A DNA stretch of 44,844 nt from positions 1 to 44,844 of the IMG/VR virus record IMGVR_UViG_3300032225_000646. One strand, 5' to 3'. The notes beneath the pieces were generated by a model. That model saw only the letters and a list, made by a program, of their open reading frames with translations. It was not told the DNA's origin and ran no database searches. This stretch comes from a virus (Duplodnaviria > Caudoviricetes). Made by a program: the position numbers and the translations under genes. This document shows positions 1 to 44,844 of the stretch, piece by piece; position 1 is the stretch's first letter, and each line of letters opens with the position of its first letter.

Positions 1-60
1 GATAGACCCATTTGGTGGAACGGTACTGTGTGGAAAAAAGCTGACGGAACCACTGTTTAA
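1..60 (+). CDS. 3' end of a truncated virion/tail-associated protein
   Basis: Frame 1 reads DRPIWWNGTVWKKADGTTV* to TAA at 58-60; a PIWWNG..W C-terminus is typical of phage tail-associated proteins. Confidence 0.55.
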   Translation, partial: DRPIWWNGTVWKKADGTTV

Positions 61-98
61 ATGATAAACTTGACACCAAATAACCCCAAGGTACGCTT

Positions 99-1532
99 AT
101 GAGCTTACACAACCTAGCACAGCACGTTCAACGTAAAGGGCGCGGTCAGGACAAGATGCTTGTCCATATGACCCCCGAGGAAGTGCACGGACTTCAACGC
201 CTAGCTATGGCTCATGGTGGTAGTTTAACAATTAACCCAGAAACAGGTCTGCCAGAAGCTGGCTTCCTGATGAAAATTCTTCCTATCGTAGCTGCTGCGG
301 CTGCTACGTACTTTACTGCTGGTGCCGCCGCTCCCGCCCTTGAAGCTGCTTTAGCTGGTACTGCTGGTGCCGGTATGGGTGGTGCTTTGGCTGGTGCTGG
401 AGCAGGCGCCCTTGTTGGTGGTACTAGCGCTGCTCTTCAAGGCCAAGATGTAGGTAAAGCTGCATTATTTGGTGGTTTAGGCGGTGCTATATCCGGCGGT
501 ATGGGCGCTTACGATTCTGTTTACAGCGGTGTAAATGCTGGTGCTCAGTTGCCCGGAGCTGCTGTAACTCCTAATGGTATGCCTGTTCCAGTTGATTCGG
601 GCGCTGGTGCTGGTGTTTCTGGCTACGGTGAGGCTAATGCTGTTCCTAATTCCATTCCTTCTCCCACCGCTTCTGGCGCTCCAGCGCCTTCTGGTGCTCC
701 CGGAGCCCCCGGTGCTCCCGGCGGTCCTCCTACTAAAGAATTCCTTGAGTCATACAGACCGGGTGTACCAACGCCTCCTACTAACGATAAAGCAAAACTA
801 GATGCTGCAAAAGCTGCCGCAGATTTTGCTAAAAAAGGCATGTTTGAAAAGGGGCTTATTTATAGCGCTCCCGGTATTGGCGCTGCACTTGGCGATAAAC
901 CTAACACACTTCCCGGTGCCGCTCCTTATACAAGTTCTATGAATTTGTCGCCTGATTTCAAAGGTTACACTCCAGAAACCCCTGATCCGTACTACAAACC
1001 GCAATACACACGTTATGCAGCAGATGGCGGTTTGATGGCTCTTGCTGAAGGTGGAGACCCTAGAAAGAAAAAACAGCGCGCTAACTTAACTGCTGACAGA
1101 ACTATGGCTGCTATGGGTGCGGATCAAGCTGGGTTGGCTATGCTTAATAACGCTCGTTATGGCGCTAATATGACTGGTGCTTCTCCATTACAAGCAGGCG
1201 TAACGTCTCTTGGTGATTTGCCTAATGCTGTAGGTGCGGCTGGTGGTGGCTTAGCTGATTTAGGTGGCTACTCAGATGGTGGGCGTTTATTGAAAGGTCC
1301 GGGCGATGGTATGTCGGATAATATCCCTGCTCAAATTGGTCGTAAGCAACCGGCTCGTTTGGCTGATGGTGAGTTTGTTGTGCCTGCCGATGTTGTATCA
1401 CATCTTGGTAATGGCTCTACTGACGCAGGTGCAAAGCGTTTATATTCTATGATGGATAAAGTTCGTCAAGCTCGTACGGGTAAAAGAAAACAAGCGCCAG
1501 CAGTTAATACACAACGTATGATGCCAGCATGA
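99..1532 (+). CDS. Putative internal virion / DNA-ejection protein
   Basis: 477 aa, Gly/Ala-rich hydrophobic segments, GAP repeats; C-terminal GPGDGMSDNIPA..LADGEFVVPA motif common in phage virion proteins; lies in the structural module. Confidence 0.6.
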   Translation: MSLHNLAQHVQRKGRGQDKMLVHMTPEEVHGLQRLAMAHGGSLTINPETGLPEAGFLMKILPIVAAAAATYFTAGAAAPALEAALAGTAGAGMGGALAGAGAGALVGGTSAALQGQDVGKAALFGGLGGAISGGMGAYDSVYSGVNAGAQLPGAAVTPNGMPVPVDSGAGAGVSGYGEANAVPNSIPSPTASGAPAPSGAPGAPGAPGGPPTKEFLESYRPGVPTPPTNDKAKLDAAKAAADFAKKGMFEKGLIYSAPGIGAALGDKPNTLPGAAPYTSSMNLSPDFKGYTPETPDPYYKPQYTRYAADGGLMALAEGGDPRKKKQRANLTADRTMAAMGADQAGLAMLNNARYGANMTGASPLQAGVTSLGDLPNAVGAAGGGLADLGGYSDGGRLLKGPGDGMSDNIPAQIGRKQPARLADGEFVVPADVVSHLGNGSTDAGAKRLYSMMDKVRQARTGKRKQAPAVNTQRMMPA

Positions 1533-1963
1533 ATTTAGAGATAAGTCTTGTACCTATTGGAAATATCTCGTCAGTTGTACCGGGGTTACTGCCACACCTT
1601 GCAAAATCTGAGTTATGGGCTAGAGGACGTTGCAAAGTTGATGACCTATTACGCTTCATTCTTAATGGACAAATGCAGCTTTGGGTGATATTTTCCCCTG
1701 AAGAACAAGCAGTATATGGGCATGTAATTACGGAAGTTAAGTCGTACCCTAGTTGCAAAATGTTAGTTGTTCAGTATTGCGCAGGCGAAGATAACCACAT
1801 GCAGTTTGTAGAAGATAAGATGTACGACTTGTTAGATAAGTTTGCTAAAGAAACAGGTTGTGCAGGTATTGAGTTAATTGGGCGTCCCGGTTGGGGCAAA
1901 CACGTTAAGAAACGTGGCTTTGAAGTGCAAAGCGTAATGTACCAAAAGTTTTTTAAGGAATAG
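1529..1963 (+). CDS. Phage virion-module protein, possible GNAT-like fold
   Basis: 144 aa, ATGA overlap with upstream gene; 'FAKETGCAGIELIGRPGW' resembles acetyltransferase-like proteins found before podovirus internal proteins. Confidence 0.5.
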   Translation: MNLEISLVPIGNISSVVPGLLPHLAKSELWARGRCKVDDLLRFILNGQMQLWVIFSPEEQAVYGHVITEVKSYPSCKMLVVQYCAGEDNHMQFVEDKMYDLLDKFAKETGCAGIELIGRPGWGKHVKKRGFEVQSVMYQKFFKE

Positions 1964-1966
1964 ATT

Positions 1967-2998
1967 ATGTTTCATTGGAAAAGAAAACTGTTTGCTGACG
2001 GCGGCGTCCTTAGAGACTCTGGCGGGGGTGGTGGCGGTGGTAATCAACCAAGTACCACTAATACAAACACGTCTAACATTCCAGAATACGCTAAGCCGTA
2101 TGTGGAAAACATGTTGGAAGCCACACAGAAACAAATTTACAATGACGATAAAACAGGTTTTCGCCCATACAAACCATATAGTACAAACCCTAGCGACTAT
2201 GTAGCTGGCTTTAGCCCTATTCAAGAACAAGCGCAACGCACTGTAGCTGGGTTACAAACTCCGGGACAATACGGGCAAGCCACCAATATAGCTGGCATGT
2301 CAGGTTTAGGTTCTTTAGGTGTTGCAGGGCAAGCTGCTGGTGCAGGTCAACAATACAATCAGATGGCGCAAGACCCGTATGCTATGCAGGGTTTTATGTC
2401 TCCGTACATGCAAAACGTTGTTGACTATCAAAAGTCTCAGGCTGTTCGTGATTATGGTATTGGTCAACAAGGTTTAAGAGCGCAAGCCGCAAGGTCTGGT
2501 GCTTTTGGTGGTAGCCGTCAAGCTATTCAAGAATCAGAAGCTCAGCGTAATTTAGGTAGCCAGTTGCAAGGTATTACAGCGCAAGGTTCACAGCAGGCGT
2601 TCCAAAACGCACAACAAGCTCAACAGTTTGGCGCTAATCTTGGTTTACAGGGTCAGCAAACCGCTCTTCAAGGTTTGGGTCAAGCTAATCAAGCGGCTGG
2701 TACTTTAGGTCAGTTAGGTACTCAACAGCTAGGCGCTCAAACAAACATAGCTCAGTTGCAAAGCCAAGTAGGTGCGCAGCAACAAGCCCAAGAACAGCAG
2801 AAGATTAATCAGTCCATTCAAGATTACGCTACGCAGCAACAATATCCGTACATGCAACTGGGCATTATGAACGCTATGCTTAGGGGTTTACCACTACAGT
2901 CGACTACAACACAAACGTATCAAGCTCAACCAAGCACAGGTCAGCAGCTATTAGGCTATGGTCTTGGCGCTTTGGGCGCATACAAAGCATTTAGTTAA
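1967..2998 (+). CDS. Putative ejection (pilot-like) protein
   Basis: 343 aa, Q/G/A-rich; GGGGG linker, IPEYAKPY and GAFGGSRQ motifs; hydrophobic Gly-rich C-terminus. Confidence 0.6.
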   Translation: MFHWKRKLFADGGVLRDSGGGGGGGNQPSTTNTNTSNIPEYAKPYVENMLEATQKQIYNDDKTGFRPYKPYSTNPSDYVAGFSPIQEQAQRTVAGLQTPGQYGQATNIAGMSGLGSLGVAGQAAGAGQQYNQMAQDPYAMQGFMSPYMQNVVDYQKSQAVRDYGIGQQGLRAQAARSGAFGGSRQAIQESEAQRNLGSQLQGITAQGSQQAFQNAQQAQQFGANLGLQGQQTALQGLGQANQAAGTLGQLGTQQLGAQTNIAQLQSQVGAQQQAQEQQKINQSIQDYATQQQYPYMQLGIMNAMLRGLPLQSTTTQTYQAQPSTGQQLLGYGLGALGAYKAFS

Positions 2999-3007
2999 GG
3001 ATTAGAT

Positions 3008-4711
3008 ATGACACCATCTATGGGTATGGCAGCTCCAAAAGGTATGGCAGCCGCTCCTCAAGCAGGACTTGCCGCTATTGCTCAACCAGCACAGGCACCA
3101 AAAGGTATGTCGTCTGGCAATATGGCGCAAGTTATGGCGTTGGCTCGCAAGATGAGCGATGCCCAGTTGGCTGAAGTGCTTCAAGGAAAAAGTCTTGACG
3201 TACCGCAATACGTTGCTATGACTGAAGCTATGGGTCGTAAGAGTTTACGCACTGCTATGCAAGGTCAACAAGCTATGGCGCAGGCTCAACAGCCTAGCGT
3301 TAAACAAAAGCTATTGATGGGCGATCAGCCACAGATGCAAGGTATTCAACAAGGTATGCCACAGATGCCCCAACAGCCTGTAATGGCTGCAGAAGGTGGG
3401 TTGATGTACGCTGATGGCGGTCCTATTGATATGAACATGTCAGCTAATGCTGGCGGTGGTATTGCTGAATTACCTGCTCCAAATATGGATGCTATGACTA
3501 TGGCGGGTGGTGGCATTGTTGCGTTTGCTGATACCAAACCCGGCACGGAAACTGAGATGCCGATTCGTGAAGACTTAACTGATGAAGAGAAAAAACAGTT
3601 AGCTGAAAATCCATATATGCAACGTGTACAGGGTGTTAGAAATTTAGGTAATGCGTTTGTTACCCCAAGAAACTATGACCCTATTGCTAAGGGTTCTGAT
3701 ATTCTTTCGTCCATTCAAAACTGGGGCAAAGATACTGCTGGCGCTAATGCTGCTTGGGACAAAGGATCTAAAGCTAAAAGCGGTGAAATTAAAACCTTTA
3801 CTAATGAACAAACACCTAAAGGTAAACTTGTTGAAGCAGGTTTAGTAGAGCGTAGTACTCCAATTAATGATGTAACAAAAGTAGCTCTAGCTAATGAACA
3901 AAAGAAAACTGCACTTACTGCAGCAGATGCGGAAGACGCTAGAACTGGCGCTGGTATGACGGCTTTATTAAACGCTCAAAAAGCTAAAACTGCTGCCGCT
4001 CCTGTTGATACAGACAAAAGAAGTAGTGACCGTAGAGCTGATTTAGCCGGTAATGCAGGCGTTGGTATTGACCCTACTAAACGAGCTAACCCGTTTGAAG
4101 GACTAAAAGCAGAGTTACCAGACTACGTTAAAGTTAAAAATCAAGGTTTAGGCGAAGGATTAATGGCTCTTTCTGGCGCTATGTTTGGTACCCCTAATTT
4201 AAGCCAAGCATTTGCTAAAGGTCTTCCTGCATTGGCTCAAGTTTCTGGCGCAACTCGTAAAGAAGTTGCTGACCTTAAGAAAGAATACAACGCTCAACAG
4301 CTTAGTTTGGGTAAAGCTAACGAACTGTTTGAATCTGGTCAAGAAGATTTGGCTCTTAAAAAACTTACGCAAAGTCAAAATCATGCTTACCATATGCAGT
4401 CTGCTATGGCTGCAATGCTTCAAGCCGGCAAACCAAGTGATACAGTTCAAACGCTACAAGCTATTCGTAAACCCGGCGAATCAATGAGCGATGCTTATGG
4501 GCGTTTGTATGACATGCGAAATAACCCTAAAGAAGATCAAGCACTTAAACTTAAATTTGCCGATTATCAAAAAAGCGCAATGGGCATGGTCAAACCTTTA
4601 ACATATGATCAATGGTTATCTTCAAATGGTTTAGGTGGTGCTACAATGGCAAACAACACAGGCAATTTTAGTAGAGGCGTGTTCGATACAAACAATCGCC
4701 AGATTCAATAA
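3008..4711 (+). CDS. Putative internal virion protein
   Basis: 567 aa, RBS AAGGA; M/Q/A-rich N-terminus with AxGG motifs; sits between ejection-like genes. Confidence 0.55.
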   Translation: MTPSMGMAAPKGMAAAPQAGLAAIAQPAQAPKGMSSGNMAQVMALARKMSDAQLAEVLQGKSLDVPQYVAMTEAMGRKSLRTAMQGQQAMAQAQQPSVKQKLLMGDQPQMQGIQQGMPQMPQQPVMAAEGGLMYADGGPIDMNMSANAGGGIAELPAPNMDAMTMAGGGIVAFADTKPGTETEMPIREDLTDEEKKQLAENPYMQRVQGVRNLGNAFVTPRNYDPIAKGSDILSSIQNWGKDTAGANAAWDKGSKAKSGEIKTFTNEQTPKGKLVEAGLVERSTPINDVTKVALANEQKKTALTAADAEDARTGAGMTALLNAQKAKTAAAPVDTDKRSSDRRADLAGNAGVGIDPTKRANPFEGLKAELPDYVKVKNQGLGEGLMALSGAMFGTPNLSQAFAKGLPALAQVSGATRKEVADLKKEYNAQQLSLGKANELFESGQEDLALKKLTQSQNHAYHMQSAMAAMLQAGKPSDTVQTLQAIRKPGESMSDAYGRLYDMRNNPKEDQALKLKFADYQKSAMGMVKPLTYDQWLSSNGLGGATMANNTGNFSRGVFDTNNRQIQ

Positions 4712-4727
4712 AAGTTAAGGAAATTCT

Positions 4728-7700
4728 ATGACGTACGGTATACGTTTACCTGATGGGTCCACTGTAGGGTTCACTGATGACGTACCGATGGAACAAGCGC
4801 AGTTACTTGTTCGTAAGAATTTTCCAGAGGCATTTGAAAAGAAATCTGGCGTAGGCGCTGAGTTTAAAGAAGGCTTAGCCAGTTTAATTGGCGGCACCAA
4901 AACCGCTTTAACCGCTCCGTTTGACCCCAAAGAAGCCGCTAAAAGAGGGTTACTTGAAGAACAGGCTCGTGGTGCTGAGTTTGAAAGCAGCGTTGGTTTA
5001 GACAAACTTAAAAAAGCATACGCTGATTACGGCTTGCTTGGTGGTGCTAGTGAAGTAATGCGTCAAGCCCCTGCAGTAGTTGCTGGTATGGCGCCACAAA
5101 CTCTTGCTACATTAGGAGCTACTGCTACCGGTGCTCGTCTTGGTGCTGTGGCTGGTTTACCCGGGATTATTGGTGGTGGTATTGCTGGTTTTGGTTCATC
5201 TTTCTTACCACAAGCCGGTTCAAACATTACACGCCAAGCTGAAGAACAACAGCGTGCAGGACAAGAAATTAATCCAAATCTTACTGCTGCATATGGCGCT
5301 GCTGCAGGGCAGGCTGCTCTTGAAACCGCCTCTCTTGGTTTTGGTTTAGGTAAGCGGCTTGTTAGCAAAGTACTTGGTGAGTCAGAAGAACAGATTGCTA
5401 AAGGTCTTGCTAAAAATGCAACTAAATATGAAGCTGACCTTGTTAAGGCTGCTGAAGCTAAGTTGTTGCCTACTGTTGCTAAAGGTGCTGCTCGTGGTTT
5501 AGTTGAGATCCCTACTGAAGTTGCACAACAGATTTTGGAACGTGCGCAAGCAGGGTTGCCTTTACTCACTGATGACGCTATTAAAGAGTATGGCGAGTCT
5601 GCGTATCAAGCGGGTATAGGCGGTTCGTTCTTAGGTGGTGCTGCTGGTCCGCTTAGCCGTTCTAGCGCTAGGGGTGAACTAGATACTATGCGTGCTGGTC
5701 AACGCGCCGCACAACGCAAGGAAGAGCTAGCCAAAGAAGCGGAATACAAAGCCTCTCCAGAATACATTACAGAGTTAACTACACGTCGAGACGAAATTCA
5801 AGAAGAGCTTGGCGTTCTTAAGAGCATTCTCAAAACTAAACCTACTGACGAAGAAGACAAGTTTGCAAGAAGCGAACTTAAAGCCCGTAAGCGTGATTTA
5901 GATTTAGAAATGCAAGGTATTGTTTCTAGTCTTCGTGAAGCAAAACCAGAAGATAAGGGTTTACCCTTAACTAGCCAACAGCTTGTCGATAGAGAAAGAA
6001 ACCGTATTGACGAGGCGGCAACGCTTAAACAGCTAAGAGCAACTGATTCCAGAGCAGCGGACGACTACGCTAAATACATTAAAGCGGAAGACACGTATCA
6101 AGCATTACGAGATAAAGAAGCGCAACGCCAGTTAAACGTACAAGAAAAAGCCCGTCAAAAAGAAGCTAAAGCCATTATTGATGCGCACAATGAAAGCGTT
6201 AAAGGCATAGGAAAAACAGCTGGTGCTGTTACAGACGAGTTTGGAAACATTGTTCCGGGTCTTACAAAGAAAGGTGCCTTGGCTGGTAGAGAGTTGTCTG
6301 TAGATCAACGCATTAAGCTAGAAGAATATGACAACGCTGTAAAAGCACTTAACGACAAGATAGCGGCTAGCGGTGGTATAAAACGTCAAAACTTGTACGA
6401 TAAAGCGTACGTTAGCGATAACGCAAACCTTGAGGAAATTGACCAGCTCAAGCAAGACATCAGAGATAAGTACGAAGGCATTAAAGATTTTGCTGGCGAA
6501 AGAAAGTCACCGCCTCCACCTGAGTCTACTGTTGATAAAATTATTGCGCAAATTTCTAAACCAGAACCAGAGCCTGCAGAACTTACGCCTGAGCAAAAAG
6601 AAGCTCAGACTAAACGTATTGCAGATTTACAAAAATACAAGCAGAACTTTAACGACGCTGTTGCTTACTATCAAAAGCTATTAGATGAGGCAGAAGAAAC
6701 CGCACAACAACCTCGTGCTAAAGGCAAACGTGGGCAAGAGTTGTTTGCTGAAACTAAAAAAGGACGTTCGCTTGAGGTATTAAAGAAAGGCGAAGAGCTG
6801 CAAGCTGCGTTAGATGCGCAAAACAAAGCTAAAGGCGAGTTAATTGAGTTTTTAGAATATCCAGATGTTGAGTTAGCTCAGCAAGAAATTAAACAGTTTG
6901 AAGCTAAACTTAAAAAAGCAAAGACACCCGAAGAAGTCGAATCTCTTCAAAACACTATTGCAAAGCTACAAGCTAAATTACCCGCGCTAACTAAAAAAGC
7001 AGCAGAGTTTAAAGGCACAGTAGTAACTCCACTAGAAGCATCTGACGCACTTAAAGATGTTGCGCTCTTAGATCTTACCGACACTATTGATAGTATGCGT
7101 AAGGGCGAGTTTTTTGGTGGGCCAAACCCAGCTATGGCTACTGGTTCAGCAGCAACCAAGGCAATTAAAGCCCGTAAAGAATTAGACCGCTATATCAAGA
7201 TTGTTATTAACTCTATTAACGCAGAGCGTGAAGCTAAAAATTTAGGCAAGCTATCTGAAAAGTCTGTTAACGAAATTCAAGATAAATTCTTAGAGTTGTT
7301 TGGCGGCAAGATTGCTCGTGCTACCGGTAAAAAAGCTAGAGTACTAAAAGCAGCTGGAGAAAAAGCGCCAGAAGATACAACGCTGCGTCGTGCATTTGAA
7401 GCTGCTGGGTTTAAATTTAAAGAGCTACCTAAAGGCGAAGGCGAAATTAAAACCGGCTTTAGTCGTGCAGAATTTGCAGACGTAAAAGACTTTACGCAAG
7501 ACATAGTTGACCAGTACACAAATAAAGAACGTACGTTTGGTAAATTAACTCGTGAAACTACAAACGATTTATTTACTGAAGGTCGTAATCAATACACAGG
7601 TAATTTACTTACTAAAGAGCGTAAAGAAGATACTAGTAGACCCCGTAAGACAGAAGGTACGGCTACCGATATTGAGCAAACAGCGCGTTTACTTGATAAG

Positions 7701-10700
7701 GTTCTTGACGCAGACTTAACTGGCGCACAGCGTAGCGTATTTGAACGGGCTGAAACTCTACTTGCTGAAGGTAAGCGTACTAAAGACACCGAGTCAACAA
7801 CAGCATCAGGTACTAAAAACGTAATACCCGGACTGGTTGACGCTGTAAATGAGCAAGGTAATCGTGTATTAAATGGACTTGAACCTGACCTCAGAGACAT
7901 CAGAGAAGCAATTAAACGTGTTGAAGAAACATTTGCTACGCCAGTACAAACACAACCATCCGGTAAACCAGCTACACAGCTTGAGTTTTTTCCGGGCGAA
8001 ACAGCTACTATTCGTGCTAGCCAACAAAACTTTACCAATTTGTTGTCTGTTCAAAGACGCAAAGGTTCAGCTGTAATCAACGCTGCTCGTAAATATTTAG
8101 CTCGTTTAAAAGGCGATAAGCCGTCTGCTGCAGAATTTGCTAAGTTGTTTGACAACCGGAACATTTGGGAGTTATTAAAAGAAGCAAACAAGCTAGATGC
8201 TGAGGGTGCTAAGTTTGTACGTGAAAGCAAAAGCAAAAAGTTTGATCCGGCAGAAAAAGCTGAAAGAGCAAGTAAAGCAGAACAAGCCTTTCAAATGGCT
8301 GACGAGTTTAGAAAAGAAGCGTATGACGTTTATGCTGCGGCTGAAAAAGATATTCTTAAAAAGATTGAAAAGCTAGACAAACCGGCAGAAATGCTGGTGC
8401 AGTTTGAAACGCAAAAGAAAAAGATTGAAAAAGAAATTAAAGAAACGCTTGCTAAACAAGCAAAAGAGCAAGTTGAAAGAAACATGCCGGAGTACCCTGA
8501 GCGCATTAAGATGTTGCGCTTACAGAATAAAACAATTTCTACGGCTATTAAGAGTACTAAAGAACGTGTTGCCAAAGAGCAAGCAGAAGCGTCACGTAAA
8601 ATAGGTCTTGGTTTACCCGGTACAAGATCTACTATACCGGTGCAGGCAAAAATAACAGCACAACTTCCACATAGATATGATGCGGTGCAAGTGCCGTTTA
8701 ACTTTGCTCGTACGTATTTTAAAGAAATGATGGAACGCCGTAGCGTTACCATGAACAAAAAGCAAGTAGAGGCGTACCAACAAGCGTCTGCTAAATACAA
8801 AGAGTCTCGCACCAAATTAAACAAAGCTCTTAAAGAAAACAACGTAGACAAACGCATTGCCGCAATCATGAACAGCATGGTTGAAATGGATGATGGCACG
8901 CGTGAATACCGTAAATTAGAAAACAATATTCTTGGTCTTGAAGAAGTATTAGAACAAAAGGTTCTTGGTACACAGGCTAAGAATGTAATTACGCCTATTG
9001 AAATAACACCTAAACGTGATGTGTCTACTGACAAGGCATTAGGATTTAAAGTTCCTGAGCTGGTTAAAGACGAAGATTTTGTTGGTCGTATATCTGAAAA
9101 AGATCTTGCTGCAATGCGCAAGAAACAAAACGACGAATTTGAAGCTGCAAAAAAACGTTTGTATGGTTTAAGTTTGCAAGGCGAAAGCAAACGAGCTGAT
9201 ACAGAAACTGAACGTAGCGCTCTTGCAACAAAAATTGCACAGCTTGAAAAAGACATTAAAGCCACTGACGTTATATTAAGCGCACGTCGTGTTGGTATGG
9301 CTGTTGGTAAAGCCCAAGAAGAAATGGGAGCTAAGCGCTTTAAGCCTAGCGAAACCGAAAAGGCAATGACTAAGGCAGGTAAGTTTGAAAAAGCAGGAGT
9401 TGCGCCTGAGTACTATGCTACCGTTGCGCAAGCCTATAAAACTAGACAAAACGAAACTAGAAAAACTGCAGAAAGAAGAACGCCTGCGCACGTTACAAAA
9501 CTAGCCAGCAGAATTGCTGGTTTGCAAATGCAGCTTGAGCACGGTACCTTTACAGAGACTAGCCGTTATCAAGACAATCCTAAAACTGATAAACCCGAAC
9601 TAGTTAAGTACTCAGTAGAACAACAAAAACAAGAGCTTGCAAAAGAAATTGAAGAGCTAAAGAAAGACTTAGCTGGAGCTGTTTCTCGTGTTAAAACTGA
9701 TCTTTTAGCTAAAGCATTTAATCAAGTAATTGATACTAACTTCCGTATTAAAACTAGTAAAGGTGGCAGTATTGACCCGGCAGTAGCAGACGGCTTTATT
9801 AACAACATGCTTAAAAAGCAGGGCTTTAACCCAACACGTCGTGCTGTAACCGGTGCTATTGGCGCATTCATGCTACCAATAAAGATACCTAGTATTGCCG
9901 GCATTAACGCTGACTTTAAGCAAATGATTGCTAGAAATGCAATGAGCGGTTTAGCGTTGCCAATAAACTACGACGAGACTTTTAATGATAATTTTAATAA
10001 AAGGTACGGTTCTTTTTGGCCTGATGCTATGGGCGATCTTGAACACAGAGCAGACAAAATTACTGGAAGTGTTCTTTCTTTAGTAGAAAATACATATGGC
10101 TCTCTTGTAACAGACAGTAAAAACGATTTTAGCTTCAAAGATCATAGTAAAGCTGCTAATTTTCAAGAGGCTTTTGACGACAAGATATACAAAGCGCTTA
10201 GAAAGTTGTACAAACCTTTTGCCCATAAAGAATGGTCCGGCTACGCTGACAGTCAAAAGGACTTTAACTTTATTGTTGAAGAAATGATGTACACCGACAG
10301 AGGGCAAATGGGCAACGAATGGCAAAATGCTCATTCGGCTTTATATGTAAACGACCCTACTGAATACGCTGCTTTAGTAACTGAAGCATATACAAGCGCT
10401 CTTCGTGCTGTAGGTATAAACCCTCAAAAAGCTGTTGAACAGATTGATAACGCTAAAGCTAAAACTGTAATGCTTGCTAGCGGAGTTAAGTTTGTTTACG
10501 CAAAAGATATATCTCAGGCGCCTGATGCGTTTATTAATGCCGCTATTGCTGCTAATAAAAACCTGCTAACTGTACAGGGTGGTGTAATGCCTGATGGCAC
10601 AGTTGTTGTTGTCGGTAACGCCCATACAGATATTGCTGATCTTGAAGAAACAATAGCTCACGAGATAATTGGTCACTACTCTGTAGATACAGTGCTTGGA

Positions 10701-13700
10701 CTTGATGGATTAAAGGCGCTAGCTAAAAAAGTATTCTCTGCAGGTGATGCTGGAGTGTATCAACTAGCTGCTGAATTGGGTGTATATAATGATGCGGCTG
10801 AGGCTTTTGCTGCCGCTAAGATGAACAACATGTCTTCTGCAGATATGCAGTTGCTTGTTACTCGTGAGATGGTGGCACACGTTGCAGAGCGCCCATTACC
10901 TAGCAAAGCTAGTCAAGCACTTAAAGACTTTATTAAAATGCTTGTTAATGCTCTGCGTAAATTCTTTACCGGTGCTGGTCTTGAGAATATGGCAGAAGCA
11001 ACAACTCAGGACATATATAACTTAGTACGTAAAGCCACAAAAGAATATGAATCAGGTAGGCTTGGCGCATACATGTCTCCTAATGGAGATGTAGTATTTA
11101 AAGGACCTAACCGTTACGGCAACACTGTAAGCCAAAGTTCTATTAATACGTTTGAAAAGATGTACGTTAAAAAGCAGACGTTGTTTGATAAATTTCTTGC
11201 TAACTTTACCGGTATGTCTGGGCGCATGCAATGGCTGGATAACTTAGCAGGCTTTGAGCAAATCCTTAATAAGGCTGAAGAAAACAAACAAATTACATCC
11301 GAAGATGCTCTAAAAGCTAACTATTATATGCGCCTCTATGGGCAGCGTTTAAATTTAACTGCGCAGTTTGCAACGAACGGTGTATCTAAAGTAGAAAAAA
11401 ACTCTGCTGGTGAGCTTGATCTTATTGAGCGTCCTGATGCGGCTAACTTAATTAACGTCAGTACTATACTTGAAAGAGCTAAAGCACTAGGCAACTCTAA
11501 AGTAATTAACCAGTTCTTCCAAACATATTTGGTAGCAAAACGTGTAGAACGTGTTGGGCTAAGGGCGTTAAACGTAGATCTTGACATTACTGAACAAGAC
11601 TTAAAACGTGTTAAAGCGGATATTGAAAGAGCCGGTGTTGAAGGTATATTTAAAGAAGCCGCCGCAGAATACGCTAAGTACAATAGATCGTTGATTGATT
11701 TTGCCGTTAAGATGGGCGCTATTCCTAAAGAAGAAGGCGCGCGGCTTACAAGATACGATGACTACGTACCTTTCTATAGAGTAAATAGTGACGGTGCCGC
11801 AGAACTTTTAATTGCCGGAGAGCGTCCAATTAGAATCGGTGACATGGCAACACAACCGTATTTACATGAGCTCGTTGGCGGTAAAGAAGGTTTGGTTGAT
11901 TTTGAAACTAGTGCTTTTCAAAACACCGGTGTGCTAGTTGATTTAGCTATGCGTACTATGGCTACCACTACTTTAATGGATCAACTATCTAAAATTGGTG
12001 GTAAAGATAGAATTGCAGTACGTGTTAAGCCTAGGTCTAAAGGCACCAATATTATTCATGGCAAAGTAGATGGTTACGAAGCAGCTTGGAAACTAGATAC
12101 CACAGATACTGGTTTTGAAGATATTCCCGCCGACCTGCTTGTTAAGGGTCTTGAAGGTATTAAGACAACGCTGCCTGCAATTGTTAAAGGCATGGGTTTA
12201 CCAGCTAGGTTCTTGCGTACGATGATTACTCGTACACCTACGTACCTAGTCAATCAGATTGCTAAAGACTCTACAGCTATGTGGCTGTATTCCGGTGCAG
12301 ATATTAAACCCGGTATTAGCGCCCTTAAAGAACTTGGCACAATGTTGACAGGTAAAAATGCGGCTGAAAAAGAACTACAGGCGTCGGGTATTGAAGGCGG
12401 TCAAGTATTTACTGGTATGCCGGAAGATCAAGCTAAAGCGTTTTTGACAATTATGGGCGGTAAAAACACCATGCAAAGCCTGTTTGTTAAAGCTGACAGA
12501 CTTGCTATGAAAGCTGACGCAGCTACCCGTGTCGCTATGTATAACGCCTATACCAAAAAAGGTATGTCCCCAATGCGGGCTAAGTTGGCAGTACTTGAAG
12601 CATTAAACTATAACAAGCGTGGTTTATCCCCGACTGTTCAAATGTTGGCAACAGTAATTCCGTTTATGAACACGCAGATTCAAGGTCTTGATGTTCTTGT
12701 TAAAGCGTTTAGTGGCAAGTTAACTTTAGGTCAACAAAAAGATTTGCGTGCCAAGCTATGGCGTCGTGGCATGGCTTTAAGTATGTTTACCATAGCATAT
12801 GCCTCATTGATGTCTGATGACGAAGCGTACAAGAACGCGGATCCTTTTACTAAATACACAAGCTGGTTTATACGTGTGCCGTTCTTTGATGAGCCTCTTA
12901 AAGTTCCAGCTCCGTTTGAATTTGGTTATGTCTTTAAAGCAATCCCCGAAGCTATATACGGCTTGGCATTTAAAGATGAAAAGCTCAGCAATTTTACTAA
13001 GTTTGCTAAACAGGCTGCAATGAATTCTATTCCAGTTGGCATACCGCAAGCCTTTAAACCAGCTATCGAAGCCTATACTGGTACTTCTTTCTACACAGGT
13101 CAAGCTATTGAATCCGCTCGTGATAAGGCTATGTTGCCCGGCTTTAGAGAACGTAACAACACAACAGAAGTATCTAAACTAATAGCTTCAATGGCGCCTG
13201 AGTACCTGTCTCCAGTAATGCTAGATCATATGGCAAGAGCGTACGGCGGTAGTTTAACTGTGGCAATGGCTAGCGTATTAAATCCATTCTTGGCGCCTAC
13301 GTCCGATATAGTAGCGCCAGAGAAAACCGCTAGTCAGTTGCCTTTAATTGGTGGTTTCTTCCAACCTAACGATGCTCCGGGCGTAATTAACGCAGCGTAT
13401 GAAATATCTAATCGTGCGCAGCAAGCTAGCAAGTCGTTTAATGATTTACTTAACAGCGGTCAAAAAGAAAAAGCTCTAGCTGTTCTTAATAAGTTTAAGT
13501 CTGAGATTGTTATGCAAGAAGCTGCTGGCTCGTTTGTTCGTGAGATGGGTGAACTTAGTGCACTTGAGCGTTTGCTCTCTCGTGGTGAAGTACCCGGTAT
13601 GAGTGCGGCAGACAAAACAGCTAAGTTAAAAGAAGTTCGTGCAGCTAAGATTAAGATAGCTGAGATGTTTAACCAAACCAATAAAACAATTAGCGAACGC

Positions 13701-13706
13701 GTGTAA
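4728..13706 (+). CDS. Giant polyvalent internal virion protein (zincin-like metallopeptidase motif, LPD38-like C-terminus)
   Basis: 2992 aa; N-terminal Gly/Ala hydrophobic helices, long coiled coils, AHEIIGH at 10656-10676 with downstream REMVAH; C-terminal 'VPAPFEFGYVF..IPQAFKPAIE..SFYTG..SPVMLDH' resembles LPD38. Confidence 0.7.
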   Translation: MTYGIRLPDGSTVGFTDDVPMEQAQLLVRKNFPEAFEKKSGVGAEFKEGLASLIGGTKTALTAPFDPKEAAKRGLLEEQARGAEFESSVGLDKLKKAYADYGLLGGASEVMRQAPAVVAGMAPQTLATLGATATGARLGAVAGLPGIIGGGIAGFGSSFLPQAGSNITRQAEEQQRAGQEINPNLTAAYGAAAGQAALETASLGFGLGKRLVSKVLGESEEQIAKGLAKNATKYEADLVKAAEAKLLPTVAKGAARGLVEIPTEVAQQILERAQAGLPLLTDDAIKEYGESAYQAGIGGSFLGGAAGPLSRSSARGELDTMRAGQRAAQRKEELAKEAEYKASPEYITELTTRRDEIQEELGVLKSILKTKPTDEEDKFARSELKARKRDLDLEMQGIVSSLREAKPEDKGLPLTSQQLVDRERNRIDEAATLKQLRATDSRAADDYAKYIKAEDTYQALRDKEAQRQLNVQEKARQKEAKAIIDAHNESVKGIGKTAGAVTDEFGNIVPGLTKKGALAGRELSVDQRIKLEEYDNAVKALNDKIAASGGIKRQNLYDKAYVSDNANLEEIDQLKQDIRDKYEGIKDFAGERKSPPPPESTVDKIIAQISKPEPEPAELTPEQKEAQTKRIADLQKYKQNFNDAVAYYQKLLDEAEETAQQPRAKGKRGQELFAETKKGRSLEVLKKGEELQAALDAQNKAKGELIEFLEYPDVELAQQEIKQFEAKLKKAKTPEEVESLQNTIAKLQAKLPALTKKAAEFKGTVVTPLEASDALKDVALLDLTDTIDSMRKGEFFGGPNPAMATGSAATKAIKARKELDRYIKIVINSINAEREAKNLGKLSEKSVNEIQDKFLELFGGKIARATGKKARVLKAAGEKAPEDTTLRRAFEAAGFKFKELPKGEGEIKTGFSRAEFADVKDFTQDIVDQYTNKERTFGKLTRETTNDLFTEGRNQYTGNLLTKERKEDTSRPRKTEGTATDIEQTARLLDKVLDADLTGAQRSVFERAETLLAEGKRTKDTESTTASGTKNVIPGLVDAVNEQGNRVLNGLEPDLRDIREAIKRVEETFATPVQTQPSGKPATQLEFFPGETATIRASQQNFTNLLSVQRRKGSAVINAARKYLARLKGDKPSAAEFAKLFDNRNIWELLKEANKLDAEGAKFVRESKSKKFDPAEKAERASKAEQAFQMADEFRKEAYDVYAAAEKDILKKIEKLDKPAEMLVQFETQKKKIEKEIKETLAKQAKEQVERNMPEYPERIKMLRLQNKTISTAIKSTKERVAKEQAEASRKIGLGLPGTRSTIPVQAKITAQLPHRYDAVQVPFNFARTYFKEMMERRSVTMNKKQVEAYQQASAKYKESRTKLNKALKENNVDKRIAAIMNSMVEMDDGTREYRKLENNILGLEEVLEQKVLGTQAKNVITPIEITPKRDVSTDKALGFKVPELVKDEDFVGRISEKDLAAMRKKQNDEFEAAKKRLYGLSLQGESKRADTETERSALATKIAQLEKDIKATDVILSARRVGMAVGKAQEEMGAKRFKPSETEKAMTKAGKFEKAGVAPEYYATVAQAYKTRQNETRKTAERRTPAHVTKLASRIAGLQMQLEHGTFTETSRYQDNPKTDKPELVKYSVEQQKQELAKEIEELKKDLAGAVSRVKTDLLAKAFNQVIDTNFRIKTSKGGSIDPAVADGFINNMLKKQGFNPTRRAVTGAIGAFMLPIKIPSIAGINADFKQMIARNAMSGLALPINYDETFNDNFNKRYGSFWPDAMGDLEHRADKITGSVLSLVENTYGSLVTDSKNDFSFKDHSKAANFQEAFDDKIYKALRKLYKPFAHKEWSGYADSQKDFNFIVEEMMYTDRGQMGNEWQNAHSALYVNDPTEYAALVTEAYTSALRAVGINPQKAVEQIDNAKAKTVMLASGVKFVYAKDISQAPDAFINAAIAANKNLLTVQGGVMPDGTVVVVGNAHTDIADLEETIAHEIIGHYSVDTVLGLDGLKALAKKVFSAGDAGVYQLAAELGVYNDAAEAFAAAKMNNMSSADMQLLVTREMVAHVAERPLPSKASQALKDFIKMLVNALRKFFTGAGLENMAEATTQDIYNLVRKATKEYESGRLGAYMSPNGDVVFKGPNRYGNTVSQSSINTFEKMYVKKQTLFDKFLANFTGMSGRMQWLDNLAGFEQILNKAEENKQITSEDALKANYYMRLYGQRLNLTAQFATNGVSKVEKNSAGELDLIERPDAANLINVSTILERAKALGNSKVINQFFQTYLVAKRVERVGLRALNVDLDITEQDLKRVKADIERAGVEGIFKEAAAEYAKYNRSLIDFAVKMGAIPKEEGARLTRYDDYVPFYRVNSDGAAELLIAGERPIRIGDMATQPYLHELVGGKEGLVDFETSAFQNTGVLVDLAMRTMATTTLMDQLSKIGGKDRIAVRVKPRSKGTNIIHGKVDGYEAAWKLDTTDTGFEDIPADLLVKGLEGIKTTLPAIVKGMGLPARFLRTMITRTPTYLVNQIAKDSTAMWLYSGADIKPGISALKELGTMLTGKNAAEKELQASGIEGGQVFTGMPEDQAKAFLTIMGGKNTMQSLFVKADRLAMKADAATRVAMYNAYTKKGMSPMRAKLAVLEALNYNKRGLSPTVQMLATVIPFMNTQIQGLDVLVKAFSGKLTLGQQKDLRAKLWRRGMALSMFTIAYASLMSDDEAYKNADPFTKYTSWFIRVPFFDEPLKVPAPFEFGYVFKAIPEAIYGLAFKDEKLSNFTKFAKQAAMNSIPVGIPQAFKPAIEAYTGTSFYTGQAIESARDKAMLPGFRERNNTTEVSKLIASMAPEYLSPVMLDHMARAYGGSLTVAMASVLNPFLAPTSDIVAPEKTASQLPLIGGFFQPNDAPGVINAAYEISNRAQQASKSFNDLLNSGQKEKALAVLNKFKSEIVMQEAAGSFVREMGELSALERLLSRGEVPGMSAADKTAKLKEVRAAKIKIAEMFNQTNKTISERV

Positions 13707-13866
13707 ACAAAACACCGAGTTTGCCCTGTACGGTACCAAACTCGGCTTTACCTATGATGTGGTAGTGAGTGGCGGCGCTAAGCCCCTCACTTTTTGTTTC
13801 TTCTAACCGCAATGTTGGTATAAAAAACTTCTGCTTAACTTCTAGCTTTTGCCACGGATAATGCAT
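13690..13866 (-). CDS. Small phage protein, possibly DNA-binding
   Basis: MHYPWQKLEVKQKFFIP resembles the widespread phage 'YPF..MEVGDSFF' family; start immediately follows the primase stop. Confidence 0.55.
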   Translation of the reverse strand: MHYPWQKLEVKQKFFIPTLRLEETKSEGLSAATHYHIIGKAEFGTVQGKLGVLFTRVR

Positions 13867-13867
13867 C

Positions 13868-16744
13868 TTAACTTTCTTCATTGTCGTCAGGCGTTATCGG
13901 TCTAGTAATCTGCATCACATTAACCCGCATTGACGGACCACGAGTCTTGGTTAGCATATCTTTACGCACGTACTTAACCTTGTAGTTGGGCATCGCCTCA
14001 ATAGCTTCTTTGAAGTCTTTGTAACCAAAACTCATTGACACACAATGTTGTTTAAGCAACTGCTCTTCAATAAAGTAATCAATGTGCCCCGGTGTAAAGC
14101 CTTTTTCTACACGCCCTGCAATATCAGATCGAGTTAACGATTCGTCTACTGCTTCCGTACCGCCCAGACTAGCTATTAATTTACCCTCAATAGATAGCTT
14201 AACCATAACAAACTTACCATAATACTCACGGGTGTAGGCGTTCAATACATCTTCAGCCGTACGCTCACTACTATGAATAATCCCACGAGCGCTGTACACC
14301 ATCATGCGCAAAACTTCTACGATAGGTTTAACTGGAATATCAATAATGTTGGCATACTTTTTACCAAGCAGTTGTACAACAGTGATAATGCAACTATTGC
14401 CAGCAGTCCAGTAGCGCTCGTCCTCGTTAGACTCAAACTCTACCTTGAGTTTGGCTTTGGTTTCATTCAACACCTGCTTGGCGGTTTCTCTGTTACGTAC
14501 TATCCAACGGATTAATTCACGCCCTGCTACACCAAAGTTCTTCTTGAGTAATGACAAGGCTTCTGCTTCTTCGGAAGTCCACTTTAGCTTCTTGTTCATT
14601 TGCAGTTCTAAAATACGGAACATCTCAGCCTGTGATGCGTGTTTACGAGCGCCCGATAAGAAGTCCATGACGTGCGTATTGGACGAGAAAAGCACCAGTA
14701 GTTTCCAAGTAGTGTCGTTAATCCGTTCTTCGTTAGACCCCTGCTTCATGCGGTCTTTGCCCTTACCCTGCGTTAAATCTAACAGGAACTCAGGCAACCA
14801 CTCAAAGTCATCACGACTCTTGTTGGTAGTCTCGTCAATAATGAAAGGCAAGCTGTTCAATAAACCCTGACGTTGTTGCGATGCAACAATAGACGTACTC
14901 TGCGTTACACGATACCGCTCAGGATGACCAAAGAAACTAGCCGCTAGTTCAAGAGCCAAAGACTTACCCATACCTGATTTAGAAGAACCGAGGTGGTACA
15001 CACATCCGTTGTAGCCTGTAAAGTCCATCAAGACAGAAGCTGGACCAACTAAAGACATAGCCAAGACCTGCCACTCACCTTTGGCAATCAGCATGTTAAA
15101 GACCTTCTTCCAGTTATCTAGCGTGCCAGTTGGTTTGGTAGACTGATTGATGTTATCTAGCGCTGGAGTTGGTACGTAGATTTCTGTGCCGTCAGGTGCA
15201 AAGATACGGCTGTTGTACACAAACGTTTCGTCTTCTTGCCAGCCACAACTACTTGGTATAGGTATAGCTTTCTTGTTGGCGCTAATAAACTCCACACAGC
15301 CACGCACATAGTCAAACAAGTTCTTGTCATTACCAGCACCAAAGGCGGCGATGATGTTCTGATTAGCTAGTGCCTTGACGGTTTCTTCCTTGCTAACAAT
15401 TGATTTCTGTGGAATTAAGATGTCAATCGCACCATCAGGTCTAAAAGCCATTAGGTGAACGATGTGATCTCCTTTATTATTAAGAATATCTACTGCGAAC
15501 AAATCGTAGGGGAGAAGCATTACCTGTTTGCGCGATTTACCGCCCTGCTCGTCCTCCACCATCCTGTCCATAAACACACCGCCGTTAGTGCCAAAGCCAA
15601 ATCCTTTAGGTGGAGTTGGGCGTGTAATCTTGACTGGTTCTGTCTCATCATTAAGATTGGCTGATATTTCCTTCTCTTGTATCCGATCGACTACAACTTC
15701 TTTTGGCTCGTTGTCAACTTTAATTTCACGACCTAGTGCTAATGGGTTAGTAATCTTGCCGTAGTGTGGACAAGCGGTACAGATGCCGGGGTTTGCTTCA
15801 TCTAGCTTAAGGCACTTGTATGGTCCTTTGATCTGATTCCACTTGGTATTGTGACGGTCTAAATCATAGGGGTGCATAGCTGATAACGCCAAGCCTTCTT
15901 CTACCCCGTCAGTACATGACTTAGCTATGCTGAGGATGCCACGCCACAAGGGTTCCATGCCGTCTTCTTGCGCATGTTCTTTGTAGTAGTTGATCTGACC
16001 GCATGTTGTGATGTTTTTAAAGAACGTAACGCTGTTTTCTATCAGCTTGACGCTATTGGCATTGGGCGGTAGTTTAGGGCGGTTTCCGGGCAGTTGTAGT
16101 GTGGGTAAGCCTTCGTATGCCGCAACACCGATCTCTTCTTTAAGGTGGCTTGCAAGGGTCTCAAAATCGAACGTGGTGCCCTGTACCTTAACAACTACTT
16201 TGCGTGGCTTTTCTTGCTTGTAGTTGTGTGTATCAGGCACACGCAGGATACGTGCGGCATCCCCTGTAACGGAGTAGTCGATGTTGAAATTGAGCTTCTT
16301 GCACAACCGTTTTAAGTTCTCTGCAACAGGTTTCCAAGTGGCAATATCTACTTCTTCGGTAAACGGAAAATAAACGTGCAAGCCCCCACCGCTGGAAATA
16401 ATCCACGGATTACCCAAAGATTCAAGGCGTGAGTCTACTAAAAACTGATCCAATGCACGAGCGGCATCGGCTTTGCTTTCGTAGTCCTTACCTACTGCAC
16501 AATCAATATCTAAGAACAAAGATTTAATCTTTACCGCATTATCGGCAAGACGTTTCTTCTCGTCATTAAACGTAGCTAGTGCATAGAAAGTGTTGTACTT
16601 TTTCTCGTCAAACTGCATAGCGGCGCTATACAACTCTTCAATCGTATTTACAAATACGTGTTCTTTTTTAGCTGTGCTAATTTCTACGGCGCAATAAACA
16701 CCCGAAGTCGGTAGCACAGTCGCTAGGAATTCCTGCGACGTCAT
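13868..16744 (-). CDS. Primase-helicase (AEP/RepB-like primase plus DUF927-type helicase)
   Basis: 958 aa; FLDID and SGGGLHVY primase motifs, RILRVP, Cys cluster (C..CTAC), Walker A GSSKSGMGKS, Walker B FIIDE. Confidence 0.85.
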   Translation of the reverse strand: MTSQEFLATVLPTSGVYCAVEISTAKKEHVFVNTIEELYSAAMQFDEKKYNTFYALATFNDEKKRLADNAVKIKSLFLDIDCAVGKDYESKADAARALDQFLVDSRLESLGNPWIISSGGGLHVYFPFTEEVDIATWKPVAENLKRLCKKLNFNIDYSVTGDAARILRVPDTHNYKQEKPRKVVVKVQGTTFDFETLASHLKEEIGVAAYEGLPTLQLPGNRPKLPPNANSVKLIENSVTFFKNITTCGQINYYKEHAQEDGMEPLWRGILSIAKSCTDGVEEGLALSAMHPYDLDRHNTKWNQIKGPYKCLKLDEANPGICTACPHYGKITNPLALGREIKVDNEPKEVVVDRIQEKEISANLNDETEPVKITRPTPPKGFGFGTNGGVFMDRMVEDEQGGKSRKQVMLLPYDLFAVDILNNKGDHIVHLMAFRPDGAIDILIPQKSIVSKEETVKALANQNIIAAFGAGNDKNLFDYVRGCVEFISANKKAIPIPSSCGWQEDETFVYNSRIFAPDGTEIYVPTPALDNINQSTKPTGTLDNWKKVFNMLIAKGEWQVLAMSLVGPASVLMDFTGYNGCVYHLGSSKSGMGKSLALELAASFFGHPERYRVTQSTSIVASQQRQGLLNSLPFIIDETTNKSRDDFEWLPEFLLDLTQGKGKDRMKQGSNEERINDTTWKLLVLFSSNTHVMDFLSGARKHASQAEMFRILELQMNKKLKWTSEEAEALSLLKKNFGVAGRELIRWIVRNRETAKQVLNETKAKLKVEFESNEDERYWTAGNSCIITVVQLLGKKYANIIDIPVKPIVEVLRMMVYSARGIIHSSERTAEDVLNAYTREYYGKFVMVKLSIEGKLIASLGGTEAVDESLTRSDIAGRVEKGFTPGHIDYFIEEQLLKQHCVSMSFGYKDFKEAIEAMPNYKVKYVRKDMLTKTRGPSMRVNVMQITRPITPDDNEES

Positions 16745-16759
16745 GTGAAACCTTTCGAA

Positions 16760-16927
16760 TTAATAACTGCGTGTTTGTACTATTTTGTCAGCGAAGCGGC
16801 GAACTAACTCTATTTGAAAATTCTTAGGCAAGCCTTGAGCGTATACAAATTCTTCAGCAAAACGTAATAGTTCAAGATCACTAAGAGACGAGGCATGGAT
16901 TGGAGTTTCTATTGGTGTTTGTTGCAT
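16760..16927 (-). CDS. Hypothetical protein (55 aa, not in ORF track)
   Basis: MQQTPIETPIHASSLSDLELLRFAEEF...TRSY*; fills the gap between the HTH gene and the primase. Confidence 0.6.
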   Translation of the reverse strand: MQQTPIETPIHASSLSDLELLRFAEEFVYAQGLPKNFQIELVRRFADKIVQTRSY

Positions 16928-17175
16928 TGTCTTAGTGCCTCTTCTGATGTCTTGCTTGATTGGAGTATGTTCAACAAGGACTGCACACGCATCTTATACG
17001 CGTTAGTTACTTCGGTTCCGCTAAACCAGTTGTACACAGTTTGTCTTGTTGCGCCTGTAAATTTTGCTACTTCTATTACTGGGAAATCTAAGCTGATAGC
17101 CCACCGCCCTAGCTGGTTGCCCAGCGTCTTAGGTGCGTTTTTTGTTGTGTTTCTAATTTCTTCTGAATAAGCCAT
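16909..17175 (-). CDS. Helix-turn-helix DNA-binding protein
   Basis: VIEVAKFTGATRQTVYNWFSG is an XRE/Cro-like HTH. Confidence 0.75.
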   Translation of the reverse strand: MAYSEEIRNTTKNAPKTLGNQLGRWAISLDFPVIEVAKFTGATRQTVYNWFSGTEVTNAYKMRVQSLLNILQSSKTSEEALRQCNKHQ

Positions 17176-17264
17176 GATTTTCTCGTTAAATTGTGGGCGG
17201 GGGTACTAGTGCAATGTATGTGAAGCATTGGGTTATAAACCATCCACGTTCCCCCCAAAACTAA

Positions 17265-18146
17265 TTACTCGTCATCCCACTCATCAACGGTAGCGGCTAG
17301 GCTACTGGCTTTCTTCTGTGGTACTGCGCTTGCTTTAACGGCTGGCTTGCGCTTCTCCGGCTCATCAAATGACTCCGCTTCAACTTTAGCTACTGGCTTA
17401 GCGCCTTCAATCTGAAGTGGCTTTTCGGCAGGCTTAGCGACTGACATTGTAATAGCATTTTTAGCTGGAGTAGAAGCACCTTTGTCTACCGCTACTGCGT
17501 ACTCGTCATCCTCTAACCAACGTAATGGTTGGAAAAACAACTTGGGTACTGCGGCTTTTGTATCAAAACGTAGACGTGTTACCAATGTCTCAGGGTTAAT
17601 ACTTTGTGCGGCAAGGTAACGAGCATAGGCTTGTAGTGGGCGTTTGTCGCCTTCTTCTTTACCAAAGATCGATGTAGCCGCTAAAGTTAACTGCATTACG
17701 TCGCCTTGAATATCGTTGGCTAAGACTACAGCAAGACGTTGTGAGAAACGACAAGCCTTGGAATCGCCCTGACCTGAGCCTTTAACATTCATTGGGCACG
17801 ATGCACAGTTAGACGCTTGTGGCTCATCAATAGACGCATCAGGTGTTTCGCCGTCAGCAGACCAGCATGTTGGTGCTGAGGTATTACCTTCTTCGTATGT
17901 ACCAGCGTAGTATGTACGGCTGATTTTTGGTGCGGCATTAACAATTACAACGTCAAGATGACGATCGTCAATAGAGGTAATCTCTTTGCCGTCAGCCATC
18001 AAACGAAATACACCGCCCTTGATTGAGATACGTTTGCCACCGCCACCTACACCACCTCCTGCGAGGCTCTTGGCTAATGATGATAACTCCGCTTTGCGTG
18101 CAAAAGATGGCGCTTGTGTTGCATTAAAGTTGGCTAGTTCGCCCAT
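17265..18146 (-). CDS. Single-stranded DNA-binding protein-like
   Basis: 293 aa in replication cluster; CWS..C..C..C motif and acidic/aromatic tail (VDEWDDE). Confidence 0.6.
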   Translation of the reverse strand: MGELANFNATQAPSFARKAELSSLAKSLAGGGVGGGGKRISIKGGVFRLMADGKEITSIDDRHLDVVIVNAAPKISRTYYAGTYEEGNTSAPTCWSADGETPDASIDEPQASNCASCPMNVKGSGQGDSKACRFSQRLAVVLANDIQGDVMQLTLAATSIFGKEEGDKRPLQAYARYLAAQSINPETLVTRLRFDTKAAVPKLFFQPLRWLEDDEYAVAVDKGASTPAKNAITMSVAKPAEKPLQIEGAKPVAKVEAESFDEPEKRKPAVKASAVPQKKASSLAATVDEWDDE

Positions 18147-18160
18147 GATTCTTCCTTTAT

Positions 18161-18415
18161 TTAATTAACTAAGTTGTTTTTATAGGCGTCTTTTGATTTA
18201 AAGTGCGCAACGCCTTCTCTTACACTCTGTACTAATGCTTCTTCGTTTGCATTCAACTTTGCCGCTAATAGGCACACTGCATTTAAATACACTTCAAAAG
18301 CAATTCGCTCAGTAGCGCCTGCTTCTTTCATAAGCGAATGAACGTTTTTAAAAAGTAAGTCATACGCTTTTTGCTGAAGACCGTCAGCAATCTTCATGTA
18401 TTTTGCTTCTTCCAT
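18161..18415 (-). CDS. Hypothetical protein
   Basis: 84 aa with AAGGAG RBS. Confidence 0.6.
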   Translation of the reverse strand: MEEAKYMKIADGLQQKAYDLLFKNVHSLMKEAGATERIAFEVYLNAVCLLAAKLNANEEALVQSVREGVAHFKSKDAYKNNLVN

Positions 18416-18424
18416 TACTGCTCC

Positions 18425-18835
18425 TTATTTGGTTGGTTTACGTACTGTTACTGCATACTCGGACATTGAATTGAGACCGGCTGGCACCATGCCGGGATTC
18501 TCCTCTAAAAACATAGACATATTCTTCTGCGCTATGCGCTTCTCAAACAGATCTAGTGCGTCATGCTCTATAACAAACGTCTTGAAGGAATCCCAGTCGT
18601 CTGTGTAGTAGCGTGTCTTTTGCGACAAAATAATAGTGCCTTCATCTGTGCGCACAGAGCTACTGCCCAATGCCAACATCTGATCTTTCATGGCGTTCTT
18701 AATTTCTTCTTGCTTCGTTTTAAGTTCTTCAATCTGACTCTCATACTCCTTGGTCAGTTCTTGAACCTTTGTGTATATCTTGCGGTACACACGAGCTAGT
18801 TTATCTAGCGGTATTACATCCTCTTCGTTTGGCAT
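18425..18835 (-). CDS. Conserved phage coiled-coil protein
   Basis: Start MPNEEDV at 18835 after AAGGAGC; coiled coil followed by beta-rich 'SVRTDEGT..DWDSF' region typical of genes next to phage SSBs. Confidence 0.65.
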   Translation of the reverse strand: MPNEEDVIPLDKLARVYRKIYTKVQELTKEYESQIEELKTKQEEIKNAMKDQMLALGSSSVRTDEGTIILSQKTRYYTDDWDSFKTFVIEHDALDLFEKRIAQKNMSMFLEENPGMVPAGLNSMSEYAVTVRKPTK

Positions 18836-18856
18836 TTTTATGCTCCTTTGTAAAAG

Positions 18857-18884
18857 ATTATACATAACTTTTGATGCTTAGTAA
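18857..18884 (-). promoter_or_regulatory. Putative sigma70-type promoter
   Basis: Minus-strand TATAAT at 18857-18862 in the intergenic gap; only a weak -35 (TTACTA). Confidence 0.4.
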
Positions 18885-18902
18885 CCCGACATAGGGTTTT
18901 CC

Positions 18903-20462
18903 TTATAAATTAATTTCCTCCTTGTATAGGTTCAAGAGTATGTCGTGCCCTGCAACACGTTTCTCTAACTGCTTAAACATTTTCTTTTCTATGTCACTAC
19001 CTTGCAAGTGTATTACCGTTACATTGGTGGACGTCTGACCAATACGATCCGCTCGAGCAATACATTGTAAATACGTCTCTACCGACATGACAGGACCATA
19101 AAAGACCACAGTATCGGCGGCTGTGAGGGTTACACCATGTGAGGCGGCTTGCGGTTGTACCACCAGTATGCGAGGCTCGGGCAAGGTTTGGAAACGCTTA
19201 AAAATATCTGTTCTCTTGTTTACCGATACATCGCCATGAATGACTTCGCTTGCTATGGTGTGCTTTAGTAGAAAGGTTTGGATTGTTTCTATGCTGTGTC
19301 TGAATGGGGCAAACACAATTACCTTACGGCTAGTCTCTTCCAGTACCTCAAGTAACACGTTCAAGCGAGGCATACAGTCAAACTCAACAACCTCGTGATC
19401 ATCGGTATACGCCGCACCCGCTGATATTTGTAGCAACTTTGATACACCAGCCGCCGCATTAACCGCAGTAATAGTTTCACCCGATGCCTGCATAACCATA
19501 CGATCTTTGAGCATGCGGTAGTACTTAACTTGTTGAGGCGTAAGGGGAATTTCTCGTGTCTCTGTAAGCACAGGCGGTAGGTCAGTACACTCTTCTTTTG
19601 TGTAACGTATTGCTGGCTGAAGAGCATCGTATACCGCTTGCGCCGCACCTGACTTTGGCACCCACTTAAACTTGGTTAGCTTAGCCATTACCTTGTCACG
19701 CCATGCAGTAGCAAATTTCGGTACACCTGAAGGGTTCACTAGCTTAGCCAAACCATAAGCGTCCACAGGCGATTGTGCAGAAGGTGTGCCTGTCATCATC
19801 CACAGCATCGTGTCAGGCTTAAGAATCTTGTTAAGTGACTTCCAGCGTTTTGTTGATGGGTTCTTGTATGCGTTTGCTTCGTCCACGATAACTAGGTCGA
19901 ACTTGCCGTTGGCAATTACTTCTTCAGCAATAAGGTTTAGCCCGTCGTAGTTCACCACAACGAATTCGTAAGAACCTTGAACCATCTCAACACGTCTTGA
20001 TGCTTGAGTATGATGCGCCGCAACAACCGAACGATGGATAACGCTTTTACCAATACTACTTACCCAAGCGTCGTGCATGATAGATAGCGGACACAGAATC
20101 AAACAACGGCGCACTTGCCCTAGCTTCATTAAGTAGTCAGCCGCCCACAATGCTGAGAACGTCTTGCCAGTACCGGGGTCGTTAAATACAAACGCCCTGC
20201 GGTTCATTGTTAAGAAAGAGGCGGTGTCGATCTGATGTGCAAAGGGTTTATGACGACCGGGCCAACTGTACTTGGCTTCAATCGGTGATGGTGTGTTCTT
20301 AACACCTAGGTTGCGGAGCACACGCACTTCATCTAGCCCCCAGTACACCGCTACTTCAAACGTACCGTTGTCTTCGCTAACAACTTTGCTTCTTGGTATG
20401 ATGCTGTACTTAGATGGGTTGCGTGTCTTAAACAGCAACGCTTTGTTTTCTATGATTTGCAT
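18903..20462 (-). CDS. SNF2-family helicase
   Basis: DPGTGKT (motif I), VIVDEA (motif II), MTGTP (motif III), QCIARADRIGQ (motif VI). Confidence 0.9.
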   Translation of the reverse strand: MQIIENKALLFKTRNPSKYSIIPRSKVVSEDNGTFEVAVYWGLDEVRVLRNLGVKNTPSPIEAKYSWPGRHKPFAHQIDTASFLTMNRRAFVFNDPGTGKTFSALWAADYLMKLGQVRRCLILCPLSIMHDAWVSSIGKSVIHRSVVAAHHTQASRRVEMVQGSYEFVVVNYDGLNLIAEEVIANGKFDLVIVDEANAYKNPSTKRWKSLNKILKPDTMLWMMTGTPSAQSPVDAYGLAKLVNPSGVPKFATAWRDKVMAKLTKFKWVPKSGAAQAVYDALQPAIRYTKEECTDLPPVLTETREIPLTPQQVKYYRMLKDRMVMQASGETITAVNAAAGVSKLLQISAGAAYTDDHEVVEFDCMPRLNVLLEVLEETSRKVIVFAPFRHSIETIQTFLLKHTIASEVIHGDVSVNKRTDIFKRFQTLPEPRILVVQPQAASHGVTLTAADTVVFYGPVMSVETYLQCIARADRIGQTSTNVTVIHLQGSDIEKKMFKQLEKRVAGHDILLNLYKEEINL

Positions 20463-20776
20463 TATTCGATAATCCTATACACAGGCGACATTTGAGTAGC
20501 TAGGTTGTGCTTCTCCAACTTGTTAGCTCCAGTCAAACGAACTAAAGTAATACGCCAAAAGTCGTCTTCTTGAAAATTAGTTTCACTAACCCACTCACCT
20601 TGCCAACGAGCAAGCCACATATCTATCAATGCAGATATTGGTGCTTTCATAGCTTCGTTCTGCAAATCGTTTTCCGTCAGCATTTTGAACGTGCCGTAAG
20701 GCTCTTGTACTGTTGGAAGTCGGAGTTTTTTTATTTTTTCTATTTCTTTTGCGTAATCCTCGTCTGATATACCCAT
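20462..20776 (-). CDS. Hypothetical protein
   Basis: 104 aa, stop/start-coupled to both neighbours. Confidence 0.6.
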   Translation of the reverse strand: MGISDEDYAKEIEKIKKLRLPTVQEPYGTFKMLTENDLQNEAMKAPISALIDMWLARWQGEWVSETNFQEDDFWRITLVRLTGANKLEKHNLATQMSPVYRIIE

Positions 20777-21033
20777 TACTTGATTGCCCCCTTCGCAGTT
20801 CGTTTGTACGAGCGGTTCTTGCTAGCTGGTACGGCTTTTAGATTAGAACGTGTTGTGGTACCGCCCTTGCTTAGTGGCTTCTTGTGGTCTACATCCATGC
20901 CGTCACCCTTGTGTACCACACCTTCACGCTCTAACATACGGCGTGCCTTGTTGCGCTGAGCACGTTTCTTCTTTACCTTCTCTGTGCCATCGTATGTTGC
21001 GTATTCTTGCTTGTAGTCTCTTTTGTAAGTCAT
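20776..21033 (-). CDS. Small HNH endonuclease-like protein
   Basis: DVDHKKPLSKGG..NL....N signature. Confidence 0.8.
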   Translation of the reverse strand: MTYKRDYKQEYATYDGTEKVKKKRAQRNKARRMLEREGVVHKGDGMDVDHKKPLSKGGTTTRSNLKAVPASKNRSYKRTAKGAIK

Positions 21034-21041
21034 GATATGCC

Positions 21042-21707
21042 TTAGTGTTTAGGGTTAAATTCGCAACCCTTTACTTGACACCAGCCACAGAGCGGTGTAC
21101 TTGTTGGGTTCCAAATATCATTATCGTAGGATGCTGCCAGTTTTGCTACCCTCTCCCGATACAGTTGCCAATGGAAATCCTTCTCTTCTACGGTCATCGT
21201 TTGTGTGACCATCGTGTTCTTGACAACAAACAGCAGAGCAGAATTAACTTGGCGTATGTGGGGGAAGTGGGCAAACACCATCAAAGACATTAGGATTAGC
21301 TGATCTCGGTCGGGGTACTTGTTGTTGCCTGTCTTGTAATCAACTACCCTAGCCTTAAACCCATCGTCATCAATGATTAGTAAGTCGGCAATACCACGTA
21401 CCCATACGTCAGGTGAATCAAAGGCACAGGGTTGTAAGTCTTCAGTCAGCCCCATCTCGTGCTCAGTTAGTTTGCGCCCTGTCTTTTTAAGTAATGAGTC
21501 AAGCGTGGGCTTCATGAATTCGTGCTCGGGGGGTAGTGGTACGTTATCTCGTACGTAGTGCTCAGCCGATTCATGCACTTGCTTGCCGTAGATGGTGTGA
21601 ACTGTGTCGGTGAACGGGTAATTCTTCAACACTTTGACTTCGTGGAAACGTCTTGCACAGCCCTCGTAGTCCTTAAGACCTGAGTGCGACCATTTAAATT
21701 TAGGCAT
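21042..21707 (-). CDS. PD-(D/E)XK exonuclease (RecB/Cas4-like)
   Basis: Likely start MPKFKWSHS; C..R, G..VH, RGIAD, VDYKTG, QL and C-terminal CGWC..C. Confidence 0.85.
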   Translation of the reverse strand: MPKFKWSHSGLKDYEGCARRFHEVKVLKNYPFTDTVHTIYGKQVHESAEHYVRDNVPLPPEHEFMKPTLDSLLKKTGRKLTEHEMGLTEDLQPCAFDSPDVWVRGIADLLIIDDDGFKARVVDYKTGNNKYPDRDQLILMSLMVFAHFPHIRQVNSALLFVVKNTMVTQTMTVEEKDFHWQLYRERVAKLAASYDNDIWNPTSTPLCGWCQVKGCEFNPKH

Positions 21708-21912
21708 TGTGTTTAGTCCAGTAGTTAAATGCTTTGCGAATTGCTTCGTATTCTGTGTCAGCTTTAAACCCAAAATGCCCTTTGTCTACATGCCATATAG
21801 CAACGGAGGTGTACTCTTTTTCTATATCAGCGCCTACCATCCAGTTGTTCAGCTTCATCATGTCAATCATGGTCTGTTCTTCTGCACTCCAGCGTGGTTC
21901 GTAGTAGCCCAT
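21700..21912 (-). CDS. Hypothetical protein
   Basis: 70 aa, coupled to neighbours. Confidence 0.55.
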   Translation of the reverse strand: MGYYEPRWSAEEQTMIDMMKLNNWMVGADIEKEYTSVAIWHVDKGHFGFKADTEYEAIRKAFNYWTKHNA

Positions 21913-22217
21913 TAAAACTTCGCAGTCTTGATAGCTTGGTCTAGGCGGTTGGAGAACTCAGTAACAAACTTCTCATTGTGCGTTAGCGTACAACCCATAT
22001 CATAAAGAATAGCGTGGGTTAGCTCATGCCAAAAGGTGTTAGCTTGCTCATCCGCGTCGTACACATAACCTCGAAGTGGGTTGCCCTTGGCTATGGTAAT
22101 GGTGTGGGTTTCCTCGTCAAAAGACCCATGACATACGGTGTTTCCTACAACTACACTTTTTTTCGTGCATATCTGGTGGGGGGTATTGCCTATGACAACT
22201 TCTTTTGGTATCTTCAT
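21912..22217 (-). CDS. Small HExxH metallopeptidase-like protein
   Basis: TFWHELTHAIL followed by NEKFV. Confidence 0.7.
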   Translation of the reverse strand: MKIPKEVVIGNTPHQICTKKSVVVGNTVCHGSFDEETHTITIAKGNPLRGYVYDADEQANTFWHELTHAILYDMGCTLTHNEKFVTEFSNRLDQAIKTAKF

Positions 22218-24199
22218 TTAGCTTCTCCGTATCGTTTGTTGCATCCTGTTTCAGCATCTAATGGTATGCCGGGCATGTACGAGGGGTCTTTAATCATCTG
22301 CTCCAAAACCCATTGCTCAGCTTCTTTGGCTTCGTCTTCGGGTACTAGGCACACAACCTCATCATGCACAGTTAATACGCAGGAATACCTCTTTTGTATC
22401 CTGAGCATGCCATCCGTCATCACACATCTTGATACCGCCTGTACTACGTTCTCTACTATCTTACCGCCATACAGCTTGCGTCTAGACTTCTCATCGACGC
22501 CATAAACCCACTGAATACGCCCTTTGTTATCGGCTTCTCCAGTTAATTCGGGGTACTTTAAAGCAAGTCCACTAGGTAATAGTATACGCTCTTTGTCAAA
22601 AGTTAGGCATTTATGTACATAGGGTTTACCCTGATACATACTATTTCTCACCAACGAGTTGCACAGTTCCCATAGATCGACCACAGGGCTGGCGGCTTCT
22701 CGGTACTTATCAATGATCTTCTTGGCGGCGAGACAATGTATCAACAATTCTTGCTCAGAGCAGGTGTGCGGTATGGCACGCATCATTTCCATGTTCTTCT
22801 CCCAACCAATAAAGTCGTTCACATCCTGCGTAGTTACTCCCAACTGCTTGGCAAACGCTTTGTCGTACATGGTAGGTGGCGCACCTAGAAAGCCTGTAAG
22901 TAACTGTGCAGAGAAGGAAGCCCAACCCATACCATAACCGCAACCCAACAACGCACTCTTTGCACTTTGTCTTAAATCAGGGTGAGTATTTTTATTTAAA
23001 TCGGGGATGCCGAACATCTGTGCACCGAACGCCGCATACGCATCCTTGCCGGACGCAAAGATCTCGAGCAACGAATCGTATCCTGATAAGAACGCAAGAA
23101 CTCTTGGTTCAATCTGCGAGAGGTCACACACAACGAGGGTATATCCTTCCGGCGCTTGAATAGCTTTACGTAAGAAGGAACCCCGCTTAAGGTTTTGTAG
23201 ATTAAGCCCCGAACCCTTGGACGCTGACCAACGACCTGTGTGTGCGCCGTAGTAGTTGAGTGGGACAGGAAGCGTGCCTCTGCTTGCAATGTCGACAAAA
23301 CGTTGCGCTCTCGTACGTTCAAGCGTGCTTTTAACTTTGAGGCGAGCTTCACAAATAAGTGCAACATCCTCATTCTCGCTGTTGAGTAAGGCTTGGAAGA
23401 GGGCGTCATTTTTGGCAAACGCATACGCTTCTTTCCCAGTCGTCTTTGATATTTTGGTAGGCGGCTTAACTCCAAGTGCCTCAAGAACAGTAGCGAACTG
23501 GTCATTACTAGCCAACGCCGAGTCTTCAATGTTTGCCTTTTTAAGTAAGGCTTCTCTTTTTGTTCTCTCGTCTTCGATAGCTTCACGCAACATCTCCTCG
23601 TCTAGTTCTAATACAGGGTTAGTAAACATCTTGAGCGTCATGTCTATTAGCTTGAGCTCTTTTAAAGGGAAGCCACCATCAACCTCCATCATTAAGTTCT
23701 TAAAGATACCTTCGCATAGCACAACGTCGTGTGCACAGTAGGCGGCTAGCTCTTGCTCAACTTCCCAGCTTAGTTCGCTCAACCCATTGGTGCTGTGTAC
23801 TGCGTTGCCCTTTGGTGGTAGCCCATACACCTCGGCTAACTTCATTAGGCTGTTGCCTACTTCCACACCCCTAAGAGCACGAGCCATAGATAGAGAGTCA
23901 AAAATAAAGCAAGGCTTTGCCCCATACACCCAGCTAAGAATAGCAATATCGAACTGAGCATTATGCGCAAGCACCGCCGTCCGACTCCAATCAACTGAAT
24001 CAATCCATTCTTGTAATTCATCGTGTGATACCCATTGTGGTGATACATCTACATCTAGTTGTTTAAAGCACAAGCCAAAGGCTTTGAAGCGAGGATCTCT
24101 GACGTACTCTTCTGTTGTCATCTTAGATAGCGTGTACTCCTTGCTATCCCACCTCGTCTCAAAGTCAATGACAAGTATCTTGTCAAATGGTGCACTCAT
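22214..24199 (-). CDS. polA: Family A DNA polymerase with 3'-5' exonuclease
   Basis: IDFET and HNAQFD (exo), HTGRWS, DLSQIEPR (motif A), RQSAKSALLGCGYG (motif B), VHDE (motif C). Confidence 0.93.
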   Translation of the reverse strand: MSAPFDKILVIDFETRWDSKEYTLSKMTTEEYVRDPRFKAFGLCFKQLDVDVSPQWVSHDELQEWIDSVDWSRTAVLAHNAQFDIAILSWVYGAKPCFIFDSLSMARALRGVEVGNSLMKLAEVYGLPPKGNAVHSTNGLSELSWEVEQELAAYCAHDVVLCEGIFKNLMMEVDGGFPLKELKLIDMTLKMFTNPVLELDEEMLREAIEDERTKREALLKKANIEDSALASNDQFATVLEALGVKPPTKISKTTGKEAYAFAKNDALFQALLNSENEDVALICEARLKVKSTLERTRAQRFVDIASRGTLPVPLNYYGAHTGRWSASKGSGLNLQNLKRGSFLRKAIQAPEGYTLVVCDLSQIEPRVLAFLSGYDSLLEIFASGKDAYAAFGAQMFGIPDLNKNTHPDLRQSAKSALLGCGYGMGWASFSAQLLTGFLGAPPTMYDKAFAKQLGVTTQDVNDFIGWEKNMEMMRAIPHTCSEQELLIHCLAAKKIIDKYREAASPVVDLWELCNSLVRNSMYQGKPYVHKCLTFDKERILLPSGLALKYPELTGEADNKGRIQWVYGVDEKSRRKLYGGKIVENVVQAVSRCVMTDGMLRIQKRYSCVLTVHDEVVCLVPEDEAKEAEQWVLEQMIKDPSYMPGIPLDAETGCNKRYGEAK

Positions 24200-24363
24200 T
24201 TAACCCCCAAGAAATCGCTTGCTTTAAAGCCATTTTTTTCTAATGCTTTCTTAAGTTTTTCCAAAGCTTGCTTTTCATAGTAGTTAACAGTAGAGCGATT
24301 CATTCCTAGCTCGTCCGCTATTTCTTGTTGTGTCATATCAAAGTGTTGTTGTGGTTGATTCAT
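24196..24363 (-). CDS. Sigma-70 region 4-like HTH protein (55 aa, not in ORF track)
   Basis: MNQPQQHFDMTQQEIADELGMNRSTVNYYEKQALEKLKKAL..; ATGA overlaps on both sides. Confidence 0.75.
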   Translation of the reverse strand: MNQPQQHFDMTQQEIADELGMNRSTVNYYEKQALEKLKKALEKNGFKASDFLGVK

Positions 24364-24545
24364 TTCTCTTGTATCTCCATTGCCTTATCAAACTTTTCTT
24401 TCCAATATTCAATTTCTTTTGCTTGATTTTTTATGACCCAAGATGCAGTAGCTACATTCTCAGAGCCAGCAAGTGCCTTGTCTTGCATATCGTTAAATTG
24501 CTTATCAAGGTCTTTTATAAATAGTTCTATGTCAAAGTTTTTCAT
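24360..24545 (-). CDS. Hypothetical protein
   Basis: 61 aa in operon. Confidence 0.55.
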   Translation of the reverse strand: MKNFDIELFIKDLDKQFNDMQDKALAGSENVATASWVIKNQAKEIEYWKEKFDKAMEIQEK

Positions 24546-24624
24546 TTCTATGCGTCCTTATTAGTTTGTTAAATACCACAACACCTTTCCACCATTCATC
24601 TGAATACTTCTTTTCTTGACTCAT
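24532..24624 (-). CDS. Hypothetical 30-aa protein
   Basis: MSQEKKYSDEWWKGVVVFNKLIRTHRNEKL*, ATGA-coupled to the upstream gene. Confidence 0.4.
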   Translation of the reverse strand: MSQEKKYSDEWWKGVVVFNKLIRTHRNEKL

Positions 24625-25361
24625 GATCTTGTCAACTGTCCGCTAAAGTTATACGCACCATGATGCTCAAGCTGTACCCAAGGTGCCGCCCATATTGTTA
24701 AGCCTGCCTTGCGTGCTATCTTGCAGAAGTGATAGTCCTCTGATAGCAAGCGGTTGCCTGACTCGGGGTCAATGCTTGTTGCAAAGAACTCTTTGATAAC
24801 CTTAGTCTCTTGCGCATCAACTGCTCTCCACATGTCATTGGCATACTCAGGCACAGTCGGTGCTAGCTTCTCAAACACCTCACGCTTAATCAACATAAAA
24901 CCAGTACCACCATTCTCAATCTGCATCGGGTCGTATAGATTACCTTCTTGATGTAGCGCACCGCCCACAAGATTAACAACAAAGCTACCAGTATGCAGAT
25001 GTAGCTCTTGCATAGGCACGCCATCTTTAACTGCTTGCTCTATCTTGGGCCAATTAATTTCTTTCTTGGGATAGATACCACAGATAATGTCCTTGTCAGC
25101 GTCAATCATAGGTACGATATGCGATGGGTGAAAGCCGATGTCTGCATCAATAAACATCAAGTGTGTGCAATCTGTTTGTAAGAAGTCATGTGTCAGGCTG
25201 TTGCGCCCTCGTGTGATGAGCGACTCGTTAGTCATGTAGCCGTAACGGAAAGCGATGTTCTCTTTGCCTAACGTGCCAGCCATCTGCACCATACCTACTG
25301 TGTACGCACCATTACATACACCGCCATACATTGGTGTTGCAATAAATAAGTTAGCTTTCAT
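24621..25361 (-). CDS. GT-A fold glycosyltransferase-like protein
   Basis: IATPMYGG, ITRGRN, HLMFIDAD (DxD), GTGFMLIKREVF, SEDYHFC. Confidence 0.75.
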   Translation of the reverse strand: MKANLFIATPMYGGVCNGAYTVGMVQMAGTLGKENIAFRYGYMTNESLITRGRNSLTHDFLQTDCTHLMFIDADIGFHPSHIVPMIDADKDIICGIYPKKEINWPKIEQAVKDGVPMQELHLHTGSFVVNLVGGALHQEGNLYDPMQIENGGTGFMLIKREVFEKLAPTVPEYANDMWRAVDAQETKVIKEFFATSIDPESGNRLLSEDYHFCKIARKAGLTIWAAPWVQLEHHGAYNFSGQLTRS

Positions 25362-25558
25362 TTCTTTTCTTTCTTTGCTGTTAATTTTTTACGTAGTTTG
25401 ATACCAGCTTGAGCGTTTTTGTTTTGCTCGATGACCTGCGTAATCACCGCCAGTATTCCCTCTTGTACTAAAAACTCCAAACCTTCTTTATCAAAGTTAA
25501 CAATAGCATCTGCTGACCCATCTTTATTTTCTTTAATTACCTTTAATGTAATTTCCAT
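25358..25558 (-). CDS. Hypothetical protein
   Basis: Likely start MEITLKVIKENKDGSA, coupled to the upstream stop. Confidence 0.6.
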   Translation of the reverse strand: MEITLKVIKENKDGSADAIVNFDKEGLEFLVQEGILAVITQVIEQNKNAQAGIKLRKKLTAKKEKK

Positions 25559-25740
25559 TATTTGCCACTCCCAATACTGCCGGGTGTCCACACGCTTGGG
25601 ATTTCTCTAAACGCTTCAAGGCGTTTGATGAATGGGTGTGGTGTTGGTACGTATGGTTTGAAGTTGTTGCCTGTGCGTGATTGTGCAATGGCAAACTCGT
25701 TTGGTTTTGATTTGTATGTTTCAAATTTAGCTGGTTTCAT
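25558..25740 (-). CDS. Hypothetical protein
   Basis: 60 aa, coupled both sides. Confidence 0.5.
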   Translation of the reverse strand: MKPAKFETYKSKPNEFAIAQSRTGNNFKPYVPTPHPFIKRLEAFREIPSVWTPGSIGSGK

Positions 25741-25976
25741 TGTAAAGTCCTGTTCTTAACTAGTTTGGAAATGGTGTCACTTATGTTTGCGGCGGCTTCG
25801 AGAAGTATCGTCGGCAATTCACTCTCATCCATATTTAAACCATAAACCCTAACGGTTTCTGTTTCGTCGTTGACTATGATTACTGCGGCTGAGTGCGTTG
25901 CGTTTTCTACTGTGCATAGGTTTAGTTGTTGTTGCACCTCGTCATATGCTTGCTCCTTGGTTTTGTCTTTAATCAT
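25737..25976 (-). CDS. Hypothetical protein
   Basis: 79 aa, ATGA overlaps. Confidence 0.6.
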   Translation of the reverse strand: MIKDKTKEQAYDEVQQQLNLCTVENATHSAAVIIVNDETETVRVYGLNMDESELPTILLEAAANISDTISKLVKNRTLQ

Positions 25977-26275
25977 GGCGTTAGCCCTTTATCAATGGTG
26001 TCAAATACTTTTTGTACGTCAGGTACGTTGTCTTCGTTCACTACTCTAACGAACCCCTGCGCTTGCTTGATCTTGTCCATCTCTGCTTCTTGTAGTGCAG
26101 TAGGTTTATTACTGCCAGCCTTACACTCAATAGCAATGAACACAGCCCGATAACAACACACAATATCAGGAACCCCACTACGCCCATAACCACCAGTAGC
26201 AGGGAAAAAATAGTAAGCACCGTTCTTTTTAATAACATCGACAACTTTCTTTTTAACTTTGGCTTCGGGTGTCAA
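25973..26275 (-). CDS. VRR-NUC nuclease / Holliday junction resolvase-like
   Basis: TPEAKVK, SGVPDI, IECKA, PTALQ. Confidence 0.85.
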   Translation of the reverse strand: MTPEAKVKKKVVDVIKKNGAYYFFPATGGYGRSGVPDIVCCYRAVFIAIECKAGSNKPTALQEAEMDKIKQAQGFVRVVNEDNVPDVQKVFDTIDKGLTP

Positions 26276-26472
26276 GCATCCTCCTTACCATAACGTCTGC
26301 GTACATCGTCAAGCCGTTGCAAACAAATTACGATTTGGTTAAGTTGGTTTTGTACAGTTGGCTGATCACCGACTTGATACGCTTTGAGCGCAACAATAAC
26401 CTCAGCTTCAAGATTACATAGTGCGGCGTTCTCACGCATCATCAATAGAACATCACCTTCCGACATGGGCAT
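26272..26472 (-). CDS. Hypothetical protein
   Basis: 66 aa, AGGAG RBS. Confidence 0.55.
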   Translation of the reverse strand: MPMSEGDVLLMMRENAALCNLEAEVIVALKAYQVGDQPTVQNQLNQIVICLQRLDDVRRRYGKEDA

Positions 26473-26755
26473 CTTTAATCTCCTTTAAAAACGATTGACC
26501 TTTAGCGCCGACAAAAAGATCTACACCACGTCTGTCGTCTCTATCTTGTTTCTCAAGCACAAACTTCTTGGCAATGAGTTTGTGTAAGTACTTGTGCGTG
26601 GTGGCTGGTGACATAACTGTTTGTGCTTCAGCTATCTTCAGTACTGCCATCGTACCTAGCGGTGCTTCTGCGTTGACCATGCCTAGCACATACTCTTCTT
26701 GCCACGATATTTTGTGGCGGTTTCGTACTACTTGTGTATCGTATGCGTTACTCAT
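26453..26755 (-). CDS. MarR-like winged-helix protein
   Basis: SPATTHKYLHKLIAKKFV..DRDDRR..GAKG. Confidence 0.7.
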   Translation of the reverse strand: MSNAYDTQVVRNRHKISWQEEYVLGMVNAEAPLGTMAVLKIAEAQTVMSPATTHKYLHKLIAKKFVLEKQDRDDRRGVDLFVGAKGQSFLKEIKDAHVGR

Positions 26756-27038
26756 CTTGTTGCTCCTTTGGTTCTTCATCACACCGTTCAATCAATGCGG
26801 CATAGCCACACATATCTACTAGGTTATCTCTATGGTCGGGGTCGTTGGCAAACCTAGCTATCTTAACTAACACCATCATTGCGGCAACATCTTTCGGTGT
26901 TACTGCATCTGAATACTTGCGTGCCTTTAGGTATGCGTCCCACATCGTAGCTATGGTCTTAAGATTTTTAGCTGGATGCCCGTACGTTTTTTCTCTATCA
27001 CCATTGATGATAGAGTTGGCTTCTTTTAATACACTCAT
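26748..27038 (-). CDS. DUF6378-like phage protein
   Basis: DREKTYGHP..N...IA..W; KIAR..HRDNLVDMCGYA. Confidence 0.75.
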   Translation of the reverse strand: MSVLKEANSIINGDREKTYGHPAKNLKTIATMWDAYLKARKYSDAVTPKDVAAMMVLVKIARFANDPDHRDNLVDMCGYAALIERCDEEPKEQQDE

Positions 27039-27047
27039 ACAACCCCC

Positions 27048-27920
27048 TTAGAAACTAAACTTAGATAAGATGTCATCGACTTGCGTCTTAACATCGGTAC
27101 GTGCTCCCACATCCTTGCGTAAGTCTTTCACATCAATACCACCGATGGCTTTCTTTAACGCCTTGCGTGCCTCTTCGATACTAGGGTCGTTGACAATGTT
27201 CAAGTCCTTAGCCCATTCACACAACTCATGCGCTGTATCTAACAACGAGTCGTGGAACTTGCGAGGCTTAGCTTCACCACTAACATAGTCAATGGTTAGG
27301 CGGTCAGACATACGCGCAAGATGTTCTACCATACGTTGCTTAAAAGAGGTCATTGCGTTCTCTACCCTTTCGTCAGCAAATTTAGATAGCTGAGCCTTGA
27401 GTTCGGCTTGTGCATCATTACCAATATCCACTCGGAAGTCACCCGATGCAGGCACAGGCATGTAGTTCACGTTGAAGCGGAACCGATGCTCGATGTCGGT
27501 AGGTTGTGGGTAGTCGTTGCGGTTGAACATATCACCTAGTGCCATAGCTTGCGCAGTAATGAGTGACGGGTACACAGTAACGAACTCAGTAACCAGCCCA
27601 TGAAATCTATCCTCTGCTTGTTGTAGCTTAGTATTAAATTCCATAAACTTAGCGCTTGGCAATAGTCGTATACCCGAGTCACTCCAAGGCAACGTGTTGT
27701 CATACACATAGCTACGTGTTTCTGTAACGTGCTGACCTACTACTTCCAACTCGCTACGCCCTGCGAATAGGTTCTTGTTAACTCGAGCCGCACCTTTAGC
27801 CTGTGCATGCTTGTTACTAACCAACTCGTCAGTAGTCGAGCGATCTAGCTTGCGTGCAGTCCATTGTGATACGTTGAGTTCTACTAGTAATGCGCATGTG
27901 TCGATGTTATATCGTGCCAT
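27048..27920 (-). CDS. DUF3150-like protein associated with AAA/vWA module
   Basis: 290 aa helical; TLPW..G.RLLP and DYP motifs; usual neighbour of phage AAA + vWA genes. Confidence 0.6.
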   Translation of the reverse strand: MARYNIDTCALLVELNVSQWTARKLDRSTTDELVSNKHAQAKGAARVNKNLFAGRSELEVVGQHVTETRSYVYDNTLPWSDSGIRLLPSAKFMEFNTKLQQAEDRFHGLVTEFVTVYPSLITAQAMALGDMFNRNDYPQPTDIEHRFRFNVNYMPVPASGDFRVDIGNDAQAELKAQLSKFADERVENAMTSFKQRMVEHLARMSDRLTIDYVSGEAKPRKFHDSLLDTAHELCEWAKDLNIVNDPSIEEARKALKKAIGGIDVKDLRKDVGARTDVKTQVDDILSKFSF

Positions 27921-27950
27921 GATTTACTTCTCCTCGTTTGATTGATTTAA

Positions 27951-28427
27951 TTAACTTGACAGTCCGTTACGAGAGTAGATCTCTCTTGTTAAGCGTTGCT
28001 TAGGTAAATCATCTAACCCCGACAACAAATCAGCAACAGGGTCGTTCTTCAAAAACGTAGCAACACTAGGGTCAAAGCGTACTAGCTCAACAAATTTCTT
28101 ATCCGCAGTAACGCTTGTCTTGTAGTTACCACTACCCCACATCTGCGTAGCATACGAACTTACTGATCCACGTACTACCTCGGGTGAATACTTACTAGCA
28201 GGTATTTTTATAGAGGTGTTGATCATTACGTTGTGCATGAACGGCATGATGTACGCACGCAGTTCACCCAACGGATAGATAGAGCGCCGACGTTTAGGTT
28301 TCTTTTGCTCAGCTATGTTGAGGTCGCCATGCTTGTTGCCATCGCTGTCTACGATTGCAAACTTGAGGTTAAGACTATTCAATACGGCTGTTACTTTAGT
28401 TAACACAGAGTTTTCTACTTGGTTCAT
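27951..28427 (-). CDS. Hypothetical protein
   Basis: 158 aa, AAGGAG RBS. Confidence 0.65.
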   Translation of the reverse strand: MNQVENSVLTKVTAVLNSLNLKFAIVDSDGNKHGDLNIAEQKKPKRRRSIYPLGELRAYIMPFMHNVMINTSIKIPASKYSPEVVRGSVSSYATQMWGSGNYKTSVTADKKFVELVRFDPSVATFLKNDPVADLLSGLDDLPKQRLTREIYSRNGLSS

Positions 28428-28444
28428 CTTTAAAGCTCCTTAGT

Positions 28445-29650
28445 TTAGTTTGAGTAAATACGAACTGCTTTGCCTTGCGGTGGTTTGAAGTGGTCGTTGT
28501 CAACTACGCCCCATAATGCAGGCACCTCGACGCACGCATTGCTACCATCTAAATACCCATCGGTTAACCACACAACACCTTTGGGTTGATACTTCTTGTC
28601 ACGAATGTATTGCACAACGCACTCAGGGGTAGTGCCACCGCCACCCTGTGGGGAAAGAAGATGACCGATGTTCTGATACTCGTGTGGCTTAAAGACTTGC
28701 TCACCACACACTTCGCTGTCCCACCATATAACACGCACAGAGTCAGGTCGTACGTTCTCTGCAATGCGGGCGATCTCACCGAACACAGTTGGATAGATGC
28801 CACCCATAGAGCCCGATGTATCACACGCAACGATAAGCTCACCAGTAGCCTCAGAGAAGTGCGACGGCATGACAATGCCAAGAGGTAGCAAGCGCTTGTT
28901 GGGTGGTGCAAAGCGAGAGTACTCATCACCCTCACATAGTGCAGTAACCCACTCACGCAGATGCTCACGCCAGTTAGTGTCACGCTTTTGTGTAGCACGA
29001 TCGAGTGGGCTGTTACGTGAACCCTTACCAGCTAGCTTGTCGGCAAGTATCTTACCTTGACGACCGGCATCATCTATCTGACGAGCTAGCTCGTTGGCTT
29101 CCTTACTGCCTAGCTCAACTGCGCTATCAAACATATGCTCATCGAGTGTGCCATGCCCACCCTTACCATCGCCTTGACCTTCGGGTGGTGGAGGTGGAGG
29201 ATTGCGCAACAAGTCTTGCAACACCTCGATGAATGAGAAGCCCTTGTACTTGTCGTCAACCAATGGCGCAGGATCTACTATGCGTTCGACAAACGTAAAG
29301 TTGGGGTCGATCTCCTCGATGGTTGCATTGACTACGTAGTCCATAGCCATGTTGCATAGCTGTGGATACTTCTTGGATAGCTCCTTGTAGTTAGTGCAGT
29401 GCATCAGCGCCTTGTGCAACGACTCGTGTGCAACGAGATAGCGCAACTGCTTGCGGTTAAGACCACCGACAAACGCAGGGTCGTAGTAAACATCACGACC
29501 ATCTGTGCCTGCTGTACCGATGTCCTCGAACTTGACGTCACCGACATACACATAGCCTGATAGACCAGCGAAGTCTTTGTTGTTGGTGAAGTCAACGTGT
29601 ACTGCAATCACCCGATCGGGTGCTGATAACTTATCCCATGTCTTACTCAT
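28445..29650 (-). CDS. Metallopeptidase-vWA protein (DUF2201-like)
   Basis: TAGTDG, AHESLH (HExxH), NMAMD..VN, MIDAS DTSGS, GGGT, TDGY. Confidence 0.85.
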   Translation of the reverse strand: MSKTWDKLSAPDRVIAVHVDFTNNKDFAGLSGYVYVGDVKFEDIGTAGTDGRDVYYDPAFVGGLNRKQLRYLVAHESLHKALMHCTNYKELSKKYPQLCNMAMDYVVNATIEEIDPNFTFVERIVDPAPLVDDKYKGFSFIEVLQDLLRNPPPPPPEGQGDGKGGHGTLDEHMFDSAVELGSKEANELARQIDDAGRQGKILADKLAGKGSRNSPLDRATQKRDTNWREHLREWVTALCEGDEYSRFAPPNKRLLPLGIVMPSHFSEATGELIVACDTSGSMGGIYPTVFGEIARIAENVRPDSVRVIWWDSEVCGEQVFKPHEYQNIGHLLSPQGGGGTTPECVVQYIRDKKYQPKGVVWLTDGYLDGSNACVEVPALWGVVDNDHFKPPQGKAVRIYSN

Positions 29651-29659
29651 ACTGCCTCC

Positions 29660-30775
29660 TTATTTGGTTGAGAAGTAAATCTTGTTGTCATTCATCAATG
29701 CTTGGAACGGCTTGACTGTGACGAACAATGCGGCACGATTAGAGTTGGAGATGTTGTTAGCGAACATAGACTGCAACTCCTTGCGGTTACGCATCACATA
29801 CTCGGTGCATGCCTCAGCTTCCTCTCGTGTGCTGGTATCTGTAACACACTTGAGCACAGTAATGATCTGCGCCACAGGATTGCTAGGAATAGGGCAAGTA
29901 GATGGTGAGCTAACTATCTTGCTAAACGCAGGCGTCTCGTCACCAAAGCGAATGAACGCACCCAATTCCTCAGCACCAGCACGACCGATCGTACCCTCGA
30001 GTAGACCTTGCAACGTATCGGTATCCATGTGCTCACGTTCTTTGACAATATCTGACGCAGAGTGTAATGAGCGAGGTGTAATGTAAGCCTGCTGAGATAA
30101 CAACGGATTGAAGATAACGTCATTGTCCTTAGACTGATCACGCCCTGCGTACTTACCGCCATCTTGATAGTCAAGGAAACTGTCGAACCATTTTGTGTGG
30201 CGCTCGGTGCATGCCAAGATGATAGAGTCAATGCCGTTGTCAATACCCCAGTTGTACCACTCAGGTTGCGTGGGCTTACGCATAGTCAAGAACACAAGAC
30301 GATTACGCAAGTGAGCTTGTATCGAATCACCCAAGCCCTCGACCGCAAGGTTAGTACCAGCGAACACGACCGAACCCTCAGCCATCTCGTAGTTACCAAC
30401 GGCACGCTCGTACACAATCGGAGCTAGCACGTCTTTGATGTACTGCTTAGCCTTAGCCAACTCGTCAAGGAACACAAGCGATGGTCTTGCGCCGTTGATA
30501 CCTTTCTGATTGGCTTTGCTTACACCGAAGCGCTCATTGGGTAGCTCACGAGATACGCCTGCGTCACGATCAATGTCAGGCATCCATACCGAACCATCAG
30601 ACATCTGAGTACAGTCGAGCTTGACCGCTACGTGATTGGCAAAGTGTGGGTCACGCTCAAGGGTGTGATAGATACCCGTCTTACCGATACCATTCTCACC
30701 TTGAACAATGATGGTGCGCTTGTGACCAATCATCTTGATAGCATTTGCTACTTGTAATGAATTAAGTAATTTCAT
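29660..30775 (-). CDS. AAA+ ATPase (MoxR/dynein-related)
   Basis: GENGIGKT Walker A, VFLDE Walker B, sensor N, LRNR, TPRS. Confidence 0.85.
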   Translation of the reverse strand: MKLLNSLQVANAIKMIGHKRTIIVQGENGIGKTGIYHTLERDPHFANHVAVKLDCTQMSDGSVWMPDIDRDAGVSRELPNERFGVSKANQKGINGARPSLVFLDELAKAKQYIKDVLAPIVYERAVGNYEMAEGSVVFAGTNLAVEGLGDSIQAHLRNRLVFLTMRKPTQPEWYNWGIDNGIDSIILACTERHTKWFDSFLDYQDGGKYAGRDQSKDNDVIFNPLLSQQAYITPRSLHSASDIVKEREHMDTDTLQGLLEGTIGRAGAEELGAFIRFGDETPAFSKIVSSPSTCPIPSNPVAQIITVLKCVTDTSTREEAEACTEYVMRNRKELQSMFANNISNSNRAALFVTVKPFQALMNDNKIYFSTK

Positions 30776-30818
30776 GATGCTTATATCCTCGTTTGATTAG
30801 TACTACTGTTTTTTAGAA

Positions 30819-30846
30819 ATTGTAACATACTACTTTATATAAACAA
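30819..30846 (-). promoter_or_regulatory. Putative sigma70 promoter of the AAA operon
   Basis: TTGTTT-16 bp-TACAAT with extended TGn, in an AT-rich gap. Confidence 0.55.
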
Positions 30847-30853
30847 CAACTAC

Positions 30854-31825
30854 TTAACCTCCTTTCTTATTGGCTACTGTGTAATAACTGTTTGGCAACG
30901 TCTTGCTGAACTGTGGTAGGGCTATTGACTCTGTGCCTTTGGATAGTCCAGCGAACGACATCAACCTAGCCACCAACGACTTCTTGAACTCATCGGCGGT
31001 GATCTCAGCTACGATGTCATCGGCTTTCTCTTGGGCATCATCAGCCTCGGCAGGGTTGCGTGACCTAGCCCAATTACCCATCCTATGGAACAAATTGTAG
31101 TCAGCGTTGTATACCTTCTTGCTAGCTAGCATGTCGAAGCAATCTTGTGCCACCTCATCAAAGGTTTGCATGAATGACTGCGACTCAAGGGGTAGGGGTA
31201 AATTGCGCAGGGCATCTTGCATCGTGCCTTGTATTGCGTAGCCCAAGCGTGACTCACCGAATGGTCGACCCATGTCAGCTTGTAGCTTGCAGTTATCCTT
31301 GAGTGTGGGTAGCTTGAACATCTGAAGCGTGACGTAGGCATCGAGTTCTTTCTTGATGTCCTTACGCTTCTGCTTGTCGTTGTTGGTTGAGGCAAGGCGG
31401 TATACATCAGCATGCCATGACTTCTCCACAATGAGTTGGTGAGAACTGTTGTAGGTAAGCAACGCAGAGAAGTCCTTGCCCTGATCTCGGTAGTATGGGT
31501 TGAGTGGCACACGAACTGTGTCGCCTGTCGTGGTGGTGACACCGACGCCATTGTAGTAGCCGGTGAACTTGTACTGTAAATGTATGTCGTATGTACCATA
31601 CAAGCCAATGACTGCGACCTCATACTCGCCTGCTTCGTTTGGTTCGTACACCCGAGCGACATCTACGCCGTTAACCTTGTAGACATAGCTGTGTGCGTCC
31701 TTCTGCAACATAAGGTGTGCCTCGGATACCCTGCGTAGCGGTCGTTGAAACTCGTTGTACTTCTTACTACGTGGTGGCTTCTTGGTCTTGTTGAATAAGT
31801 CGTGTGCTGTTTGATATGTGATCAT
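30854..31825 (-). CDS. Hypothetical early protein
   Basis: 323 aa, AAGGAG RBS. Confidence 0.7.
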   Translation of the reverse strand: MITYQTAHDLFNKTKKPPRSKKYNEFQRPLRRVSEAHLMLQKDAHSYVYKVNGVDVARVYEPNEAGEYEVAVIGLYGTYDIHLQYKFTGYYNGVGVTTTTGDTVRVPLNPYYRDQGKDFSALLTYNSSHQLIVEKSWHADVYRLASTNNDKQKRKDIKKELDAYVTLQMFKLPTLKDNCKLQADMGRPFGESRLGYAIQGTMQDALRNLPLPLESQSFMQTFDEVAQDCFDMLASKKVYNADYNLFHRMGNWARSRNPAEADDAQEKADDIVAEITADEFKKSLVARLMSFAGLSKGTESIALPQFSKTLPNSYYTVANKKGG

Positions 31826-32007
31826 TTGCTACTCCTTTGTTGGTTGATTGATACTGCTAGTGCTACTTGGTTGATGTACTGCTGTGCTTTACTGCGACTA
31901 CTAAAGTACTGCGCTGACCAAGGCTTTGGTGTCCAACCGATTGTGCCGACTGCACCCTCGGGTCTAACGACCCACCCTGTGCGTGTTTGTTCTATTGCTA
32001 ATTTCAT
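31822..32007 (-). CDS. Hypothetical early protein
   Basis: Start MKLAIEQ after AAGGAG. Confidence 0.55.
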   Translation of the reverse strand: MKLAIEQTRTGWVVRPEGAVGTIGWTPKPWSAQYFSSRSKAQQYINQVALAVSINQQRSSK

Positions 32008-32180
32008 ACAAACTCCTTTATCCAATCTACATACACTTCGTTTAAAGAAAACCACCGAGCCACACGCTTGTTATCAGGTAGGTGGAGAGGGTAGTTAACT
32101 AGCAAACCACGCTCACCGCTACGCACAAACACATAGAACTCAGGGTTGTCGGGCTTGCGATATAGCTTAACTACCCTCAT
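32004..32180 (-). CDS. Hypothetical 58-aa protein (not in ORF track)
   Basis: MRVVKLYRKPDNPEFYVFVR..WIKEFV*; ATGA overlap downstream. Confidence 0.55.
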   Translation of the reverse strand: MRVVKLYRKPDNPEFYVFVRSGERGLLVNYPLHLPDNKRVARWFSLNEVYVDWIKEFV

Positions 32181-32193
32181 TCATACCCCCCGT

Positions 32194-32877
32194 TTATTTG
32201 CTGATTGTGATGGTTGCGCCTGACATATACGACTCAACTGCGTCGTCGATCTTGTCGCTGACAATGCCATCAATCCTGTCATCAACTGCATCAGATACAG
32301 CATCATCGAAGTCGAAGTGGTATGTTGGGTCGAAGTTATTCTCGAAGTACGACTCGACCTCACTCTCCACAACGGATTCCACAGCGTCTTTTGCGTAGTC
32401 TGCAAAGTCATAGGTGTCATCAACAATGCCACGCACCATCTCTTTGAACCAGTCGGCTTGTTGAAGCGTCACACTCACGCACTCTTGGAGAGAATTCTCT
32501 CCGGCTTTGGTTTCGGCTTGAGAAGAGGTGATGACCGAAGTAAGAAGCTGTAGCTGGGTACAGATGTTGTTGATGATGTCAGCCAAGGTAGGCTGAGGTT
32601 CGGGTGCGCCGAGTGTACCCCCATGCGTGTACTGAATTGCATCAGGGTTTGGTAGGCGTATGTTGTCTACTATGTCCTGCATTGTTGGTTCAGGTATAGC
32701 CCTGTTCTCCACAAGTGATTGCAATACTTCCTTGGTTTCTCTCGGCACTTCGGGTGCGTTAAGGTGGTCGAGTAATAATTCTTTCAGTCCGATATTTTCC
32801 ATTTGCTTAAACTCCTCGTCTTGTTCATGGGTTGTAGGTACTGCGTTGCTAAGGTCTTGCATTGTGAATGTTGTCAT
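32194..32877 (-). CDS. Acidic hypothetical early protein
   Basis: 227 aa, Asp/Glu-rich C-terminus, AGGAG RBS. Confidence 0.7.
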   Translation of the reverse strand: MTTFTMQDLSNAVPTTHEQDEEFKQMENIGLKELLLDHLNAPEVPRETKEVLQSLVENRAIPEPTMQDIVDNIRLPNPDAIQYTHGGTLGAPEPQPTLADIINNICTQLQLLTSVITSSQAETKAGENSLQECVSVTLQQADWFKEMVRGIVDDTYDFADYAKDAVESVVESEVESYFENNFDPTYHFDFDDAVSDAVDDRIDGIVSDKIDDAVESYMSGATITISK

Positions 32878-33041
32878 GCTGTTTCTCCTTTAGTGATTTC
32901 GATAGTTACATCTTCGTTAAAGTCCTGCTCGTATTCAGTAGCAAGATAGTCGTCATCGCACACTTCGTAGTGTTTTCGCCATGATTGAACCAATAAATCA
33001 ATTAAATCCTGCCTACTGATCTTTACTACTTTTTTACTCAT
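32874..33041 (-). CDS. Hypothetical 55-aa acidic protein (not in ORF track)
   Basis: MSKKVVKISRQDLIDLL..KGETA*; AGGAG RBS. Confidence 0.6.
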   Translation of the reverse strand: MSKKVVKISRQDLIDLLVQSWRKHYEVCDDDYLATEYEQDFNEDVTIEITKGETA

Positions 33042-33505
33042 GCTGTTTCTCCTATCGCTTGGTTGAACTGCTCGGTTATGTTTAACTCCAACTCCTCACT
33101 ACTGTGCTTACTACAAACTGTTACATACGCACTGCCTTCAAATACCTCAAGACGACAATGCGCCCACCCACCCCATTCGTTTGATATATCTACGCTGAAG
33201 TGGCTGTAAAACACAACAGACTTAGCTCCATCAAGCGCACCCAATATGCCTCGTGCCATCTTGAAAGGTAATACCCCTGAGTCCTCGATCGTTACATTGA
33301 TCCACTCAGGCGTGTCGGCATACTCTGCGTTGAGGTACATCTCCTCGGTGAATTCGATCTTGATGTCGGGCGTGTTGTCTGCATTGATCTCAGCCCATGC
33401 CTCGTCCCATGCCTTCTGATCTTCTTCGCTTGGGTTGTTGGGTGGTTCACAAAGAAACTCGTTGTCGCCCTTGTGTAAGTAGCGGTACTGTCTGATGTTG
33501 CTCAT
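33038..33505 (-). CDS. Hypothetical early protein
   Basis: Start MSNIRQY after AGGAG. Confidence 0.65.
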   Translation of the reverse strand: MSNIRQYRYLHKGDNEFLCEPPNNPSEEDQKAWDEAWAEINADNTPDIKIEFTEEMYLNAEYADTPEWINVTIEDSGVLPFKMARGILGALDGAKSVVFYSHFSVDISNEWGGWAHCRLEVFEGSAYVTVCSKHSSEELELNITEQFNQAIGETA

Positions 33506-33636
33506 TGCTTTTCTCCTAGTTCGCACAACTTAGCCAAACACCATAAAAGCCCAGCAAATAACCCAAAGGTAAGACCAACGGATATAAGCCAAGCACCTAT
33601 CTCCAACAACCAATACGCCCAATCAATTGCTTCCAT
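33502..33636 (-). CDS. Small membrane protein (44 aa)
   Basis: MEAIDWAYWLLEIGAWLISVGLTFGLFAGLLWCLAKLCELGEKQ*. Confidence 0.55.
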   Translation of the reverse strand: MEAIDWAYWLLEIGAWLISVGLTFGLFAGLLWCLAKLCELGEKQ

Positions 33637-33880
33637 GACTAAACTCGCAATGTCCGCAGTTCTCAACTAAGTGGCGTGCCATATCACTAATGAGGGTTTC
33701 AATCTCATCTAGCACCTCATTCCCATACTTAAACTCCCACTCAGTTAGCGCACTACTTACCTCGTTAATGCGTTCCCACTCAGCTTCGCTATCGTCTCGT
33801 GCTGGTGGTGCGGTAAGGCAATGAATGATGTTAGGTAAGTCTTCTTCTAATGCGGTTTCATACTCTGTGTAGTAACTCAT
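33623..33880 (-). CDS. Hypothetical acidic protein
   Basis: 85 aa, GAGGAG RBS. Confidence 0.6.
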   Translation of the reverse strand: MSYYTEYETALEEDLPNIIHCLTAPPARDDSEAEWERINEVSSALTEWEFKYGNEVLDEIETLISDMARHLVENCGHCEFSHGSN

Positions 33881-34242
33881 ACCGACTCCTCCTCTCGTGC
33901 TAATACGCCTTCAATAAACCCATCTACGAAACACTCTTTGCCAACACCAACAGGGTCGTTGTCTTTCTCCCATAGCTTGAGTGCGTGTTGCCGTAGCTCT
34001 TGTAGGTACCCCTCGTCATACACCCAGTCGTATGTCTCAACAGGGCGAATGATGTATAGGTAGTTTGTGGTATCAACGCCATCTTGTGCGAACTTGAACT
34101 TCATGCGGTCGATCTCCGCTTTTGCTTCTTCTACATACAGATAGCCATACTTGGCATACACACACTTGCCAGCCAACCCACCATCGAATACATCTACTGT
34201 GTACGACTCGCCTTTCGGCACTTGCTTTAGTCTGCCTCTCAT
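33877..34242 (-). CDS. Hypothetical protein
   Basis: 121 aa, AAGGAG RBS. Confidence 0.65.
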   Translation of the reverse strand: MRGRLKQVPKGESYTVDVFDGGLAGKCVYAKYGYLYVEEAKAEIDRMKFKFAQDGVDTTNYLYIIRPVETYDWVYDEGYLQELRQHALKLWEKDNDPVGVGKECFVDGFIEGVLAREEESV

Positions 34243-34302
34243 AATGATTCTCCTTGTCTAATAGATTGTGCTACTTGTTGGAGAGAATTCTCTCCGTCTC
34301 TT

Positions 34303-34410
34303 TTAAAACCACACCCACAACATAAAAGCACGAAACATCTGTGCAATAAAAAAGAACAACACAAGGGCAAGGATTGCCCAAATAAACCGATCTTCATCCA
34401 TCCACTTCAT
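34303..34410 (-). CDS. Small membrane protein (35 aa)
   Basis: MKWMDEDRFIWAILALVLFFFIAQMFRAFMLWVWF*. Confidence 0.5.
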   Translation of the reverse strand: MKWMDEDRFIWAILALVLFFFIAQMFRAFMLWVWF

Positions 34411-34411
34411 G

Positions 34412-34582
34412 CTACACCTGCCTTTCTTGGTTAATTAAAAACTGCCATACGCTACGCTCAAACTCAGAAAACTCCTTGGCATCTACTTGGCAGTAGTCTT
34501 TTGGGTTTTCCAAATCCTGCACCATCAACGAATCATCACCACACAATGAATACTCGTTGTCATCATCTCTAACTGTTAGCAT
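34412..34582 (-). CDS. Hypothetical 56-aa acidic protein
   Basis: MLTVRDDDNEYSLCGDD..QERQV*. Confidence 0.5.
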   Translation of the reverse strand: MLTVRDDDNEYSLCGDDSLMVQDLENPKDYCQVDAKEFSEFERSVWQFLINQERQV

Positions 34583-34583
34583 C

Positions 34584-35222
34584 TCAATACCCTACCTTTC
34601 TTCGTTTGATTACTTCGTTGATTTTGATGTCGGGAGAGATTTCTCTCCCACTACTTGCCTGCTCAAGCAGATCTTGTCTTATTCGTTTTGCCTCTGCGTA
34701 GTTGTAGCTATGTTGATCTAGCATGGCGTGTTGTAGGAATGTCGGGTCTTCGGGCATTTGGTTCTTGTATGAGTAATAGCGGTTAGCGTATGCCGTGACC
34801 TGTGTTTGTAGGTTCGACTTGAGTTCGTCTTGCCACAGGGTTCGCTTTTTCTGCCAATACTCTTTCATGACCTTGCTTCGTCTGCGTGGTAGTGCTTCAC
34901 GCTTTTCTGTTATCAAGGCTTCGCCAATGATGGGGTTCATGTCACCGCTTGTGATCTTGTTGCGTAGTTCTTTGATCGACAGGGGTGTTCTGCGTTTGCG
35001 TTGGTTTCTACAGTCTCTGCACAATGAACTGTACAGTGTGTGCCGTGTGGTTAGGTTCGGTTTGCGTAGCAACGCTTTGCTCTGTGCAAGGGTGAGCACC
35101 CGATGGAATTCTTTTTTGGGTTTGGTTTTACCGCAAGTTTTGCACAGAAGAGTGATGACCGAAGTTGGGAGAGAATTCTCTCCGAGTTGTGTGTTGACGG
35201 ATTTTCCCTTGTGCTGGTGCAT
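34584..35222 (-). CDS. Basic zinc-finger protein
   Basis: Start MHQHKG after AAGGAG; CKTC..CRDC, K/R-rich. Confidence 0.65.
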   Translation of the reverse strand: MHQHKGKSVNTQLGENSLPTSVITLLCKTCGKTKPKKEFHRVLTLAQSKALLRKPNLTTRHTLYSSLCRDCRNQRKRRTPLSIKELRNKITSGDMNPIIGEALITEKREALPRRRSKVMKEYWQKKRTLWQDELKSNLQTQVTAYANRYYSYKNQMPEDPTFLQHAMLDQHSYNYAEAKRIRQDLLEQASSGREISPDIKINEVIKRRKVGY

Positions 35223-35241
35223 GATGTTCTCCTTAAAAATC

Positions 35242-35538
35242 TGCCAATAGTCTACCAATTCACTGCAGGTGGACGCAGTACTAGACGCCACGAGAAGTAT
35301 ACATTATAAGGCTTAAGAGATATAGTGACCAAGATATATACAAGCCACAGAGTTTTATTAAAGTAACTAAATCTTTCAACAAGAAAACCCTGTCCACTTT
35401 TATCTCTCTTATTATTATGTATTCTATTCTCTTTTATATATATATAGGTAGGTTGCCAAGTTGACGCAACCATATATCGTATACCTTTGAGGGCGTCCAC
35501 TATGTGTCCACTAGTACTCAAATGGTAGACTATTGGCA
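35242..35538. other. Inverted-repeat-bracketed AT-rich element, candidate replication origin
   Basis: 16-bp perfect IR at 35242-35257/35523-35538, GTCCAC/GTGGAC hexamers, AT-rich core. Confidence 0.5.
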
Positions 35539-35595
35539 AAAATGGGTAGAAAGGGGGTGTTGTGCTACTTGTTGGAGAGAAGTCTCTCCGACCCC

Positions 35596-35814
35596 TCAAT
35601 CTGCCCACTTGGAACGAGCCAATGCTACTGTGGTTACGATGAACCAACCATCTTGAAAGCCATCGTTAGCACCGAGCTTCTTGAGTGCGTTGAGTGCCGT
35701 CTTGTAGTGGTCGTGGCATTTCATTGTGCCGTCAGTATCTCGTTGGAATGAACAGATAAGCCCGTCCTCTTTGTAGATAACATGATAGCCCGTTGGGTTG
35801 AGTTTCTTTTTCAT
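35596..35814 (-). CDS. Hypothetical early protein
   Basis: Start MKKKLNP after AAGGAG. Confidence 0.6.
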   Translation of the reverse strand: MKKKLNPTGYHVIYKEDGLICSFQRDTDGTMKCHDHYKTALNALKKLGANDGFQDGWFIVTTVALARSKWAD

Positions 35815-35960
35815 TGTGTTACTCCTTTGTAGCGTTGTTGTAGGATTGCTTCTATGAGTGCTTCGGTGGTGCGTAGGTGCTTGGCAATGTACTGCGGAGA
35901 CTTGCCTTGGTGATACATATGGCACACCAATATGGTGTCGAACCTAGGTTTTACTTGCAT
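35811..35960 (-). CDS. Small HTH-like protein (49 aa, not in ORF track)
   Basis: MQVKPRFDTILVCHMYHQGKSPQYIAKHLRTTEALIEAILQQRYKGVTQ*; GAAGGAG RBS. Confidence 0.6.
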   Translation of the reverse strand: MQVKPRFDTILVCHMYHQGKSPQYIAKHLRTTEALIEAILQQRYKGVTQ

Positions 35961-36001
35961 GACTACTCCTTCGTTGGTTGTGGAGAGAATTCTCTCCGAG
36001 G

Positions 36002-36178
36002 TTAAGTGTTAACTGCGTGCAACAAGATGCGAGCCTTCCACCATATGTGGTTGCGTAGTGCGTCTATATCACCCTCGCATTCCTCATAGTGCTTACGCTC
36101 GTTCTCTAAAACATATTGCATAACATCAATAAGGGCTTTGTAGTCTTCGCCCTCAAGGGTTATTGATTCTTTTTGCAT
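36002..36178 (-). CDS. Hypothetical early protein
   Basis: Start MQKESIT after GAAGGAG. Confidence 0.6.
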   Translation of the reverse strand: MQKESITLEGEDYKALIDVMQYVLENERKHYEECEGDIDALRNHIWWKARILLHAVNT

Positions 36179-36221
36179 GGTAATACTCCTTCGTTGGTTG
36201 GGAGAGAATTCTCTCCGAGGT

Positions 36222-36353
36222 TTATGGTCGTGCATTGACCATTTGAAACGCTTGACTCATCAAGTCCCATGTTTGTTGGGCTTGGGCTAGGTTGTTGATT
36301 GATACTTCCATTGTTGTGCCTGTGTTAGGCACTCTGAAAAAGATTGAATACAT
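36222..36353 (-). CDS. Hypothetical early protein (43 aa)
   Basis: Start MYSIFFRVP after AAGGAG. Confidence 0.55.
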   Translation of the reverse strand: MYSIFFRVPNTGTTMEVSINNLAQAQQTWDLMSQAFQMVNARP

Positions 36354-36441
36354 GGTATTGCTCCTTTGTTGTGATACTTGTTGGTGAGAAAGGGCAAGAC
36401 TTGACACGAAACTAAACAGCGATGAAGCCTCGCCCTTTCGA

Positions 36442-36864
36442 TTACTTGCGTGTAACACGTTTGAAAAACTTCTCCTGCTGAGCTTTAGTCATTGACTCAA
36501 CCAAAGCCAAAGCCTGCTCCACAACATCTACCTGAGTTGATACTGTTGTGCTACTTGTTGCGGTAAGCTCAGGGCGAATGATGTGATACCTAAAGTCTGA
36601 ATAGGCTCTTGAATAGGCGTTGTTGTGCTCCTTGTTGCGTTGAGTACGGCTCTTGGAGAGAATTCTCTCCGCAACTTGTTGCGTAACATCTAATTGACCC
36701 ATCAAGTGTTGCGTGACCCATTCCTTGAGCCTGTCGGCTCGTGTTGTGCTGTCGGCTTTCTTGTACTCCAAATGCCACACAAAAGATGACTCACGCAACA
36801 AGCGGGCTTGAGTGCCTAGACCAAAGGCGAATTGTGGATAGGTCACAACGATTGCTTTACTCAT
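36442..36864 (-). CDS. First leftward early gene, hypothetical
   Basis: Start MSKAIVV after GAAGGAG. Confidence 0.65.
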   Translation of the reverse strand: MSKAIVVTYPQFAFGLGTQARLLRESSFVWHLEYKKADSTTRADRLKEWVTQHLMGQLDVTQQVAERILSKSRTQRNKEHNNAYSRAYSDFRYHIIRPELTATSSTTVSTQVDVVEQALALVESMTKAQQEKFFKRVTRK

Positions 36865-36919
36865 AATGTAATACTCCTTCGTTTGGTTAATGCCGAATGA
36901 ACCCTCACTCGACAACAAC

Positions 36920-36945
36920 AGTATAGCTTTAGGGGTATTTGGCAA
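36920..36945 (-). promoter_or_regulatory. Possible early leftward promoter
   Basis: TATACT at 36920-36925; TTGCCA upstream but the spacer is only 14 bp. Confidence 0.35.
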
Positions 36946-37195
36946 CGGCTTGTGCAATGATTTGACCCCACCCGATACCCACCAAGCCTAATGGCGTTAA
37001 ACGAGGCTAGCTAGGTGCAACACTGTTCCTCAGCCATTCCGTTGAATTTTGTCAAATCTTGTAAATTCCGACCCCCCGGGGGTACTATAAAAAATTCAGA
37101 AGGGCATGTCTAATTTTATACAGAAAAGTGCATAAAATTTTAATAAAAAATACGGTACAATTGGTGCAGTGCAATATAACCTAAAGGAGAAAACC

Positions 37196-37318
37196 ATGTT
37201 TGATTTCACTAAACAAACCAAGCAGTTCGAAGAGTTGGCCCAGCGCATCAAAGAAGTAAACGATTTCTGGGTTGACGCATTCATCTCAAGCATCAAGCAG
37301 TTTACAAAAACCAAGTAA
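37196..37318 (+). CDS. Small 40-aa amphipathic protein (not in ORF track)
   Basis: AAGGAG RBS; MFDFTKQTKQFEELAQRIKEVNDFWVDAFISSIKQFTKTK*; TACAAT at 37156-37161. Confidence 0.7.
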   Translation: MFDFTKQTKQFEELAQRIKEVNDFWVDAFISSIKQFTKTK

Positions 37319-37319
37319 T

Positions 37320-37349
37320 AAAAAAACCCCCACGTCTTAGGTGGGGGTT
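37320..37349 (-). terminator. Intrinsic terminator, U-tract on minus strand (may be bidirectional)
   Basis: 9-bp stem AACCCCCAC/GTGGGGGTT, 7-nt loop, A7 run at 37320-37326 on +. Confidence 0.8.
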
Positions 37350-37411
37350 CAAACGAGGATGTACTAATCATCAACAACTAACGCCCAAACGAAGGAGTAA
37401 AAAACGTTAGT
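37320..37411 (-). ncRNA. Candidate trans-acting small RNA antisense to early-gene RBS leaders
   Basis: Minus-strand TATAAT at 37418-37423, 5' stem-loop, 11-15 nt complementarity to five leaders, terminator. Confidence 0.55.
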
Positions 37412-37494
37412 AAGTAAATTATACCCAAAAAACTAAAAACAAGATATACTCCAGCCATACGTGAGCACCACACGCAACCAAAGGGGAATAGCAG

Positions 37495-38070
37495 TTGTTT
37501 TTAGAACACTTAGTTTCAGCATCCGCCGCAGACTACACGCCTGAACTTAATCAGGCTAACGACTTTGATCCCCTAGAAAACCTTACCCCAGCGCAAACCC
37601 TAAGCGCACAACACAAAACCAGTAAGTGGCTAGAGGCATTTGCTGATGATGACGAAGCTACGTTAACAGAAGCCCAACAAGAAAAAACGGTTGACGCATT
37701 CAACGCTTTAACCCGACACGACCCGTCCGCCAAACAACGCCTTTTAGAATTAGATTTACCAGAAGAGATAAAAACAGCCGTAGGCATGGTGACGGCATAC
37801 CAGTGGAAGTTTATTGAGCAGGCAGAAAACCTTAGAAGCATGGCAGTGACGCATATAGTCAAAGAAGTTAGCCACCCAGATGCAAGAATCCGCTTAAAAG
37901 CATTAGAAATGCTGGGTAAGGTTACAGAAGTGGCCTTGTTCACAGACAGGGTATCCGTAAAATCAGAAGATGTTACGGACGAAGAGCTTGATGCCCGCAT
38001 TAAAGAGAAGCTGGGTAAGTACATGGGCGCTGTTGATGTGGTAGATGCCGATGTTAAGGACGTGGAGTAG
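37495..38070 (+). CDS. Putative terminase small subunit
   Basis: TTG start, directly upstream of TerL; RLKALEMLGK..V.LFTDR motif; TATACT at 37445-37450. Confidence 0.6.
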   Translation: MFLEHLVSASAADYTPELNQANDFDPLENLTPAQTLSAQHKTSKWLEAFADDDEATLTEAQQEKTVDAFNALTRHDPSAKQRLLELDLPEEIKTAVGMVTAYQWKFIEQAENLRSMAVTHIVKEVSHPDARIRLKALEMLGKVTEVALFTDRVSVKSEDVTDEELDARIKEKLGKYMGAVDVVDADVKDVE

Positions 38071-38072
38071 TA

Positions 38073-39605
38073 ATGAATTTAGATTTCTTTACTCCAGAAG
38101 AAGCCTTGGCAGCACAGAAGGCGCTTAAAGACATGGACAAGGTGGAGAAATTGGCGTTTCTTGCTGACTTAGAGAAAAAAGAACACAGGTTTGGGTTACA
38201 CACAGCCAAAACCAGCCCGATAGAGTTTGCAAAACGCATATATCCCGGGTTTAAAGTAGGCCCGCACCACAAGCGCTTAGCTAAAATCTTCCAAGATGTA
38301 GTCGATGGCAAGAAGAAGCGGGTCATTATTAATATTGCACCACGTATGGGTAAGTCTGAGTTCAGCTCTTACTTATTTCCCGCCTATTTTTTAGGCAACT
38401 TCCCGCACAAGAAGATCATCATGGGAACCCATACAGCGTCTCTCTCCGAAGACTTTGGTCGACGGGTAAGGAACTTAATTGATAGCGAAGAATACAGAGA
38501 AATCTTCCCAAACACAGTCGTTGCAGACGACCAAAAAGCTGCGGGAAAATGGAGTACAGGTGCTGGTGGGCAGTATTATGCTGCTGGTGTTGGAGGCGCT
38601 CTTGCCGGACGGGGTGCTGACCTTTTTGTTATCGATGATCCACATTCCGAACAAGATATGAAGGCTAACAGCCGCTTAGCGTTTGATAATGCTTGGTCTT
38701 GGTTTCAGACTGGACCGCTGCAACGTTTAATGCCGGGGGGTGCGATCATCGTCATTATGACTAGATGGTCATTGTTAGATTTGACAGGGCGTTTGATCGA
38801 CTACCAGATTAAAAACCCAGAGACTATACCTTGGGAAATAGTAGAACTGCCAGCCATAGTTAACGCAGGTACGGATGATGAGAAAAGTCTTTGGCCTGCG
38901 CAGTGGAGCCTAGAAGCTCTAAAAAATACCCAGCAGTCCATTGACCCACGGTATTGGAACGCCCAGTACATGCAGAACCCGACATCAGATATGTCAGCGC
39001 TGGTAGGTCGAAAGGATTGGAAAATATGGGAAGGCGAAGATCCACCACAGTGTGAATACGTCATCCAGTCTTGGGATACGGCGTTTGAAACAAAGAACAA
39101 TTCAGACTATTCTGCGTGCACAACGTGGGGGGTTTTTTATGACAACGAAGATAAACGCAGCCCCAATATTATTTTGCTAGACGCATTTAAAGACCGCATG
39201 ACCTTTCCGGAGCTAAAACAAATTGCACTCAAACACTACAAAGAATGGACCCCCGATGCCTTCATTGTGGAGAAAAAGGCGGCGGGTGCCCCGTTAATAC
39301 AAGAACTGCGTTTGATTGGGATACCTGTACAAGAATTTAGCCCGTCGCGTGGTAACGACAAAATGGTCAGATTGAACGCCGTAGCTGACCTATTTACATC
39401 TGGTAAAGTGTGGGCACCAGATACACGCTGGGCAAGAGAAGTAATTGAAGAGATTGCCAGTTTTCCAGTTGGCGAACACGATGACTTCGTGGATACTTGT
39501 ACTCAGGCCCTTTTGAGATACAGGCAAGGGGGCTTTATTAGCCTTGAAACAGATGAGCAAGAAGATTTAACTTACAAATACCGCAGACGTGCGGCATATT
39601 ACTAG
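38073..39605 (+). CDS. terL: Terminase large subunit
   Basis: APRMGKS Walker A, VIDDPH Walker B, MTRW, YMQNP, SWDTA, HDDFVD. Confidence 0.95.
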   Translation: MNLDFFTPEEALAAQKALKDMDKVEKLAFLADLEKKEHRFGLHTAKTSPIEFAKRIYPGFKVGPHHKRLAKIFQDVVDGKKKRVIINIAPRMGKSEFSSYLFPAYFLGNFPHKKIIMGTHTASLSEDFGRRVRNLIDSEEYREIFPNTVVADDQKAAGKWSTGAGGQYYAAGVGGALAGRGADLFVIDDPHSEQDMKANSRLAFDNAWSWFQTGPLQRLMPGGAIIVIMTRWSLLDLTGRLIDYQIKNPETIPWEIVELPAIVNAGTDDEKSLWPAQWSLEALKNTQQSIDPRYWNAQYMQNPTSDMSALVGRKDWKIWEGEDPPQCEYVIQSWDTAFETKNNSDYSACTTWGVFYDNEDKRSPNIILLDAFKDRMTFPELKQIALKHYKEWTPDAFIVEKKAAGAPLIQELRLIGIPVQEFSPSRGNDKMVRLNAVADLFTSGKVWAPDTRWAREVIEEIASFPVGEHDDFVDTCTQALLRYRQGGFISLETDEQEDLTYKYRRRAAYY

Positions 39606-39613
39606 GACCAAAA

Positions 39614-42061
39614 ATGAGCATAGAAAAAAGTTTATACGCAGCCCCACAGGGTTTAGCGGGCATAGAGCAAGAGCCGGACATTGAGATTGAGATCGAAGAT
39701 CCAGAAGCAGTAAAACTTAGCATCGAAGGTGAAGAAGTTTTGTCAATTGAAAAAGGCGAAGAAGACTTTGATTTTGATGAGAACTTAGCTGATGTTCTTG
39801 ACGATTCTGTTTTACAAAGTCTGGCTAGTGACCTGTCTGAAGATATTGATAACGACATCGGCTCCCGCTCAGATTGGGAGAAGATGTATAAAGACGGCAT
39901 TACGTTATTAGGTTTGAAGTTTGAAGAAAGAACTGAGCCTTGGGACGGTGCTTGCGGTGTGTTCCACCCGATGATTACAGAAGCGGTGGTGAGGTTTCAA
40001 TCTGACACTATCATGGAAACCTTCCCAGCAAAGGGACCTGTACGTACGCAAATCATTGGGCGTGATACCCCAGAGAAAAAAGATGCGGCTACTCGTGTTG
40101 AAGATGACATGAACTACCAGCTTACAGAGAAGATGCCTGAGTACAGACCTGAGCACGAAAAGATGCTTTGGAATTTGCCAAGTGCCGGTTCTGCGTTTAA
40201 GAAGGTTTACTACGACCCGAGCCTAGGGCGTCCAGTATCAGTGTTTATCCCAGCTGAAGACATCATACTGCCGTACGGCATCTCCGAAATTAATACTTGC
40301 CACCGCATTACACATCGCATGCGCAAGACTAAAAACGAGCTGTTAAAGCTAATGAACGCTGGTTTTTATTGCGATATTGATCTTGGCGAACCAGATAAAT
40401 TTACTAGCGAAATTCAAGAAAGCAAAGATAAAGAGACTGGCTTTTCCGCTAACAATGACGACCGCTTTGAGATGTACGAGTCACACGTTGATTTGGACAT
40501 CGAGGGTTATGAAGATAAAGATGAAAACGGCGAGCCTACCGGGATTGCACTACCTTACGTAGTGACCATGATTCGTGGCACAAACGAGGTCCTAGCTATT
40601 CGCCGTAACTGGAGAGAAGACGATGAACTCAAACTTAAACGCCATCATTTCATACATTACCAATACATTCCGGGCTATGGCTCGTACGGTTTTGGTTTGT
40701 TCCATCTTATTGGCGGTTATGCTAAGTCTGCTACTAGCATCATGCGTCAGCTCGTGGACGCCGGTACCCTCTCCAACTTGCCGGGTGGCCTTAAGGCCCG
40801 TGGATTGCGTATTAAGGGCGACGACACCCCAATTGCACCGGGCGAATTCCGTGACGTAGATGTAGGATCAGGTTCTATCAGAGAAAACATTCTGCCGTTG
40901 CCATACAAAGAGCCTTCGATGGTTCTGTCTGGCTTGATGGATAAGATCATTGATGAAGCGCGTCGTTTTGCCGCAACATCTGACATGAAGATTTCTGATA
41001 TGTCTAACCAAGCTCCAGTAGGTACAACGCTGGCAATTTTGGAAAGAAGCCTGAAGGTAATGAGTGCGGTACAAGCCCGTGTTCACTACGCCCTCAAGCA
41101 GGAATTGCAGCTTATTGCTGGTTTGATTCGTGACTACACAGATCCTGACTATACCTACGAGCCAGAAGAAGGTCGTCCAAGCGCCAAGCGTGAAGACTAT
41201 AGCATCGTTGAGGTAATCCCTGTATCAGATCCAAATGCAGCAACCTTAAGCCAACGAGTTGTCCAGTACCAAGCTGTTATTCAGATGGCGCAAATGGCCC
41301 CGCAGATTTATGACTTGCCGTTTTTACACCGTCAAATGCTAGATGTGTTGGGTATCAAGCACGCTAACAAGCTCGTGCCGTTGGAAGATGATGAGAAGCC
41401 AAAAGACCCTGTAACAGAAAACCAGAATGCACTGCGTGGTAAACCACTCAAAGCGTTTGCGTTCCAAGATCACGAGGCTCACATCAAGGTTCACCAGATG
41501 GCTATGCAAGATCCAATCGTACAGCAACTCATTGGACAGAACCCACAAGCTCAGGCAATTATGGGTTCTATGCAGGCGCATATTGCAGAGCACGTCGGTT
41601 ACGCATACCGCAACAAGATTGAGCTGGCATTAGGCGTAGCGTTGCCAAATCCAGAAGACGAGTTGCCACCAGAGTTGGAAAAAGAAATCAGCCGTCTCAT
41701 GGCAGAAGCCGCACCGCAAGTGTTGGCAGAATCCAAAGCTATGGCAGCGCAGCAGCAAGCGCAGCAAAACGCACAAGATCCTGTATTACAACTGCAGATG
41801 CAAGAACTTGAGCTTAAGAAACAAGAGCTACAACTTAAAGCACAAAAAATTCAAGTTGATGGTGCAGCTAAAGCCGATGAATTAGAACTCAGAAAGCAAG
41901 AAATTGAGACTAAAGCAGAAACTGCGGTAGCCAAAATGACCCAAGAATTAGAGAAAAACCGTGAAAATCTTCATTTAAAACAACAACTTGACGGCGCTAA
42001 ACTAGGTGTAGATATTGCCAAATCACGGGCTCAAATGAATAAAACACCAAAAGGAGAGTAA
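39614..42061 (+). CDS. Portal protein
   Basis: 815 aa after TerL; GSAFKKVY, YGFGL, IAPGEF motifs; coiled-coil C-terminal barrel as in P22-like portals. Confidence 0.85.
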   Translation: MSIEKSLYAAPQGLAGIEQEPDIEIEIEDPEAVKLSIEGEEVLSIEKGEEDFDFDENLADVLDDSVLQSLASDLSEDIDNDIGSRSDWEKMYKDGITLLGLKFEERTEPWDGACGVFHPMITEAVVRFQSDTIMETFPAKGPVRTQIIGRDTPEKKDAATRVEDDMNYQLTEKMPEYRPEHEKMLWNLPSAGSAFKKVYYDPSLGRPVSVFIPAEDIILPYGISEINTCHRITHRMRKTKNELLKLMNAGFYCDIDLGEPDKFTSEIQESKDKETGFSANNDDRFEMYESHVDLDIEGYEDKDENGEPTGIALPYVVTMIRGTNEVLAIRRNWREDDELKLKRHHFIHYQYIPGYGSYGFGLFHLIGGYAKSATSIMRQLVDAGTLSNLPGGLKARGLRIKGDDTPIAPGEFRDVDVGSGSIRENILPLPYKEPSMVLSGLMDKIIDEARRFAATSDMKISDMSNQAPVGTTLAILERSLKVMSAVQARVHYALKQELQLIAGLIRDYTDPDYTYEPEEGRPSAKREDYSIVEVIPVSDPNAATLSQRVVQYQAVIQMAQMAPQIYDLPFLHRQMLDVLGIKHANKLVPLEDDEKPKDPVTENQNALRGKPLKAFAFQDHEAHIKVHQMAMQDPIVQQLIGQNPQAQAIMGSMQAHIAEHVGYAYRNKIELALGVALPNPEDELPPELEKEISRLMAEAAPQVLAESKAMAAQQQAQQNAQDPVLQLQMQELELKKQELQLKAQKIQVDGAAKADELELRKQEIETKAETAVAKMTQELEKNRENLHLKQQLDGAKLGVDIAKSRAQMNKTPKGE

Positions 42062-42064
42062 TAA

Positions 42065-42271
42065 ATGGATGTACTAACCATGAATTTTTTACAAGTATTA
42101 CGCGATAAATTTCGTGCAGATATGAACAATTTCACTGATGATTTGGCAAATGGTCAGTGCGCGTCCTTTGAGCAGTACAAAGAACTTTGCGGGGTGATTC
42201 GAGGTCTAGCCTATGCAGAGCGCCATTTAATTGACCTCGCTGAAAACATAGAGAAAGAAAACGATGAGTGA
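42065..42271 (+). CDS. Conserved small head-module protein
   Basis: 68 aa, 'YKELCGVIRGL', between portal and GroES-like gene. Confidence 0.65.
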   Translation: MDVLTMNFLQVLRDKFRADMNNFTDDLANGQCASFEQYKELCGVIRGLAYAERHLIDLAENIEKENDE

Positions 42272-42698
42272 AACCATCGCGTTACCAGAAACGGAATTAA
42301 TCCTGCCGCTGGGCGTTAAAGCCCCAAAAGTGGACCAAGAGTATGAAGCAGCAGCAACAGAAAATAAAGCAAAAGCACTACCCGACCCTAAAGGTTGGCG
42401 TTTGCTCTGTGCATTAATTGATCCTGATGATACCTACGAAAGTGGGCTTGCTAAAGCAGATAAAACCAAGGAAATTGAGGAATTAACCTCACCAGTGCTG
42501 TTTGTTATCAAACTGGGGCCCGGCGCCTATGACCCAGAAAAGTTCCCAGAAGGTGCGTGGTGTAAAGAAGGCGACTTCATTATTACCCGTCCGTATACCG
42601 GAACCCGTCTAAAAATCCACGGAAAAGAGTTTCGCTTGATTAATGACGATCAAGTTGAAGCAACTGTTGAAGACCCACGCGGCATTACCCGCGTATAA
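42264..42698 (+). CDS. GroES-like co-chaperonin
   Basis: P.GWRLL, ESGL, VIKLGPGAY, WCKEGD, Y.GT, EFRLINDD. Confidence 0.85.
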   Translation: MSETIALPETELILPLGVKAPKVDQEYEAAATENKAKALPDPKGWRLLCALIDPDDTYESGLAKADKTKEIEELTSPVLFVIKLGPGAYDPEKFPEGAWCKEGDFIITRPYTGTRLKIHGKEFRLINDDQVEATVEDPRGITRV

Positions 42699-42709
42699 AG
42701 GAGATACAC

Positions 42710-43678
42710 ATGGCAAATGATGACTACAAATTCCCGCATGAGGTTGAAGAAGAAGATCAGGGTAAACCCGTAGATGAACTTGATATTGACATTGACGCCG
42801 AAGGTGACGTTGATATTCAGATCGAAGACGACACCCCTGAAAAAGACCGTGATGCAAGACCCCTTGGTTATGAAGTTGAAGACCCTTCAGACGAAGAACT
42901 TGATGAATATTCTAAAAGCGTTCAGCTTAAGATTAAAAAACTTACGCACGCAAGGCATGATGAAAGACGCGCTAAAGATGTGGCTATTCGTGAAAAAGAC
43001 GAGCTTGAGCGTATGGCTGCAGCAATCTTGGAAGAAAATCGCAAGCTCAAAGAGTATGTAAAAAATGGTGAAGTTACCTACGCCGAAACCTTGCAAGCTA
43101 AGGCTGAAGCGGATATGGAGATGGCTCGCCGCAAGTACAAAGAAGCACAAGAGTCTTATGATTCCGACGCTATGCTTGCAGCACAGGAAAATTTGACAGA
43201 TGCTAAGATGAAATTAGAGTCTGCAAAAAATTTCAAGCCAACCCCTTTACAAAACGATAATTCTGCTGTACAAATACAATCATCGTCCCAAGAAGCACCG
43301 AGACTCGACGATAAAACCTTGCGCTGGCAAGCAAAAAACCAGTGGTTTGGGTCTCCGGGATACGAAGAAATGACAGCTTTTGCACTAGGGCTGCACCAAA
43401 AACTAGTTGCTACGGGAGTAGATCCCCGCTCTGATGATTATTTTTCTCGCGTTGATGGACGCTTAAAACAAGTGTTCCCTGAGTTATTAGGCATTTCTGA
43501 GTCAGCTGACAGAAAGGCTGATCCAGTTAAGAAACCTGCAACTGTAGTGGCCTCTTCTTCCCGTTCTTCTGGAACAAAGAAAGTAGTCAAACTAACTACA
43601 ACCCAACAAAGGTTGGCAGATAAATTTGGCTTATCCCACAAACAATACGCACAAGAAGTTCTTAAACTGGAGATTTAA
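42710..43678 (+). CDS. Putative capsid scaffolding protein
   Basis: Acidic N-terminus, coiled coil, W..N.WFG, C-terminal helix; upstream of MCP. Confidence 0.65.
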   Translation: MANDDYKFPHEVEEEDQGKPVDELDIDIDAEGDVDIQIEDDTPEKDRDARPLGYEVEDPSDEELDEYSKSVQLKIKKLTHARHDERRAKDVAIREKDELERMAAAILEENRKLKEYVKNGEVTYAETLQAKAEADMEMARRKYKEAQESYDSDAMLAAQENLTDAKMKLESAKNFKPTPLQNDNSAVQIQSSSQEAPRLDDKTLRWQAKNQWFGSPGYEEMTAFALGLHQKLVATGVDPRSDDYFSRVDGRLKQVFPELLGISESADRKADPVKKPATVVASSSRSSGTKKVVKLTTTQQRLADKFGLSHKQYAQEVLKLEI

Positions 43679-43680
43679 AA

Positions 43681-44133
43681 ATGACTAATAAACGCACACC
43701 ACGGGATTTAGAAACCCGCGAAAAAACCGAAACTCGTTATGTTTACAAACCACCGAGCTCATTGCCTGATCCAACACCAGACCCAGATTATGTATTTCAC
43801 TGGGTAGCAACAGCGATCGCTGGACAACCGAACGACACTAACGTGTCTCAGAAGTTCCGTGACCACTGGGTGCCATGTAAGGCAGTGGATCATCCCGAAT
43901 TGCAGGTTCAAGCAAATAAGGATGGAAATGTTGAAATTGGTGGCTTGCTTTTATGTAAGAAACCAAGAGAGATGGCTGAAGCTAGAGATGACTATTACGA
44001 TAAAAAAGCTCGTAATCAAATGGATTCTGTAGACAACAGCTTTCTACGTAATAGTGATGCCCGCATGCCCCTGTTTAGTGATCGCAAGAGCACAACAACT
44101 AAAGGTAGTGGGTTTGGTAGTGGTTCTAAATAA
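43681..44133 (+). CDS. Conserved head-module protein
   Basis: 150 aa between scaffold and capsid genes. Confidence 0.6.
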   Translation: MTNKRTPRDLETREKTETRYVYKPPSSLPDPTPDPDYVFHWVATAIAGQPNDTNVSQKFRDHWVPCKAVDHPELQVQANKDGNVEIGGLLLCKKPREMAEARDDYYDKKARNQMDSVDNSFLRNSDARMPLFSDRKSTTTKGSGFGSGSK

Positions 44134-44154
44134 CTTTTTAATTAGGAGATTTAA

Positions 44155-44781
44155 ATGGCTTATCCAACCGTTTCAGCTCCCTACGGCCTAGTTCCAATTA
44201 ACCGTGTAGATGGTATGCCGTATGCAGGTGCAATTCGTCAGATTCCGATTGCGTCCACATACAATACAGCTATCTATAACGGAGACATTGTTCGTATAGC
44301 CGCAGGTGGCACAATTCAGAAATCAACCGTAACTGTTGACTCTACTACAGCAGCCGCAAACAACACTTATGGTGTGTTCATGGGTGTTCAGTACGTAAAC
44401 AGCCAAAGTCAAACTGTACAAGCTCAGTACTATCCCGGTAATGCTGCTGCTACTTCAGCTATTGCTTATGTAGTTGATGATCCTATGGCTGCTTTTAAAG
44501 TAGCTGTAACTTATAGCGGTAATGCTACTATAACTACAGTTAACCAAAGCATCGTTGGTACCAACATGTCTGTACGTCAAGGTACTGGCAGCACTACTAC
44601 TGGTGATTCCGCTGTTTCTGTATATGCAACTGACGCACAAGGTAATGCAGCTGCACTGCCAGTTCGTGTAGTTGAAGTTGTTCCAGCAACTGCATCTAGC
44701 GCTGGCGCATACACAGAAGTGGTAGTAAAGCTTAACAACCCACAAATTCTCCGAACCACTGGTTTGGATTACGCAGCTTAA
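44155..44781 (+). CDS. Capsid decoration / minor head protein
   Basis: Beta-rich A/T/V composition, APYGL.P, GDIV, GVF.G, V.DDP; immediately before MCP. Confidence 0.65.
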   Translation: MAYPTVSAPYGLVPINRVDGMPYAGAIRQIPIASTYNTAIYNGDIVRIAAGGTIQKSTVTVDSTTAAANNTYGVFMGVQYVNSQSQTVQAQYYPGNAAATSAIAYVVDDPMAAFKVAVTYSGNATITTVNQSIVGTNMSVRQGTGSTTTGDSAVSVYATDAQGNAAALPVRVVEVVPATASSAGAYTEVVVKLNNPQILRTTGLDYAA

Positions 44782-44793
44782 GGAGCTAAATAA

Positions 44794-44844
44794 ATGGCTA
44801 TTTCACGCGCACAACTACTAAAAGAGTTGCTCCCGGGCTTAAAC
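44794..44844 (+). CDS. Major capsid protein, N-terminal fragment
   Basis: AAGGAG RBS; MAISRAQLLKELLPGLN, an N-terminus I recognise from MCPs of this phage group; truncated by the window end. Confidence 0.75.
   Translation, partial: MAISRAQLLKELLPGLN

Follow-up and report, generated by a model that had tools for sequence, protein, structure and literature searches.

The short CI RNA of satellite phage P4 gives immunity by pairing with the leader RNA of the element itself; it works by ending transcription prematurely and arises through processing of the very transcript that it targets. The c4 RNA of phages P1 and P7 (~80 nt) carries two loop seeds, one of which occludes a ribosome-binding site (RBS) and the other of which gives specificity (PMC5320573, in excerpt). 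RBS occlusion is a mode of translational repression by sRNAs (PMC5688073, in excerpt), and the phage RNAs sar (P22), OOP and aQ (lambda), VpdS, PreS and 24B_1 tune developmental genes by base pairing, the excerpted parts of the review concerned (PMC12197685) containing no phage sRNA aimed at a dispersed set of early genes. The turn-off of early genes in phages lacking an RNA polymerase of their own or a known repressor is poorly understood.

The locus described here lies in a stretch of phage DNA of 44,844 bases (the window), which is the whole of record IMGVR_UViG_3300032225_000646 (67% complete). Like c4, the RNA predicted from it would be phage-encoded and trans-acting, with seeds complementary to the ribosome-binding region of the phage's own genes (here judged by sequence complementarity). 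A sequence-only reading of the window had proposed a minus-strand sRNA gene whose product pairs with leaders of the same phage; this proposal is now well supported by (i) conservation, (ii) stem covariation, (iii) strand asymmetry and (iv) lineage-specific matching.

Genomic setting and anatomy of the predicted RNA

Minus-strand genes of the window extend from ~36.9 kb down to 13.7 kb, in the order small unknown genes, AAA ATPase/DUF2201/DUF3150 block, and DNA polymerase, helicase and primase, while the plus-strand arm, from 37.5 kb, encodes TerS, TerL, portal and GroES. From this gene content we infer that the minus arm is early and the plus arm late. Family searches confirmed DUF2201, DUF3150, TerS, TerL and portal, and the ATPase corresponds to PHROG 1297. 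TerL is ~50% identical to that of HTVC023P/027P-type phages (pelagiphages; the HTVC023P-type lineage is described in PMC9599517, in excerpt). Cultured phages gave no DNA match and no TerS match to the window and an ATPase match of only ~25%, and the unit model R1 found no match in the three cultured-phage regions examined.

The features of the unit and its predicted targets are collected in Table 1. The positions of the -10 box, stem, seeds and U tract given by the sequence-only reading, its complements of 15, 12, 12, 12 and 11 nt and its permuted 10-mer were all exact on recheck. The 92-nt minus-strand sequence has a predicted fold of -28 kcal/mol (z -3.06), composed of a 5' hairpin, whose stem U-G pairs extend to 10 bp, a weak middle hairpin and the terminator. 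Searches with R1 found one copy of the unit per record. The UCCU core is predicted to be unpaired in all 23 RNAs that possess it (23/23); in many distant copies the anti-SD lies in the linker after a short hairpin, not in the loop. The unit favours the minus strand, on which the 5' hairpin is more stable in 45/47 loci and the U tract is found in 47/47 (plus strand, 0/47).

Table 1. Features of the predicted small RNA unit and its predicted targets in the window.
Feature	Position	Strand	Remarks
Predicted ~92-nt small RNA	37320..37411	-	start inferred 7 nt after the -10 box
-10 hexamer TATAAT	37418..37423	-	no consensus -35 here (2/6 match)
5' hairpin	37377..37411	-	nt 1-10 with 26-35; core stem 37405-37411 with 37377-37383
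Seed 1, anti-SD loop	37385..37399	-	core CUUCGUUU nearly invariant in the close clade
Weak second hairpin	37358..37372	-	37357-37367 (loop plus 3' arm) complementary to the late 68-aa gene at its start
Seed 2	37349..37360	-	complements ATPase and DUF3150 leaders; variable among relatives
Intrinsic terminator	37320..37350	-	GC stem; U tract on the minus strand only
40-aa ORF with good SD	37196..37318	+	converges on the terminator; homologues in some relatives only
-10-like hexamer TATACT, divergent	37445..37450	+	upstream of terS; 21 bp from the -10 box of the RNA
Terminase small subunit gene terS	37495..38070	+	divergent neighbour of the RNA in every relative with a readable neighbour
SD leader of first early gene (140 aa, start 36864)	36872..36886	-	predicted target, 15-nt complement
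Leader of 58-aa gene (start 36178)	36184..36195	-	predicted target, 12 nt
Leader of 49-aa gene (start 35960)	35964..35975	-	predicted target, 12 nt
AAA ATPase leader (start 30775)	30785..30796	-	predicted target, 12 nt; most recurrent early target
DUF3150 leader (start 27920)	27931..27941	-	predicted target, 11 nt
Start-codon region of late 68-aa gene (42065), between portal and GroES	42067..42077	+	predicted target, 11 nt

Coding explanations of the predicted transcript were rejected. The statement that no credible ORF accounts for it holds in that the minus-strand ORF of 91-93 codons lacks an SD and is not conserved, and needs amendment in that this ORF does start within the unit; ATGs inside the unit open ORFs of inconsistent length among relatives. 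The 40-aa ORF has no Pfam or PHROG match, and read-through from it would yield antisense to the predicted RNA.

The gap between the back-to-back -10 boxes is 20-23 bp in 32/47 loci, 34 bp in 14 and 44 bp in one. In the window (37418-37450) the two boxes lie two helical turns apart around an A tract, a spacing that is conserved, and polymerases at both boxes would likely exclude each other. In most units the -10 boxes have no -35, an arrangement that would fit joint activation at the late stage. Seven relatives possess a 5/6 -35 box, which would rather fit an RNA expressed from entry onward that builds up with a delay, and which argues against strictly late, activator-dependent expression; some relatives have a full sigma70-type promoter. 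An extended -10 (TGn) was considered and does not fit most copies. The only full sigma70-like promoter in the region of the window (37084-37112, minus strand; TAGACA-17-TATAGT) adjoins a CCCCCCGGGGG run; similar sites are present in a few relatives, and it is a candidate early promoter or genome-end region. The terS gene begins with TTG, and its leader (37460-37497, plus strand) is conserved and contains a CGTG...CACG hairpin adjoining the SD.

Among relatives, conservation, whose lack the sequence-only reading had named as a refutation, was evident. The unit adjoins terS, on the opposite strand and just upstream, in 70/78 TerS loci; five loci are too short and three were not detected by script, one of which (L080) has a divergent unit, so that the unit is found in 70/73 close relatives with enough sequence. 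Distant phages reached through the ATPase (48-66% identity) have terS in range in 27/32 loci, and the -10 box, hairpin, CU-rich segment and terminator occupy the same place in 26/27 of these (three of the 26 units were read by eye). In 41 aligned copies, 94.3% of stem cells are paired and two-sided changes occur at 8/9 tested pairs, the covariation score being 0.669, against 0.279 for shuffled and at most 0.095 for slid alignments. The automatic alignment A2 mis-registers the stem, and its consensus fold is uninformative.

Pattern scans returned 53 stretches from the viral collection, in which all 14 on new contigs adjoin terS, 41 from metagenomes (37 adjoining terS, four cut short), and no contig with the pattern from the genome collection. 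Applied to five MAGs, R1 gave matches in two, only on phage-like contigs, and an RNA sequence identical to that of the window occurs in a separately assembled metagenome contig (L316).

Several loci depart from the common arrangement. L077/L078 and L249 have terS and no unit in the usual place, L077/L078 having a weak opposite-strand R1 match with a tRNA-like sequence nearby; in L113 a tRNA-like sequence follows the terminator. Directly after the RNA terminator, 19/47 distinct loci (L005, L020, L021, L032 and the L015-L050 clade) carry a second unit, possibly another small RNA, composed of TATACT, a short stem with a UCACGU loop and a long GC stem, and sometimes repeated; it is absent from the window.

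Complementarity to the phage's own leaders

When the window's RNA was shuffled with both anti-SD cores fixed, one of 10,000 sequences matched five leaders over at least 11 nt (58 leaders). When 60 gene starts were scanned with a correction for accessibility, the top three places went to the seed-1 targets, place 5 to the start of the late 68-aa gene and places 7-8 to the ATPase and DUF3150 leaders. For the UGAUUAGUAC segment, assigned by the sequence-only reading to a permuted site in the ATPase leader, a better partner was found, since 37357-37367 is an 11-nt complement of the late gene start at 42065; the segment is kept in two relatives whose ATPase leader lacks the permuted site. Simultaneous pairing of the permuted 10-mer and seed 2 with the ATPase leader appears to be ruled out by geometry.

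Other motifs of the early arm were recorded. The first codons of a 136-aa Pam3 gp33-like/Gam-like gene (18815-18832, minus strand) contain adjoining complements of 10 nt to seed 1 and 9 nt to seed 2, and the motif is kept in 7/11 orthologue rows, but it is coding. The leader of a 56-aa gene (34600-34609, minus strand) carries CAAACGAAG upstream of the SD, a motif that recurs in relatives before unrelated genes. A 16-bp perfect palindrome, GGAGAGAATTCTCTCC, is present (≤2 mismatches) in eight copies in the window, in the early arm only (32487, 34280, 34633, 35168, 35574, 35982, 36201 and 36655), inside and between genes and twice just upstream of seed-1 target leaders; there are seven copies in G005 and 0-1 in the other 22 records checked, and it is either operator-like or a mobile repeat.

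Co-evolution of seeds and leaders was analyzed with gene starts from a simple caller that recovers the window's main genes. Within the close clade (29 representatives; five late leaders overlapping the RNA gene left out), exact complements of the own RNA of at least 9 nt occur in 79/610 early vs 4/222 late leaders, and ACG precedes the purine core in 66/410 early vs 2/145 late leaders (7.4 expected). By distance, 78/491 leaders within 12.5 kb match, compared with 5/140 beyond. The advantage of the own RNA over other RNAs is modest (p 0.0002, or 0.002 when the window is left out; late control p 0.97).

The cross-lineage comparison comprised 31 records, with RNA ends derived by a fixed rule from the positions of the -10 box and terminator; near-duplicates L227, L234 and L252 were dropped, L249 has no unit, and the matches of L182, L183 and the close clade were already known before these RNA boundaries were set. 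Exact complements of at least 10 nt link early leaders to their own RNA in 53/504 cases and to RNAs of other lineages in 278/13,558 (13 lineages, hand-drawn, with related genomes not fully independent). The permutation p was at most 0.001 in all 200 one-member-per-lineage draws, with or without the discovery lineage, and same-sense and unreversed controls gave 0/504. The covariation of seeds and leaders that the sequence-only reading had suggested looking for is present at this level.

In 15 distant records, 27/231 early vs 2/331 late leaders match the own RNA (strong-SD leaders only: 27/192 vs 1/145), and this lack of matching among late leaders speaks against an explanation by an SD style that both groups take from the host. 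Seed words differ by lineage (CACAAGGAGA in L223, AACGAAGGAG in L239, AGGAGAAUCA in L253 and L259, UAAAGGAAAA in L220), that of L182, AAACACAA, being a non-SD word, and matches reach 4-9 nt past the SD core, some covering start codons or non-SD bases (L182, L240 and L248).

Finer tests gave a less uniform picture. The own RNA beat every other-lineage RNA in only 12/31 records, and G003, L231, L236 and L238 have no own-RNA match above 8 nt. Single seed variants in the close clade changed in the expected direction in 12/13 cases, two nominally at p<0.05, a weak result with imperfect lineage clustering; searches for more copies of two variant seeds added little. A per-orthologue test of 63 families showed no overall early-late difference for seed 1 (mean z 0.08 early, 0.27 late), one low-scoring late family with z 3.46 being a likely false positive, and the two best 3'-segment matches stood at about 0.04 and 0.09 after correction for 126 tests.

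The five genes named by the sequence-only reading are not conserved as a target set: the seed motif is present in orthologue leaders of the first early gene in 2/11 cases, of the ATPase in 8/13 and of DUF3150 in 6/10. Across lineages, matches of at least 9 nt were found to the ATPase leader in 12/25 records and to DUF3150-sized genes in 10/16. Covariation with the 3' segment of the RNA is strongest for the DUF2201 leader (z 4.1), although in the window this leader is no exact target. The predicted target set thus has a changing part, the small first genes, and a recurring part made up of the AAA-ATPase/DUF2201/DUF3150 block and the late 68-aa gene.

This late gene lies outside the set of early targets first proposed. 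It is the best late partner in 14/31 records (≤2.9 expected), and an own-RNA match of at least 9 nt is present for it in 9/31 records vs 1/498 other late genes. In L026 and L023, matched changes in the RNA and the gene give helices of 14 and 17 bp; another clade matches the gene through seed 1, where it is the only one of 28 late families with the motif, and it accounts for 3/6 late matches in the distant set. Its strong SD may explain part of this matching. The encoded protein has a confident predicted helical hairpin and no family, PDB or fold match.

Proposed function and alternative explanations

As the exposed bases match the phage's own ribosome-binding sites phage by phage, the unit is likely a built-in translational off-switch. 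Our favoured interpretation, which we hold to be probable, is a self-directed trans-acting RNA, a predicted repressor of translation from early leaders and one late gene, that serves delayed shut-off in productive infection. Host sigma70-type RNA polymerase would transcribe the unit into a ~70-100-nt RNA, whose unpaired CU core would nucleate on the SD while its flanks read the phage-specific leader extension. Pairing, possibly aided by Hfq, would occlude the 30S site and block translation. With rising RNA levels, output from the early small genes and from the AAA-ATPase/DUF2201/DUF3150 block would fall, and that of the 68-aa late protein would be capped. The timing of this shut-off, delayed within a productive infection, is the weakest step of the scheme.

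A related role, in immunity or superinfection exclusion, is unlikely though the best placed of the alternatives. A phage already established in the cell, at a late stage of infection or persisting as a carrier, would use the RNA to keep the early mRNAs of newly arriving kin silent. Phages with diverged seeds would then belong to different immunity groups, as in the case of c4 from P1 vs P7, whose specificity lies in variable loops (PMC5320573, in excerpt). Seeds and leaders do diverge together by lineage, and the relatives with a complete sigma70-type promoter would fit such a role; the seed-1 core, however, hardly varies within the large close clade, whereas an immunity determinant would be expected to diversify fast. 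Searches found no tyrosine integrase (0/5 records, three near-complete), no resolvase or ParA (0/5 complete records), and no CsrA or hfq (five records each), which makes classical lysogeny unlikely and favours shut-off in productive infection over immunity. A TerL search of the genome collection likewise gave 11 matches, all to MAG contigs of mixed taxa, only one of which, L189, showed non-phage-looking neighbours. In L189 (G021:C24, 83,776 bases) the late arm and RNA unit abut genes unlike the phage early arm, the arrangement being either an integration junction or a chimeric assembly.

Slightly less credible is a broad anti-SD RNA directed mainly against host mRNAs (host shut-off), with phage leaders matching through the host SD style. 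Betaproteobacterial sRNAs have CU-rich RBS complements and many predicted targets (PMC5688073 and bioRxiv 2024.11.19.624354, both in excerpt), no single phage target is as well conserved as seed 1, and weak, sub-threshold matches to the Burkholderia anti-hemB/toxic sRNA models RF02837 (E 0.003-0.045) and RF02278 occur at the locus in 5/12 relatives; five other distant loci have no such match (0/5). Against this reading, late leaders, which serve the same host, almost never match even with strong SDs, and the matches extend past the SD core as described above.

An origin at the DNA level is improbable: the unit could hold an inverted copy of a repeated leader motif, its likeness to the leaders maintained through copying or recombination, or else a site bound by a protein, and the hairpin and terminator would then only insulate a bidirectional promoter. 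Early leaders within one genome share repeated motifs, the two -10 boxes stand back-to-back, and G-U pairs are not in excess over A-C pairs beside own-RNA matches, which keeps copying in consideration. The matches, however, span only 10-16 bp, are always antisense, and coincide at their sites with ribosome-binding regions; the bases involved are predicted to be single-stranded within a covarying fold whose distance to the -10 box is fixed.

The sequence-only reading also offered, as an alternative, a decoy role for the plus strand, whose RNA would present GGA motifs to a leader-binding protein of the CsrA type. This is very improbable. That strand does have two GGA-containing leader-like words, and transcription of the 40-aa ORF could read into the region, but the only structures that it forms are the terminator and some weak helices; both the fold and the U tract point to the minus strand, and no CsrA was found in the five records.

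If the off-switch interpretation holds, early-gene turn-off would have a compact solution in one RNA whose sequence evolves together with the ribosome-binding sites of a scattered early regulon, and targets could be predicted for each phage in turn. The same interpretation points to the AAA-ATPase/DUF2201/DUF3150 block and the conserved 68-aa late protein as dose-sensitive products. The natural seed and leader variants form a ready cross-specificity matrix and could serve as orthogonal translational switches. More tentatively, the system might be an RNA address code, in which lineage-private SD extensions and one RNA would give both repressor-free shut-off and kin-specific immunity without recognisable lysogeny genes; we regard this as possible and rather doubtful.

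Comparison with known RNAs

No Rfam family reached its cut-off in the window or the relatives scanned; RF02278 and RF02837 scored 16.9 and 18.4 bits in the window and 29.9 and 30.7 in the best relatives, against cut-offs of 50 and 49.5. No match was found in tables 3-6 of the Fremin 2023 catalogue (PMC10690425, in excerpt), and no published account of this RNA in the literature searched. On sequence criteria the unit is a predicted phage RNA family that is real and, as far as Rfam and those tables go, uncatalogued.

With P4 CI, which pairs with its own element's leader RNA, there is little likeness in this respect, as the match of the predicted RNA to the 5' end of the neighbouring predicted transcript is at most 7 nt in 36 loci. 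CsrB/RsmZ-type decoys need several GGA motifs in hairpin loops of the transcribed strand, whereas the favoured strand here has UCC. In the excerpted review (PMC12197685), sar, OOP and aQ are antisense to a single gene, and VpdS, PreS and 24B_1 are encoded by temperate phages, their targets being host genes, Hfq or an antirepressor; the unit described here has several dispersed predicted targets.

The c4 RNA is an RNase P-cut cloverleaf that keeps lysogeny through one operon, whereas the unit extends from a -10 box to a terminator, has several dispersed predicted targets, and has a predicted fold that is a chain of separate hairpins and the terminator instead of a cloverleaf. The Rfam C4 model gave no match in relatives and none in the window, whether at the gathering cut-off or with E relaxed to 10. 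The c4 RNA belongs to temperate phages with an immI icd-ant operon; among the 79/107 G004 proteins scanned against Pfam no repressor or antirepressor family was found, most early proteins being without a family.

In appearance, the unit resembles RF02837 anti-hemB/ncS04, the toxic double-hairpin RNAs of RF02278, Bordetella S17S and Neisseria NmsRs, which share a 5' hairpin, an unpaired CU-rich RBS complement and a terminator. The betaproteobacterial CU-rich sRNAs are 60-105 nt long and end in a GC terminator with a U tail, as does the unit, and such a terminator is compatible with an Hfq-dependent sRNA. These sRNAs are chromosomal, concern host metabolism and have conserved seeds, whereas in the present unit the flanks of the seed vary along with the leaders of the same phage. 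The predicted RNA is like P1/P7 c4 in its proposed mode and like the betaproteobacterial CU-rich sRNAs in looks, and is a member of neither group.
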